Assembly: GCA_026770705.1 (NCBI GenBank)
Contig: JANJGN010000007.1
Span: 168,144,001 to 168,208,000 of the forward strand
Source: Isurus oxyrinchus
Taxonomy: Eukaryota
Direction: 5' to 3'
Length of the DNA: 64,000 bases
Positions 1-64,000 of this stretch are shown here, piece after piece. How positions within the stretch are numbered: position 1 is the stretch's first letter; each line of letters opens with the position of its first letter. Both the position numbers and the translations under genes were made by a program. The notes below the pieces were generated by a model. It was not told the DNA's origin, made no database searches, and saw only the letters and a list, made by a program, of their open reading frames with translations.

Positions 1-884
1 GGCCTTTTTACAGGAGTGCTATAATTTTTAGTGGTATGCCTCTAGTACGAGTTCATTGCACTGAGAATAGCAGCCTTTGTCTGATTTATAACTGGCAGAA
101 ATTCTAGCAGACAACATAGAGTAAACCTCACGAGATTTTCCTACCAGCCTTGTATCAGGCATGTCCAAAATTCTCTTGGCCAATGTAATTGAGCTGCCAG
201 TTTCTCGATGGCTATAAAGGATGTTTCTACATCCTCCTTTTCTAATTTGGTGACAAATCAGGAGAACTTCAGGAAATCAAAATTTTTTTCTGGGCTAAGG
301 GCATTTAATTAACCATGAAATAAAGTCAGATTCTCCCTGGCTGCCTCAAGCTGTCTCAGTTCTCTATCTTTCTGGGCTTGCAATTCTCAAGCTTTTCAGG
401 CTGGAAAGCACGTGCTTCCCTGTCCTTTTTGGTGTCTCTTTCCCTTTCTTTTTCCCTTGCCTGAAACACTAACTTTAGATTCCTATCTTCCAGGCAAATT
501 TTGGCTTGAGTAAACTGGTCTGTTTCAGGTTCTGTTTCCTCTGCCTGTTCCAATTCTGGAGTGAGGTCCAGATGCACAGCCAACATCTTTAGTACCTCGG
601 ATCTCTATGCTTTAATTTTAACCTTAAGTTCTACCTGCTTAGCTATGGCCTTTAGGGATGCTAAATTTTTGCCAAGTTTAAGTCTTCCTTTTGTTGAAGT
701 GCTTCTGAACTGAAAGTAGCCATCCTATTTTCTATTGTTAGTACTCATAAGGCTTACTGATGTAAACCCTTGTGTTATTTCAACAATCTTGGTTTTATGT
801 TACTTTTGCCTTCTACTTCCAATTCTTTTAAAGTCAGATTTGGCTAGTTTGCAAGGATTTAATACCAGATGCAGTCCCCAATTT
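1..884 (-). mobile_element. Gypsy (Gmr1/SCAN-type) LTR retrotransposon: 5' internal region with decayed gag
   Basis: Minus-strand translation across stops and frameshifts gives LASLKAIAKQVELKVKIKA*RSEVLKMLAVHL, a coiled-coil stretch (ORF 356-586), then FDFLKFS*FVTKLEKEDVETSFIAIEKLAAQLHWPREFWTCLIQ / LVGKSREVYSMLS / KAAILSA.ELVLEAYH*K. This matches the Gmr1-type gag motif (F..FE..A..L.WP...W..L.Q..L.GKA...Y..L...K.AIL.AYEL.PEAYRQKF). The element runs off the window start. Confidence 0.85.
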
Positions 885-1185
885 TGTCACGGACAAATTT
901 TAGGTATATCCTTTTATTTGGCCATGATCCAATTTATTTGTATGTGGATGTGTGTATTTTCTTACCTTTGGAGTGATTGACTCAATTTTAATAAGCCAGC
1001 AGTGAGATTTTGTGTATTTAAAAATGAAGAAGGTTATTTTATTTCTCTCACACTTGCCCCAGAAGTTAACAAAAACATGCTATCTAGCTCAATCAACACA
1101 CACACAATATCACACATACACAGAAAACTAGATACAGATGAAGATAAAACAGTAAATATAAAAATGGAACTTAATTCAATCTCCA
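885..1185 (-). mobile_element. Partial 5' LTR of the Gypsy element, with adjacent degenerate tRNA-Pro-like PBS (about 864-880)
   Basis: On the minus strand the LTR ends ...GTGACA, followed by AAAT and TGGGGACTGCATCTGG (cf. Pro PBS TGGGGGCTCGTCCGGGA). There is a minus-strand AATAAA near 1040. The outer boundary is uncertain. Confidence 0.6.
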
Positions 1186-1749
1186 TATCGGTGCAGGCCT
1201 GATCTCTCTTCATTAAGTTGAACCTGGATTTCAGACATCAAAGGCCAAAGCCTAACCCAGTGCATCATCTAGTGCCACTATTGAGTATCCTCTTTATCAA
1301 ATCTTGCTATGTTTCTCAGGTGGTTTAAAAAAATCATTGATTTCTTTTAAAGGCAGAAAAACAGTGAAATTATTGCAAATCATAATGTGAAAGTCACAAA
1401 ACAGTTGCAACACATGCACTAGAGTTTCCCTGCTGGATCTAAGAGCTCAGTGTGAAAGAAGCTGTTCCAACACATTTTCTAAAGAATACAAACCTGATCA
1501 TAATCCAGCACAAATAGAAAACATTTCTACAGTTGGCAGCACACACAAGTGCTATAAAAGCACAGCAGTCAGTAATTTCTATTCAAACTTTTGTTTATTG
1601 TTATTGCCCTTTCTAAATCTTAATGCCTAATAATTAAGGTAGTTAATTCATAGTTGCCTTTGAAGCTTATATCCTGTTTTGGATTGCTTCTGACTTGCTT
1701 CCCTTATGTATTTTTTCATCTCCCCATTTTTGTTCTTGAAAGCAGCAAG

Positions 1750-2015
1750 TCCCAGCTATCTTCCTATACCTCGGCCAAGTAAGCCTAGACATTGAGTGTT
1801 GGCAGACTGTACAATCATGGGGGTGCCTTAGCTGAGCTTACTGTTGTTCACACCTGATGTCCACATGCACATTTCCCAGCAGGTGACATTGGATAGCAAT
1901 CAAGGGCAGAAGTCCTTGGTTGTTTCACCCCGTGCCCCCCCCCCCCCCTCCAAATCCATAAGTATTAAAGCCAATTGTGGCACCCTACTGTTTCCCCCAG
2001 CTGAGATCACACAAA
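1750..2015 (-). mobile_element. Old tRNA-derived SINE body (unnamed family; related pieces at about 6400-6605, 20000-20140, 45470-45660, 47220-47290)
   Basis: The motifs CCAATTGTGGCACC..CAGCTGAGATCA and GCACATTTCCCAGCAGG recur in degenerate form at the other sites. The copy at 6400-6605 ends in a reverse-strand tRNA-like head. Confidence 0.5.
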
Positions 2016-2229
2016 TGTTTTCTTTGAATGTGCCATGTTAATAAAGGAAACTCAGACTTCAGAAAGCTTAGTTCTGCTGGAATCTCCATTGCATGAACAC
2101 ATTTCATTCCCAGGAAACCTCTCATTCATTGAACTGTAATAGAGAACTGGAATGGTCTGGTGGAAACAGAAAAGGACTCTACTCAATTATTTTGCACACT
2201 GGAAAGATTTGTGTCAATATAGTGCCTTA

Positions 2230-2545
2230 TCAAAAACATCTCAAAACACCTAAAGCAATTATTGATTTGTAGACAAATGGAGCTGCTATTTTCTACATAA
2301 CAAGATTCCATGAATTGTAGTTAGATTAAGAAGTAGTTGTCTGTTATTTTGGTAGTGCCACTTGATGGAGGAATGTTGGCCAGGACACCAAGAGAGCTGC
2401 CTTTGCTTCTCCAAGGTGTCAGCCTTGGCTTAGTGAAGCTATCATATCTCTGAATCAGAAAGTTGTGGGTTCAAGGCCTATTTGAAGCCTACACACTTGA
2501 AGCGAAATGTTAATGTTGCTGCATTGCGCAGAATATTAACCCAAG
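2230..2545. mobile_element. Deu-domain SINE fragments (SacSINE1/AmnSINE1-like), in opposite orientations
   Basis: GATGGAGGAATGTTGGCCAGGACACC is the reverse Deu domain. It is followed by a tRNA-like head, TGGCTTAGTG...GAATCAGAAAGTTGTGGGTTCAAGG. Confidence 0.6.
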
Positions 2546-2829
2546 CTTTTAAAATTTTGAAAAAACTGTGATGCTGTGACAGTGCAATGAGTTCCCCGTA
2601 AATGCTGACTGAGTTACTGATATCTGCATATGTACGACTAAGTTGCTGAAAATATCAAAATATATCTTAGCTGCTTAGCTTCCAATGTGATTGAAAGTAC
2701 CCAGGTTGCAGTCATGAGGGAGAGCTTTTCTATTCATGAATAATGTCCAATTGTTAGGCTGTTTGGGTCTTGTCCTTTTCCAGCCTCACCTAATTTTCTT
2801 TCCTCAGCCTCTTTCCACTAGAAGGACCA

Positions 2830-2980
2830 AGACGTGGAGAGGTTTACGGAAGGAATTCCAGAGCTTAGGGCCTTGGCAGTAGAAGGCATGGCCGCCAATG
2901 GTAGAGTGATAAAAATCAGGATGGGCAAGGGGCCAGAATTGGAGGAGTGCAATTATTTCTCTAATGTTGTAGGGCTGGGA
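2830..2980 (-). mobile_element. L2-clade LINE fragment (end of ORF2)
   Basis: GGAATTCCAGAGCTTAGGGCC..GAAGGCATGGCCGCCAATGGTAGAG encodes STIGGHAF.C.GPKLWNS on the minus strand. Same family as 14770-15190 and 59698-60217. Confidence 0.8.
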
Positions 2981-5549
2981 TTTTCGTTGTAAGTAAATAC
3001 TTTTCCTGGATTAGAAATGCTATCTTACCTTTAGCCTAAAATGGATACAGTTGTTACCTGCTATGTAACAGTGCATGACTTGTATTGTTTCTACATATTC
3101 ACCTAACTATAGCAAGTTAAAAGAAATGGCTGCATTGGGTGATATGCCTTTTGGAAAAAGTCTTCCATTCCAATTAAATGTTTACTAAAGGTTATGACTA
3201 ATAGTTCACTTTGAACAGCTGATTGCATAATCTGTTTGAGACAAATATGCCATTCACCTCCAGCAATTGGAGGTAGTGCAGAATGTTGCTGAATGCTTAC
3301 AGCTGATTAGATTGACGAGAGAAGTAGCTGTGCTTATGCCGAAGAGGTTATTTAAAAAAGAACACGCTGCTTTTATTGCATGCTCTATTGGTGGATAGGA
3401 ACACTTTATTCATGGCGCTGAAGTACTAGATATTATTGTTGTCAACAACCTGTAAGCAAAAGAAAATGAGACCTCTGGAGCTCCACAAGTTTATCAACAC
3501 AAAAATATGCTTGTCGAATGGCTTGACAAACAATGACCTTTAATTAAATCTAGTCAATAGTTCAGGACAAATTGTTGGTGAGATATCAATTTAATAGAAA
3601 TGTGTGATCACATTTAAGTACTGTAAATTTAATTGTGCACTTTTATGTAAAGATTAGGAGAATTTATTGTGTTAATTTATATGGAAATTGCCGTCCACAT
3701 AGTATTGGAGCGCACATGTCATTTGTTTTACTGTTGTATACGGCTTTGAAAACAACCATGTCGTTCCGTGGATAAGAGAAGTGTGCTTCTGCTGGCGCAT
3801 TCACAAACTTGTTGAATTCACTCTCTTGATTGTATTTCATTGTCAAGAACTAACGCTTACTAATTTGGCAGCTTTTAGCTAGCTATCCTGTGGTGACACA
3901 GGCAGTAATTGGGCATTTTTGCACTAATAGGAGATTCAACTGGAAAAAAAAATGAGAATGAAAGAGAGAAGAGAGAAATTTCCAGACTGTGGGCTATTGA
4001 TTCTGTTGATTGTGAACACAGGGGAAAGCTGACATTCAGTGCACCTAATTGTGATTTTATTGACTATCATTTCTGCCTTGTTTATACTGCCATGACTCGT
4101 AGCTCACCATGACTGATGGCTCTCGTTCAGATGGAACGTTGTGATTCAATCCACGCATATCCCATCTATTCAGCTTTCTGAATGCAGTGGTCATGCCTAT
4201 ACAGGTCTCGTGTGGGCCAAGAGGGAAGTAGAGAATAATAACCCTGGGGCATGACTGCAGGCATCGAGGTTATTCCCTCTGCTGCTAGACTAGGCTGTGC
4301 TTCATAGATTAATGCAATCAGTCCCAGAATGGGTAACTGCTATGATTGCAGAAAGAGCAAAAGACTTGTTCGAACAGTTGATTATATACGGCTTATGGTT
4401 TTATAAACAAGACTGTATAATCTGCTTCCCTTTTCTTCCCTTTTGCACTCCACAAGTGAGCACACATTTGCAATACTGAAGACAATTTCTCTATTAAGCT
4501 TTGGAAGAATACTACAAAACGCTGCTGACACATATCCAGCTACAGTACAGTAATCTCCAAGCTATGGTTCATGAATTAGCCATGAAGATTTTAGTCAATG
4601 AGATTTAAAAGATCCGCCTTCAGCCTGTCATAGATTTTTTTTTAGCCACTGAATCAGCTCTGTAATAGAGCGTTTTGATTTTATTAATGACCTATTCAGT
4701 GTATTAGTCATTTTATTCTGGCTCCTGAGTGATGTATTTATATATCTAAGTACGATGATTAAAAATACTGGCCAGGAAGTTGCTCCGGGTCTCTCATGCA
4801 TTGTTGCTGTATCATTTGCTGAAATGCCATTTATGTGAATAAAGGACTTCCACTGAACTATGGTGGTAGTGGGACAAGGGAATTCCCGGCAAATGAAAAA
4901 ATGAAATAACTCTGTAATTTTAATTTAATTACATTTCCATTCACTTTAAAGCTAGAAATCAACAGCATTCTTTCTGTTCAATAAAAGGCAACGTAAAGCT
5001 CTTTGAAAACTCAGGTTAACTTTGTCAAGCTTATTTTCTGAGCTTTCACGAGTATGAGCATTGCTGACAGATCAGGACATTGCAGGAATGTTGCTTATGA
5101 TTTGGTAAAGACACTGGACTGCAGCCGCAAAGGCTCAAGGTTACGCACGTGTCCTTCCTCATGCACTGTCGCCATCTGACTTAGCTGGCTTCCCTCCTTT
5201 CTCTGCTGCCTTTAACTCATCTTGACTCTTTGGAGCTTCTGCCTCTCTCCACACTGTGTCAAAAATCATTTCTTCAGAAAGTCTTCACCTAATTCTCTAA
5301 TTCTCCCATGGTGTATGTACAGTTTAAATGCTAGCCACTATCTTCTGACATTTGTCCTTATTTATAAAGTTCAGCAGAAGAGACATCTGTGACACAAGTT
5401 TTGTACTAAAACGTCTTATTGGCATCAGAAGTCATCAGCTACTTCAGGGGAGCACTTGATTTTTTTTTTCTCCAAAGATAAAAGACTACAAGGAATAGAG
5501 GAAAGAGAAATGGTTTTGCAGTTTGCAGCATCTGAGCAGCAGTCACTTA

Positions 5550-6130
5550 CCACATTGTACAAGGCAAAAACTAACTACCATAAAATGAAGTTGAAGAAGT
5601 ATGTGAGATTTTGGGTTCCTAATTGCAGGAGGATGTCAAGGCAATAGAGAGAGTTCGGTTCAGACTTACTGGGCTTTTGCCAGGTTTGAGAAAATACATG
5701 TGCAAAGAATGAACTTTTTTTATTTCAAGAGAAGACTATAGGGTGATTTGCTTGAAATTTTTAAAATTAAGAGGTCTTTAATATTATGAAGGAGTAGCCC
5801 TGGCTAAATAAAAACACTCTTGCCAACGATTGACATCTCTAGAATGAGAGGATCAGACATGAGATTAAATATAATAGATTTAGGACTGAGAGCAGGAGAA
5901 ACCTATTTACACAGAGGGTTGTGAGGTTGTGAATGCACTGCTGGAGTTAGCAATTGAAGCAGTGACCATGTTGACATGCGAGAATTGGTTGGATAAGTGT
6001 TTGAAGATAATGGGGTATCGGAACACAGCAGGCACAGGGGATTAAGATGACTGCTGTTGTGGGGGATCAATACCAACACGAACTGGTTGGACTGAACGGC
6101 ATGTTCAGTGTTGTAATTTCTGTGTAATGC
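5550..6130 (+). mobile_element. CR1 LINE 3' end, decayed
   Basis: Contains CR1 C-terminal signatures (GAAGACTATAGGGTGATTTGCTTGAAATTTTTAAAATT; AGGAGAAACCTATTTACACAGAGGGTTGTG..GAATGCACTG) and a TGTAAT-like tail. Confidence 0.75.
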
Positions 6131-7471
6131 TTTGAAAAGACATACATCTCATTTGATGAGAATTAACAGCCCTTTTTGTGGTTGTATCATTACCCAAAGC
6201 TTACTCATATGTTGATGTGCACACTGTGCAAGACCCAAAATGTGTGGCAAGAGGATATGGAGGTGAGGGATAGAAATTGTGAATGAATGGCCTGCTCCTG
6301 GTTCCATGTTCCTCAGGAGAAGGGGAATAACTCGGAACTGGTATGGAGCTGGTAATCAGTCAAAATTTACTTGTTCCTCATTCAAGTGTGTTTCCTGATA
6401 GGTTAAGTGAGCAACATGGTTGATAACCACTGTGGAGATGCGAACATGCTGGATTATTTTCTGTTACTCACAGAATACTGTGGTCAATTGTAGTCTATCT
6501 TCTGTTGCCAAATCTGAGATCAGAGCACAGATGAGATCTAACCCAGGACCTTCCAAGTCTATATGGTTAAACCTCTTATCAAATAAACTCATTGAGCTAT
6601 CAGGTTCATACATTGCAACAGTAACTACACTTCAAAAGTACTTAATTGAATGTAAAGCTCTCTGGCATGACCTGTTATGAAAGGCTATATATAAATACAA
6701 GTAATTCTTTTCTCAGGGCTGCCATGACAGCAATGTTCAGCAAACACAGAACCAGGATTTAACGAAACACTTTAATTCATAAATTAACAATTTGTTCATT
6801 TCAGAAGTTCATTGTCTTGTTGATCATTAGTGTACATCTTAAATTTTACGACAACTTTATTGGAGTCAAAATTATGATTGGATGAACTTAGTTTCCTGAA
6901 AATTCAGTATCGGTGTCTGGATCTTAGTGATGGATGATCTAAATGAACTGAATGGCTTTTCCTCATTTCATGCTTCAGATCGAACATGCAGAGAGTTATT
7001 ACTGCATGGACTCCATTTCTTGCCCAACAGCGAGCAGCTCTCTTTACAAGGGAGAACCAAACTACCTGGGTGGTGAGTGGGGCTGTGGAGCAGTTTTATC
7101 CACTTTCTTGATTAAAAAAGGATGCGTGGAGTTGATCTCCGTGGAAGAGTAACAGCAGAGTCTAGAACGGTCTGGGTTATGCTTTGGAGAGGGCCAATTT
7201 CTTTGCATGTAGTCAAGATTTGCATTCCTGAATCAAAATACCTTTGAGCTATATCCATCACACCTCGGGTGTCACATGATCACACATAAATTTATATTTC
7301 ACAGTCCAGATTTCTGAAAAAGTAGGAGTACAGGATCTGAAAATGCCTATACTAACCTGATCACTCTAAACAGCTTCTGCTATACCACGTAAATTTCTAA
7401 TACTTTTCCAGTTTGCATGGATGGTGGACTTGGGTATTGGTGATTGTAGAGACACCCATGTGCATTGTAGT

Positions 7472-7710
7472 ACAAAAGCAAAGTTCTGCAGATGCTGGTA
7501 ATCTGAAATAAAACCAGAAAATGCTAAAAATACTCAACAGATCTGACAGCTTCGGTGGAGAGAGAAACAGAGTTAACACTTCAGGCTGATGACCTTTTTA
7601 TCAGAATGGCTGAAAATATTCTGATGATCGGTCCTCGATCTGAAACATCACCTCTGTTTCTCCCTCCGCAGATGCTGCCAGACTTGTTCGCATTTCAGAC
7701 ATTGTGGTCT
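7472..7710. mobile_element. Penelope-like pLTR fold-back (inverted pair) with hammerhead-like cores
   Basis: The left arm ...CAGAAAATGCTAAAAATACTCAACAGATCTGACAGC..GAGAGAGAAACAGAGTTAAC..ATCAGAA is mirrored by TTCTGATGA..GAAAC..CTCTGTTTCTCCCTCCGCAGATGCTGCCAGAC. CTGATGA is at 7621 and GAAA at 7642. Confidence 0.75.
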
Positions 7711-8364
7711 TTCAGCATTAATAATTAAAGTTTCTTGATTTGCCACGAGCAAAACAAAAGCACAAAACAAAATGGATGAAGTGATCTCCTGAGCAATGTC
7801 ACAGAATCCTTCTGCTTGCGCATTGGCTGTGCTATGACTGCATGAAAAGATTACACTGTGGCATTACCACTGAAACTGCATGGAGAATAGATCAAGTGCT
7901 GGCTATGGGGTATGCATTTCTGTTTGATACTTTCTCTGTTTCCCCATTGGGTGCCTGGCTCTATAGAATGGGAAAATAATATAACAGCTGCTGCTGTTCT
8001 TTTCTTTCTGTTTCATGTTCAAATGTTATCAGATGCCAACAATGTACAGAAAGCACAGTGTGATGCGCCTTTTGGGAGAAGCTTTGTATCTCCCTTTTTA
8101 AAGGGGAATTACTTGACTTATGGGTGGATTAAGAAACAATACGGAAAATTGCAGGTCATCCTCCGAGGTTTAAAGCATTTGAAATTAATGCAATCGACCC
8201 ATGAGGAGAAGAAAACTCTGGCATAGTGTCCTTGGCTCCTGGTAGCTGCAACCTGAGCATAAGATGGTAGGTAATCAGGGTAGAAGCTAGGAATGCATAA
8301 GAAGTTGTCTAATAAAGCAGCCGGTATCTATTAGCGCAGCAGTGCCAGGGCAGGGGGAACTGCT

Positions 8365-9255
8365 GAGTAAAGTGACCCAGAGGTTATTTTGGTGATATTT
8401 TTAATTTATGTTGATGGCTTGATTTGAGAAGCTCAATGCAAACTGATCAAATTTTCAGGTGTTAAAGATCTTGAATTTAGGGAATTGAACGACCTGTAGA
8501 ATAAGTAAATGGGCAGGATAGAGGCAGGTAAAATTGAGCATAGGCAAGTGCAAGGTATTGCTCATGGGAAGAAGTAAGAAAGAGTTATAAGATCTGCATA
8601 AATTATATTCTAATACTTCTTGAAGTTGAAAAAGGTCTAAGGATTTTAGACACTCAGCAATTAACGTGCCTAATCAGTGATAAACAAGGCAGATGAAATT
8701 ATGAAATACAAAGCCATATCAGTGGAATACAAGGCAAATAAAGTTATGCTTAAGCGGTTGAATGCCCTTTTAACCACCATGAGCATTTTAACTACCTTGA
8801 GCATTGTGTTATGTTTGGTTGTGGAGACATGTGGGAAATTTCTAAGCTCTAGAAATGGTGCAGAGAAATACCACAAGACTGAATGTTAATATCAGAGGAC
8901 TGACTGATGAAGGAAGATTGGACAAACTTAGGCTGCTCACCTTTGTAAGGGAACAACTGGAAGTGAATCTTGCAATTAATGGTATGGTAAAGATAAATCT
9001 GAAACATTGTTTCATATTAAACTGTTGGTTGAGGGAGCACAAGTTCAAACCAATGAAAAATAAAATTAGACTGATGTTTGGCAGTTCTTTGCACAGAGTT
9101 ATGAGCTTATGTAATGGACCTCTTGGTAGGGTATTGGAGGCAAAACTCCTGGAATCATTTAGAAAGTAACCAGAGGCTGTGTTGGCTTTTTCTAGATTTA
9201 AGAGCTAGGATAGATCAGTTGAGCCTCCTCATCCATGTTTATCTTGTAATGTTGT
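8365..9255 (+). mobile_element. CR1 LINE, decayed RT C-terminal half and 3' end
   Basis: Remnants FLIYVDGLD (cf. FLIYINDLD), KCKVLLMG, EKGLRI, then the AGAAATGGTGCAGAGAAATACCACAAGAC and GGGAGCACAAGTTCAAAC segments typical of CR1. This accounts for the ORFs at 8670-9169. Confidence 0.75.
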
Positions 9256-9464
9256 GAAAGTGTAGAGAGTTCAGTGCAGCCCTGTATCATGTTCAATACC
9301 AAGTAAGTAAAACTGCCAATATGTCTAATTTTGATAGCCAGTCACAAAGTTGAACAACACAGCTCATAATGTTAAAAGCATTTAAATAAATAAAAATAAA
9401 GTTAATTCCTCTGCCTTTTTGTCTCTTTATAGGAACTTTTACTTGCCTCTCCAGCTGAAATATA

Positions 9465-10170
9465 GGGCTAAATCTAGTGGAGGCGATAGGGATCTTGACC
9501 TCTGGGTGGAGAGCCGTGTGTTGCCTGTTTTCAGGAAAGCCCTCTGCATCCTGTGCCAATTAGGCACTTGACAGACTAGCAGTGGGCCCTCCCCAGGATC
9601 AAGGATCCCAGGGGTGGAAGCCCCACCAGCTGAGAGCTGCCAGCCAATCAGAGACCAGAAGCTCTATTGAATGGCAGCACACCATGAAGGGGGTGGCTGC
9701 TGCCAGTACGACACCCACCCAAGACCTAGGATTGTCACTGGATCCTAGACCAGGCATGACTGATGGCAGGAGGGGTGTCGGGTGGTGGCCATTGTTGGGG
9801 TGGGGGGAGGAATGAGGGGGGATCAGCAGCAAGGGCAGGCATGTGGCCCACAGCAGTACCCCCTTCTCAATCCTGAGTCCCTCAATCAGGCACTGAGTTC
9901 CTTTGAAGAAAGGACCTCTCTTAGGAGTCTGCAGGCTAATAAGCCAGGGTTTCCTTGTTGTGAACCTCCTGCCTGTCACTGGGTTAATATCATTAATTGG
10001 CCATTTAAGGGCCTCAATTAGCAGTCGGGCTGGAAGGCTGTCCGCGGGCCAGCGTCTTAGTTGGGGCGGAGGCAAGAAGGCAGCAGGCTCTCCACCCAAC
10101 ACCCCCCCCGCTCAGTTAAATGCCCCTACCACTATACTCGCCAGGGGACAAAGGGAACAAGATTCTGCCC
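9465..10170. mobile_element. Harbinger-type MITE (about 706 bp)
   Basis: Left end GGGCTAAATCTAGT versus reverse complement of the right end GGGCAGAATCTTGT (11/14). The 3-bp TSD ATA is on both sides. The GC-rich interior is shared with 39832-40603. Confidence 0.85.
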
Positions 10171-13100
10171 ATAATGGCCACAATCTTCAATACGCCTGCC
10201 ATTGCTATTATTCTGCAATTTGCTATGAAAGGACTGAGACCATGTTCCTGTGACACTGAGTCATATTGGCAGGATGTCTAGCTCTCCAAAATTTGAAAAA
10301 GCTGTTTTCATTAGGTTCAGCATGAATTATCCATTTTGTGTGCCAAGAAAATGCATGCCAGTACAATACCCTCCCAAGACCATCTCCTTCAACTGAAGCT
10401 GCTAACAGGTAATTTCATGACATTGCTAATTTGGTGTACCCAAAATTGTTGCCCCTTTCACCTGCATTGCAACAGTCACTGCACTATGTGAAATTCTTTG
10501 AGACATTTCTAAGAGATCTGATTAAGTGCTATATCAGTATGTCTTTTTTCATTACTGAGGCATATTAATTGAAAGCTGTTTGCATTTGTTTACCTTCAGA
10601 ACTGCTAATCAACTTAGTGTGAGGGGATCAAAGTTTATAGCCCGGCAGTCTGTGGTCCCAGTCACATCCATATATATATGAAAGTTCAGAAAATAGAGTT
10701 TGTACAACTTTCCGGCTATTATACCTTAATAATGAAAGATGATTGGAAATTGATTAATTTTGCCAGACTGTGATTATTTTCAGAGGTATTTTAGAATGAT
10801 TTTGTTTTTTTTTAAAAAAAGCCTTCTTACAGACCTAAATTGTTTTTTTTTGTGTTTTGTATCACTCCATATATTATTGAGGCAAGTTTTCTACAGAATA
10901 CGTGAATTTTGATTTCAAAAGTGATAATGTTTGAATGCATAGATCAGATGCTGGAGAAAAACTGCAACATTGAGAGATAACCATTTGAAATTAATTTGCA
11001 TTGAGGTGAATTCCAAGTTTATTTGATGTGCATCCAATCAAGTTTCAGTATGTAACTGATGTGCCAGAAAGACCCAATAGGGGACCTTTCAAGAAACTGC
11101 ATTGTTGGGTATTTTTCTTGCCCTGTGTCTGGAACCATTTCCTTCCACACAACACTGTATCTACCAGCTAGACTGAGAAGTAATCACATTTACAGGCGCA
11201 GATGGATTAAAATGACTGCTTTACATAAGGCACAAGCCACAACCAAGTATTCTGGGTGTGAAGCAGATGCTCCATCAGTTGTGTTACTTGGCAATGTATT
11301 GTCATGTTGAGATTATACTTCTCTACAAATAATCAGAAAAATGAAAGAAATTGAGTAAGTTGTTAGTTTCTGGGGTGACATGTATTGGGACACACTGAAT
11401 AATACCTTTTAAAATGCATTATCATGTAGGGTAGATGCAGTGCATCATTTTAACTGTTTCATATTCAGCACATTTACAAATATCTTGCTTGAATGAGAAT
11501 CGAGATGCTCTACTTCTCAACTTTTAGATGTGGTGGATTAATAGTGCATTTGCAGTAACCATTAAATTAGGTAGAAGAAGGAACCTTTCCTCCAAAACCA
11601 CTTATTCCAACTTGTCATAATCTCATTTGAGCTGATTGTTTTTCAGTAAATCCTCCCCTTCCACAAAAAAGGAAATGGAAGACACCAGCTGTTTAGAGAA
11701 CAAATTAGTTTCAAGTTCACCATTAGTTATTTTCATCGACTAGCTGCCGATTCCCAATTTTTTCACACACGCAACTGGTTGCATTTAATCGGGTAATAAT
11801 GGTTTCATCTGCTACTTAATCATTAGTTTGCTGAGATGTTACAGTCATCAGATTATGACAAAAACACCTTGAACTTATAACTGATGGCCACCTCAATTTA
11901 ACTTCAGATGAGACAAAAAAATCATTGTGCACTTGATTAATACATTTCTGTAAATGTGGATACTGATCAAAATTGGAGAAAATGTATATAACTGTAAATG
12001 AAATGCTTTTTGAAAGTCTTTCAGATTTTACACTTCAGTGAATATTTCTGGTTACTAATGAGGTATTTTTGTAGAACAAATGATTATTGTACCAATAGCC
12101 TACTGTTATTTTTGCATATTATGTTTCAGTTAAAAACAATACAAGACAGATTAAGTTGATAATAGGACAGTAAAACTAAGCTGTAAATGTCTGCCATAGT
12201 GGAGAAACAGTTCAACTGATGAGGAAGATTTATTGAAGGTACATGGCACTCTTTCATTACACTATAAAAACAGAAGAGCTTCTGAAGGGTTATAAATGCA
12301 AAGAAATAAAAGTAGTGCAAGAGAGCTTGTATCCCAGACCCAAGATTAACATTCCCGTCACGCACTAGCTACAATTGCGAAGTGCTGCTGACGATTTTTT
12401 TTCTTTCTGTAATGTGGAATGAAATACCAGTCTGTTTCAGGGACAACTACACAAAGATAGGATGTCACTGGCTCCAGACTTAATCTTCTGTTTAATCCTG
12501 AAAGATCAACTGCGGTGTAGTTGTAAAAGTTTCATCACATTAAACGCCCTGGAACATTGTGATTGTGTGAATACACAAATAGCACAACACAGGCATGAGG
12601 TCACCCATGTTATTGATGAGAGAGAAGGAGATCTTTCTCGTGGTATTCTTCTGCGTTTAATAGGCCCTGTATTGTTCTAGCCTGTAAAGACCTGGTTCAG
12701 TTCGTAGGAAAAGGGGAACCAAAATCAATAGTCCACTTGTTGGGGACAAATGAATTATTCTTATGTGAATGTAATGCAGCACTTCCACAGCCCAGTGAGC
12801 AGCTTTGTGAAGGAGTTGAACTGTGGAAAATCATCTTCAGCGCTCAGTAATAACACATTGTGCAAGTTAATTTTTATTTCATATAATGGGACAAGACACT
12901 GTCCTTGTGTAGGAACAATTTATAAAAAGAAATACTTCCATTGCAATGGAACATAATGCATGAGAACACCACAAGCACATTTAGGAGATGAAACAATTCA
13001 CAGTTGAAAGTTTAACCCTCAGTTACTGTATTTTGCAATAGCACCTTATTATAGTTTATGTCCCTCTGCAGATTCTTGTTGAGTGAAATGCAGAGAAGAA

Positions 13101-14769
13101 CGTGGAAAATAAAGTGTTGATTGCATTCAGTTAAATGTAAAATGCACTCTCTGCAGGAGGATCATTTTGATCCATGAGTAAAGTTTAAAATTAGGTTCTT
13201 TTACTAAACTGGTAAACTTTAAATGGCAGCTGAGTAAAATTGTTTATCTTAAACTTCACACACAGGAAAATATTACCCCCTTGATTCTTGACCAATGAAT
13301 GGCTTATGAATTCACAGTAGTGGTATCCAACTTTTTGTCTTGGTGACTTAGCTTTGCTTTGAAGCAGATTATTGAGGGCCCTCTCCAAACAGTGGCAATA
13401 CAAATATTGAAAGCAAGCAATATTTTAAGACATAAAGCTTTCAATCATTAAAAAACTAAAGCTAATAAAAACATCTATGACCATTTTTACAAAATATTTC
13501 TTAATCCTTCTCGCTGGCAGAAGCTCCTAGTAATTTATCATGACAATCTTTTGCATATATTTGTAAATCAAAATATGTGAATAAAATAGGCAGTGATTTT
13601 TTTTGTGCTGCTTTTCTAAAATAATTGTAGTCTTCCAATTTGCATTATCAGAAGAAATAGGAACACAAGTAGGCCATTTGGACAATGAGCCAGCTCTGCA
13701 TTTCAGTAAGATCATGACTGATCTGATTGTGGCCTTAAGTCCACTTTCCTGCCTATCCCCCATAACCCTTGAAAATATTAATTGTCATCTGTTGTATTTG
13801 TGTACATTTAATAGCATTTGTTAAATGTGTTTAGTGCTCTTGTTTAGCGCAATGTGCTCATTTTGCATTGGCCCATGAAATTTCAACAGTTTCCAAAGTG
13901 TAAGAAGCCACAATCACCTGCCAGTGACTCCAAGATGGCAGACGTTGTGTCATGTGGAGAAAGGAAAGGTTATAATGACTGTATCCTGTCACATGACAGT
14001 GTGGGATATTGATCTGGGAACATTGCTTCTGCTGTAATAGTGGGAAAGTGCATTACTTCTGTAGCTATTATGCAAATCCAGTGTGTGGAGTGTACATAAC
14101 TGGCACTTCTGTTTAAAAAAAATCTATTCCGTGAATCATTCCCTCAAATGACCTTTATTTAGTAAAGGCATATCTCTAAACTGGTTGAATGTATGATTGC
14201 AATCTGTATAAAGAATGCTTATTCAGCAAGGCTCATTTCTGATGTGTAGCAAGGACTACTTTATTTCAAGGTGTCCTCTATTGTTGCTTTTGAATCTTTT
14301 TTTCAAATACATTTGATTGCTTCATCTTGCATTTGAAATATTTTTTAAAGGAGATAAACAGAACTCTCCCTTTGCCCCTTTTTATTGCACTTGCTTTCGG
14401 ATATACCCTGGTTAAAACTGTTGTTGCCATATGTTCAGTATTAGAATATGCAATCTGAGGAGGAAAGTAATCAAATATTTTAGGATGAGCAGAAGAACTT
14501 TGAAAAAGAATTCTAATTGTAAATGGATCATTGCAGCTTACGTGCATAGATCCAGGACAGGAATGTTCAATAAAGTTATGATTTTCTTGTATGTGTTTTG
14601 AAAACTGAAGTTTTTAATATTGCTGTTGGTGCTGTTACCCTCTGGATAGGTTTGAATAGACTCTGAAGGAAATCATTGAGCTCTTGTTTTTTTTCTTAGT
14701 AAAAAACTTTGTGAGGATAAATTGCTTTCCTTACATCTCATTCAGTGAATATTTTTTATTCCAATACTA

Positions 14770-15190
14770 CAACAGTAACTTATTCCTATAGAGTCTTTAA
14801 CGTAATAGAACAATCTGAGGCTCTTCTTGGGAAAGGTATAATTAGTATAAAGGTATAAAAAGTAAAATTAGATACCAAGCCACATAAGGTGATGTCAGGA
14901 CAGATGGTCAAAAGCTTGGTCAAGGAGGTATGTTTTAAAAGGAAGATAGAGAGTTAGGTAGTGGATAGGCTTAAGGGTGGAATTTCAGAGCTAAGGGATT
15001 TAGTAGCTAAAGGCATGATCACTGAAGATGGAGCAGTTAAAATTGGGGATGCTCAAGAGGCCAGAATTAGAGGAGCACAACATTTCAGGGGGTTGTAGGA
15101 CAGGAGAAGATTTCAGAGCTAGAGAGGGATGAGGCCATGGCCGGACTTGAAAACAAGTATGAGAGTTTTGAAATCAAGGCATTGCTTTGA
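14770..15190 (-). mobile_element. L2-clade LINE 3' end
   Basis: Collinear with 59698-60217 (GGACAGATGGTCAAAAGCTTGGTCAAGGAGGTA..GGAATTTCAGAGCT..GGGATGCTCAAGAGGCCAGAATTAGAGGAGC). Confidence 0.8.
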
Positions 15191-16283
15191 CACTTAGAAA
15201 TGCAGGTCCCTTTAAGAGTAAACCAGGACAAGCTTCAGAGTGCATTGAGAGCAGGTGATGCTCATTGAAACCTGTGCTTAACAGCTAGGTTTTTCCCTCA
15301 AAAGGGGTTTCTTTTTTTGCTTCTGGACAGGAAAATGATCTAGAAGGGAAGAGTGGAAACTGGTATTTGTACTGAACTATAGTTTAATAATAAAACAGTT
15401 GTGATTTGCAGAATGTCTCCTGCTGCCTAATTTGGTAAATGGATATGCACCTCTTAAACATACTTGACCGAGAGCCAATATAGGTCAGGGTTGATAGGTA
15501 AACAGGACTTGGTGTGATCACAGTAATACCAAACAGTTTTTGTGATGCTAGATGATGGTTGAGTGGTAAAGGATTATTAATAACCATTTCTGCAGTTTTT
15601 ATATTTTTAGCTGTGCAGTGCACCCTCGTAGAATTGACCCATCAATAGGCGTATCGTAGGTAAAGATAAACATGGGCTTTCTAACTCATTCAGAGCACTA
15701 GATTACCAATATTTTAGGATTGATTTATTTGTAAAATACATTAAAAAAAACATTTTTTTAAATGTGTTTTCAAGATTTAAAACAGTGCAGTGACTTAAGT
15801 TATGAGTTTTAATTGCATTTCTGGGGGTTTTAAAATGGTAAAACCATTGCAAAGTGATTTAAGTGCCCATCATGGAATAACTAAAGTTATGTTGTACTCT
15901 GAATTACAATCAGTGTTTCAGAGTTTTTGATGCAAAAATTACCAGCCACACCAAAGCCTTGAAGTGTGAGATGCCTGCAGGAAGCCAACTCAGTATGCAG
16001 TATAACTTCAGCTGAAGAAACTTGTTCAGTTAAAGGTTGAAACTATTGCTGAGCCCTTTCTGCCTTTCTGATGGCACAGACACGATTGATCTTGTTAAAT
16101 GTCAATCTTTATGCCTAAGGCTTTATCTGGGGGCAGATATTTTGTGCAGAATATCTCAAGATATGGCATCATGGGGTTCTATTCCAGTGACAAGATGCCT
16201 TAGGGCATTGGCACTACTTTCCATTTAGAACCTTTATGCAGTAGTACTTTGCAATGTCACCTTTGATGAGCTGTGCACACAAT

Positions 16284-16965
16284 GGGCTGCGTATTCTGGA
16301 AGCAAAGTCAGCATGGAGCCAACTCACTCTGCGCCAGCTCACCCTGCAGCCAAAACGCGCTTCACGCGGGCTAAATTGCCTGACAGTGGGACTCCTCCTC
16401 CCTCACTGAGGAAGAAGTCTTGCCCTTGGTAGCTGCTGGCCAATCCGATTGGCTGGTAGCTCCAGCAGTCCTGGCAGTGCCAAGGCACCATGGATCCTGC
16501 AGTAAGGTAAATCGGGGGTATTCGGTGGGCACAGTTTGGCCAGTTTAGGGAAGGGGGTCAGGGGGCTAGGGTGGTGTGTTTTGGAGAGTAGGCAGATCAG
16601 AAGAAAGGGGGGGCTATTATCTTAGGCTGCTTCCCAATGTGCGAAGTGCATCTTCCCCAGAAGAGAGTAGTCCCTTCCTTCCCACCTTTTTAAAACTTTT
16701 CTAATAAAAAGGGCCTGCCCACTCCCATCTGACTACCCATGTCAACCATATCGTGGCATGGCAAAATATTATCGGGTCAATTGGCTTGTTAACAAGCTCA
16801 GTTGATCCTTGATTATTTATTTAAGTATGGTGTATGGGCTGCCAATTTTACCGCTTGCCCACCTACCGTTTTATGGTGGTGAGCTCGGGGGTGGGCAGGA
16901 AGGGTTCTTCCCCCTCCCCTGCCCAGCTGAAAACATGCCTGGCGGGGGCATGTAAAATCCAGCCC
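16284..16965. mobile_element. Harbinger-type MITE (about 682 bp)
   Basis: Ends are GGGCTG... and ...AAAATCCAGCCC, with the 3-bp TSD AAT on both sides. The internal AGCTGCTGGCCAATC module is shared with the other MITEs. Confidence 0.8.
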
Positions 16966-19092
16966 AATGTGTCAGCATTAGTTATTTCTAACTGGTTGCT
17001 ACAAATCGTAAAATAGGGATAGCTGACAGACACTAAGCTCCTTATAATTTTTGAGAGTTATGAGGCATTTCAGTGGAATATACTTACCTTTGAAGAATTG
17101 GATTGAAAACTTACTCCTGAATAATGGTAAATTTAATCTTTGTGCTGCTCTGTTTTTAAAAAATTTCTGACATGGCTAAAATCTTCTTCAGGTTTATTCC
17201 TCTTGCCATGGGTTGGATGCAATGTTGCACCAGTTGTTCTACTGTAGGCAACAGCCCTTTTGCGACTAGGTTTCATTATTAACTCTGGGATGATACTCAA
17301 CAAGATACCAATCTTGTCTGAGGTCCACAAGTCTGCTTCGTCGGGAGAGTGTCCTGGATGTGCCACCCATCTTGCTGGTACCTACCTCTAAAGCCATTGT
17401 CCTCTTGCTTGGATCACCTGCCTGTTCCATTGTTCCAGGCTTCATGCATTTAGAGGGGCGACGTTCTTACTACATGAAACAAAGCTAATGATACTCTCAC
17501 TTAGTTCAGCTCCTTAGCCAAGGCAAGGTACCAGGGTATGCTCACTGGTATGCATTACCAGTTGTTCGGATACATAAGTGAGAACCAAGGACACTGTGGG
17601 ACAACGATTAGTCTTACACACATTCAGAACTGGAGTGTCGGGCTGGCAGTGACTCAGAGGTACACATCCTGTCACAGAAATCCCATCCCCCACCAATATA
17701 CTGTGTAGTTAAAATAAATAAGTTTAAATGTTGAAGTAACAGTGGGAGAAACAGTGGCACATTGGTGTCTATATTGAATATGGAAACTTGAGCTAAAATA
17801 TTGAAAAAATAAAGCAGGAAATTTGAAAAATAAAACAAGAAAGAAGATGTAGAAATGTTTATGTTGAAGAATGGGAAGGCGAGGCAAAAGTTCTTTAATA
17901 TCAGGCAAGGGATTGGGAAAACAAAAATAAACAAGAATGAGATTAATGAGGAAGAATGGAGTAAAAACAGAGAGGAAACGAATTAAGGGAAGTGTTTTTT
18001 AATTTTATTAATTACAGAGAATGAAAAATTGAGTAATTGGAACTTGGGGAGACTGACCTCATTATGCACTAGTTCTGCTTCAGCTTCTGAAAGATTATAC
18101 TCCGAAAAACACTTAGATTCTTAGTGTAATGCACTATCTATAACAGGGTAATATCTGCCACTTTTTGGTGCAATTGTGCAAGACTGAAAGGGAGCCACAT
18201 ATGACTACAACAGGATTAATAACGCTGAACTTTCTGATTCTTCACCACCTAGGATAAAGAGGATAATTTGACAGCGCGCATTTAGCATAATGGTTATGGA
18301 CTCCAAGTTACTTTTATTAGCAAAACTTTAGAATTGGTGGATTTCAACTCCCTCCCTCACCCAATATACCAGATGCCACCAAATCATGGCTGCTGTAGGA
18401 TAACACATAAAGTTTATTTTCTTCCAAATAAGTTTTAATGAAAATTGCTTCGTTTCAAAGCTGTTGGACATCACAAATAAAATGTGGTGGTATATTCATT
18501 AACAAAACAAAGTTTGTGGAATTTATTTAAATTCTATTTTTTACATTGCTGTGCTGCTTCCAATCTACTGTCTCAGTTGCAAGCACAGCACAGTAAATGT
18601 GCTATGTTCACCTCTTCTGGAAGTAATGTATTTGTGCAAAGGATTGAATTTGTGACTATTAACAGTGGTCATTGATAGCAAGTGGCCATAAGTCTAGGAT
18701 TAGTACCAGAAACACAAAATAAGAGTTTAAGAGGATATTTTTCATGGTGCCAATTATTAAAATTTGACAAAAACTGTTATTGAAACATTACTATTGAAGT
18801 CAGTCAAATCACAACATTTAAGAGGACTAGCTGAAAACTTGAAAACAAAATGGGTATGGATTGAGATTGGACAGATTTGGTGTGAAGCTACACAGTGGCA
18901 TGGGCGTATGGATCAAAATGTCCTGCTTTTTAAATGTCTGCTATTGTTGTCTTTTGATACAATAAAGCAAGCCTTTAACCCTATCCACCCGTCAACAGGT
19001 ATTGTACACAATGATCAAAATTTATAATTTACTCTATTTATTAAAAGCACATACAGAGCATTGGCTGCCTCTGTTCCAACATGATATTCTTA

Positions 19093-19195
19093 ATAATAAA
19101 ACAGCAAATATTGGAAATACTCAGGCCTGACAGCATCTGTGGAGAGGGAAACAGAGCTAATGCTCCAGGCTGTTGACCATTCGGATGACTGGCAC
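19093..19195 (-). mobile_element. Penelope-like pLTR fragment
   Basis: AAAACAGCAAATATTGGAAATACTCAGG..ACAGCATCTGTGGAGAGGGAAACAGAG; same repeat as 7472, 48150 and 56982. Confidence 0.7.
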
Positions 19196-19269
19196 TCAAA
19201 TCCAGTCAGTCACATTAGTGAACAACAACTTAGCTATGAACTGATGCTGTTTCTAGTAGATTGATAGAT

Positions 19270-19815
19270 TTACTGCATTTAAAGAGGCCAATCAGCCCAT
19301 TGTGTCCTTGCTGGCTGAATAAGAGCTATCCAGTCTAATCCCACCTTCCAGCTCTTCGTCCGTAGCTCTGTAGGTTATGACACCTCAAGTGCAAATTGAA
19401 GTGGTTTTTTTAATGCAATAAGGTTTTCTCCCTTCTCTACCCTTTCAGGAAGTAAGTCCCAGAACCCTTCCGGACTCTATGTGAAAAAAATTACTCCTCA
19501 ACTCCCCTCCAATCCTCCTACCAATTATTTTTAGTCCCAGCCCCATGACCTCACTACTAATGGAAATAGGTCTATCCTATCCACTCTGCCTAGGTCTCAT
19601 AATTTTGCTCCCTCTGTTCCAAACAAAACAACCCCAGCCTATCCAATCTTTCTTCATAGCCAAATTCTTAATTCCTGGCAACATTCTTGTAAATCTTCTC
19701 TGTACCCTTTCTAGTATGATCACATCCTTCCTTCAACACAGTGACCGGAACTGTATGCAATAGTCTGCCTGCAGCCTAGCTATTGTTTGATACAATAAGC
19801 ATAACCTCCCTGCTA
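19270..19815 (-). mobile_element. CR1 LINE 3' end
   Basis: Reverse CR1 tail (GAGGCCAATCAGCCCATTGTGTCC..GCTATCCAGTCTAATCCCACCTTCCAG) and ORF2 end (CCTGGCAACATTCTTGTAAATCTTCTCTGTACCCTTTCTAGT..GACCGGAACTGTATGCAATAGTC). Confidence 0.8.
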
Positions 19816-21879
19816 TAGGCCTCTCGATAAGCTGTCAGCACTCAGTTTTGTTTTCTGTTTTGCATCCTTCTCTTCCAAAGGTGACAGCTGCCCCTTATTA
19901 TCTGAGTAAAATGGTCATTCTTCACACATAAGCCTAGTTAGTAAGAATATTCAGTTTTTGGGATTGGGGAGGAGCATTAAAGCAAAGCTGGTTCACACCA
20001 GTGGTAACCTTATAGTGATCAGGAGCAACAACCCTGTCTGACCTTTTTATTTCATCCGCTCCTTTACGTATGGTCACTAAGCCAGTAGCAGCATCCTCAC
20101 TGCTGCCCAGCTGAGATGAGCTCACAGCTGAAATCAATAAATTTAAAGAGAAAGACTTGTATTTATTTACGTATCTTCTGGGACCTCAAGACTAACAAGT
20201 TGCTTAACAGCCAATGAAATCAGAGAACTCCAAAAGTTAAATTGTAACACTAATGGTTAATATCTCTTAAAGTAGAGTAATGAATGCTATATGTTAGTTA
20301 TGATTATATGTCATGTTTAATTTGTATATTTTGTACAGGGCTACCTGGTGTAAAGGAAATTTTTTTTTAGAAAATGCTGAAGTGCATGGATCTAGTGCTG
20401 AAATGACAGCTACAGCATATGTGATACTTTGGATATTTGCATATGTGAAGCTTGGAACTTAGTTTAGTAAGGTTATAGGCAGTGATATAAACTCAGTATA
20501 GGTAAAATCAAGATTGCTCCATCAATATAGAGAGCAACTTAATGTAATTTTCAGCTTCAGTGCAGACCTATGCATGCACCATGTGCAAATAATCGAATGA
20601 GGCTTCCCTCTGCAATTTAACGGCAAAGTCTTTATGTTCCATCCTGCACTGGGAAAACAGCTGCCAATACAATGGCCCATTCACCCACTTCCCTCTCTTG
20701 TACTTCGAAGTTTACCAATTTTTAAAAAAAAATTTAAGCTAGCCCTTGGGGCAGCAGTCTTTTTGATTCATTCTTACTTATCCTTGTTCATGAAATATTA
20801 AAGCCACCTGCACTATGATCACTTCTTGGTCTAGATAAACTTAACCAACCCCAGTTTATTTTAAAAGAAAAAAAATGAATTGAAGAGGAATTTAGCATTC
20901 TGCCCTCATTGTCCAATTTGAATCATGGCATTTGGTGACAGTCTCTGAAGTGGTATTAAAGGTACTGGCAGGTTATGCCAGGGTTACTCAGTGAGTACTG
21001 GCAAAGGGTGCAAATTAGCAGGTGAACTTTGAGAGAAGAATAATGGGAAGAGAAGGAGGAGAAGAAAGGAGAAAAAGCTAAAAGGGACTTGAGCTGCTAT
21101 ATTCAAATGGGAATAATTACAGTGTTTCAGAGCCTTCTTTGTGTGATGACAAGTTTCACAATTTGCAATGAAAAATTTATTGAGTGCTTAAATTCTTAAA
21201 AGCAACTATTTTACATGTAGAACATGATCTATTAAGAACTGCTTTTCTTTGGTTTCAAAGTGGATTGATGTAGGTTACTAGGTACAGCATGTTTGCACTA
21301 GACGGACTTTAGTGTTGTATCACCTTTAGAGACTTGTCTCTTATTACGCCAAAGCTGTAGAACATTTAAATCCATCTCTCACAGGACAATAACTTTAAAA
21401 GCTTATGCATTTTCCTATTTTTGGCTGTTTCCATATAAACAGAATAATGTAATGGTCTACTAATTTGTCTCTACCTGGCAGATTTTCAAACTATCAGTCA
21501 TCTCTAGCAGAGGGATGCCAAAAAAATCCTGTGCCTTTATTTTGCAGAGTCTTGTCTTTCAGGTTTATGAGGCTGTATTAATGTTACTTGACTATCATTT
21601 CCAATAACATCTCCTGTGTTTAGATGGCTTCATACAAAGCTGGAATTCTTATTCAGCAATTGGTTCACTCATCGTCTAAGGGGTGTCCACTGATGAGCAA
21701 CCCTCTGAAACAAGAGAAATAAATTCCTGTTTTCTTCAAATCCTAACTCAAAATTTCCAAACTTGTTTCATCGTGTTGTTCATTTTTAAACCTGCTTATA
21801 ATTTAAAGCTATAAAATAATTGAATTCAGCAGAAAGTGGCAATGCACGCTAATGGTAAAATGGGTCAACTGGTCCTAAA

Positions 21880-22230
21880 TATAAAGTAGCACGAGTGTGG
21901 ATTCAGGGCCCAAAACCTGAGCACACATTGTAGACTGATGCTTGAGTGTAGTGCTGAGTAACTGCTATATTGTCGGAGATGTTATCTTTCAGATGAGGTG
22001 TTAAACTAAGCAATTGTGCTCCCTGTTCAGGTGGATTTAAAAGGTCCCATGGCAACCAGCCAACACCACAGACTATATTACCTATTCAGTTATCTTGTAT
22101 GCTGTTTGTGGGACCTCACTGTGTGCAAATTTCTGCCACATTGCAAAACAGCAGTAGCTACTCTTTAAAAGTAATTCATTGGCAGTATAGTGGCTTGGCA
22201 TGTCCTGAGTACTCTATATAAATACAACCC
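21880..22230 (+). mobile_element. Deu-domain SINE (SacSINE1-like), near full length
   Basis: TTGTCGGAGATGTTATCTTTCAGATGAGGTGTTAAAC..CAGGTGGATTTAAAAGGTCCCATGGCA..GCTGTTTGTGGGA..AAGTAATTCATTGG..CTATATAAATACAA. Confidence 0.8.
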
Positions 22231-22299
22231 TTCTGCTTCAATTGACAGGGTTTTTTCACAGTCTACATTGGATCGTGCTGGTAGGGAGAAGATGTTGTT

Positions 22300-24250
22300 G
22301 GACTTGCCATCCATTTAATTATCTGCTTGCCTGGTATTAAAGAAGATGATTTGCTTATGATCATTTTTGCAATAGAAATGAACAACATTTACTTTGCAAT
22401 TATTTGTTCCATTGGCCAATTGGTTTGTTTATAACTAATGATGATTTCACCAATTACAGAAAAGTGATGTTACTATCCTTTTGACAGTTTCCTTTGTTTT
22501 TACTTACTGACTACAGATTTAAAATAGATCATGTAGTAGATTCTCTGACACTTGATCACAGAGTCACTGGCAATCGACCGTATTAAGTTGCTCCTTTTTC
22601 CGCATTTAGATTACCTGATACTGCACCTGACTTTTCTGAATGACAATGTTAATTGTCATTGACTGTAATAGAATATGAACATTATAGGCACTTGACACCG
22701 TTTTAATGGTTTTGACTTTTCGTTCCTGCAGTAGGAATCATTATATGTGTGTGAAAAGCAGTTGCCTGAGCTGGAGGCACAGTATCATTATACTCTTACT
22801 TGATGCTATTAACTTTACATAAAATGTTAGCATTAACATGATTTTAACATGGCAATAATGACGTCTGCATTGTGTTGAAAAGTAAGCGAATATTTGGTGT
22901 AACATTTTGAAACCCCATGAGGGATATAATTGTATATCACTGATGTTGTGAGTGCTGTTTTTGTTGCTCACTCCTATGAGGGCTACAATGGCATTTCAGC
23001 ACCAAGCACTAAGTAAAGGAATACTTACGTTCATTGGAAAGAGATTCTGAGTACACTGAACTGGCACCATTTCTTTTTGTTACGGTGCATCTCCCCACTG
23101 ATACTGATTAACATTCAGCTCAAGATATTTTTTTTGCTGGCAAAACTGCGTGCAGAAAACAGATACTTATTTTAAAAACGAGAAAAAATTGTGAAGTATT
23201 CAAAGGAATATTGAGTTAAAATTTAAGATGAGCCTTTAACAGGAATGTTTTGTTTTTACAGGTTAACTTAGAGATTGTAAATTGTTTAAACTGGAGTATA
23301 TTGGTATTTATGTACTGCTGAAAGCTAATCTTGTAAAACATTCCAGTGTTAACAGTTGTATGAGCTAGGAAGATGGTGAGCAGTGGTTTAGAAGAAACTA
23401 GAAAAGGAGCAGATGCATTTTTAATGTTTAAAATGCACTTAGCAAAAAAAAAATATCTATGCACTGTTAAAAACCTAATTGTTGGGAAATAATGTTAGAC
23501 TCCCTGTTAATTTGAGCATTCGATTGAATTTTGAAGCTGTTTGCTGGCTGTTACTGAAAAAGAAATTAATTTCAATGACCAAGCTGAATGAAGTGAGGTT
23601 TTGTCAGGTAATTAGTCATCAGCCTTTAGCTGCTCAGGGTCTATCACTCCACTAATCCATACATAAACCCCAGCCTTTCGCAGTCAGATATAATCTGAGA
23701 AGCATTTTAAACACTCATTTTTTTTTCTCTCTTACAAACCTGCCGAAGCCCTACAGATGAAAAGTACATTAATTTATGTCCAGGTTTCCTGGGCTGGTTG
23801 TCGAAGGTAGAATTAATGAAACTGATTTACATTTTCCTCCTTTGTTTGATGAAATCTGCTGTTGATTAAGTGTAGGCGAGCGGGAAAAAAGTGTAACCAT
23901 TGCTTCATCTCTCACTCTCTTTCTGCCGTTATTTATTTGTTGTTCTTGTTTATTGTAGACCTCTAGGTATTTGGTACTGTCTCAAGTCTAACTGCCTGCT
24001 ACTGAAGCCTGTGAAAGATGCTGAAACCTAAGACACATCACGGATGCAATTACATTTCCTTACGTCATTTGTTTCTCCTGCAGACTTCTTTTTAACTTTA
24101 TGAAGGAAATTATGGTTCATTAATTAATTTTAAAAATGAGATAATTTGACTGATTTTTTTAAAAATTCTGGCAAAAATGACACACCCACATTTCCAAAAT
24201 TGTGTTATTAACCAGTGCATTCTTTTATAGGCTTCCCTTGGGAGTCATAG
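22300..24250. promoter_or_regulatory. Putative conserved non-coding/enhancer block
   Basis: Long stretch with no recognisable repeats, dense TAAT/ATTA and TGACA/TGTCA motifs, and retained CpGs. Conservation itself cannot be seen from one sequence. Confidence 0.4.
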
Positions 24251-27200
24251 AAAAAACATTTTTATAAAGCGGGTGTTTTATAATAGTTCTTGGTTAATGA
24301 GAGAGCCATAAAAATTTGCCTTGTGCACATTTGGCGTGTCAGGATAGAGATTGGAATTTACTGTACCACAGGAAAAAAGAATTCTCTTGTTTCTCAGTCA
24401 AAGTCCATACCCTTTAACTACACTGTTATAAATACTGAGGGGAGGGCCACCGAATGTTACTTTGTTAATGTATCTTGCCTTGTAATAGTAGGATGTGGAT
24501 TCACAGCCATAGTTCTTCTACAAGTCATTGGTGAGATCAGAAGGGAGCTAAAATCAGAGGTTAACTGGATTATGCAGAAGAATCTATAGTGAGGGTCGAA
24601 CAAAGGTCACTTAACTCCATCTCAGCTGTGGAAGATACATTTATATATTTAAAATTGTTGTATATCAGTTCAGAAAATCTTGATGAGTTACAAGACACTT
24701 TGAAGACATCAGAAGACATCATGAAATTCGTCTTTTTCTCCTGTGTATTCAGTTTTTAATTATGGTCTCCAGAGCATAAGTGACATAATTTTCTTATTTT
24801 CCTGTTCTTAAAATGGTGTGCTTTCTAATTTATATTTCAGTCGAACATGCAACAAAAATCCATATGAGATAAATTAAGAAATGGAGAACTGATTTTTTGG
24901 GGGTTGAATGGGGGGGTGATAGGAATGTGCGAATGCATTAAGAATTCAGAATTATTGAATGTATTATAATGTTGCCATGAATATAATTTGTTTGCAAAAT
25001 TCAGATTTAAAAATGTGAATTTAAAAGAAAATTTATATAACCAAACAAATTACTAAAAGAAATAAACTGATTTGTTAGCAGTATTTCAAGTTATAATTAC
25101 GTTGACCTTCAACCAAAGGAAGGATGAGGGCTAAAAGGCTATTTTGGTATATAATGTGCAGTTTTATATTTATTTAAGAGGAACAGGTACTGTAATATTT
25201 GAAGCTACAGTTTAGAGAGAAAGGTTTCTGGAATTATAGCTTAATGTGAAATACTGTTAATTTTACTTGAATATAAAAGTCCAGCTGCTGTAATTTATTT
25301 TGCAAAACTTGTGTAGCAAAATGAGGAGGAAGAACATAGTTTCATATTTGATTTCACACAAAGCTTTTTCTTGAATTGCAAAACAGACAAAAGTACTCAG
25401 TTCCATTTTGTTTTCTTTCACTGAATCCATGTTGCAAGTAGAATGTTATGTGCAGCTGTGTGATAAGTGTGAACATCTCCACTTCTGAGATTGCTGTAAC
25501 CCACACACTTTCACTCACTCAGGTTTATCTATGGTTATACTGTCCTCTTTATTCTTTACTACTGTTACAAAATTTCTAGTCGGGCATGTTTTTTTGTCCA
25601 GCAGACTTGAACTGCAAAGTGAATTCTACATAAACCTCAACCTGCTGAATACCTGAAAATTCATTTGAGTACCCAGATCTGAAATCAGTGAACTAAGGGT
25701 TAATTTCTGAAACTACGCTATCGTAATTAGTATTTGAATGAAGAGATAGTATCGAGGATCATTTCTTGTTCAGCTATGCTGCCATTCCAACCCAGGCTGC
25801 ATTATTTTTCCGAAGTGTGAAAATTGTTCATCTGCATATTATTCAGATCTTGCAATGAGCTCCTTGTATGATCTTATTTATAGCCTTTCCGACTCAAAGA
25901 GCCCAGACTGGGCAGTTTATGCAGTATAGAACATTGATTTCTTGTGTGACCGCATCTGCCTGATACAGAAAGGGATTGAGCAGTTATTTGTCTGGATTTA
26001 GCCTTTCCTTATCAAACATTTATGATTTAGCGCTAAGAACAGCATCTGCCGGTAGAGCAGTTTAGTGAGTGGGTTTTTTTTTAATGTATCGTACCTCGTC
26101 TTAATGGCAGGAACCCTGGTTCAATAACATGAACTTGGAAAGGTTTTCTTAATGAAAGCCTTGACGTTTTCTGTATTGGGGCTACATTTATCAGCTGTGT
26201 AAAGACTGTATAGACTTCATTATACAGAGAACTGCCACTGCATATTTTTAGGGCCATCTATTCAGTATCAAAGGATAGGAGGCAGAGAAGGAAAGGTTAA
26301 TGGCTGAAGCAGATGATGTCAGAATTATCCCTAAAGGCCAGATTTACTTAATTCTCTGTGTGATAATTAGATAATTGGGAGCCTATTGTTCCACACACTA
26401 CATTTTGCTGTTAGAATTCAATCTGAAAGAAATTAAGGAAAGCACAATGAATTTTGAGTTACAGACCACAGTACATTGGAACAGTGCGGGGATCAGTCAG
26501 TTGTTTGAGATTTATTCTGTTCATAGTCAGGTCATTCTTTTCTCTAATGGGATACTTTTGAAGAAATAAAACAAAAAAAATGCAATGTGTAATCAGCAGT
26601 CAGATAGGTGTCCTCACAAACAGGAATATTCATCTCATTTTTCATTATCCTCTCCCTTTGGAAACCCAGCACAAAGTCCGCTTTTAACAGGTTGTTTGTC
26701 ATGTGTGCTGATTCCAAGCTGACAGCTCTTGAGTTTCCAATGATAACAGTCATCGGACTTGATCTGAGTTCAATGGATATCACTAAAATAGAATCATCGT
26801 CTTTGTGATGGATAGAAAAAGTAAAGTAATACATCCTGATAAAGCTATAGCTTTTCGACTGTGACCTTGTACGATCTATAAGTGAGTTGCAATCCTGGAC
26901 AGTGCTGAAATGCATCAACACTTTGAAATTTAAGTAGCAGTGAAATCCATCAATGGGGTGAAGGTAGAATGGCCTGAGAAACCAATGGATCATGCTTAGA
27001 GGGCTCAAAGGGAAACAGGGTAAGCTGAAGGTCAATATACAGACACGTCCTAAAGGAGTGCACCGAAACTCATTCGCATTCAGCCTTCAAAGCACTGCTG
27101 CAGTATGATGAAACATCAGTGGAAAAATAAAACTGGAACCTCGGAGCATTTCCTTTCTCCCCGGCCCCTCCAAGCAGTGTGTAAGAAGGCGTATTTTAAA

Positions 27201-28142
27201 CGCACACTTGAGGGCAAACACTGATGCGATTTACTAATGCATAGCCACATACAAAACCAAACGGCAAGATGCCAAGAGTTTTAGTATTATTTCTGGGGTG
27301 GAGGCCTCTGCCAGGAGGAGGCATGCCTTACCTTTCATAATTTTAGGATGTGAAAGAGATAGTAGAACGCATTTTGAAGAGTAATAGTAAAATATCTTGC
27401 TCAAATTAAAAATGGACTATTAAGGTTCTGGGATATTCTTTTACATGAATAAATGGTTAAAGAATCACATGCTTATCTTCCTATGCACTGTCAGAGTGGT
27501 TGGTAAAATTGTGTCTTGCCAGCACAAAAGAACAGGGGTAGGCCATTCAGCTCATTGGGCCTGTTAAGTATTCAATATTGTGTAGTGTAATATTTGAATG
27601 ATTCTGAAAAGCCCCTGTCTATCATACTAATTTGGGTAAGAGTGAGTGTATATGTTACATAGAGAAGAGAATTTCTAAATTGTTCATTTCAATTACAACC
27701 AGTAGCCAAATTTATCTGCCAGTTTTAGTTTTTAAATTGGTATCCTATTCAGCTACTTCATGGATAGTTTTTGTCTGCCATTGTCTGCTTCCCACATAAA
27801 AATAAAATTATTGGGGGATAAAACCTGTAGATTGTATTTTAAGAGATAGGCTAAGACTAATATCTATTCCTCGCATCCTTTGGTTATCATTCTTATTCTT
27901 GCTTCCAACACCGCTGACCCACCTGACAACCACCTTTCTGTCAAAGGACAACAGAAATTGTCATACAAATTTAAGAACTTAATATTTATTTTTTGCATAT
28001 GTATTTTGAATGGCCATAAGAAATGTTCTTTTTTTTTAAAAAAGGACCAGCCCAGTTCAGGTCCTTAGGATGTCTTGAGTCCTTTTAGAAGTGTAGTTAT
28101 TATATTTTAAATTTTATATCATGTTTTTATATTATTAAAAAG

Positions 28143-28620
28143 ATATAGAGACACCAGAGAAGGTGCAAAAATGATCTGCAAGGATGATACCAGAAATGCA
28201 GAAGTATACCCATCAGGAGAGGATGAATTGGTTGGATCTCTTTTCTCTTGAAAACAGAAGGCTGAGGAATGATCTAATAGAGGTCTTTAAAATTATGAAA
28301 GGTTTTGATTGAGTGGAGAGAATATGGAGAAGAGCAAAATTAGAGGCCATCAGTATAAAATAGCACCAAAAAATCAAGTAGGGAATTCAAAGAGACCTCT
28401 TTATCTCAAACAGTGATGCAGAACTCACTACTGCAGGGATTGGTTGAAGCAAATAGGGTAGATGCGTTTAAGGGAAAGCTAGACAAGCTTTGCGGGAGTA
28501 GGGAGCAGAGGCTTATGTTGATAGTCTTAGATGAGGACAGACAGAAGGAGGCCCGAATGGAGCATAATTGCCAATCATTGAATTACTAGTTCCTGTACCG
28601 TACATCCTATGTAATGTAAT
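28143..28620 (+). mobile_element. CR1 LINE 3' end
   Basis: GAGAAGGTGCAAAAA..CAGAAGGCTGAGGAATGATCTAATAGAGGTCTTTAAAATTATGAAAGG..GATGCGTTTAAGGGAAAGCTAGACAAG, ending in TGTAATGTAAT. Confidence 0.85.
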
Positions 28621-28639
28621 GCTACTGATAGTTGTTATA

Positions 28640-29180
28640 CAGGCAAATATCACAACTGATTTCCACATCCTATAAACAGAGACCAGTTGGACAGTTTTGG
28701 AGGAGTTGGTTGAGGGATAAATTTTGGCCAGGACACTGAGAGAACACCATGCTCTTCCTTGAATAGTACTATGGGATCCTTTATATTCACAACAATTTTC
28801 CTTCCCAACAACAATCCCACAATGGAACAAGTTACCAAAGGAAATAGTCACAGCCCCATCATTAGCAATCTTCAAGAGCCATCTTCATTATCAAGACTAC
28901 CATTTCACAAGGTCATGCCTGGTTTAGCTAGCATGACACATATAAACGATGATGGAGTATGGAGTTTAGCCTGTGATGCCCAAAACACTAAAGCAGAATA
29001 GATGAACAGGGCCTCAGTTTCTTGTGTTACCAAAGCACAGTACCTTCAGCAACATACTACTCCTACTTCAGAACTAAACTGACATGTCATCCCAGATATG
29101 TGCTTAAGTCCTCGAGTGCACTTGAGGACACAAGTTTGAGACTCTGAAGTGAGAGCCTACCACTGAATCTAAGCTAACAA
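28640..29180 (-). mobile_element. Deu-domain SINE interrupted by a LINE fragment (28791 to about 28985)
   Basis: GGTTGAGGGATAAATTTTGGCCAGGACAC..ATGGGATCCTTTATATTCAC stops at 28790. The SINE resumes at ..ACAGGGCCTCAGTTT.. and ends in a reverse tRNA head near 29140-29178. Confidence 0.7.
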
Positions 29181-29853
29181 TTAAATGTTCCATATTTTCT
29201 TAATATCCTTAACATAATCTTATGGTTGGGCAAGAAGTTAACTAAAACATCGTGATTATATTCTTGCATAAACAGTGCAATTTATGGTCCCTCACCTAAA
29301 TTCTTAATTGTTTGGCCTGATCACCCACAGTACTGATAATGCTGTCTGCAATTAAGTATATGCTGATAAGCAAAAATGTTCCTCTTTAATTTTTTGTTCC
29401 TTTGCTTCACATGTCAAATAGTTCATCCACTAAATTTTTGCTAAATTCACTGCATAACCCTCTGGTACCAATGTACAGGCTTAGGATCATGAAAAGTGGG
29501 AAAAGATGCTTAAATTTGCCCTTGCGTTTTCTTAAAATAAGCAGCTAAGTATTCGAAGGCTGATTTCAGACACTTCTTGTATCTGGCAAACATTTTTTTG
29601 TGTTCGGAGACATTTGTATGTTGTATCTAATCAAGAGGTTTGAATTGAACAATTGTCTGAACTGATAGATTAGATTACAGCCATGAAATCACTCCCTTGT
29701 ATCAATTATTTTTTGCACACGGGCACCTCCTATATGGTGGTGTTCTAGGGGATTCTTGGGTCTGGAGTAACATTGTGATGCTTCGTTGCTAATCTGGCCT
29801 TTAAGGCCACAGCTCTAAATAGGCAAATTTCCATAGTTGTACCTAAACTATGA

Positions 29854-29870
29854 AGGTCACTCAGAGGTCA
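29854..29870 (+). promoter_or_regulatory. Perfect DR5 nuclear-receptor element (RARE-type)
   Basis: AGGTCA-CTCAG-AGGTCA. Function is not demonstrated. Confidence 0.35.
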
Positions 29871-30989
29871 GGTGTAATAGCTTGTAAATTTCAGGCTGCA
29901 GATCAAGGTCTGACTTTCTCTCTTTTTTGTAAGATTATTTTGTCCTGCTTAACAAGGTATGAGATTGGTATATGATGTATGGTGTGTGATGGAAAGGTAC
30001 CAGATGCAAGAGTTTATTTGTATAAATATAGATATGATTGTATATATTACAAAATTATCCAGTTGATTACAATGTGTTTGAATGCCTAGACACAAGGTGT
30101 GATAAATTTGTTTTTTCCAGATGTGCTTTCAGAAAAGCCAAGACTACAACTCCTTTCTTTGATTATTTCCATAATCATCTTAAGGTCTTTCTTGATATCC
30201 TTTTATGTTTCAAAATGTTGGATGAGATTCATACCATGTCACTGTGTGCTCCCACAGTAGATTGTACATGCAAAGTGCATGCATGGAGCATATTTTATAT
30301 TCACTTTGGGGAGATGTTAAATTGGTTAAGCCCTTTTGAGTAATGAGTGTATATTACTGCATTTCAGATGCATGTACGTGCATCTAGTTTCAACTTTGAA
30401 AATTACATACGGTAAAATCATCATCATGTATTTTCTGAGGAGGTAAAGTCCAACATGCTCAGGACATTGCTTTTACTAATGGCATTCTGTCAACTCCTGT
30501 AAGCTTTGCATATTTGCATATTAAAGAGCTGGGTAAAGAAATACTTCTTTTATTGCTGCAGCTCATAAATCAGTTTGCATTTCTCCATTAAAATCTGTCT
30601 CAGCAAACTTGAGCAAAAATTGACTGGAATCAAAATACACACACAACCAGGCATACAAATCGATTAGTCATTTGCTTAAAAACAAATTCTTAGGGTTATT
30701 GATGGGTTATTATTTCATTCCTTTAGAAAAGAGAAGTGAAATCAAATTTTTAAAAAATAAAATGGAGAAGGAATAAATGGAATTTGGTGGAAAATTGACC
30801 CTGTTCATCAGTAAAAACGTGTTTTATACATTGGGATATACTGAAAATTTGCTTACTGCGCAGTATTTCTATGAAAAGCTACTTTGCAGTTCCTCTTCCA
30901 AAGAGTATTTTTTATAATCTCCTATATATATGGTTTCTGAAATTATATGAAAACTATAATTTCAGTTAAAAAAATCTCTCAATTTTTTT

Positions 30990-33500
30990 TCCAGCTTCAT
31001 CCCATCTTCTGAATGTAGTGAGTTATACTGTGTGACAGGTTCAATGGTACTGTCATCATTCTTTATCATCCAAGTGTTGTCTTCAAATGTGACCCTGAGC
31101 AAGTCAGTGTTGCTAGGCTGTTTGACTGTTTGTGCATCACAATAGACTCCAGTCATGTTCTGAACCATGATAGCATGTAGGTTATTCTTCCAAGGTCACT
31201 GCACAGGATCAAGGGAAGTGACAAGTTTTCTCCAAATCTGTCTGAAGATGGTTGGTGTACCTGACTGGTCAGCTAACTTTGGTAGACCACCAAGCACTTG
31301 GGACTTCCTTGACCTGTATGCAACAGTATCATGTTGCGTGGCACCTTTATCCATTGCATTACTGACATACTCAAACTTGTGTGTTAAAGAGGCACTGCAC
31401 TGGTCTCTCCGTCAGCTGGAAAGCTCTAACGCAAAGGCACTTGATTGATTATCAACACATGATAACACGTGGATCTTACAATATACGTATAGAACGCTTA
31501 TTCTGATCATATTGTTTACAACCATACGTGATGGTACAGTGATCCCCACTGAGAACCAAGTCGTTTTATTTTAATTACAGCCCCTGAATATACTGAAGTG
31601 AGAATGTCCTCTTCATGGAAAGTTTACTAGAGTTCTGACTCGTTGTTTTCGCATTCTGCAGTGATTTCCCAATAGAAGACATGCTGCTGGCTATAAGAGG
31701 GTGATAATAAGGATCATATTACGGTGTTTCTACAATTTCTGAATTCTAGGTCTACTCTAACTTTCCCTTGCTTTGTTTATTCTTTTGTTAGGTTTTTGAC
31801 AGTTTTCCTTAGTTTCGCTGGCATCTCCCAACTCAGTCACCCTCCGCCCCCCCCCCCCCCCCCCTCAGTCCTCCCATGCCTTTTTCCATCAAGATGCCTG
31901 AATATCCAACTCTATGCTGTTACAACCCACCTCCAGGTAAGGTTCCCCAAAGTTGTTGATCCAGACGAGACCCCTCAATTTGTCATCGTCTGACTGGGAC
32001 ACCCCAAATTGTTATGCCCCAGCTGAGGGATGAACTGGCTCCCTGTCTTTATTCCAGTAGGTTCCAGTGTTGAATTCAGTAGAGAATAGTCAGTTTCGAG
32101 GATCCAGTAGTATTGAATTCGATAGAGAGGGAGCGAGATCGGGATACCTGCAAAATGGCGATTTGCAGGGTAGTGTGTGTGGCTGTTACTCCTCATTCAA
32201 ACTTCGAGCACTTGCTGTCTCAGAACAGCCACCAACAGACAGACACCAGGGCAGCTTTTCAGCTCACTTTTAACCCCTCCTTTGTATATTCACTGATCTG
32301 TCTGGGTGTTGCTCACAAGATTTCTTGATGAGCTGATATTCATTTCAGATGTCCTATTGTCTCTACCGGAGGGAGCAATTAGTTTCTGGATGTCTTTAGA
32401 AGTACTTTCTCTGGCAATAAGTTGGGGTTCCATTACCTCTTAGGGAGTTACCCTGCAGCATTCCAGCCGGTGGCTTGTACATTATTAAAAACTCATCTCT
32501 TATTTTAAAGTCCAATATTTCCAGATGCAATTCAATGATTTTTCTTCATTACCTTGACAATTTACTCTAAATGCCACCAGTACTGTATCTTGACTAAGCC
32601 TCTAGAGTGATGTTCTACTTTCCTTATCCTTCCACTGCCAGGCAATTTGATCAAGCTTGGCAACACACTTTCAGGAATTGTCCAAATGGTAATCTAAGTT
32701 CAGGCTGGAACTTGAGATGGAACTTTTGTTGCTGCTGGATCTTGCTTCTCCAACACGTTTATTTTAAATGAAGGAGACTTCCATCTCTTTAACAGGAAAC
32801 CTGATTGACATCACAGCATTTTCTTTGAAGGTATCATAGGGACAATAATGGTGCCCGTTGGATTGAGGTGTATTGGGTGTCAGCTCCTCATATAATCAGG
32901 CATGAGAGGCTTGAGGCTTATTATTGCTCCTGATGAGCCTAGAGCATCTTTATGTGGCCGGCCAGTGCATAGTATGCCGAGAGCCTGGACACAAAGTGAG
33001 CCGAAGGCTTATTTAAGATCACATTCTGTGTTCAAATAAGGTTTGTTTCCACTAAGTGATTGTAATACCTGCTAAGCAGTTCAGTCATTTAATGATGGTT
33101 ACAAACAAGTGCCAGACATGAATTATGTTCTACATAGTTGATGATGTAAGAGTTTCAAGGACAAGACAATAAATTTCAGACAAGGAGACACTTGATGCGA
33201 CGGTATTAGGACAATTATTACGCAACAAAAGTTATACTTATCAAGGCAATCAATATCCGGTTCAGATGGTCTTGCTTCCCATTCACTCCAGTGGCTACAG
33301 AAGGCTTGTGACTCCTTTCCTCTTTTTCTCCCTATGTCTTCTTGGAGAAGTTGGTTGCACAGATTTCAAGCCATTCTTTTTATTCCCTGTGTTGTCATGT
33401 TCTGGCCTTGTTATCTATCTGTCAGTGCTTATATTAACTCTTCAATTGTGATCACAACCAGTAGTCACAACTCAAACAGCATATCCTTAACATACAAACA
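30990..33500 (-). mobile_element. Decayed LTR retroelement (Gypsy/ERV-like) with LTR end, Pro-like PBS and an unidentified pseudo-ORF
   Basis: The minus strand reads AATAAA(GACAGGG)...GGGGCATAACA (LTR end at 32010), then ...GATGACA-AAT-TGAGGGGTCTCGTCTGGAT (31959-31977; cf. tRNA-Pro PBS). A long, nearly open minus frame follows at about 31570-30990. Outer limits are uncertain. Confidence 0.5.
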
Positions 33501-34501
33501 ATCCATCCATACATGTACTTGAGCCATATAGGCAGTTCTCAGATGAGCACATATCTAAAATTAACCCTTCTACCAGGAACTAATACAAAAAGTATAAAAT
33601 GATTCACATATCCTACACTTGTGAGCTCTGCCCTTTTGGTAGGGTCAGCCAGCTTACCTCTTACTGTATATGTAGTGTTAGGCTTGAAGGCCAGTTTTTT
33701 TTTCCAGACATCACATACACCCCCACTGTCCCAAAAGGTACTTGCTTCCTCAAGTGCACGTCGTCATTTACATGCTGTTGTTGCTGGATTCCTCACCCCT
33801 GCAAGCTCAGTGCTTTGAAGCAGGTCATTAGCAATGGGCTGGATGTAAAATTTAAATATTGCAATAAGCTCACATTGCTTATTTTTGGGCAGATGCATGG
33901 TGGGGGAGCTGTCGAACTAACTGCTTATGTGTTTTGGGTGCTCTTACAAGTTATGAAGTCATCTTTCTCTGGCAGCCACTTCCAATGTATAAATTCCAGT
34001 TTGTGTTAAACTTGCAGTCTCATTTTCACACCAAGTTTATGCCTGCTCAGGATTCTATTCAGTTCTAACATTAAGGTGAATTACAAGCTGACATTTTGAA
34101 AAAGTGTATCAGTGCACTATGAAGACTGATGGTTAGTTCTGTTCTCGTCATTGCTGTCTGTCCTTCCAAACATGTACTGCACTGCGTTATGTGTAACATT
34201 TTAAATAACAGTTGAAGAAACATGGACAAAGAAAATCAATGATGCAGAATAAGCTATGGGCTGTTTCTGTCCTAAAAGAAGTATGAGGGCTTAGTCAAAA
34301 AAATACTGAAACTTATTCATTGGCTTTAAACCTTGTAATAAAGGAGAGAGATCTTGTTCCAAGCCTGGATATCACATTACACAGAAGCAGGTCTTTATGT
34401 GGATTTATCTGTCCTTTGTGTACAGACTGTAAACCCACATAATATGCTAATGAAACCATTTTCTATTACATTAAGGATGCAACTCTCAGGACTTTCTCCA
34501 A

Positions 34502-34565
34502 GGTTCAGTTGTAATAATAAGCATTAAACCTATGGTTCAGTTGTAATAAAAAACATTAAACCCAC
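34502..34565. repeat. 32-bp tandem duplication
   Basis: GGTTCAGTTGTAATAATAAGCATTAAACCTAT followed by GGTTCAGTTGTAATAAAAAACATTAAACCCAC. Confidence 0.9.
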
Positions 34566-36276
34566 TGTACCTAAAAATCATAAAGAAAATACAGTATTTC
34601 ACAATAAGACTTGGTAAGGATTTATGAAGCAGCAAGGCAGTCAACAAATAATCATCAGAACTCATTATGACATTCTATTACTTGTGTTGCAGCATGATGA
34701 AGCGAGGTAAAGCCAGACTGGTCATGCTTAGCACACTGTGTATTCTGCAGATTTCCTCAACACCTCCAGCCCTTCAGTTGGGTGCATTTCCCTGAATACT
34801 GAGTAATGGTTGTGACTCATTGTGTCCCATTTCTGTAGGGCACTGTTCTTATTAGTCAGTTTGAATTTGTTGCAAATGTGGCCACAACTGATTACTTGTT
34901 GGCCCTATTTACTCAGTGTGGCCCAATTGGCATTAATAGTCAGTTGTTACCTGAATAATTGGAACTATTCATCAAATAATGCCTTTTTCATCTTTCATAT
35001 TTGTAAGTGTTTTTGTGTAACCTGATTTGGTTTGCAATATGATTATATTTTGGCATCACTGATTTGTTATCTCTATTTTTTAACATTGCCTCCAAGAAAC
35101 TCAGTTTTCAGTTTATTGCCAAAGCTTTTTTTTTGCTCTCAACAACTCTTAACTTTCTAGCAAATCCAGATTCTTCCAAAACTTAAGAACTTGTCCCATA
35201 TCTGAGGATGTTTCTTCAACACCACTTTGGGCATCTGAACAAGATACAAATAAAAATTTATCATTTGATAGCCAATTATTCTTTACTTTTCCAACAGTCT
35301 CCTCCCCATTTCAATATTTCTTTCCTCTTTATTTTATTTGTACTGCTACTATGGTCGGTACTCTATTGAATCTTGCGTCCTTGTTCCCTCTCAGCTACAA
35401 ATGCACCAATGCATCACTCTTCTTTCTTTATTACACAAATCTTCTACTCCTACCCATTCTTCCCCAGCACCTTAAGACTGCAGAACTCTTTCTCTCCCTT
35501 GGTGTTTCTTTGTTCCTATTATCCACAAGTTTTAAAATCAAGCTTGGCATTGTCTAATAATTGATTTCTAATTGACCTTGTCAGTACTGTCATGTAGTAC
35601 TGCAGTTGTTTCCTTACCTAAGTTTTGCATAGGTTTTTAAACAAAATAATGCCTCAAAATTTCAGGCTAATATTCAGTCCCTGGGCATGGGTAAAAACCC
35701 AAAACAACCTCAACCCGGGCAAAATTTCAATGATGGAGCCATGAAATCTCAAGCTGTCTGTCTCTCTGCCAAAGGTCTATTGTCGTTGTAAATAACAGGC
35801 AAATTACTTGTGCTGCTCTTCACAGGTATAGTAATGTCAAATAACACAGTGGAAGCACAGAAATGCTGATGTCTGAAATCAGGTATTACCCAACAACTGT
35901 GGATCTCTGCTTAGAGATGGAATTCACCATAATTCGGTGGTCCATATAGATGGAAAAAGATTACTTATTTTTGGTTTGAGGAGGGGTGACGTGATTTATT
36001 ATGCTGAATTAATGGATAGAATCAAAATGTTGGATATGGAAAGGCATGTTCTATTGATAATCATAGGACATGATTATGGGTTAATAAAACCACAATATAG
36101 CTTCAACTTCCATGTGTTTAATTTTGAAATGAATGACCATGTGGTGCAGTAAATGCTGCCTCGTTTAAAACATTCAAGAGGCAACTGAATTGATTCCTTA
36201 TTCAGTGGGGTGTGAATTTTGGAATAGGGATGAGATAAAAGTGTTTAATTAAGTAGTCGTTTAGTAGTACAGAACT

Positions 36277-36586
36277 TGAGTATTGCTGAAAAAGAGACAT
36301 TTTTTGTCAAAGCTTTTCATCATGTACTCATCAAGACAATTCGCACGAATATACCAATGTCAGGGGAAATAACATATTTTAACTCTATGAGAAGAAAGTG
36401 CTGATTGGTTGGCAAGAGGATGATGCCTCTACCTATCAGAGTCCACTTGCCAACCAATTAGCACTCTCTTCTCATGTAGTGTGAATATATTGTTTCTCCT
36501 GACATTGGTATTTTCTTTTGAATTGTCCTGATGAGTGCAAGATGAAAAGCTTTGACAAATTAAGTCTCTTTTTTCAGCAATACTCA
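36277..36586. mobile_element. 310-bp fold-back element (inverted Penelope-like pLTRs)
   Basis: Arms 36277-36420 and 36442-36586 are near-exact reverse complements (TGAGTATTGCTGAAAAAGAGAC...GTCTCTTTTTTCAGCAATACTCA). The spacer is about 21 nt. Confidence 0.9.
36523..36558 (+). ncRNA. Minimal type I hammerhead ribozyme motif (mirror copy at 36304-36339 on the minus strand)
   Basis: TTGTC-CTGATGA-GTGCAAGAT-GAAA-AGCT-TT-GACAA: a 5-bp stem I, intact core boxes, a 2-bp stem II and a palindromic AAGCTT stem III. Activity is untested. Confidence 0.65.
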
Positions 36587-37329
36587 GATTAGTTAATTCT
36601 TACCAACTAACGTTGAGAGTGGCAAAAGAGACTGACCCCCGTCTTGTTGCTACATTGTTATGTAATAGTGACAAGAGCAGAATAAGCGGTGGTGATTAAG
36701 GATGGCTTTTGGCAAGTGATCATTATACTTGAAATAATTGTTTGCCTTTATCAAAGTCAACAAGACAATGAAGATCAGCCATGATTGTGGATTAGTCTGT
36801 GGAAGTTGCACTTCTACAAAATGTTTTAATATAAAATGGATTCCTTGTTTCAAAGACAAGGAAGTATGCGATGTAAATAAAAATGAATGTGAAACTGAAC
36901 TTCACAGTACCTCTAATTCAGTGCTATGCTGCAATGAGCTTTGCGTAAGTGCACATGCACATGTGAGGCACTGATAATATTAAAATTCAAAAACCGTGTA
37001 GGTGCTGTAATTCCTAGTTTTCTTAATAGAAATTTCATGCAAATAACCTTCCTTTCAATATTGCTTTCACCTTTCAATTGTGAGTGGGTCTTGTGCCGAA
37101 ATTAACATAATACAGCGTACTGCAGCTCATAGTGTAACTCAACCCAGCTATATTGCTCGTGCCTACAAGTGCAATCTCCAGAGTTGCAAGGACTTGTCCG
37201 TTAACTGTAAGATGATTACAGCTGGTCAGCATTCTGGACAAATACTCCTGGCCCACACATCCCCATAAATATGACTCAGTTTCCACTGTGCTCAATCTAG
37301 CATACACTGCTCAGGATTATGTGTATTCT

Positions 37330-37630
37330 TGTGGGAGAATCTAGAACTCGGGGTCACTGTTTCAAAATAAGGGGTCGCCCATTTAGGGAAGAGATGAGGA
37401 AACATTTCTTCTCTCAGAGGGTTGTGTGACTTTGGAACTCCCTTTCTCAAAAGGTGATTGAGGCAGAGTCCTTGAATATCTTTAATGTAGAGTCAGGTAG
37501 ATTCCAAGCAAGGAGGAGAAAGGTTATTGGGGGTAGGCAGGAATATGAGCTTAAAGTTATATCAGCCATGAGCTTATTGAATGGTGGAGCAGGGGCCAAG
37601 TGGCCTACTCCTGCTCCTAATTCGTATGTT
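37330..37630 (+). mobile_element. CR1 LINE 3' end
   Basis: GAATCTAGAACTCGGGGTCACTGTTTCAAAATAAGGGGTCGCCCATTTAGG..TTCTCTCAGAGGGTTGTG..GAATGGTGGAGCAGG..TGGCCTACTCCTGCTCCTAATTCGTATGTT. Confidence 0.9.
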
Positions 37631-37794
37631 CATAAATCCTTTCTGGTTGAGAGCAAAAGCGGGCTTCTGTGTGATGTCCTCCACAACCAAATACCTGCTA
37701 ATTCACTGTCAAAGCTCACATGATTACTGGGCACTTGAGCAAGGTGCGAAGGGTAGCATTTGTTCTCCATGGACCTCCAAGATGGTGAATGCTT

Positions 37795-38195
37795 CTGACA
37801 AAGAGGGGCACAAATCTCTAATAAATTACAATAAGGAATTCAAGAGAAACTTCTTTGCCCAGAGAATGATTAGAATATGGAACTTGTTATCACATCACAA
37901 CAGTAACTACAATTCAAAAATATTCAGCAGTATTTCATTGGATTTAAATTGATTAGGGACCTCTTGAAGCCATGAAAGGTGCTACATAGACGCATGTCTT
38001 GCTTTCTTTTTCACATGGAGTAGTTGAGGCAAATAGCAGAGATATATTTATGGGGAAGATGGATGAGCACATGAGGGAGAAAGGAATAGCAGGTTGTGCT
38101 GATAGTATTAGATGAAAAAGGGTTACAGGAGGTTTATGTGGAGCGTAAATGCAGGCATAGAAGTATGGCCTATTTCGCTGCTGTAAATACTATGC
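37795..38195 (+). mobile_element. CR1 LINE 3' end interrupted by a SINE/L2 3' tail (37896-38010)
   Basis: The CR1 sequence GGAACTTGTTATCACAT|GGAGTAGTTGAGG is split. TCACAT is duplicated at 37890-37895 and 38011-38016. Confidence 0.8.
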
Positions 38196-38537
38196 TATAC
38201 ATGCATAAATGCATGTTTATGTATTAGTTACCCAGCAGACTTGGATGACATTGTGGTATATAGATCTCCAAATAAAATCTTTGCATTCTGAACTCTTGAA
38301 ATGATCTGTGCTTTAGTCATGGAAAGTCCCTCACCTTTTAAAAGCAGCTATCTTTTATGACGTATTTTTAAGCAAAGTGTTATTTAAGGGAATCTATATG
38401 TTGTTCTAAATGAAATTGTGTTTTCTTACCAGCAGATTTCTAGTTGTCAAACCAAAATCTTGAAATAAGACTATACAGTTTTGCATCTGCTGCATATCAT
38501 TGGCTGCATGCCAATGATCATGGTAAAATGTTACCAA

Positions 38538-38576
38538 CTCTCTCTCTCTCGCGCACACACACACACACACACACAC
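38538..38576. repeat. Compound microsatellite (CT)n-GCGC-(AC)n
   Basis: Read directly from the sequence. Confidence 0.95.
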
Positions 38577-39778
38577 CTGCATTCAGTTTGAGTTATCCAC
38601 CCTCCTTTGTTCAGTAACAGGCAATGTTGTGTGTCCTGCAACAGACATTTTGTGCAATTATCGTGCAATTCCTTCTATCTTTATACAGCATTTTTTCCAC
38701 TTGTGTATCCCTACTGCTAGAAGTGCACAATGGGAAATCACTTGCATATAATTTACCATATTCTAGTCGTCACTAAGCTCCCAATATCCAGCAGCATACA
38801 CCAAAAAAGACCCTTAGTTTTCCATGTATTTTCATTATATGCATTATTATTGTTAAAATCTTTCCCCGGGGAATTTTAAGTCTGCTGTGTGGTGCAGATC
38901 AAGCAACTTCTTGTTTGCTCTTTAGTTATCCTCCCTTAGCCTCTGATCCTGTTTCCTGAAGAACTCACTGAGTTCACTGTGAATCTGATCGTTTTTTGCT
39001 GGACTGCTCTTGTGTCACGCCTTCATTTCATTTGGCATTTAGGTCCCTGTCACTGACACCACTTTTCTTACATGTATTTACAGTAACTGCATACTGATTC
39101 CACTTTGAGCAATAAGCTTTCTACCATTAATCTAAAATTCTTATGTACGGTAATTTTCTTTTATTAAGTTATACTTATGGAAGAAAATTCACACATACTA
39201 ATACCATATAATAAGAATATTGCTTGCTTATTCATAGTGTGGGATCTGGAGTGGTAAAGGGCAGTTCAATGCATCAAACTTGCACCATCTTGAAGGCATT
39301 GTATGGTTATTCTGTTCTGCACTAACTCCTTGTTTCTCCCACCATTGTAACATGTCGATTCTTTAATTCAAGAACAGTAATAAGAAATTAAAATTGACAA
39401 TGATAACTCTATATTCTGATTGTAATAAATATGGCAGACAATGGCTGGGCCGGCATTTACCAGTTGCCCTTGAGAAGAGCATATTTTGAGGTAACCAGTG
39501 TTATTGTAATTTTAAAATCAAGTGGAAAAAGTTGCATCTTCAATTACAATTTTAGGCTTTGTAAAGTGACAGCTGCCAGAGTGAAAGTGTTAACAAAGCG
39601 TTTACACACTACAGTTCATAAAAACACAAAACTAATAAAAGCAAATCAGGTAATAATGAAGTGGGTTGCAGCATCCACAGATAGATACGTTCATAATAAG
39701 ACTACATGCTTTAAATACTTCATGGAGAAACTAGCCCAGCAATAATGGGTGTTCTAATATGAAGGACATTTTGTTGCA

Positions 39779-39825
39779 CTTCAGGGAAAGGGTCACTCCT
39801 CTTCAGGGAAAGGGTCACTCGTCTT
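39779..39825. repeat. 22-bp tandem duplication
   Basis: CTTCAGGGAAAGGGTCACTC occurs at 39779 and again at 39801. Confidence 0.95.
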
Positions 39826-39831
39826 GTTTTT

Positions 39832-40603
39832 GGGTAGAATCTTGTTGAGGTGTCAGGGGTCTCACCTGTTCACCATCCAGTCGGCAGGTGAGACCCACAC
39901 AACTGCTTTTCAGGAAGGCCCGCTGAACCTAACGCCAATCAGGCAGTGGCAAGACCAGAAGGTGGGCCTACCCATGGAATCAGGTCCCTGGGGTTGGAAG
40001 TCTTCCCAAGCAAGAGCTGCTGGCCATTCAGAGGCCGGCAGCTCGTGCTCAGCAGCACCAAGGAGGAGGCTGTGGCGGCTGCCAGAAGAACATCACCTCA
40101 GAGTCCCAGGATTGCGGAGAAACCTAGGACAAAGGTAAGTGATGTTATGGAAGTGGTGGTTTTGCAGGATGGAAGTCGTGGGGCCTCTGAGGGCTGCAGG
40201 GGGTTCAGAAGCAAGGGCAGGAGTTGACTTTCAGTAGCCTCCTCCACCATCCCCTTCCAGCTGTCCATTCTCCACCACTGCCCCCCCCCAACTCCCAGCC
40301 CCCACCAGGAGGTGACAAGCTGCTGCAGGGTAGCAGCTGTCATGCACGCCGCATGGCAACAGACCAGCCAGCAGATGGGTTAATCCCAGCAGTGGTGGGC
40401 TGAAGCACTTAAGTGGCCTTAATTGCTAATTAACAGCCTCAATAAGTGCCAGGGCAGGAAGGTTGACCGTGGACCTTCCCGCCCAGAATTTATTTCAGGC
40501 AGAGGCGGGTTGGCGGCAGGGTTCGGGTACAGCATCATCCCACCTAAGTATATGCCCTTCCTGCCTCTACGCTTGCCACCAGTGAGTGCACAAGATTCCA
40601 CCC
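39832..40603. mobile_element. Harbinger-type MITE (about 772 bp), same family as 9465-10170
   Basis: TIR GGGTAGAATCTTGT versus reverse complement GGGTGGAATCTTGT (13/14). Flanks are TTT and ATT (2/3 TSD). Collinear with 9465-10170. Confidence 0.85.
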
Positions 40604-41589
40604 ATTATTTTGTTTTGGATGTCTCATGTGTGCTGACACCCAGTACTTAGATCTTCACTCTTCAATCTATCCTGTATTTGGGTACCTCTTGGAGGAATGC
40701 TGTTTAATACCCTTACATACCCATCATTGTGATATGAGAACATTACTATTTGTGGTTAACTACATTGAAATTCAGATTTGCCCAAGAAATGGGACATCTA
40801 ATGGAACAGATAACTTTCATTCCTGGTAACTGGCTTCAAGTTTATCCCAGGCTGAAGAAATGGGATTCTATTGTGGGCATAAGCCAAAAGCACAAAACTG
40901 CCAATAATTCTGGCAGTTTTACAAGAAATAAGAGCTACAGGTGTTATAAAAAAGAAATGTTGCTGTTGGGGTTTGAGGTGAAGAGATTTTTGTTGGAGCG
41001 GTGTGTAGGAGCTTATATCTTGCATGGAACCAATGTTATCCCTGATCTGGGAAACTAAACATTGATGTTTTCATAAGCGATTAATGTTGAGTCTTGGTGA
41101 GGTTTGAGGTTTACACTGATGCCAACCTATTATCCAATGTTTGCCTTTCTAGTCATGGGAAAGATAAGGCAAGTGAAATTTTATTGTATTCCCCATTCTA
41201 GTAGGTAACATTGCTTTTTGGGGGCAATTCATAAATGTATCCTGAAATTCTGCTCTAAACAAGGCTGTCTGTCACCAATTAGGAGGCCTATGTCAGCTAC
41301 CACACACACTGTATGGTATATCACAGCAAAAGAAAAACAGACCAGCTGGCTCAGCTTGTCCCCTCCTGATGGGAGCAGGGGGGGTGGTTTGGGTGGTGTT
41401 TTTTTGTGTGGCGGTGGTGGAGAACTGGACATCATGAAGGTAGGGTTGTGGAGTGAGGGTGGGGGGCTGCTGGAAGTTGACTCCTGCCCTTGCTTCTGAA
41501 CCCCCTGCAGCCCTCTCCCCACGACCTCTACCCTGCAAAACCACCCACTCTTACCACATCACTGATGTGTGTGCAAGTAATATGCTCCA

Positions 41590-41900
41590 TGAGCAACCTT
41601 GTCTGCCATATCTTGTCTTCATTAAGTCCTGCTCATCATCCATCATCCTCATCCTTACCTTCCAATGCATTCAATTTAAACTCCTCATCCTCCACTACAA
41701 GTTTCTCCACAAGTTCTTGCACCCTATCTCTGCAGTCTCCTTGAACACTATAACCTCTCCTGAACACTCCGTTCCTTAGACTCCAGCATTCTCAACTTTT
41801 CCCCCCTCCCTTTGCACCACCAGTGAAGACAAAACTTTCAGCATCCTTGATCCTTGTCTCTGGAACAACCTTTTAAAATCTCTCCGCCTATTCTCCACCT
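41590..41900 (+). mobile_element. Old L2-clade LINE ORF2 C-terminal fragment
   Basis: FQCIQFKLLILHYKFLH (cf. QRIxFKILxLxYKxLH), followed by a region resembling GxxAFSxxxPxLWNxL (CCTTGTCTCTGGAACAACCTT). Confidence 0.6.
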
Positions 41901-44179
41901 TGTAATTTACCAACAATTGAAGTAAGAACTCCACAAAATGTTCTAGGCTCTCTACTTGTTGTTCTACGACCTCAATATCCACATCCTGACTATCTATGTC
42001 TTTTCTGACAATGAGGCAAAGTGCATATTTAGTACTCTGATTTCTCTGCTCTGTATTACAAGCATACTTCATTCAACTTTTAGAAACCTGGCCATGTCTA
42101 TTGCCCTAAAAAAATCTCTAGGTATTTTAGTATTTTGTCTTGTGATTACTCATACCCTCTTTCAGCCTTTCTAATCGACATTTTGTAGCTTTCAGATATA
42201 AAATTATTTGTCCTGACTTTTTTTTTAAACTAGCGTATTGTACTTGCTTTGTCCTGTCTTTAACCCACTCATAGCAGATTTATTCTGGCATTTACTGTAT
42301 TTCTTTTATTTTGAGAACATTGGCTACTGTTAGATTGCCTTCCTGCTTTACCTGAAATATGCTTTACATTTTTCTACTCTTCAGATAACAAAAATTCAAT
42401 CCTATACAAACCGATAGCTATAAATGTATAAAACTAAATTAACTAAGCGACAGAATCCCATTCTTATGTGCCTCAAGAGATTCTTTTCTCAAGCGACCTG
42501 GTTGTCAGCCATCATACTCCCTTCAAAAGCTCAGATGTTACGGTGGAGGATTGTCATGGAAAGCGAAGCCAAGTCATCCTTAGGTCATTGCAACTCGCAG
42601 GAGTGAGCGTGCTTTTATTGACACCCAGTTGTCAGCATAGCTGGGTTATGAAAGCTGCCAGACTCAACTCATTTCTAGAGGCATGTGTTCAAATCTCACT
42701 TCTAGCATTTATTTTAAAGAAGAGATCCTGAATTTTGTATGGATTACACTTCAGCTCATCAAGATATGACTGGCTATTTTCCAGGAATCCTTGACTCTGC
42801 TCTTTGAGCTTTGCACTACAGTTCTATGTATTTTCTAATCATGTCATTAACAAATTCCAGTAAACGTTATCTACTATGAATAAGGCTCATGATGAAGCAC
42901 TGACTATGGTGTGTTTTCAGGATGTGTTAACAAGACTGACAAAAGGCCAGCTACTTTCCGGGAGTTAACATCGCTTATCATGATCAGCATCTTTTTAGGG
43001 TCAGCAATTCTTTTCAATGCCAGGTTGCAGTGTAATCCTATGACTGTCAAGTAACATCAACCATGCCAGAAAACATCAAGTCCGCTAGGTATTTTGGAAC
43101 AGCGCAGAGAGAATGAGTGCAGGCAAAAGCTGGTTTGTTTATTTGTATTTACCAGTAGGCTCCATTGAGTACATAATATTGAGTTGTCAGCCCCAGGCTC
43201 CTGAAAGTTGTATGATAGCTTGGTAGTGTAAAGAGTATTTACTGGTAATTCCAGCTGAATTACAGTTAGTGTCATTGATATTAACTGAATCTAGAAGGAT
43301 TTTATAACCTTTATAAAATATGCAGATTGAAGCCGTTAAATAATTCAGGTGATCCAAAAATACGATGTCCGCCCTCACAGCTATAGTAATAAAGTATGTC
43401 TTTATTAATGGGGAAAAGGGAGTTAATAAAATTCCCTTATTTTAGAAACCTGTGCAGAAAGGGCTAATTGTTTAGGAGTACTCCTTCACCAGCCATCCTT
43501 GATTATTAGTTTTTTTTAAACAAATGTTTAGTGGATTTGTGCTCATTGAGGTGAGGGATGATCGTGCCTGGAAAGGAAATTTTTTTCTGCATTGCATTCC
43601 CTGCTATTAGCATCAACCACTTACTGTATGTAGGTGTAAAGCTCCTGCTACTCTGCCTACATATTGCACTCCAGCTCTGGTTCAAAGGAGCATCCTGTAC
43701 CATACCAATGTGCGGCAGTTCTTAATCTCTCACACCAGCCATTATTGTGCCTGAGGTAGGTTGCCAATTTGAGCTGATTTCCTGCTGTGGAGCTAAGCAC
43801 ATTCAGACCTAGATTTGATCTCTTGAAGCGTATTTCAATTAGGACAAGATAAAAATCATGATATTATAAAAAGAAAGAAAAACACCTGCACACTCTTGGT
43901 TGGATTAAATCCAGATCCTTGAGTGAGAGGACTTATTCTAAACAACAGAGCAACAGAGACACTCTCAATGTTCAATTGTAAGACTAGATACAATAAACTG
44001 GCTTGTTGGTCTTGCTGGTTATAGTAAACAGTAAGTTCATTGGATTGACGTGAGTCCTATGCATTACCAATTACTTGAATGATTGAAATTTTTTAACCAT
44101 ACTGTCTTATTTTCTACACTTCATTCATAAGGTTATAGACATAACAATTCTACAACATGTTTTCATTGTTCTTGTTACA

Positions 44180-44507
44180 GTCTCTCCTTCAACAGCACCT
44201 TCCAAACCTGCAACCTCTACTAGCTAGAAGGACAAGGACAGCAGATACATGGGAACACCACCACCTGCAAATTCCCCTCCAAGCCACACCATCCTGACTT
44301 GGAACTATATTGCTGTTCCTTCACTGTCTCTGGATCAAAATCCTGGAGCTCCCTCCCTAACAGCACTGTGGGTGTACCTACACCACATGGACTGCAGCAG
44401 TTCAAGAAGGTGGCTCAACACCACCACCTCAGGGCCAATTAGGTATGGGCAACAAAAGTGATGGCCTAGCTAGCAACACCTACGTCCCGTGAAAGAATAA
44501 AAAAAAT
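44180..44507 (+). mobile_element. CR1/L2-group LINE 3' end, relatively well preserved
   Basis: Encodes LLQQHLPNLQPL..SFTVSGSKSWSSLPNSTVGVPTPHGLQQFKK.. and ends in GAATAAAAAAAA. Confidence 0.8.
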
Positions 44508-46046
44508 ACTTTTTCATGTGGGGATTTTTTTTGGACTAGTGGTTATGGTGCGCGTGGAAATTGTGGAGGGAGGGTGAGGGCTGCGAGAAGGGTGGAATTA
44601 GAAGATCCCAATAGTTTATTCTAGTTGGCTGTGGGTTGAGGGCAATCAGATTTCACCAGCCGACAATTTCAAACATTATTCATAGCTCAAATACATTCAA
44701 TGGGGTTTCTGTGCCTGTGGAAATATGGACATTAGATTCAAAGATGAATTCTACCAACCTGAATGAAGCTTAAGGGTAGTAAACATGGGGGATTGAGTAC
44801 TCAGGGAATGAGTCCAAGGGAGGCAGAATGGAAATTTTCAGGGAGAATTTTCTTTCAGCAAGTTGATTACTTCTATGCTTTGGAATAAAATTACTGTTGT
44901 GTGGAAAACATAACATTTTATGGTTATTAAACCACAATTGAAACCTTTTAAGATTTCTCCTAACTTTTCTGAAAAACCAGATTACATATAAAATCATTGC
45001 TAATTCTTATTAATTGGCCGGGAAAATGAGAACTCTGATACTTCACTTTCGCATGATCTTCACTGTTATTACAAGTTAGGAAGAGCATTTATAATCAACA
45101 AACCAGTAAATTGGCTTTTATTTTGAATAGGAAAAAGCAATCTCTTTCGAGTAGCAAAAATTAATGTGTTGTGCTTTTGTTTCAAGAACTATCATGTTCT
45201 GACATATAGGTGCTTAAGTAGATTTTATCTGTTTCACTCCTAAGATTTTTTTTTTTATCTTTGTTTGGTTTTTACTCAAAAAAAAATTCTGGTGAGACTT
45301 ATGTGTTAAATTATCTATCACATTGCGTAGAATGAGGTAATTTTTATTTTGTGTGTGTCCTTGATTGTACATACAACTTTGGATATATAATAGAGCAATC
45401 TTACACTGCATGCCATTTGAATTTTTTGCAGCAGTAAAAATGTAAACTTGAAAATGCTTATTCTCCATGTGTCAGCCTAGGCAAAGGGTATCATGCAGTT
45501 TATCCGTGATGAGCACAGTGCTGCTGAGCCCAGTTCTGACTTTTACATGCACCTGTTACAGGCAGGGCAACTATCTATTCTTCTAGGAGAAGCCATTCCG
45601 GCCTTTTCATCCCTCTCTCCTTTGCACATGTTGAAATTGTGCTGCAGTAAAGAACATGTTTTAATTTGGTAATTAAGAGCAGCTGCCCCAACTGGGGAAG
45701 GATTAGGGAATCATTGCAAGAGTATAAAAACAGTGTTGTGGGGAGGTGGGGGGAACTGGAGGAACCTGTGTCTTTACTCTCTACTCTTGGAAGTAAACCA
45801 GTCTTAAGGAAAAGACTGGCTTCAGATTCATCGTTTCCTCATTATATGATGAATGGAATTAACACCCTGTCCCCCTTCTTGCCCCCTCCCTCCCACCACC
45901 ATCTTCACAGCCAGGAAGCTAATTCTCATGTCCCAAATGTTGCTCCAACCAGGCGTGCTAGCTTAGCTTCTTCCTCCTTCAGGTACCATGCCCTAAGGGG
46001 GTATTGGTGAACATGGGTTGGTTTATGAAATGCTTGGCAAAGTATT

Positions 46047-46997
46047 TGTTATGATACAGCAGGTGGTATTTGCCATGCTGACCAAATCCACAAGGGAAAC
46101 TTGGGCACACCATCACAATGGTTTTACAATTTGTATTTATTACGAGAAGGTTTGTGCACTGATTTCAGGAATAATTAGTCCACTAACGCCTTTCAGGATT
46201 TAAAAAATTAAACTAAAACATTTATTAACAGAAGAAAAGAATTAAAGCACATACATAAGATTACAGTTACACATTTACTTAATATATAACAAATCCCAAA
46301 ACTCCTAATTAACCTGACTCCCAACTACACACCCCCTTTAAGGCAACAGACCAAAATAGATTTTAAATTTAGATAGGCAATCCAGCAAGGTTACCACAGC
46401 ACCCGCTCGACAGTGGAATTCCAAAAGCTTTTAACACAACTTTGGTTACTGGAACAGCAAACTTGTGCAAAATGGCTAGAGGTGTTTTCCCCTAGCCTGT
46501 TTCATATGGTGTATCTTTTAGATCTTACACGACCACCCTCTCACAACCTTCCATCCTTCTTTAAATATATTTCTGTCTCTTTAATCTGTAAATTCCGTTG
46601 TTTCCATATGTCTTTGGAATTTACTTTTCCCATAATATAAAAATCTTTCATGTTGTCAATATGGCCTTTTCCTTTTGGGAAAAATAAACAGACTAACCTT
46701 GCCTTATTTATCCTGACAGTTGTGACACTTTATCATGTTTCTTTGAAAACCAAACACCTCCCCACTTATCTTAATATGCAGATTTCATTCACACCCTATC
46801 TGTTGAGACTTTTACCCTCGTTCACTTATTAGCATTTCAAATACTCCTTTTACTCCTAATTCTCTTGATAATTTCAACCTTGCAGTCGATCCAACTCTAA
46901 TTCAGTTAAATCAGCCACCCACAGACCCCCACATACAAATAAGGGACAAAATAAGATGCCATAATACTATTATGAAAAATATGATAGTTACATGCCA
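46047..46997 (-). mobile_element. Probable solo LTR (about 950 bp)
   Basis: Begins TGTTATG and ends CATGCCA, an imperfect terminal inverted repeat with TG...CA ends. A minus-strand AATAAA at about 46221 and a TATA-like motif at about 46565 are in LTR order. Only ATT is duplicated at the flanks. Confidence 0.5.
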
Positions 46998-47220
46998 ATT
47001 GCAATGGCTTGCCATTGCCTCCTGCAGTATGGCTGACTAGGAAACACTCCCACTTCTACCACCTGCCATCAGGCATATTGAAAAGATTTGCAGGCTGATA
47101 ATCCACCTGTTTGGCCACATTATGAATGCCCCTTCTTTGGCTATCAAGTCCTGAAGTGAGATTTGAACCCAAGGCTTCTGGACTAGAGATAGGGGCATTA
47201 CCACTATGCCACCAGACCTT
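46998..47220 (-). mobile_element. 5' part of a tRNA-headed SINE
   Basis: The minus strand reads GGTGGCATAGTGGTAATGCCCCTATCTCTAGTCCAGAAGCCTTGGGTTCAAATCTCAC, with Pol III A and B boxes. Confidence 0.7.
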
Positions 47221-47419
47221 GACTAGCTCAGCACAGATCTAAAATCAAACATGGGACCTTCTGATCTAGATTACCCAATACCACACTTCAATAGTCCAAC
47301 CTTAGCACAAAGTGGTTTGCATATGTGTTCATTGCCATTGAGCTGTAGTAAGTCTGCACAATGTTAGACAGAATATCTGCATTTCTGAATGTTTAGCTAT
47401 TTTAACCTATTCCACCAAT

Positions 47420-47830
47420 TTAATCTTTCCTCTGAATTTCCTTATTATTCATTCCTATTTTGTATGACCTGGTATTTGATATGTTCACTTTAGTCAGCAA
47501 ATTACCTGGATAAACTTTGACAACTCCCTTCATAATCTTGAAACCGTCAATAGGCTCACTTCAAACTTTCTTCTTTCCTGGAGAAAATTGACTCGAAATC
47601 CTTATCTTTACTACAATTCCTTAGAGATGCAATGAACCTGGATGCTACATTCTGAAGAACAGTAACTCCTTTCAATAATTAAGTGACCAGAACTATTAAC
47701 AGTACACCAGATAGGGTATAACCAAAGCCTCATGAAAGAACAACACAAATTATTTTGATTCATAGAGTCGCTTTCAGATAATAAATATAACTTGGGACCT
47801 TATTTGCTGCAGCCAAGCACAGTGGTGATG
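47420..47830 (-). mobile_element. Old CR1 fragment
   Basis: CCCTTCATAATCTTGAAA..GTGACCAGAACT..ACAGTACACCAGATAGGGTATAACCAAAGCC is the reverse of the CR1 motif LVxPxLxYCxQFWSP. Confidence 0.6.
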
Positions 47831-48149
47831 GTCACATTGGTGTATCTAACAATACTCATATTTTCTCCTCCTTTGCTGTTATGTTTAACATTACTCTGCG
47901 TTTTAGTCCCTTGCTCCCATTAGCAGTTACTTGTTGACTGGTCTTCGGTTTTACAGTCGGTTGGCTTACAAGTAGTAACAAGGCACAAAAGGCCAGAACA
48001 TAGGGAAAGAATGCAACTATTGAAAGGCAAATACCTAGACAAAAAGAAAACCTGAGGAAGGGAGGAGTGGAACAAATCACAAGAGATAAAGCTGGGAAGG
48101 GAGCAAGGCGAGGTTCTTGGCAACTTATAAACCACTCTTTCAAACTCAT

Positions 48150-48325
48150 ATAATAAAAGCAAATTACTGTGAATGCTGTAAATCTGAAATAAAAACAGAA
48201 AGGCTGAAATTACTCAGCAGGTCTGACAGCATCTGTAGAGAGAGAAACAGAGTTAACGTTTCAAGGTGCATTTAACTTTTTCAGAATTGAAGAAAGATAC
48301 AAATGTGATGGGATTTATGCTGTTG
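48150..48325 (-). mobile_element. Penelope-like pLTR fragment with a decayed hammerhead
   Basis: AAATCTGAAATAAAAACAGAAA..TACTCAGCAGGTCTGACAGCATCTGTAGAGAGAGAAACAGAGTTAACGTTTC. Confidence 0.8.
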
Positions 48326-50989
48326 AGTATTTCTAACACTGTTTTCATTCAAACTTGTGGATATTGCTAAAGGAAATTTGTCATCATGGATCAGAGAAAA
48401 AGGTGTGCTTTACATTTAACAATTGAAAAGAAATCTTAAATGGTACACAGAAATCATGCAAACAAACTTGTATTTGTTTTCAAAAGTTACTTTGCAACTG
48501 GTCATAATGATAGGATTCCTGACTACAGAAATCAGCTCCTGCAGGTACTGCATATTCTATTTTCGTATTCTTTGTGTTCAAATTCCTGGGCAGATATAGC
48601 TCTTGGTGTAGATTGTGCATAGTGTACACACAAGATACTGGCCAACATGCTTAATAATTTCCAGGGTGAATAGCCTGAAGGATGCTTTACATATTATCTT
48701 GTCCCTGAATAATTTAGACCAGGCTTTGAAGGTCTGAGTCTGTTTAAATTGAAATCGCATGTAGGCAAAAACAACTGAATTGGGTTTCCTTCCTAAACTG
48801 TAGCCCCAGAACAGGCTGAAAGATGATTGATCCAAACTGCTTTCCACTTTCATTTACTGAAATAATGTGCAGCACTTTAAGATTGTGATAAGGCAAGTCT
48901 ATTGGAACAGTCACAGTTATTGAGGTGTGATTCGTGCTGAGTCAAATGTCACATTTCACAGTGTGGGATTATCTTGCACAGTTTGGGGACTATATTGGAG
49001 TGTTATCTTATTTTTGTGTTGAGCTACGCTATGGGCACAATAATTATCATTGACATCTACGCCTCTGGATTCTGACCACTAGCTTAATTCATTAATTGAA
49101 GCTTTGCATTCTGGTGGAAAATTCAGGAGCAAATTGCTCAATTTCTGTTCATATCTGTGCATTGACTCATTGCATTGAGGCTTTGTGTGCATTGGTCAGG
49201 AAGCAGCTGGGTGGCGTGGGGATGGCGGAGAGGGATTGAATGTATATCTTAATATCACTGACGCTGTACCAGTTAATCTACATGTTATCTGCAGCCATCT
49301 GGAAAGACAAATTACTCGGGCGAGCAAACTGTTGCTCATCCATTGCTGTAACAGGCCAGTTCACAGGTTATCTGGCCACGGGATCTGCTGTTGAAAGATC
49401 CGCTCCCACGAACACAATATCTTTATACATAATCACAGCCTGCAGGAGACAAAATAATTCAACTGTAAAACAAGATTAACTCACTTAAGCAAGGCACTGA
49501 TCACAGAGCAGAGCCCTGCCATCGTTATCTGTGTAAATGAACACACAGATTTAGGGGCACAGTGGTTCAGGGAATGTCTGTACAGCAAGCACTGTTTTGG
49601 AGTAAAGTAATGGAACCTGATAAGCACACGGCTGTTGTAAGATAGAGATATTACAAAGAAGCTGCATTCATTTCTGCTAGAGCTATGTTTCAGCTATCAT
49701 GTGAAGAGTGATGGCATAATACTGCTCTTGGTACTGATAATCCTTTCTTTTTTATGTTGCTCTCAGCAAATGATCTAATTCGGTTTCCTTGAATACATCT
49801 CTATGAGATCCACCTACACAAGATGATTAACCTTTCTAGGTTCATAGGGGGTGGGGGGGGGGGGGTTACAGAGTACAGTGATCTGTGGTATCGATAGTGC
49901 TTTTGTGGGAGTAGCAAAGGTAGGTTTTTCTTTCCTCTTTAAAGAGGGAAACCACCTGTGCTGCCATTTCATCAGGACTGCGTCATAGTTACAAAGTTAA
50001 TCTGCGCAGGAATGACCCAACACACCTCCATATCATGTACCACATTTACCAATCAGATGGTAGAGGTTTCACATTTAATGACATTTTCAGAGAGAAATAG
50101 TGGGCTGTCTTCTCCCAGCTGACGAATCTGATAAGACAGAAAGTATGAAATAATGTACCCATTTAACCAGGTTTGAAACTGTGGTCAACTTCTAGATCAC
50201 TTTCCATATTGGCTGAGCTACACCAAGGTAAGTAAAAGTGCTAAAGATAATGCAATATTTAAGTATGTTGATATTGAACCATAGAATTTCAGAGCACGGA
50301 AAGAGGCTATTTAATTAATCGGTTGGCTTTCTGAAAGAACTATCATGCTGACCTTTCCCTGGGCACTTTTTTTTCCATATCTTTCTCTCTCAAACCAATT
50401 ACAGATTCTACTTCCACCATTTTTTGTGGGGCTTCAACATTCCAATAACTCTCTGGCAAAAAGAATTTTGTCAACCTCTACCTTAGTTTTGTCAATGACC
50501 ATTTTAAATTTGGGCCCTCTGATTATCAAATCACCAGTCAGTAGAAATAGTTTTTCTTATGCTTGTGTTAAAATCATACCGTCAAACAGGGTTTGATTTC
50601 ATATTCTTTTGTTTAAAAAGAGCTGTTTAACAACATCATAATTCTCAAAAAAGCATTTGTAAAGTTTTTGTTTCTCCCCTCTTCCTTTTCTCTCATTGTT
50701 TTGCTGCTCCTAGGTCAAAAGAGATAGAGTGGATGTGCCTCTAATATTTTCCTTCTCTGATTCCTTATAGAGTATAGCTGAGTTGAGTAACTGACTGGAT
50801 CTTGAGTCTTAACTATAAGCCTTCCTTCTGCAATGAAAAAAGCAGCTGGACTGTTATAGAGATTAATAGGTACCTGGCATAGTTTTACAAGGAACATCTG
50901 AAGGGCTCAGCCGATCAGCTAACATGTGAGGATAAAGTTGCAGCAGTTAATAATTTTCCTGAGATTAAGCTATTGTTTCAAAATCATCC

Positions 50990-51180
50990 GGTGACTTGAG
51001 CACATTATCAGGGCTGTTGCTTCAATATAGAACTAAGGGACTGCTGCCATTGTCGGAGGTGCCTCTCTTTAGATGAAATGTTAAACCCCATATCTGCCAC
51101 TGATGATTCAGGATGACATTGAAGATCACGTGGTGTTATTTGAAGGAAAACAAGGAGTTTTCTCAGCATACTGCTCAAAA
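50990..51180 (+). mobile_element. Deu-domain SINE fragment
   Basis: GACTTGAGCACAT..CATTGTCGGAGGTGCC..TAGATGAAATGTTAAACC..GAAGATCAC. Confidence 0.7.
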
Positions 51181-51839
51181 CTCTCTTGGTTGGATTTCCG
51201 AGGAGTCACGGGGGTGTTTCCCAGAGTATCAATTTTGCTTTAAAATGACAAATCATTGCATGAATTATGGGGGCAATGGCACTCTTGTTATCCATCTGGG
51301 GTTGCTGGTTTGGATGTGAGCAGTGAGTGGCCACAAAATTGGGCTCCGTAACATTTGTAGTTTTGGTGTTGGGGCTGTCATTTGAGTCTGAAAATGGCGT
51401 TCATGTCATGCGCAATTTCTGGTGTGGCACTGTTGAATGCCATCTTAGTGAGAACATTAAGACGAGCATTAGGAGCATGCATTGGAAGTATGCAAAGTAG
51501 GCAGAATGTGACATCAGTGAGCATGTAACATTGATTTCATGCTAGTGCTGCCATTTTGACCTTGTAGCTCCAGCTAACACCCTCTCTTAACTTGGCACAG
51601 CTGCACATGTGCTCAGCAGCAGGAAGGACCACCCCACCAGCACTGTTTAAAGGGATCATCGACAACTGTCAGGCAGGTTGATGATTTCCTTCTATAATCT
51701 CTATTTGAGATTATAGAAGTGCTTGTTAAGGTTTGCAGAGTTGGTTAAAGTTAGTAAATTTGTCTGGCAGTGGTATTGCACGTGGTGAAGGCCTTGGTTC
51801 TGACTTCAAGGATTCTGGTCAGACCACTTTCCCTCGATC

Positions 51840-52860
51840 ATGGATACCTTAGTCATCAGCCCCCTAGGGCTGCGGTATGAGAGTGAGATGGAGCAGAGGC
51901 AACAAAGAAGAAGGCAGGCTGCTTATAGAAGGGAGTGGTGGAGGGCCCTCAGCAGGAGGACTTGGGCCTTTTGGGAGCTTTTCTGTTACCTCCATCTAAA
52001 CCAAGACAGCATGTTCATTGTCTGCAATTTACAAAAGGGCTTAGAGAGCTCTGCCATCTCTTGGAAGCAGAGCTGCAACCTCAGAGCAGCATGAGTATGG
52101 AACTGCCAATGGCTGTGAAGATGACCATGGCTTTAAATTTTTTTCACATTGGCATCTTTCCAGGCTGGAGAAAGTGACATTTGTAACATCTCTCAGTTTG
52201 CCATCACTGCTGCATCAGAGAGGTGACAGACTCTTTTTTTTATGCCAGATGAAGGGCTGATTGGTGTTCTTTCTGAACAGAGAGAAGCAGATGGAACATA
52301 CATGTGGCTTTGTCAAGATAGTCAGCTTCTCCAAGGTACAACGAGTGATCACCTGCACAGAATGTGGGTGCTGCATCTCAATGCTGAGATGTATCGTAAC
52401 CACAGAGGTTACTCACTGAATATGTAGTTGGTGTGCGACCATGCTCAGTACATCCTGGCAGCAGTCATGATACTTTCATTCTGCACCAGCGTGCCATTCC
52501 CTCACTATTTGAACTATCATGTCAAACCAGAGGGTGGCTTCTGGGTAAACAAGGCCTTAACATCTGGCTCATGACTCCACTCCACAACCCAACAAGACAT
52601 GGCTGGCATGCATACAATGCGAGCCATGCTGCCACACAAAAAAATCATAGAGCAAACTACTGGGGTGCTGGAACAATGATTTCACTGCCTGGGCCATGTT
52701 GCAAGAGCTCTGTAGTACTTTTCCAGGGCATGTGTTCTGAGTTCTGGTGATTATGTAGCCTCTGTAACCTAGCCATCATGAGGGCACAGTCTTTGCTGCC
52801 AGGGTTCCGCCGAGCAGCTCAGGACAGAAGGAGGAGGAGGAGGAGGAAGGGAGGGGGCAA
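51840..52860 (+). pseudogene. Harbinger transposase (HARBI1-like, DDE_Tnp_4), disrupted
   Basis: Pieced translation: CLQFTKGLRELCHLLEAELQPQS..LPMAVKMTMALNFF / SFQAGESDICNISQFAI / CCIREVTD / GFVKIVSFSKVQRVITCT / YRNHRGYSLNM*LVCDH / PGSSHDTFIL / GWLLG / WLMTPLHNP..AYNASHAAT. Many frameshifts. Confidence 0.9.
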
Positions 52861-53122
52861 CCAGCACATTCACTTTCCAGCTCGGCTGTCCATGATTGCC
52901 TCATTCATCTACAGTTCCACTAAACACAACTCCAAATCTCGGTGGTGCAACAATCACACACTTTATCATCTCTTAATTATAAACCATTACATCGTCCTCT
53001 TGGCTTCAATGCTGAAAGAAAAACCATCACAGAAAAACCATTGCAAACCAGCTTTTTACAGTATACCACCCGATATTCCATACAAAAATCAACTAATTAC
53101 CTTGGTACATTTCCTTAGTGTC

Positions 53123-54561
53123 TCATTTACTGATGTCTTTGCCTGGCATATTGCTCCTATGCAGTGTTACCCCAGTGGCTGCTGCATGGCTGATGAAAGG
53201 CTGCTGATTTTCAATGGAGGCACTGCAGGTGGCTTTGCAGGGAAACCCTCTAGCAGTTTTGTGCCTTGAGGGCCCAACTTCAGACTGCATCACCTTGGCC
53301 TGTGGCAAGTTGGAACCAAACTGCTTTTGTCTCCTTAACAATGACAGCAGGCTGTCTGGCAAACCTGCCAATATACCAAAAATTTCTGTGTGAATGTCGA
53401 TCAGAATTTGTCTGTAGGCCACCTACCACCACGCTCACCCCTGCACCACCCCCCAACTCACCCCCATAGAAGTTCTCATGTATCCTCTGCAGCACAACTC
53501 ATGTGCGACCTCACCCTCCAGGGAGCTAGCACCTATCTTATCTTTTCCCTGACCTGCCTGCACCACTCGTACCCAGTGATCCACCACGTGCCGATTCCAC
53601 CTTTGTGCTTCCCTCAAAAGTATGTGGTATTGGAGCTCGTGGCTTCAGGTGTAGATTGAGTTATGGTATTTCTTCTTCTTTAGTCTCTTGCTCTTCTTGC
53701 ACTCCATGGTCCTGCACCAGGGCTTGACCAGTTGGGAGTTCTTGGATATCTGAAAGGATACAGACACAAGGAAAGGGTTAGGGTGAGGAAAGGGGGAACG
53801 GGAGAAGCAAGAGGTTCATTGTAACACCATCTGAAGCTTGTAAATCAGAAGAGATTGTGAGATGAGAGGATGTGGGATGTAAGAAGGTTCATTAGGAGGG
53901 AACGTAATGTAATCTTTTATGGTTTCAGCTTGCCACTCGCCTCAGGCTCAGTCATGGGTGTTTCAATAATGGCCAGCACTTTCTCTTCCCTGGAAGCGAG
54001 GCCATAGAGCCATGCCTGCCCCCTGCAATTTAGGTGTTGTGGGTTATTGTGGGCCACCTTGTCCTACAAGATAGTGGGAAATGTGTTGCTGAGTGTGGTG
54101 CAATGTGTTTGGGTGCAATACCTGTCATGGTTAAACAGTGCAAAAGCTGTGAAATGTGAGTGAGAGGCTTCTAAATACGTGAGAGTGAGGTGAAGTTAAG
54201 AATGCTATGCATGAATTGTGCTTGAGAGAGATTGTTGGTAGCTGACTGAAGGGGGTTTGCTGAATGGAACAGTGTATGAGGCTAGTGGCTCATTTTGAAT
54301 GATTTGAAGATGTATTCTCCGATCTTGACCACTCATGTGAGGTCGTCGATCTTTTTGTAGCACAGTTTCCAGGTCCTCGGAGCTAGACCACTGGCATTGA
54401 CCATGACACCAATTTCTCCTGTTGCCTTTGTAGTGTATATCTGGAGGGCCTTCAGGCACCTGAGGGAAATGGAGCTCTCTCCTCCTTTTCACCTTGTGTA
54501 CCAAGGCCTCCAATGCAGCAAATGAGAATGTCAGAATAAGCTCTCCAGCCTTTTACATCAT
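53123..54561 (-). pseudogene. Harbinger Myb/SANT-like DNA-binding partner gene, three exons, disrupted
   Basis: Exon 1: FSFAALEALVHKVKRRRELHFPQ / RPSRYTLQRQ / VNASGLAPRTWKLCYKKIDDLT*VVK. Exon 2 follows a TTGTAG acceptor (54063): DKVAHN..EEKVLAII. Exon 3 follows a CCTTTCAG acceptor (53749): acidic IQELPTGQ..EEQETKEEE. Confidence 0.8.
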
Positions 54562-55008
54562 TTCCGCTCCTCTCTCTGCTGTGAGAGTCTTCTAAAAATA
54601 GCCAACACTTGCCACACCTTTATGACGTGTAGTTTGGCTTTAAGTGATGCTAGTCTCACACAAAATTAGGCCCCCTGCTGAGGCATGTAGCCACTCTGCA
54701 GCGCACTTAGCAGTGGGCTGCATGCCACTATCATTTAAAATAGCCATCAGTATGAAGTTTGTGTGCCGTCAGCCTCACTATGAACAGGTGAGGCTGACTG
54801 CGCATCCTGACCCCTGCTCTCATTTTCTGCCCCAATTTTTCCTGCAGTATTCCCAATTGCCTGCAGCCACACTCCATTTCCCAGGCAGGTCATAGTGCAC
54901 TGACAGACTCTTTCAGGTCCTTATCATGAGAGTCTACAATAAAAGAAAATCACAGCCTTCTGGATTAAAGGCTAGATTCTGTGATTCTATTTTCAAATAA
55001 AATACTGT

Positions 55009-55697
55009 GGCCTGAATTTTGTACTTGTTGGCCACGCGATTGGCAGGCCCGGGAGCAGACGGGAAATGGGCCCCAGACCACAATCAGCCCCTAACCGCGA
55101 TTTCACATTGGCTGCCCAATTAATGGCCAACCAGCGTGAAACGCTCCCCGAGAAAGGCTCAGCACTGCTGGTGGGGGGCAGGAAGTGGGTGGGCACCAGT
55201 GTCATCGCAGGTGCTAGTGAGCACTTCTACTGCGCTCCCTGAAGGCAGACAGCTGCCTCAGGGTGCTGCAGACCCCCAGATAATAAACGAAAGAACAAAA
55301 ATGCTGCAAAAAATGTCCATGCGGCACAATCAAGCTCCTGAAAGCATACCTCATGAAAACACTGTCCCCAGATTTTTCTTTTTATTTTATACCCTAACGG
55401 AGATTTCATCCTGCCCTTGGATGAGGTTTCATTAAAAATGTAAAGTCCACCTGGCCGATTGGCCCGTCCACCAACCATAAGGCTGGACGGGCCACGAAAA
55501 ATCGCTTACAATTGGGCCATTAATGAGCTTAATTGCCTGCTTAATTGTCAGCGGGCGCTCTTCAGACTTTTGCGTGCGCCCACCAAGTGAAATGTCGCAC
55601 GAGTGTGCGATGATATCAGGGCACTCGCCTGATATCATCTTGTCTACGCCCATTTGGATCCGGTGTGCGCCCACCCGCGGAATGTAAACTTCTGCCC
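55009..55697. mobile_element. Harbinger-type MITE (about 689 bp), CpG-rich and probably younger
   Basis: Left end GGCCTGAATTTT versus reverse complement of the right end GGGCAGAAGTTT. The 3-bp TSD TGT is on both sides. Confidence 0.85.
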
Positions 55698-56981
55698 TGT
55701 GTTCTGATGAGCAATGCAAATGTGGTTCTTTTGGAATCATGAAATGAAATTACAGATAAAGCCAATTACTCTTTTAAATATGACACTTTAGTGACATTTA
55801 TAATACAACCGTTAAGATACATTTTTTAATAGTTGGAATGAGTCATATGTTATAAGTTGGCATACGAGTCATGTTCGCACCAAATTTGCCAAACTGAGCA
55901 GAACATGGACTTGAAGCAGTGTAGTGTTATGACCAGATGAGGTAGGATGGACGGGATTTCCTCTTTTCCCACTCCCCGTTTGATTATAGCGGAGAGAATT
56001 TCAATTTCTTGCTGCAGGATATTGGCCATTGCTGCAATTGGGATAACAGCAGCACATTGCTGTAATGAGGAGAAACGCTGTTCCAGCAATAATGGCTTTT
56101 GGCATCACCATTATAGCAAGCTCATGACGTAAATTTTTTTTTTGGTTGACAAGACTTTTATGCACTTAGAAAAAAACTAAAAAAAAAATAACACCTGGCA
56201 TCAAAAATGAACCATTTCGTAAGTTACAATATTGGTCAGATTTTTAAAAAATTGTGGTGTTAGTATCATTTAGAAAAGGTCTCATGTCTTTAAACACTGG
56301 GGTGATGCCAGTGCACCTATCTTTCAATGCCACTGTATCTATTTCCTATATTACAGTAGTGTCTCAACATTAGAAATGCTTCATTAATAGTAAAGTATTT
56401 TGGGACATCCTGAGGTGGTGAAAGGCTCTATGTAAATGCAAATCTTTTATTTGCATCAGAACTTTACTTAGGAAGTTCATTTCCATTACTTATTTGTGGT
56501 AATTTGTATAACCATCTGCTGAATTCCACCAGAACTATAAAAGAACAGCATAAGAAAATATACTTAACACACCTCATAAATCAGGAATACACAGTAAGTA
56601 TTATGCATGTTATATTTCCTAAAGCCTTTTTCAAGCTGGCCGAGGTGATCATAAAAAATATGTAGAATAAAAAAGGAAATTTGCAATGCCTCATTGAACA
56701 TTGCAATGCTTTGCTTCAATAACTATGATCAGTTGTGGAGTGAGAGAGGGGAAGTGAGATGTTTCCCTACACTGAAGAAGGAAAAGTTAGCATGGCTAAG
56801 TTTGTCAGGGCCCTTCTTACCCAGCTCCTAGCTTTGGGATCTTTGGAGGTTTGGGTGAGCTCCCCCACACCCATCTTGTGGTAGAGAAATGGTACACAAG
56901 GTGAAATGAGACCTTAAAAGTGGATTGGAACATTTCTTTTGTTAAGGTGAAGAGGAACAAAGAAAGCACAAAGACTTGAAC

Positions 56982-57670
56982 CTGAAATAAAGACACATAA
57001 TGCTAGAAACACTCAGCAAGTCTAGCGGCATCCGCGGAGAGAGAAGCAGGGTTAACATTTCAGGTCTGTGACCTTTCATTAGAACTGAGAAACGTTAGAA
57101 ATGTAAGAGGCTTTGAGTATCCAAATGTAGTGGAGGGTAGAAGAAGAACAACAGGGAAGATGTGTGCTAGGATAGAGGCAGGACAGATTAAGACAGAAGG
57201 CTTCATGGTGTAAAACCAAAGGGATTGATCATTGGACAAGTAAGGAACCAAAAGATGTGTTTAGAGGAGGTGTGAATGGCCGGAAAGCAGTCATCTGAGC
57301 ATGAAGTAAAGGAATAAAGAAAGAAGCAAGAGAAAAGTAAATGAACCGCACAAAAAAAGAAAATGAAACAGAGGTTAGGATCTAAAATTGTTGAGCCGAG
57401 AAGGCTTAAAGTGTCCATTCGAAAAATGAGGTGCTGTTCCTGAGCTTGTGTTGAGCTTCACTGGAACAGCAATAGGCCAAGGATAGCGAGGTCAATGGAA
57501 GCAAAGTAGAGACTTAAAATAACAGGTGACAGGAAGCTCAGGGTCATTCTTGTGGATTGAACAGAGGTGTTCCACAAAGAGGTCACCCATTTGGGTTTGG
57601 TCTCCCTGATGTAGAGGAGACCACATCATGACCAGTGAATACCGTATGCTAAATTGGAAGAAGTACAAGT
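56982..57670 (-). mobile_element. 5'-truncated Penelope-like element: GIY-YIG endonuclease end plus pLTR
   Basis: The minus strand gives TCTSSNLAYGIHWS*CGLLYIRETK / GDLFVEHLCSIHKNDPELPVTCYF / EQHLIFRMDTL. There is a hammerhead-like AGTT-CTAATGA-AAGGTCACAGACCT-GAAA-TGTTAAC at 57051-57086. The 11-bp direct repeat AAGACTTGAAC is at 56971 and 57671. Confidence 0.9.
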
Positions 57671-59399
57671 AAGACTTGAACTCGGTTTATCAGTTTAGGA
57701 AGCATTCCATGAATATTGCTTGTATGTTCAAAATAAATTAAATATGCTCCAGTGCTTGCAATTTGCTGAAATAACACTTGACTTAAAGTGAGTGTCACTA
57801 ATGGAAACACAGACTGTGTTTATATTTAAAAAGCTCACTAAGCAATGCTGCTCAGGAAAAATGAAAGAATGTTGTGATCAGTTAATGAGATTGTTGATAA
57901 GTTAAGCCCCAAGTCTCAATCTCAGGTAAACCAAGTGAATTTTTTGGCGATGTAGACAGAATTCTTAGACCAAACAGCAGGGACGAGTAATTTGTTCTCT
58001 TCCCTTCTGAAGAATAAAGTGATCTTTAATTATTTCATGGTTGCTTAGTTTTTATAGTGCATTCCCACCCTCCAACCCGTCATTTGCCCTGGCTGAGGAT
58101 GGACAGGTGATTAATTGTAGGTATTGCTCCTGCTAAGAAGCATCACAGCTAGCTCGCCTTCCCACAATGTTTTTACAGAACCTCCTGCTGGGCGCTGACT
58201 ACGTGGCCAAGATTGGGAACTTTTCATGGGATGCACATGTTCACCCCTGCATCCTAACCTTGTACGCCATCTGGGCCAGCACAATATGTAGTGATGTCAG
58301 GTTGAAGCAACATTGCTTCTTGAGTGCCTCCTGTTTTAACTTCTGAAATTTAACACTGTGGATATCAGGGCTTTCATCAGTGCAGCCATTAGACTAAGCA
58401 TGTAATTATTTCCAGTCAAAGTAGCACAAGGTAAATGATCCTCCAGCCATGTTGGCAGCCCTGTCGAGTATTTTTTTTGCAGCATACAAGGATGCAATTG
58501 TAGAAATAGGAAGCGATTAACAACTATTTTGCAAAGACTTTGGCTCTTATGTGGGAACCAGGCAGCTTTACTGTAGTTCAATACCTCAGTGCAGTTCAGT
58601 ATATCACATCAGACATGGTATGATTTAATATGGTAAATTTCTGGAAACGTCTCATTTTGCTTCCTTTGGTTTTATTAAGTACTTGTTTGATACATATAGC
58701 ACAGTCCCCTAAACTGCACTGAAATGAACCCTGGACTTCAAAACTTAAGAAACAACATTCACTGATGTGTAATCCAGTGAGTGAGAGAATTGAACAGGAT
58801 ATAGTTATTTTTGCATAGGTACGAGGAACTTAAATCAGAGTTGTACCACAGTAAATTCCAAAAAAAGTCGCACCCAATGTGTTTTTTTCAGTCATGCTAT
58901 TGAGTGCCATGAAAAGTTCTCAGAACTTCCTAAAGATATTGCTATTTTCTTTTTATTACTGACTTTCGAAATTAGGCACAGTAGTGGAATTACTTTACTC
59001 TGCAATAGAAAGGCAAGAAGACCATCTTGAATTATTTGGCAGGAGAGAAAAAACTGCAACAATAATTCCATGGAGAATATATGTTTCTTAACAAGTGCCT
59101 GAACGTTTGCAACTTCCCTCTTTAGAAGTAAGAGATTAACGAAAAACGCAGCAGTAATTCTCTGTTGAAACCCTTGTTGATAAAATCTCGGGTGTCAGAA
59201 TGCCGATATGGCCCTCAATTAACATATGTGACTTTTAAAATGTACTAATGGCCTCCAATGCAAACTTTTTTTTAATCCCCACATAATCATCAAAATTGGT
59301 TGTAAAACCTGATTTGTGCCACCCTATGAAGCCATACTCTTAATATGGTGCCATATTTCAAACAGTGTTGCACTATCTGTTTTTGGTGCATGGCAAAAT

Positions 59400-59620
59400 G
59401 GAAGTCGTGATTCAAATGTGGAATTTGCTACCACAAGAAGTAATTGAGATGAAAAGTATGGATGAAATTAAGGGGAAGCTAGAGTAACACATGGGATAGA
59501 AAGGAATAGAAGATTACGCTGACAGAGTAAGATATGTAGAGGGATGGGAGGAGGCTTAGGTGGTGCTTAAACACCGACATGGAACTGTTGGGCCAAATGA
59601 CCTGTTTCTGTGCTGTAAAT
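59400..59620 (+). mobile_element. CR1 3' end
   Basis: ATGTGGAATTTGCTACCACAAGAAG..AAGGGGAAGCTAGA..TGTTGGGCCAAATGACCTGTTTCTGTGCTGTAAAT. Confidence 0.75.
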
Positions 59621-59697
59621 TTGCATTTGTATTCTCAAATACCCTTAGAAAAAGAAAGCCAGAAGGCGAGAATTACTCTCAATATTCACCCAATATT

Positions 59698-60217
59698 AGC
59701 AACTATTTATATAGCACTTTTAATGTTATAAAATGTCCCAAGGCACTCCACAGATTGTTATAAAGTAACACAAAAACAGAATTACCTGGAAAAACTCAGC
59801 AAGTCTGGCAGCATTGGCGGAGAAGAAAAGAAACATTTATGTAGTTTATAAACATTTATAAAGTAACATTTGACATTGAGACACGGGATTACATTAGGAC
59901 AGATGGCCAAATGTTTCATCAAAAAGGTAAGTTTTAAGGAGCATCTTAAAGGAAGGAAGAGATATGGAGAGGACTGGAAGGGAATTTCAGAGTTTAGGGC
60001 CTAGACATCTGAAGGCACGGCCATCAGTGGTGGAGCAATTGAAATCAGGGATGCACAAGAGACCAGAATTAGAGCACACATGTCTAGGAACAGGGCTGGA
60101 GGAGGTTAAAAAGATAGGGTGGAGTGTGGCCTGGAGGGGTTTGAAAACATACTTGAGAATTTTAAAATTGAGGTGGTGCTTGACTGGGAGCAAATGTAGG
60201 TCTGTGAGCAATGGCAT
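59698..60217 (-). mobile_element. L2-clade LINE 3' end containing a short Penelope-derived insert (59771-59855)
   Basis: ORF 59987-60217 (PLLTDLHLLPVKHHLNFKILKYVFK..SNSGLLCIPDFNCSTTDGRAFRCLGPKL) matches the L2 ORF2 C-terminus. Confidence 0.9.
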
Positions 60218-61689
60218 CCAGGACAGTGAGATAGCAGCTTGTGGCCATGCTACCGTGAGGGAAACGAGTTGGGTACAGGAATTTTACCCGCTACTCACCT
60301 CAAGATTACTCCAAAATGTCAAGACTCACTGTAGCACTCTATACTGCACCCTGTTGTTTAAGAATTTCTTTCCTAATAGAACAATCATATACTGTAATTG
60401 TTTCATAATATACTTCTAAATCAAGCAGGTTTCTTTTATTTCATTCCCATAAACCTAAATTTTCAATGCATTAGAAAATCAAAATTCTCTTTGCACACAA
60501 TATTATAGTCCTTACACAATGGAATAAAGTCTGTGTCCGACATACTTCACCTTCCCCCTTTCTCCTGAAGTCAGAAATTTCCAAAGAGGTTTTAATTGCT
60601 GTTTATTGGGGCCAGGTTCAATGAACTACTGTTCAACTCAAGCAGTACTGTGTTGCGCTTTTTTAAAAATAAAAAAATCAATTTAAATTAGGGCACAGCC
60701 TATTTGCATGTTAAAAATTACTTGTGTTTCCCTTGAGGAACCTGCTCAAATTTCATGTGTACCCTTTGTATATGTCAATATGGCACATTAGCATCGAGGT
60801 ATATTTAGTGAACACTGATAATTAAGGTTTTGTACTTAGAATTAAAGTGGATTAACCATTTTGATGCAGTATAATCATTGAAGCAATACTGAACCACAGG
60901 ACCTATACAAAAGTATTAAATGTTTATAAAGTTGCAGTGAACAAGGCTGTTTAAGGCCCTTTTAATATATACATATGGCAGTTTTCCACCTATTGCCAAA
61001 CGTGTGGGTTTTTTTTTCACAGCTCCTGATGCCTTTGTAAATCCTGAAGGCTCTGAAAATCAAACATAGATCTATTTTATTGGAAGAACAACTTGTTCAA
61101 TATTACACATGTGTTACATAAGGATTTGTTCAATTAAATGAGCAGTTTTAACAGATACTTTTAACAAATAGCGATTACTGAACTTTTGCTTCAGTGCCTC
61201 ACAAAAACTACATTTCCATTGATGTTGCATGCGCAGTTTGCCATGGAACCAATGCAGAAATGATTTTGGTTAATAATGTAGCATTAAGACAAGCGCAACC
61301 ATCATTAAGTGAAAGTCTTTAAGTAAAATTATTTTTCTGAAAACTACATGTTTCTATGGACAAAAATCTGAAATATTTGTTTAGGAATGTGTCAGAGCTT
61401 ATCCGTACATGAATAGCCAAGTAATCGAGTCTTTGCAGCCCTAAGTTTTGTGGGATTTAAGAAGAGGGAAATAAAAGAGCTCTGAACATTTTTTTTTACT
61501 GTAAAGGTCACCTGAGGAGATGGATGTGGTGGCAATTAACAGATTTGATTGTCTTAAGACTTGAACATGTTTGCTTTCCTGGAGATAAATTCTCAGAAAA
61601 TTAAAAGAAAGACTGTTTATTATTCCAAAATAAACTTCAAAAAATAAGGTTTAAAGAGCGAGTTTAAAAAAAAAGGTTAAATTGTTTGC

Positions 61690-61886
61690 GTCGGCTTTGC
61701 ACAGCCAGATAGGACCAATAAAACAGATAACCCTAAATCTTGTTCCTGCTCTGTTTTTGAGCGAGTCATTGTGAGATTTGTGGAGGCGGATTCGATACTC
61801 CCCGGTGACTGCTTTGGACTGTAAAATGCAGACATGGTAACAACTGCTGGGACTGCTTCTGTAGGTTTGCATGCTTGCAAGTGAGT
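61690..61886 (+). other. Candidate alternative promoter/first exon
   Basis: CCAAT at about 61716, a local CpG cluster, a Kozak-context GACATGG (ATG at 61834), an open frame MVTTAGTASVGLHAC, and a strong donor CAA|GTGAGT at 61880/61881. Confidence 0.3.
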
Positions 61887-62814
61887 TATTTATAGCCTTG
61901 CAGGTAATTGGTTTGACAGGAGTTTATGGAATCATTTCAGTATATAAGGCAAAGTTTAATTTTTCTGCCTTGTGTTGCAGCTCATCATAATTCCAATGCC
62001 TCTATGTGCCCAGGAAGGAGGGGTCACATGTGAAATCCTGTCTCCAAATCCCATAGAAATTTCTGAGCTGCCTTTGTACTGCGTGATGAAATGAGCTCTG
62101 AATTAATGAGATGTTTTGAATTAGTGAAGTCACAGTTATTGGAGCAGAGGTAGTGTTGTCAGTGACTGCTTTAAATGAAGACGGTTGCAGTTAAAACAAG
62201 GTGGCCCACTTACTGTCCAGATCTTCACATCCTTCAGCTGATTAGCAGTACAAACGCAAATAATGACTTGCCTCAATGCCTTTTAACGTGTTTTCATTCC
62301 ACCTCGAACCATACCGCGGAGGCCTATTAGGTTCCGTGGGTCAAAACTATGAAAAGCAGCTTACAGAGGAAAGGAGTGGGTGGTGAAAGAAGCAATCAGC
62401 TGGTTGTGTCTTTATTAATATGCTTAAGGGTTAAGTTGGGTCTTTTAGTCTTTAATTTCTCTAAGGGTGATGTGTATTTGTAGAGTTTGGCACTTGCCTG
62501 CTTTGTTCTCAGGCAATCCGTATACAGCTCCCGCCTGTCATCAAGGATCATTTTTGTTGGCTGCCTCTTTAGACTGACTGCTGCCTGTCCCATTGAACCA
62601 AGCAGCCTTTACAATTTCCCAGTGGTTTCGGTGGACATGCAAGAGTTTGCAACCTCAGCATTTTGGGGGGCCAGCTATGTGTGGGGAACTCATTTGACTA
62701 TGATCAAACCTTGTTTATTCTGATTTCTTCCAAATATACTAGTTAAAATTTGGTAAAATCTGCCACATTTGCAGCTGTCGGTTCAAAAAAATTGTCCAAG
62801 GAGAACAATGCTAC

Positions 62815-62930
62815 TTTCTGACAGAGTGGCTTCCTGAAAGGTGAACCTGCCTTATCTCCCTTCATGTGCTGACAAACCTGCTGTGTGTTCTCAGTATTTT
62901 CCATTTTTGTTTCAGAATGCCAGCAGTTTC
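62815..62930 (+). mobile_element. Old Penelope-like pLTR fragment
   Basis: CCTGAAAGGTGAAC..ACCTGCTGTGTGTTCTCAGTATTTTCCATTTTTGTTTCAGAATGCCAGCA is the reverse orientation of the 48150 repeat. Confidence 0.6.
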
Positions 62931-63289
62931 CTTTCTCTTTTGATCTTGAGTGTGGTTTATTGTGGATCTAGTCTTAATCTTTATTTTTAAATAGATGTTT
63001 TTATTTTATACTTTTTCAGCAACCGCCCCCACCCCCCCACCCCCAAACACAACCCTTACTCTCCACCCAAGAGTCACTTGCTGTTTCACAGATCTCTTCA
63101 GAATGAGACTGGGGTGATTTGATTGTGCCTTTCTGCATGACAGCAACCAAAGCAACTCTGTATTGGAGGAGGGAAGGAACACCCAGCTTTAATTTTCTCT
63201 TCTCTTCCTGTTTTTCCTCCCCTCTGTAATGATTTTGCTACTTTGATAGGACTACCCATGAATCACTGAACTGACAAACCGATTATTTA

Positions 63290-63435
63290 AGGAGGGATAT
63301 ACTTGCATTGAGGCAGTTCAAAGAAGGTGCATGAGGTTGATTCCTGGGGTGAAGGAGTTGTCTTATAAGATTGAGTAGGTTGGGCCTATACTCACTGGAG
63401 TTTAAAAGAATGAGAGCTGATCTTATTGAAACATA
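63290..63435 (+). mobile_element. CR1 fragment
   Basis: GATATACTTGCATTGAGGCAGTTCAAAGAAGG..GGCCTATACTCACTGGAGTTTAAAAGAATGAGAGCTGATCTTATTGAAACATA. Confidence 0.85.
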
Positions 63436-64000
63436 AAATATTTTGTCTTGGATTTAGGGTCTGGTTGGGATTTCTTTAGGTTTGCCTATGCTGCCGTAGA
63501 CTGTTATTCATAGAATCCATTCCTGTTTATTTATGGATCTATATACATCTCAGTACTCTACAGGAGGTTGTATTTCTGTTTTCCACCAGATCTCAGTTTC
63601 TTAGTTGTGTGACATTGCATCATAGATACATCAGCAGTTACATTAGTATCAGGTTCTCCTGATGTTAACTCTTTACTCTACATCTCCCCCAAAGTCTTTA
63701 TCCCAACTATATACATACTCCTACACAAAGCCTCAGACTTCACAGGGTTAGTCTCTGTGATGCCTTGACTAATCTCTCTGATCTAGTCCCGATTTCATTT
63801 TGAACTGCACTGTCTCATTGTTCATACGAGTGTCCTCCACTGAGTGGTTGTTCCTGGTTCCTTGTCTTCATCCGGATATAAATAATGCATCTGAGATTCC
63901 ATTGGTTTCCTTCCCAATGAATCAAGGCTCTTTAGTTCCTTCTGGCCCGTCTCAATTTTAAAAAATCTCAGCTATGGAGCTCTTTCCATTACAATGCCTT

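What the first reader, a model, noticed from the sequence alone, without database searches (positions are those of the whole stretch)
36277..36586. 310-bp palindrome with a minimal hammerhead ribozyme on each strand
Seen: arms of about 145 bp. The plus strand has TTGTC-CTGATGA-GTGCAAGAT-GAAA-AGCT-TT-GACAA (36523-36558). The minus strand has TTGTC-TTGATGA-GTACATGAT-GAAA-AGCT-TT-GACAA (36339-36304). Established: minimal type I hammerheads with a palindromic stem III occur in Penelope-like elements and are thought to cleave as dimers. Inference: either a minimal inverted-pLTR insertion or a non-coding retrozyme-like unit. A transcript from either direction would contain a hammerhead within a long hairpin that could sequester it or be an ADAR/Dicer substrate. 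The T bases in GATGAAA and TTGAC look like CpG decay.
Basis: partly seen in the sequence, partly recalled or inferred. Interest (0 to 1): 0.7.

Follow-up and report, generated by a model that had tools for sequence, protein, structure and literature searches.

The report
Mirror-image Penelope retrotransposon stub
This DNA hairpin is real but ordinary: it is two short, back-to-back stubs of the end of a common Penelope-type jumping gene, likely pasted in together in one old insertion, and its two small self-cutting RNA motifs have decayed and are predicted to be disabled.

Summary
They belong to a large, old Penelope-like element (PLE) family: longer copies run into a reverse transcriptase plus GIY-YIG-like frame, and the window's own left arm encodes that frame's first 16 codons. 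The unit is 36255-36586. One arm carries a 22-nt tail, the other lacks it, and a decayed 12-bp target duplication is possible. Junctions differ in 22 of 22 short copies and this junction occurs once in the genome, so it is not a fixed-length mobile unit or retrozyme. CpG decay is confirmed. The minus-strand hammerhead also has C3U, and in a hairpin transcript both motifs are predicted to be sequestered. Inverted pLTRs, one-sided tails and opposite-strand hammerhead pairs are published. This scan noted the same layout on other DNA of this genome. Two family-level points remain: the tail is on one arm in 43 of 50 pairs and on both in none, and ribozyme core sites have diverged about half as much as their neighbours. 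Most likely mechanism (about 0.6): both cut target ends prime reverse transcription, at two different start sites. Low interest.

The parts
36255..36586 (.). Whole insertion: two 5'-truncated PLE 3' ends joined head to head, 3' ends pointing outward
   Evidence: Alignment of 19 copies; sharp loose end at 36254 in 216 and 232 contigs of two runs, with no shared flank
36255..36420 (-). Tail-bearing arm (145 nt of pLTR plus 22-nt tail)
36255..36276 (-). 22-nt tail, present on this arm only; encodes part of the ORF's N-terminus
   Evidence: 20 of 22 matches to the family tail; random maximum 15 in 5000 draws; translation
36254..36300 (-). First 16 codons of the PLE ORF (ATG at 36300-36298; MSLF, then one base short in the T run, then SAILKFCTTKRL in the next frame)
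   Evidence: 7-9 of 12 residues match the N-termini of 5 of 44 full-length relatives, control maximum 5
36304..36339 (-). Minimal type I hammerhead motif, decayed: C3U, C11.1U, C17U and two loop II changes; predicted inactive
36421..36422 (.). Head-to-head junction (2 bases assigned to neither arm); unique in the genome
36423..36586 (+). Tail-less arm (164 nt of pLTR), with CCAAT-like repeats and a decayed TATA-like box near 36480 (promoter role inferred from motifs only)
   Evidence: other copies continue upstream from 36423 with family sequence (table 7)
36523..36558 (+). Minimal type I hammerhead motif: core boxes intact, but C11.1U (G10.1-C11.1 becomes G-U) and C17U by CpG decay; cleavage site would be 36553/36554
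36243..36254 (+). Possible target-site duplication, left copy (9 of 12 identical to the right copy)
   Evidence: Sequence; score 5, reached by 81 of 812 mismatched pairs, so not significant alone
36587..36598 (+). Possible target-site duplication, right copy
   Evidence: Same as the left copy

Best explanation
This is an old, doubly truncated head-to-head insertion of a Penelope-like retrotransposon: two short copies of the element's hammerhead-bearing 3' end, one with the 22-nt tail and one without, likely made when the element's enzyme cut an AT-rich site on both strands and each free DNA end primed reverse transcription of the element's RNA. Shown: family membership, boundaries, one-sided tail, variable junctions, a family-wide target-duplication signal and CpG decay. 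Inferred (about 0.6): one target end primed at the outer RT start site (giving the tail) and the other at the inner site 22 nt upstream; both cDNAs stopped after about 165 nt and were joined at their ends. The hammerhead likely served the parent element (RNA processing, as a dimer through the AAGCUU palindrome, possibly protein-assisted). In this stub it is a passenger with no ORF to serve: one copy has C3U, both lost the G10.1-C11.1 pair and C17, and a transcript across the stub is predicted to bury both in the hairpin.
For: Family: 6078 candidates, 40 scored, 82 matches at 73-91% identity apart from the self match. Longer copies continue into an ORF with YVDDTF and a C-terminal xVYEFxCxC..YVGxT motif. 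103 relatives at E <= 1e-10. Of 38 aligned relatives, 37 match RVT_1 and 17 match GIY-YIG at E <= 0.05. The window arm encodes the ORF start. Junctions: 22 distinct of 22 short pairs; arm spacing runs from 16 nt to 3.7 kb. Tail on exactly one arm in 24 of 28 pairs found with the palindrome and in 19 of 22 found with the RT region; on both arms in none. TSD score: mean 5.2 in 29 pairs against 2.5 in 812 mismatched pairs; 7 of 29 scored >= 9, no control above 7. Bases at the tail end are A,T,T,T in 37, 28, 25 and 25 of 40 arms, in line with the ATT cut preference of PAc (PMC11167929, text read). In 14 of 20 one-tail short pairs the tail-less arm is at least 8 nt longer, so each arm holds sequence the other lacks and neither is a simple copy of the other. 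PAc cuts and extends both strands and has two RT start sites that define the tail (PMC11167929).
Against: No intact or full-length copy was seen: the longest match starts at residue 46 of 850 among 39 loci. Pfam finds no GIY-YIG in the decayed copies themselves, only weak RVT_1 in 2 of 7 frames, and GIY-YIG scores in relatives are below the curated cut-off. This copy's TSD is not significant alone. 18 of 39 RT-selected loci showed no pair of pLTR ends within the fetched stretch. [quoted passage not shown] Ribozyme core sites are more conserved than plain neutral decay predicts.
Confidence: 0.9

Rival explanations
1. Same identity, different mechanism: the inverted arm comes from self-priming or fold-back (for example on an antisense template), and the endonuclease then trims one end, leaving the tail on one side.
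For: Proposed for Adineta PLEs from palindromes at inverted junctions (PMC3846280, passages); the tail is ascribed to EN-mediated resolution in PMC8557442 (passages). Arms of one insertion share derived bases about twice as often as chance (37 against 18.2; 0.88% against 0.50%), and indel markers agree in 29 of 34 pairs. Resolution by the endonuclease would explain the strict one-tail rule naturally.
Against: A plain fold-back copy cannot give a short arm that has the tail and a long arm that lacks it, as in 14 of 20 one-tail short pairs, unless a longer intermediate is trimmed afterwards. Junction overlaps range from a 9-nt overlap to a 30-nt insert, with no constant hairpin.
Confidence: 0.3
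2. A distinct non-autonomous mobile unit (retrozyme-like or MITE-like palindrome) that spreads as a fixed 330-bp element.
For: Many palindromes of 290-350 bp exist (22 short pairs), with similar outer ends.
Against: All 22 junctions differ, and this junction is unique at up to 1 mismatch in 24 bases. The similar size follows from the query: lengths continue up to 3.7 kb. The ends are asymmetric, not terminal inverted repeats. Non-LTR retrozymes are defined as tandem same-strand repeats (bioRxiv 10.64898/2026.07.22.740005, part 1 read); here the motifs lie on opposite strands, so one transcript holds only one sense hammerhead.
Confidence: 0.04
3. The stub has been co-opted as a structured RNA (ADAR or Dicer substrate, or regulated ribozyme switch).
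For: Very stable hairpin. Non-CpG core sites show about half the divergence of their neighbours across 96 arms (4.0% against about 8%).
Against: The arms differ by about 18%, and each carries 10-11 private differences from the family majority in 117 columns, as expected for independent decay. This copy has C3U on one arm. Across the family the CpG-born G12A change is not purged (27 of 93 arms, against 35.5% G>A at coding-region CpGs). No covariation above shuffles in 16 arms.
Confidence: 0.04

Closest known systems
Inverted-pLTR insertions of canonical EN+ Penelope-like elements (Adineta vaga Pen2a, PMC3846280; general scheme in PMC8557442 Fig. 2 legend)
   Same: Head-to-head inverted 5'-truncated copy; tail on one end only; pLTR plus tail encode the first ORF residues (12 and 22 aa in Pen2a, about 9 and 16 here); TSDs of about 8-12 bp in part of the copies.
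   Different: Both arms here are so short that no RT or EN sequence is left; the tail is 22 nt, not 30-40 nt; vertebrate-like host.
Minimal type I hammerheads (min-HHR) of metazoan PLEs (PMC4209133)
   Same: Core boxes, 5-bp helix I, palindromic 15.2-16.2 region (AAGCUU), located in the pLTR. That paper already reports dual min-HHRs 100-700 bp apart on opposite strands in Schistosoma mansoni.
   Different: Helix II is only 2 bp with a 5-nt loop (7-8 bp in S. mansoni); no clear extra base between positions 9 and 10.1; both copies here are decayed.
PAc (Poseidon, Anolis carolinensis; PMC11167929)
   Same: Hammerhead next to the ORF start; tail inside the ORF's 5' end; AT-rich, ATT-like insertion sites; C-terminal GIY-YIG-type endonuclease.
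   Different: In PAc the ORF starts at stem II, 26 bp upstream of the cut site, and RT starts 111-118 bp into the ORF. Here the putative ATG lies 8 nt downstream of the cut site and the two ends fall about 25 and 47 nt into the ORF.
Non-LTR retrozymes (bioRxiv 10.64898/2026.07.22.740005; PMC7229834 seen in a search listing only)
   Same: Non-coding, PLE-derived, type I hammerhead, similar size.
   Different: Retrozymes are head-to-tail tandem repeats on one strand with a fixed monomer; this unit is inverted, occurs once, and its family's junctions vary.

Membership tests
Canonical EN+ Penelope-like elements | Single ORF with RT followed by a C-terminal GIY-YIG endonuclease | tested here: met
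   Family copies align along residues 71-850 of an 850-aa relative in RT-then-EN order; 37 of 38 relatives match RVT_1 and 17 of 38 match GIY-YIG at E <= 0.05, the latter below Pfam's cut-off. The stub itself holds only the first 16 codons.
Canonical EN+ Penelope-like elements | pLTR with a hammerhead ribozyme overlapping the ORF start | tested here: met
   Motif in 96 aligned arms; ORF N-terminus 8 nt downstream of the cut site
Canonical EN+ Penelope-like elements | 5'-truncated, inverted or partial-tandem insertions with a one-sided tail | tested here: met
   43 of 50 head-to-head pairs have one tail, 7 none, 0 two. No full-length copy with a direct 5' pLTR was seen in 39 loci.
Canonical EN+ Penelope-like elements | RT grouping with PLE and telomerase RTs in a phylogeny | not tested
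   No tree was built. A profile search of PDB gave only weak RT hits, telomerase at E 0.55-0.66, which is uninformative.
Penelope/Poseidon clade (against Neptune, Nematis) | No CX2-5CxxC zinc-finger-like motif in the RT-EN linker (PMC8557442, passages) | tested here: met
   No such motif upstream of the GIY-YIG-like motif in alignment A2; judged by eye, clade not confirmed by a tree
Minimal type I hammerhead ribozyme | Conserved core, helices I and II, palindromic helix III region | tested here: met
   Met for the family's ancestral state: 95.6% of cells paired in 16 hand-picked arms of 96. Two monomers cofold through the palindrome. In the window the plus copy keeps the core with wobble changes and the minus copy has C3U.
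Minimal type I hammerhead ribozyme | Covariation in the stems | tested here: inconclusive
   1 pair with a change on both sides, reached by 121 of 500 shuffles; one family from a common source has little power
Minimal type I hammerhead ribozyme | Self-cleavage (as a dimer or protein-assisted) | not testable with these tools
   Needs an in vitro assay
Non-LTR retrozyme | Tandem same-strand repeats, each with a hammerhead, fixed monomer | tested here: not met
   Opposite strands, variable junctions
MITE / non-autonomous DNA transposon | Symmetric terminal inverted repeats, fixed length, fixed-length TSD, no retroelement link | tested here: not met
   Asymmetric ends, lengths 0.3-3.7 kb, variable TSD-like repeats, continuous with an RT ORF

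The most novel reading that the evidence does not exclude
The family records an obligately asymmetric, two-template insertion reaction. A dimeric PLE enzyme primes both ends of one cut, always one at the outer and one at the inner RT start site (tail on both arms in 0 of 50 pairs, about 9 expected if independent), from two separate RNA molecules drawn from a pool in which the ribozyme core was under selection (core divergence about half that of its neighbours even between the two arms of one insertion, while the CpG-born G12A is unpurged). Thousands of such pairs would be a natural read-out of the unresolved PLE insertion mechanism.
Probability: 0.2. Interest if true: 0.45.

Novelty: new member of a known kind. 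Interest (0 to 1): 0.14.

Why it matters
This locus matters little: it is one of thousands of decayed copies, and the layout is in print. The family matters somewhat more. The PLE insertion mechanism is still open, and a strict one-tail rule plus TSDs in many head-to-head pairs constrains models (two-ended priming against fold-back with trimming). It also warns annotators that such hairpins score as miRNA precursors or MITEs when they are retrotransposon stubs.

Tried and rejected
Rfam scan: no hammerhead family matched; the miRNA hits reflect only the hairpin. Monomer folding: the hammerhead fold is not the minimum-energy structure (z of 0.7 and 1.0 for the two 36-mers; +0.3 and +0.7 kcal/mol when imposed). 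The third sequence was cut off-register and is ignored. A second tail on the right arm: rejected. Expression: no RNA holder listed; contigs of two possible RNA runs covered only the repeat, through many other copies, and none of the unique flanks; this is no evidence either way, and editing or small RNAs could not be tested. One template or two: third-position differences were 15.8% against 13.0% at second positions within 6 insertions (p = 0.25), and 14.0% against 11.3% between insertions; inconclusive, and the synonymous count there is biased by CpG decay and by selection of in-frame blocks. Coding-region arms differ by 13.3% within and 13.2% between insertions; also not decisive. Trinucleotide context explains only part of the core conservation (expected ratio 0.81-0.86, observed about 0.5). 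One search used a mis-indexed structure string and is superseded. Host gene context: 11 open frames of >= 100 aa in 30000-43000, none overlapping the element and none followed up, so intron or intergenic status is unknown. The Luense, Weinberg and Breaker paper on dimeric PLE hammerheads is not held; I saw only a review's passages on it (PMC6765202). Two literature searches (Penelope + inverted + twin priming + retrotransposition; Penelope + shark + hammerhead ribozyme) listed 2 and 1 papers, none on this point by title; the library lacks most subscription journals and I saw no supplements, so the one-tail rule and two-ended priming may be in print elsewhere.

Full report
Observation. The region 36277-36586 is a gapped inverted repeat of 81.5% identity over 314 columns (84% ungapped over 132 nt). 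It folds at -194.1 kcal/mol against -75.2 +/- 5.5 for shuffles (z = -21.8). Both hammerhead-like motifs are at the stated coordinates. Rfam returned no hammerhead family at E <= 10. Read with standard numbering (recalled), the motif has a 5-bp stem I, the CUGAUGA and GAAA boxes, a 2-bp stem II with a 5-nt loop, and the palindrome AAGCUU in place of stem III.

A repeat family. The window lies in a 4.98-Gb genome. A search with 36254-36609 gave 6078 candidates, of which 40 were scored (82 matches). I examined 39 of those 40 places. Nineteen palindromic copies align from a sharp end that matches 36254/36255 to an end near 36586, with variable centres. Contigs of two public runs also break at 36254 into unrelated flanks (216 and 232 loose ends, agreement about 0.4), and continue upstream of 36423 with family sequence. 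The other 20 places are the same element with longer arms.

The family is a Penelope-like retrotransposon. Long arms run into decayed reading frames with YVDDTF, LPFLD and VYEFQCQCDARYVG motifs. A search with the RT region gave 4679 candidates, 40 scored. A 311-aa natural open frame found 103 relatives at E <= 1e-10, many of 800-900 aa. Of 38 aligned relatives, 37 match Pfam RVT_1 and 17 match GIY-YIG at E <= 0.05, below the curated cut-off. The decayed copies themselves gave only weak RVT_1 hits in 2 of 7 frames. tblastn places the hammerhead arm about 150-170 nt downstream of the ORF end in most of 20 loci. The RT-EN linker shows no CX2-5CxxC motif, which points to the Penelope/Poseidon type by the criterion in PMC8557442 (passages); no tree was built. 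The window itself carries the link: its minus arm reads MSLF and, one base shifted, SAILKFCTTKRL, and 7-9 of 12 residues match the N-termini of 5 of 44 full-length relatives, with a control maximum of 5. Adineta pLTRs likewise include the first ORF codons, extended by the tail (PMC3846280, passages).

Architecture. The insertion is two 3' ends joined head to head. The left arm has 145 nt plus a 22-nt tail; the right arm has 164 nt and no tail; 2 bases lie between them. All 22 short pairs have different junctions, and this junction occurs once in the genome at up to one mismatch in 24 bases. Arm spacing runs from 16 nt to 3.7 kb, so the cluster near 330 bp reflects my query. The tail is on exactly one arm in 24 of 28 pairs found with the palindrome (4 none) and in 19 of 22 pairs found with the RT region (3 none), and never on both. 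For the 34 pairs, 6.2 two-tail pairs were expected under independence (P = 0.001); for all 50 distinct pairs about 9 (my arithmetic). Of the 39 RT-selected loci, 18 showed no pair of pLTR ends in the fetched stretch, and none was full length. Target duplications show at family level: mean score 5.2 in 29 one-tail pairs against 2.5 in 812 mismatched pairs, 7 of 29 at >= 9 and no control above 7. The window's candidate (36243-36254 and 36587-36598, 9 of 12 identical) scores 5, which 81 of 812 controls reach. Bases at the tail end are A,T,T,T in 37, 28, 25 and 25 of 40 arms.

State of the ribozymes. At the two hammerhead CpGs, CG survives in 11 and 17 of 96 arms; the rest are mostly TG (53, 48) or CA (25, 20). 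The TG excess probably reflects the query, which has TG at both sites. The core motif is intact in 43 of 96 arms, and 2 pass all my criteria for the ancestral state. The window's plus copy keeps the core but has C11.1U and C17U. The minus copy also has C3U; C3 and G8 mutations abolish the PAc hammerhead (C3G, G8C; PMC11167929, parts 1-2 read), so loss of activity with C3U is an inference. In a transcript of the whole stub from either strand, about 94% of hammerhead positions pair across the long hairpin and stem I has probability near 0. Two isolated monomers cofold through the palindrome, as expected for dimers. Stems are 95.6% paired in 16 hand-picked arms, but covariation does not exceed shuffles.

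A result that does not fit plain decay. Ten non-CpG core sites mismatch at 4.0%, against about 8% for local non-core sites (37 observed, 60.9 expected from matched trinucleotides; permutation P = 0.00035). This holds in both query sets and between the two arms of single insertions (6.9% against 13.6%). Context estimated from the coding region predicts a ratio of 0.81, not 0.5. Yet G12A, which removes a catalytic base (recalled), stands in 27 of 93 arms, close to the 35.5% G>A at coding CpGs. So selection on genomic copies for catalysis is unlikely. Selection among templates before insertion, with arms drawn from different RNA molecules, would fit, as would unmodelled wider sequence context. 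A codon-position test did not decide it, and arms of one insertion share derived bases about twice as often as chance.

Mechanism. In 14 of 20 one-tail short pairs the tail-less arm is at least 8 nt longer than the tailed arm, as in the window. Each arm then holds sequence the other lacks, which a simple fold-back copy cannot give. PAc protein cuts and extends both target strands, prefers ATT, starts RT at two internal sites that bound the tail, and is predicted to be a dimer (PMC11167929). I therefore favour priming from both target ends, one at each start site, with early termination and end joining (about 0.6). Fold-back on a longer or antisense intermediate with endonuclease trimming (PMC3846280, PMC8557442, passages) remains open (about 0.3). 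The PAc paper saw no strand difference in start sites, so the strict asymmetry is not explained by it.

What is known. Inverted 5'-truncated copies and a tail at one end are standard PLE features (PMC8557442 Fig. 2 legend; PMC3846280). Minimal hammerheads in pLTRs, weak dimer-dependent cleavage, and dual motifs 100-700 bp apart on opposite strands are in PMC4209133 (parts 1-2 read). Non-LTR retrozymes are tandem same-strand repeats (bioRxiv 10.64898/2026.07.22.740005, part 1 and passages), which this is not. Earlier notes of this scan describe the same layout on other DNA of this genome (none near this place). They are unchecked AI notes and not independent support; one of them states the same two-ended reading that I draw from PMC11167929. 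They call the host a shark; I did not test that.

Verdict. It is a new member of a known kind and of low interest. The one-tail rule and the core conservation are modest family-level leads on the PLE insertion mechanism.

Noticed in passing
window 40155-40322 and 41352-41545: A second, GC-rich long inverted repeat (pieces of 29-54 nt at 86-91% complementarity, 1.0-1.3 kb apart, I2, I4, I5), unrelated to the hammerhead arm.
   Followed up: no
window 21690 (+), 7621 (+), 50119 (+), 63101 (-): Other matches to a loose CTGAnGA...GAAA pattern; 21690 has a short possible stem II. May be chance or other PLE families.
   Followed up: no
window 34502-34562 and 39779-39822: Two short near-perfect tandem duplications (29 nt x 2 at 93%; 22 nt x 2 at 95%).
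   Followed up: no
window 37430-37950: A different dispersed repeat shared with loci L002, L007, L008 and L028 at 65-79% identity; a 123-aa open frame overlaps it at 37581-37952.
   Followed up: no
L029 about 1650; L038 about 1730-1830: Junction inserts of 15 and 30 nt; the 15-nt insert in L029 resembles the pLTR/tail boundary of the same element, suggesting an extra template jump.
   Followed up: no
L032 about 970-1480: A degenerate tandem array (about 65-70% identity between units) directly beyond the tail of a PLE copy.
   Followed up: no
96 aligned arms (L001-L081): Subfamilies marked by small deletions just 5' of stem I and just 3' of the cleavage site; the markers agree between the two arms in 29 of 34 pairs.
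   Followed up: partly
L057 2544-3161 (+): A 206-aa open frame with GAIDCTHV and NMQLVC motifs, resembling a Harbinger/DDE-type transposase-derived nuclease (recalled resemblance, not searched).
   Followed up: no
window 35700-37200: Two public runs differ from the window at 14 flank positions shown by single contigs (table 3): allelic or population variation around the insertion; their contigs reach into the element from both flanks, so the insertion is likely present there too.
   Followed up: no
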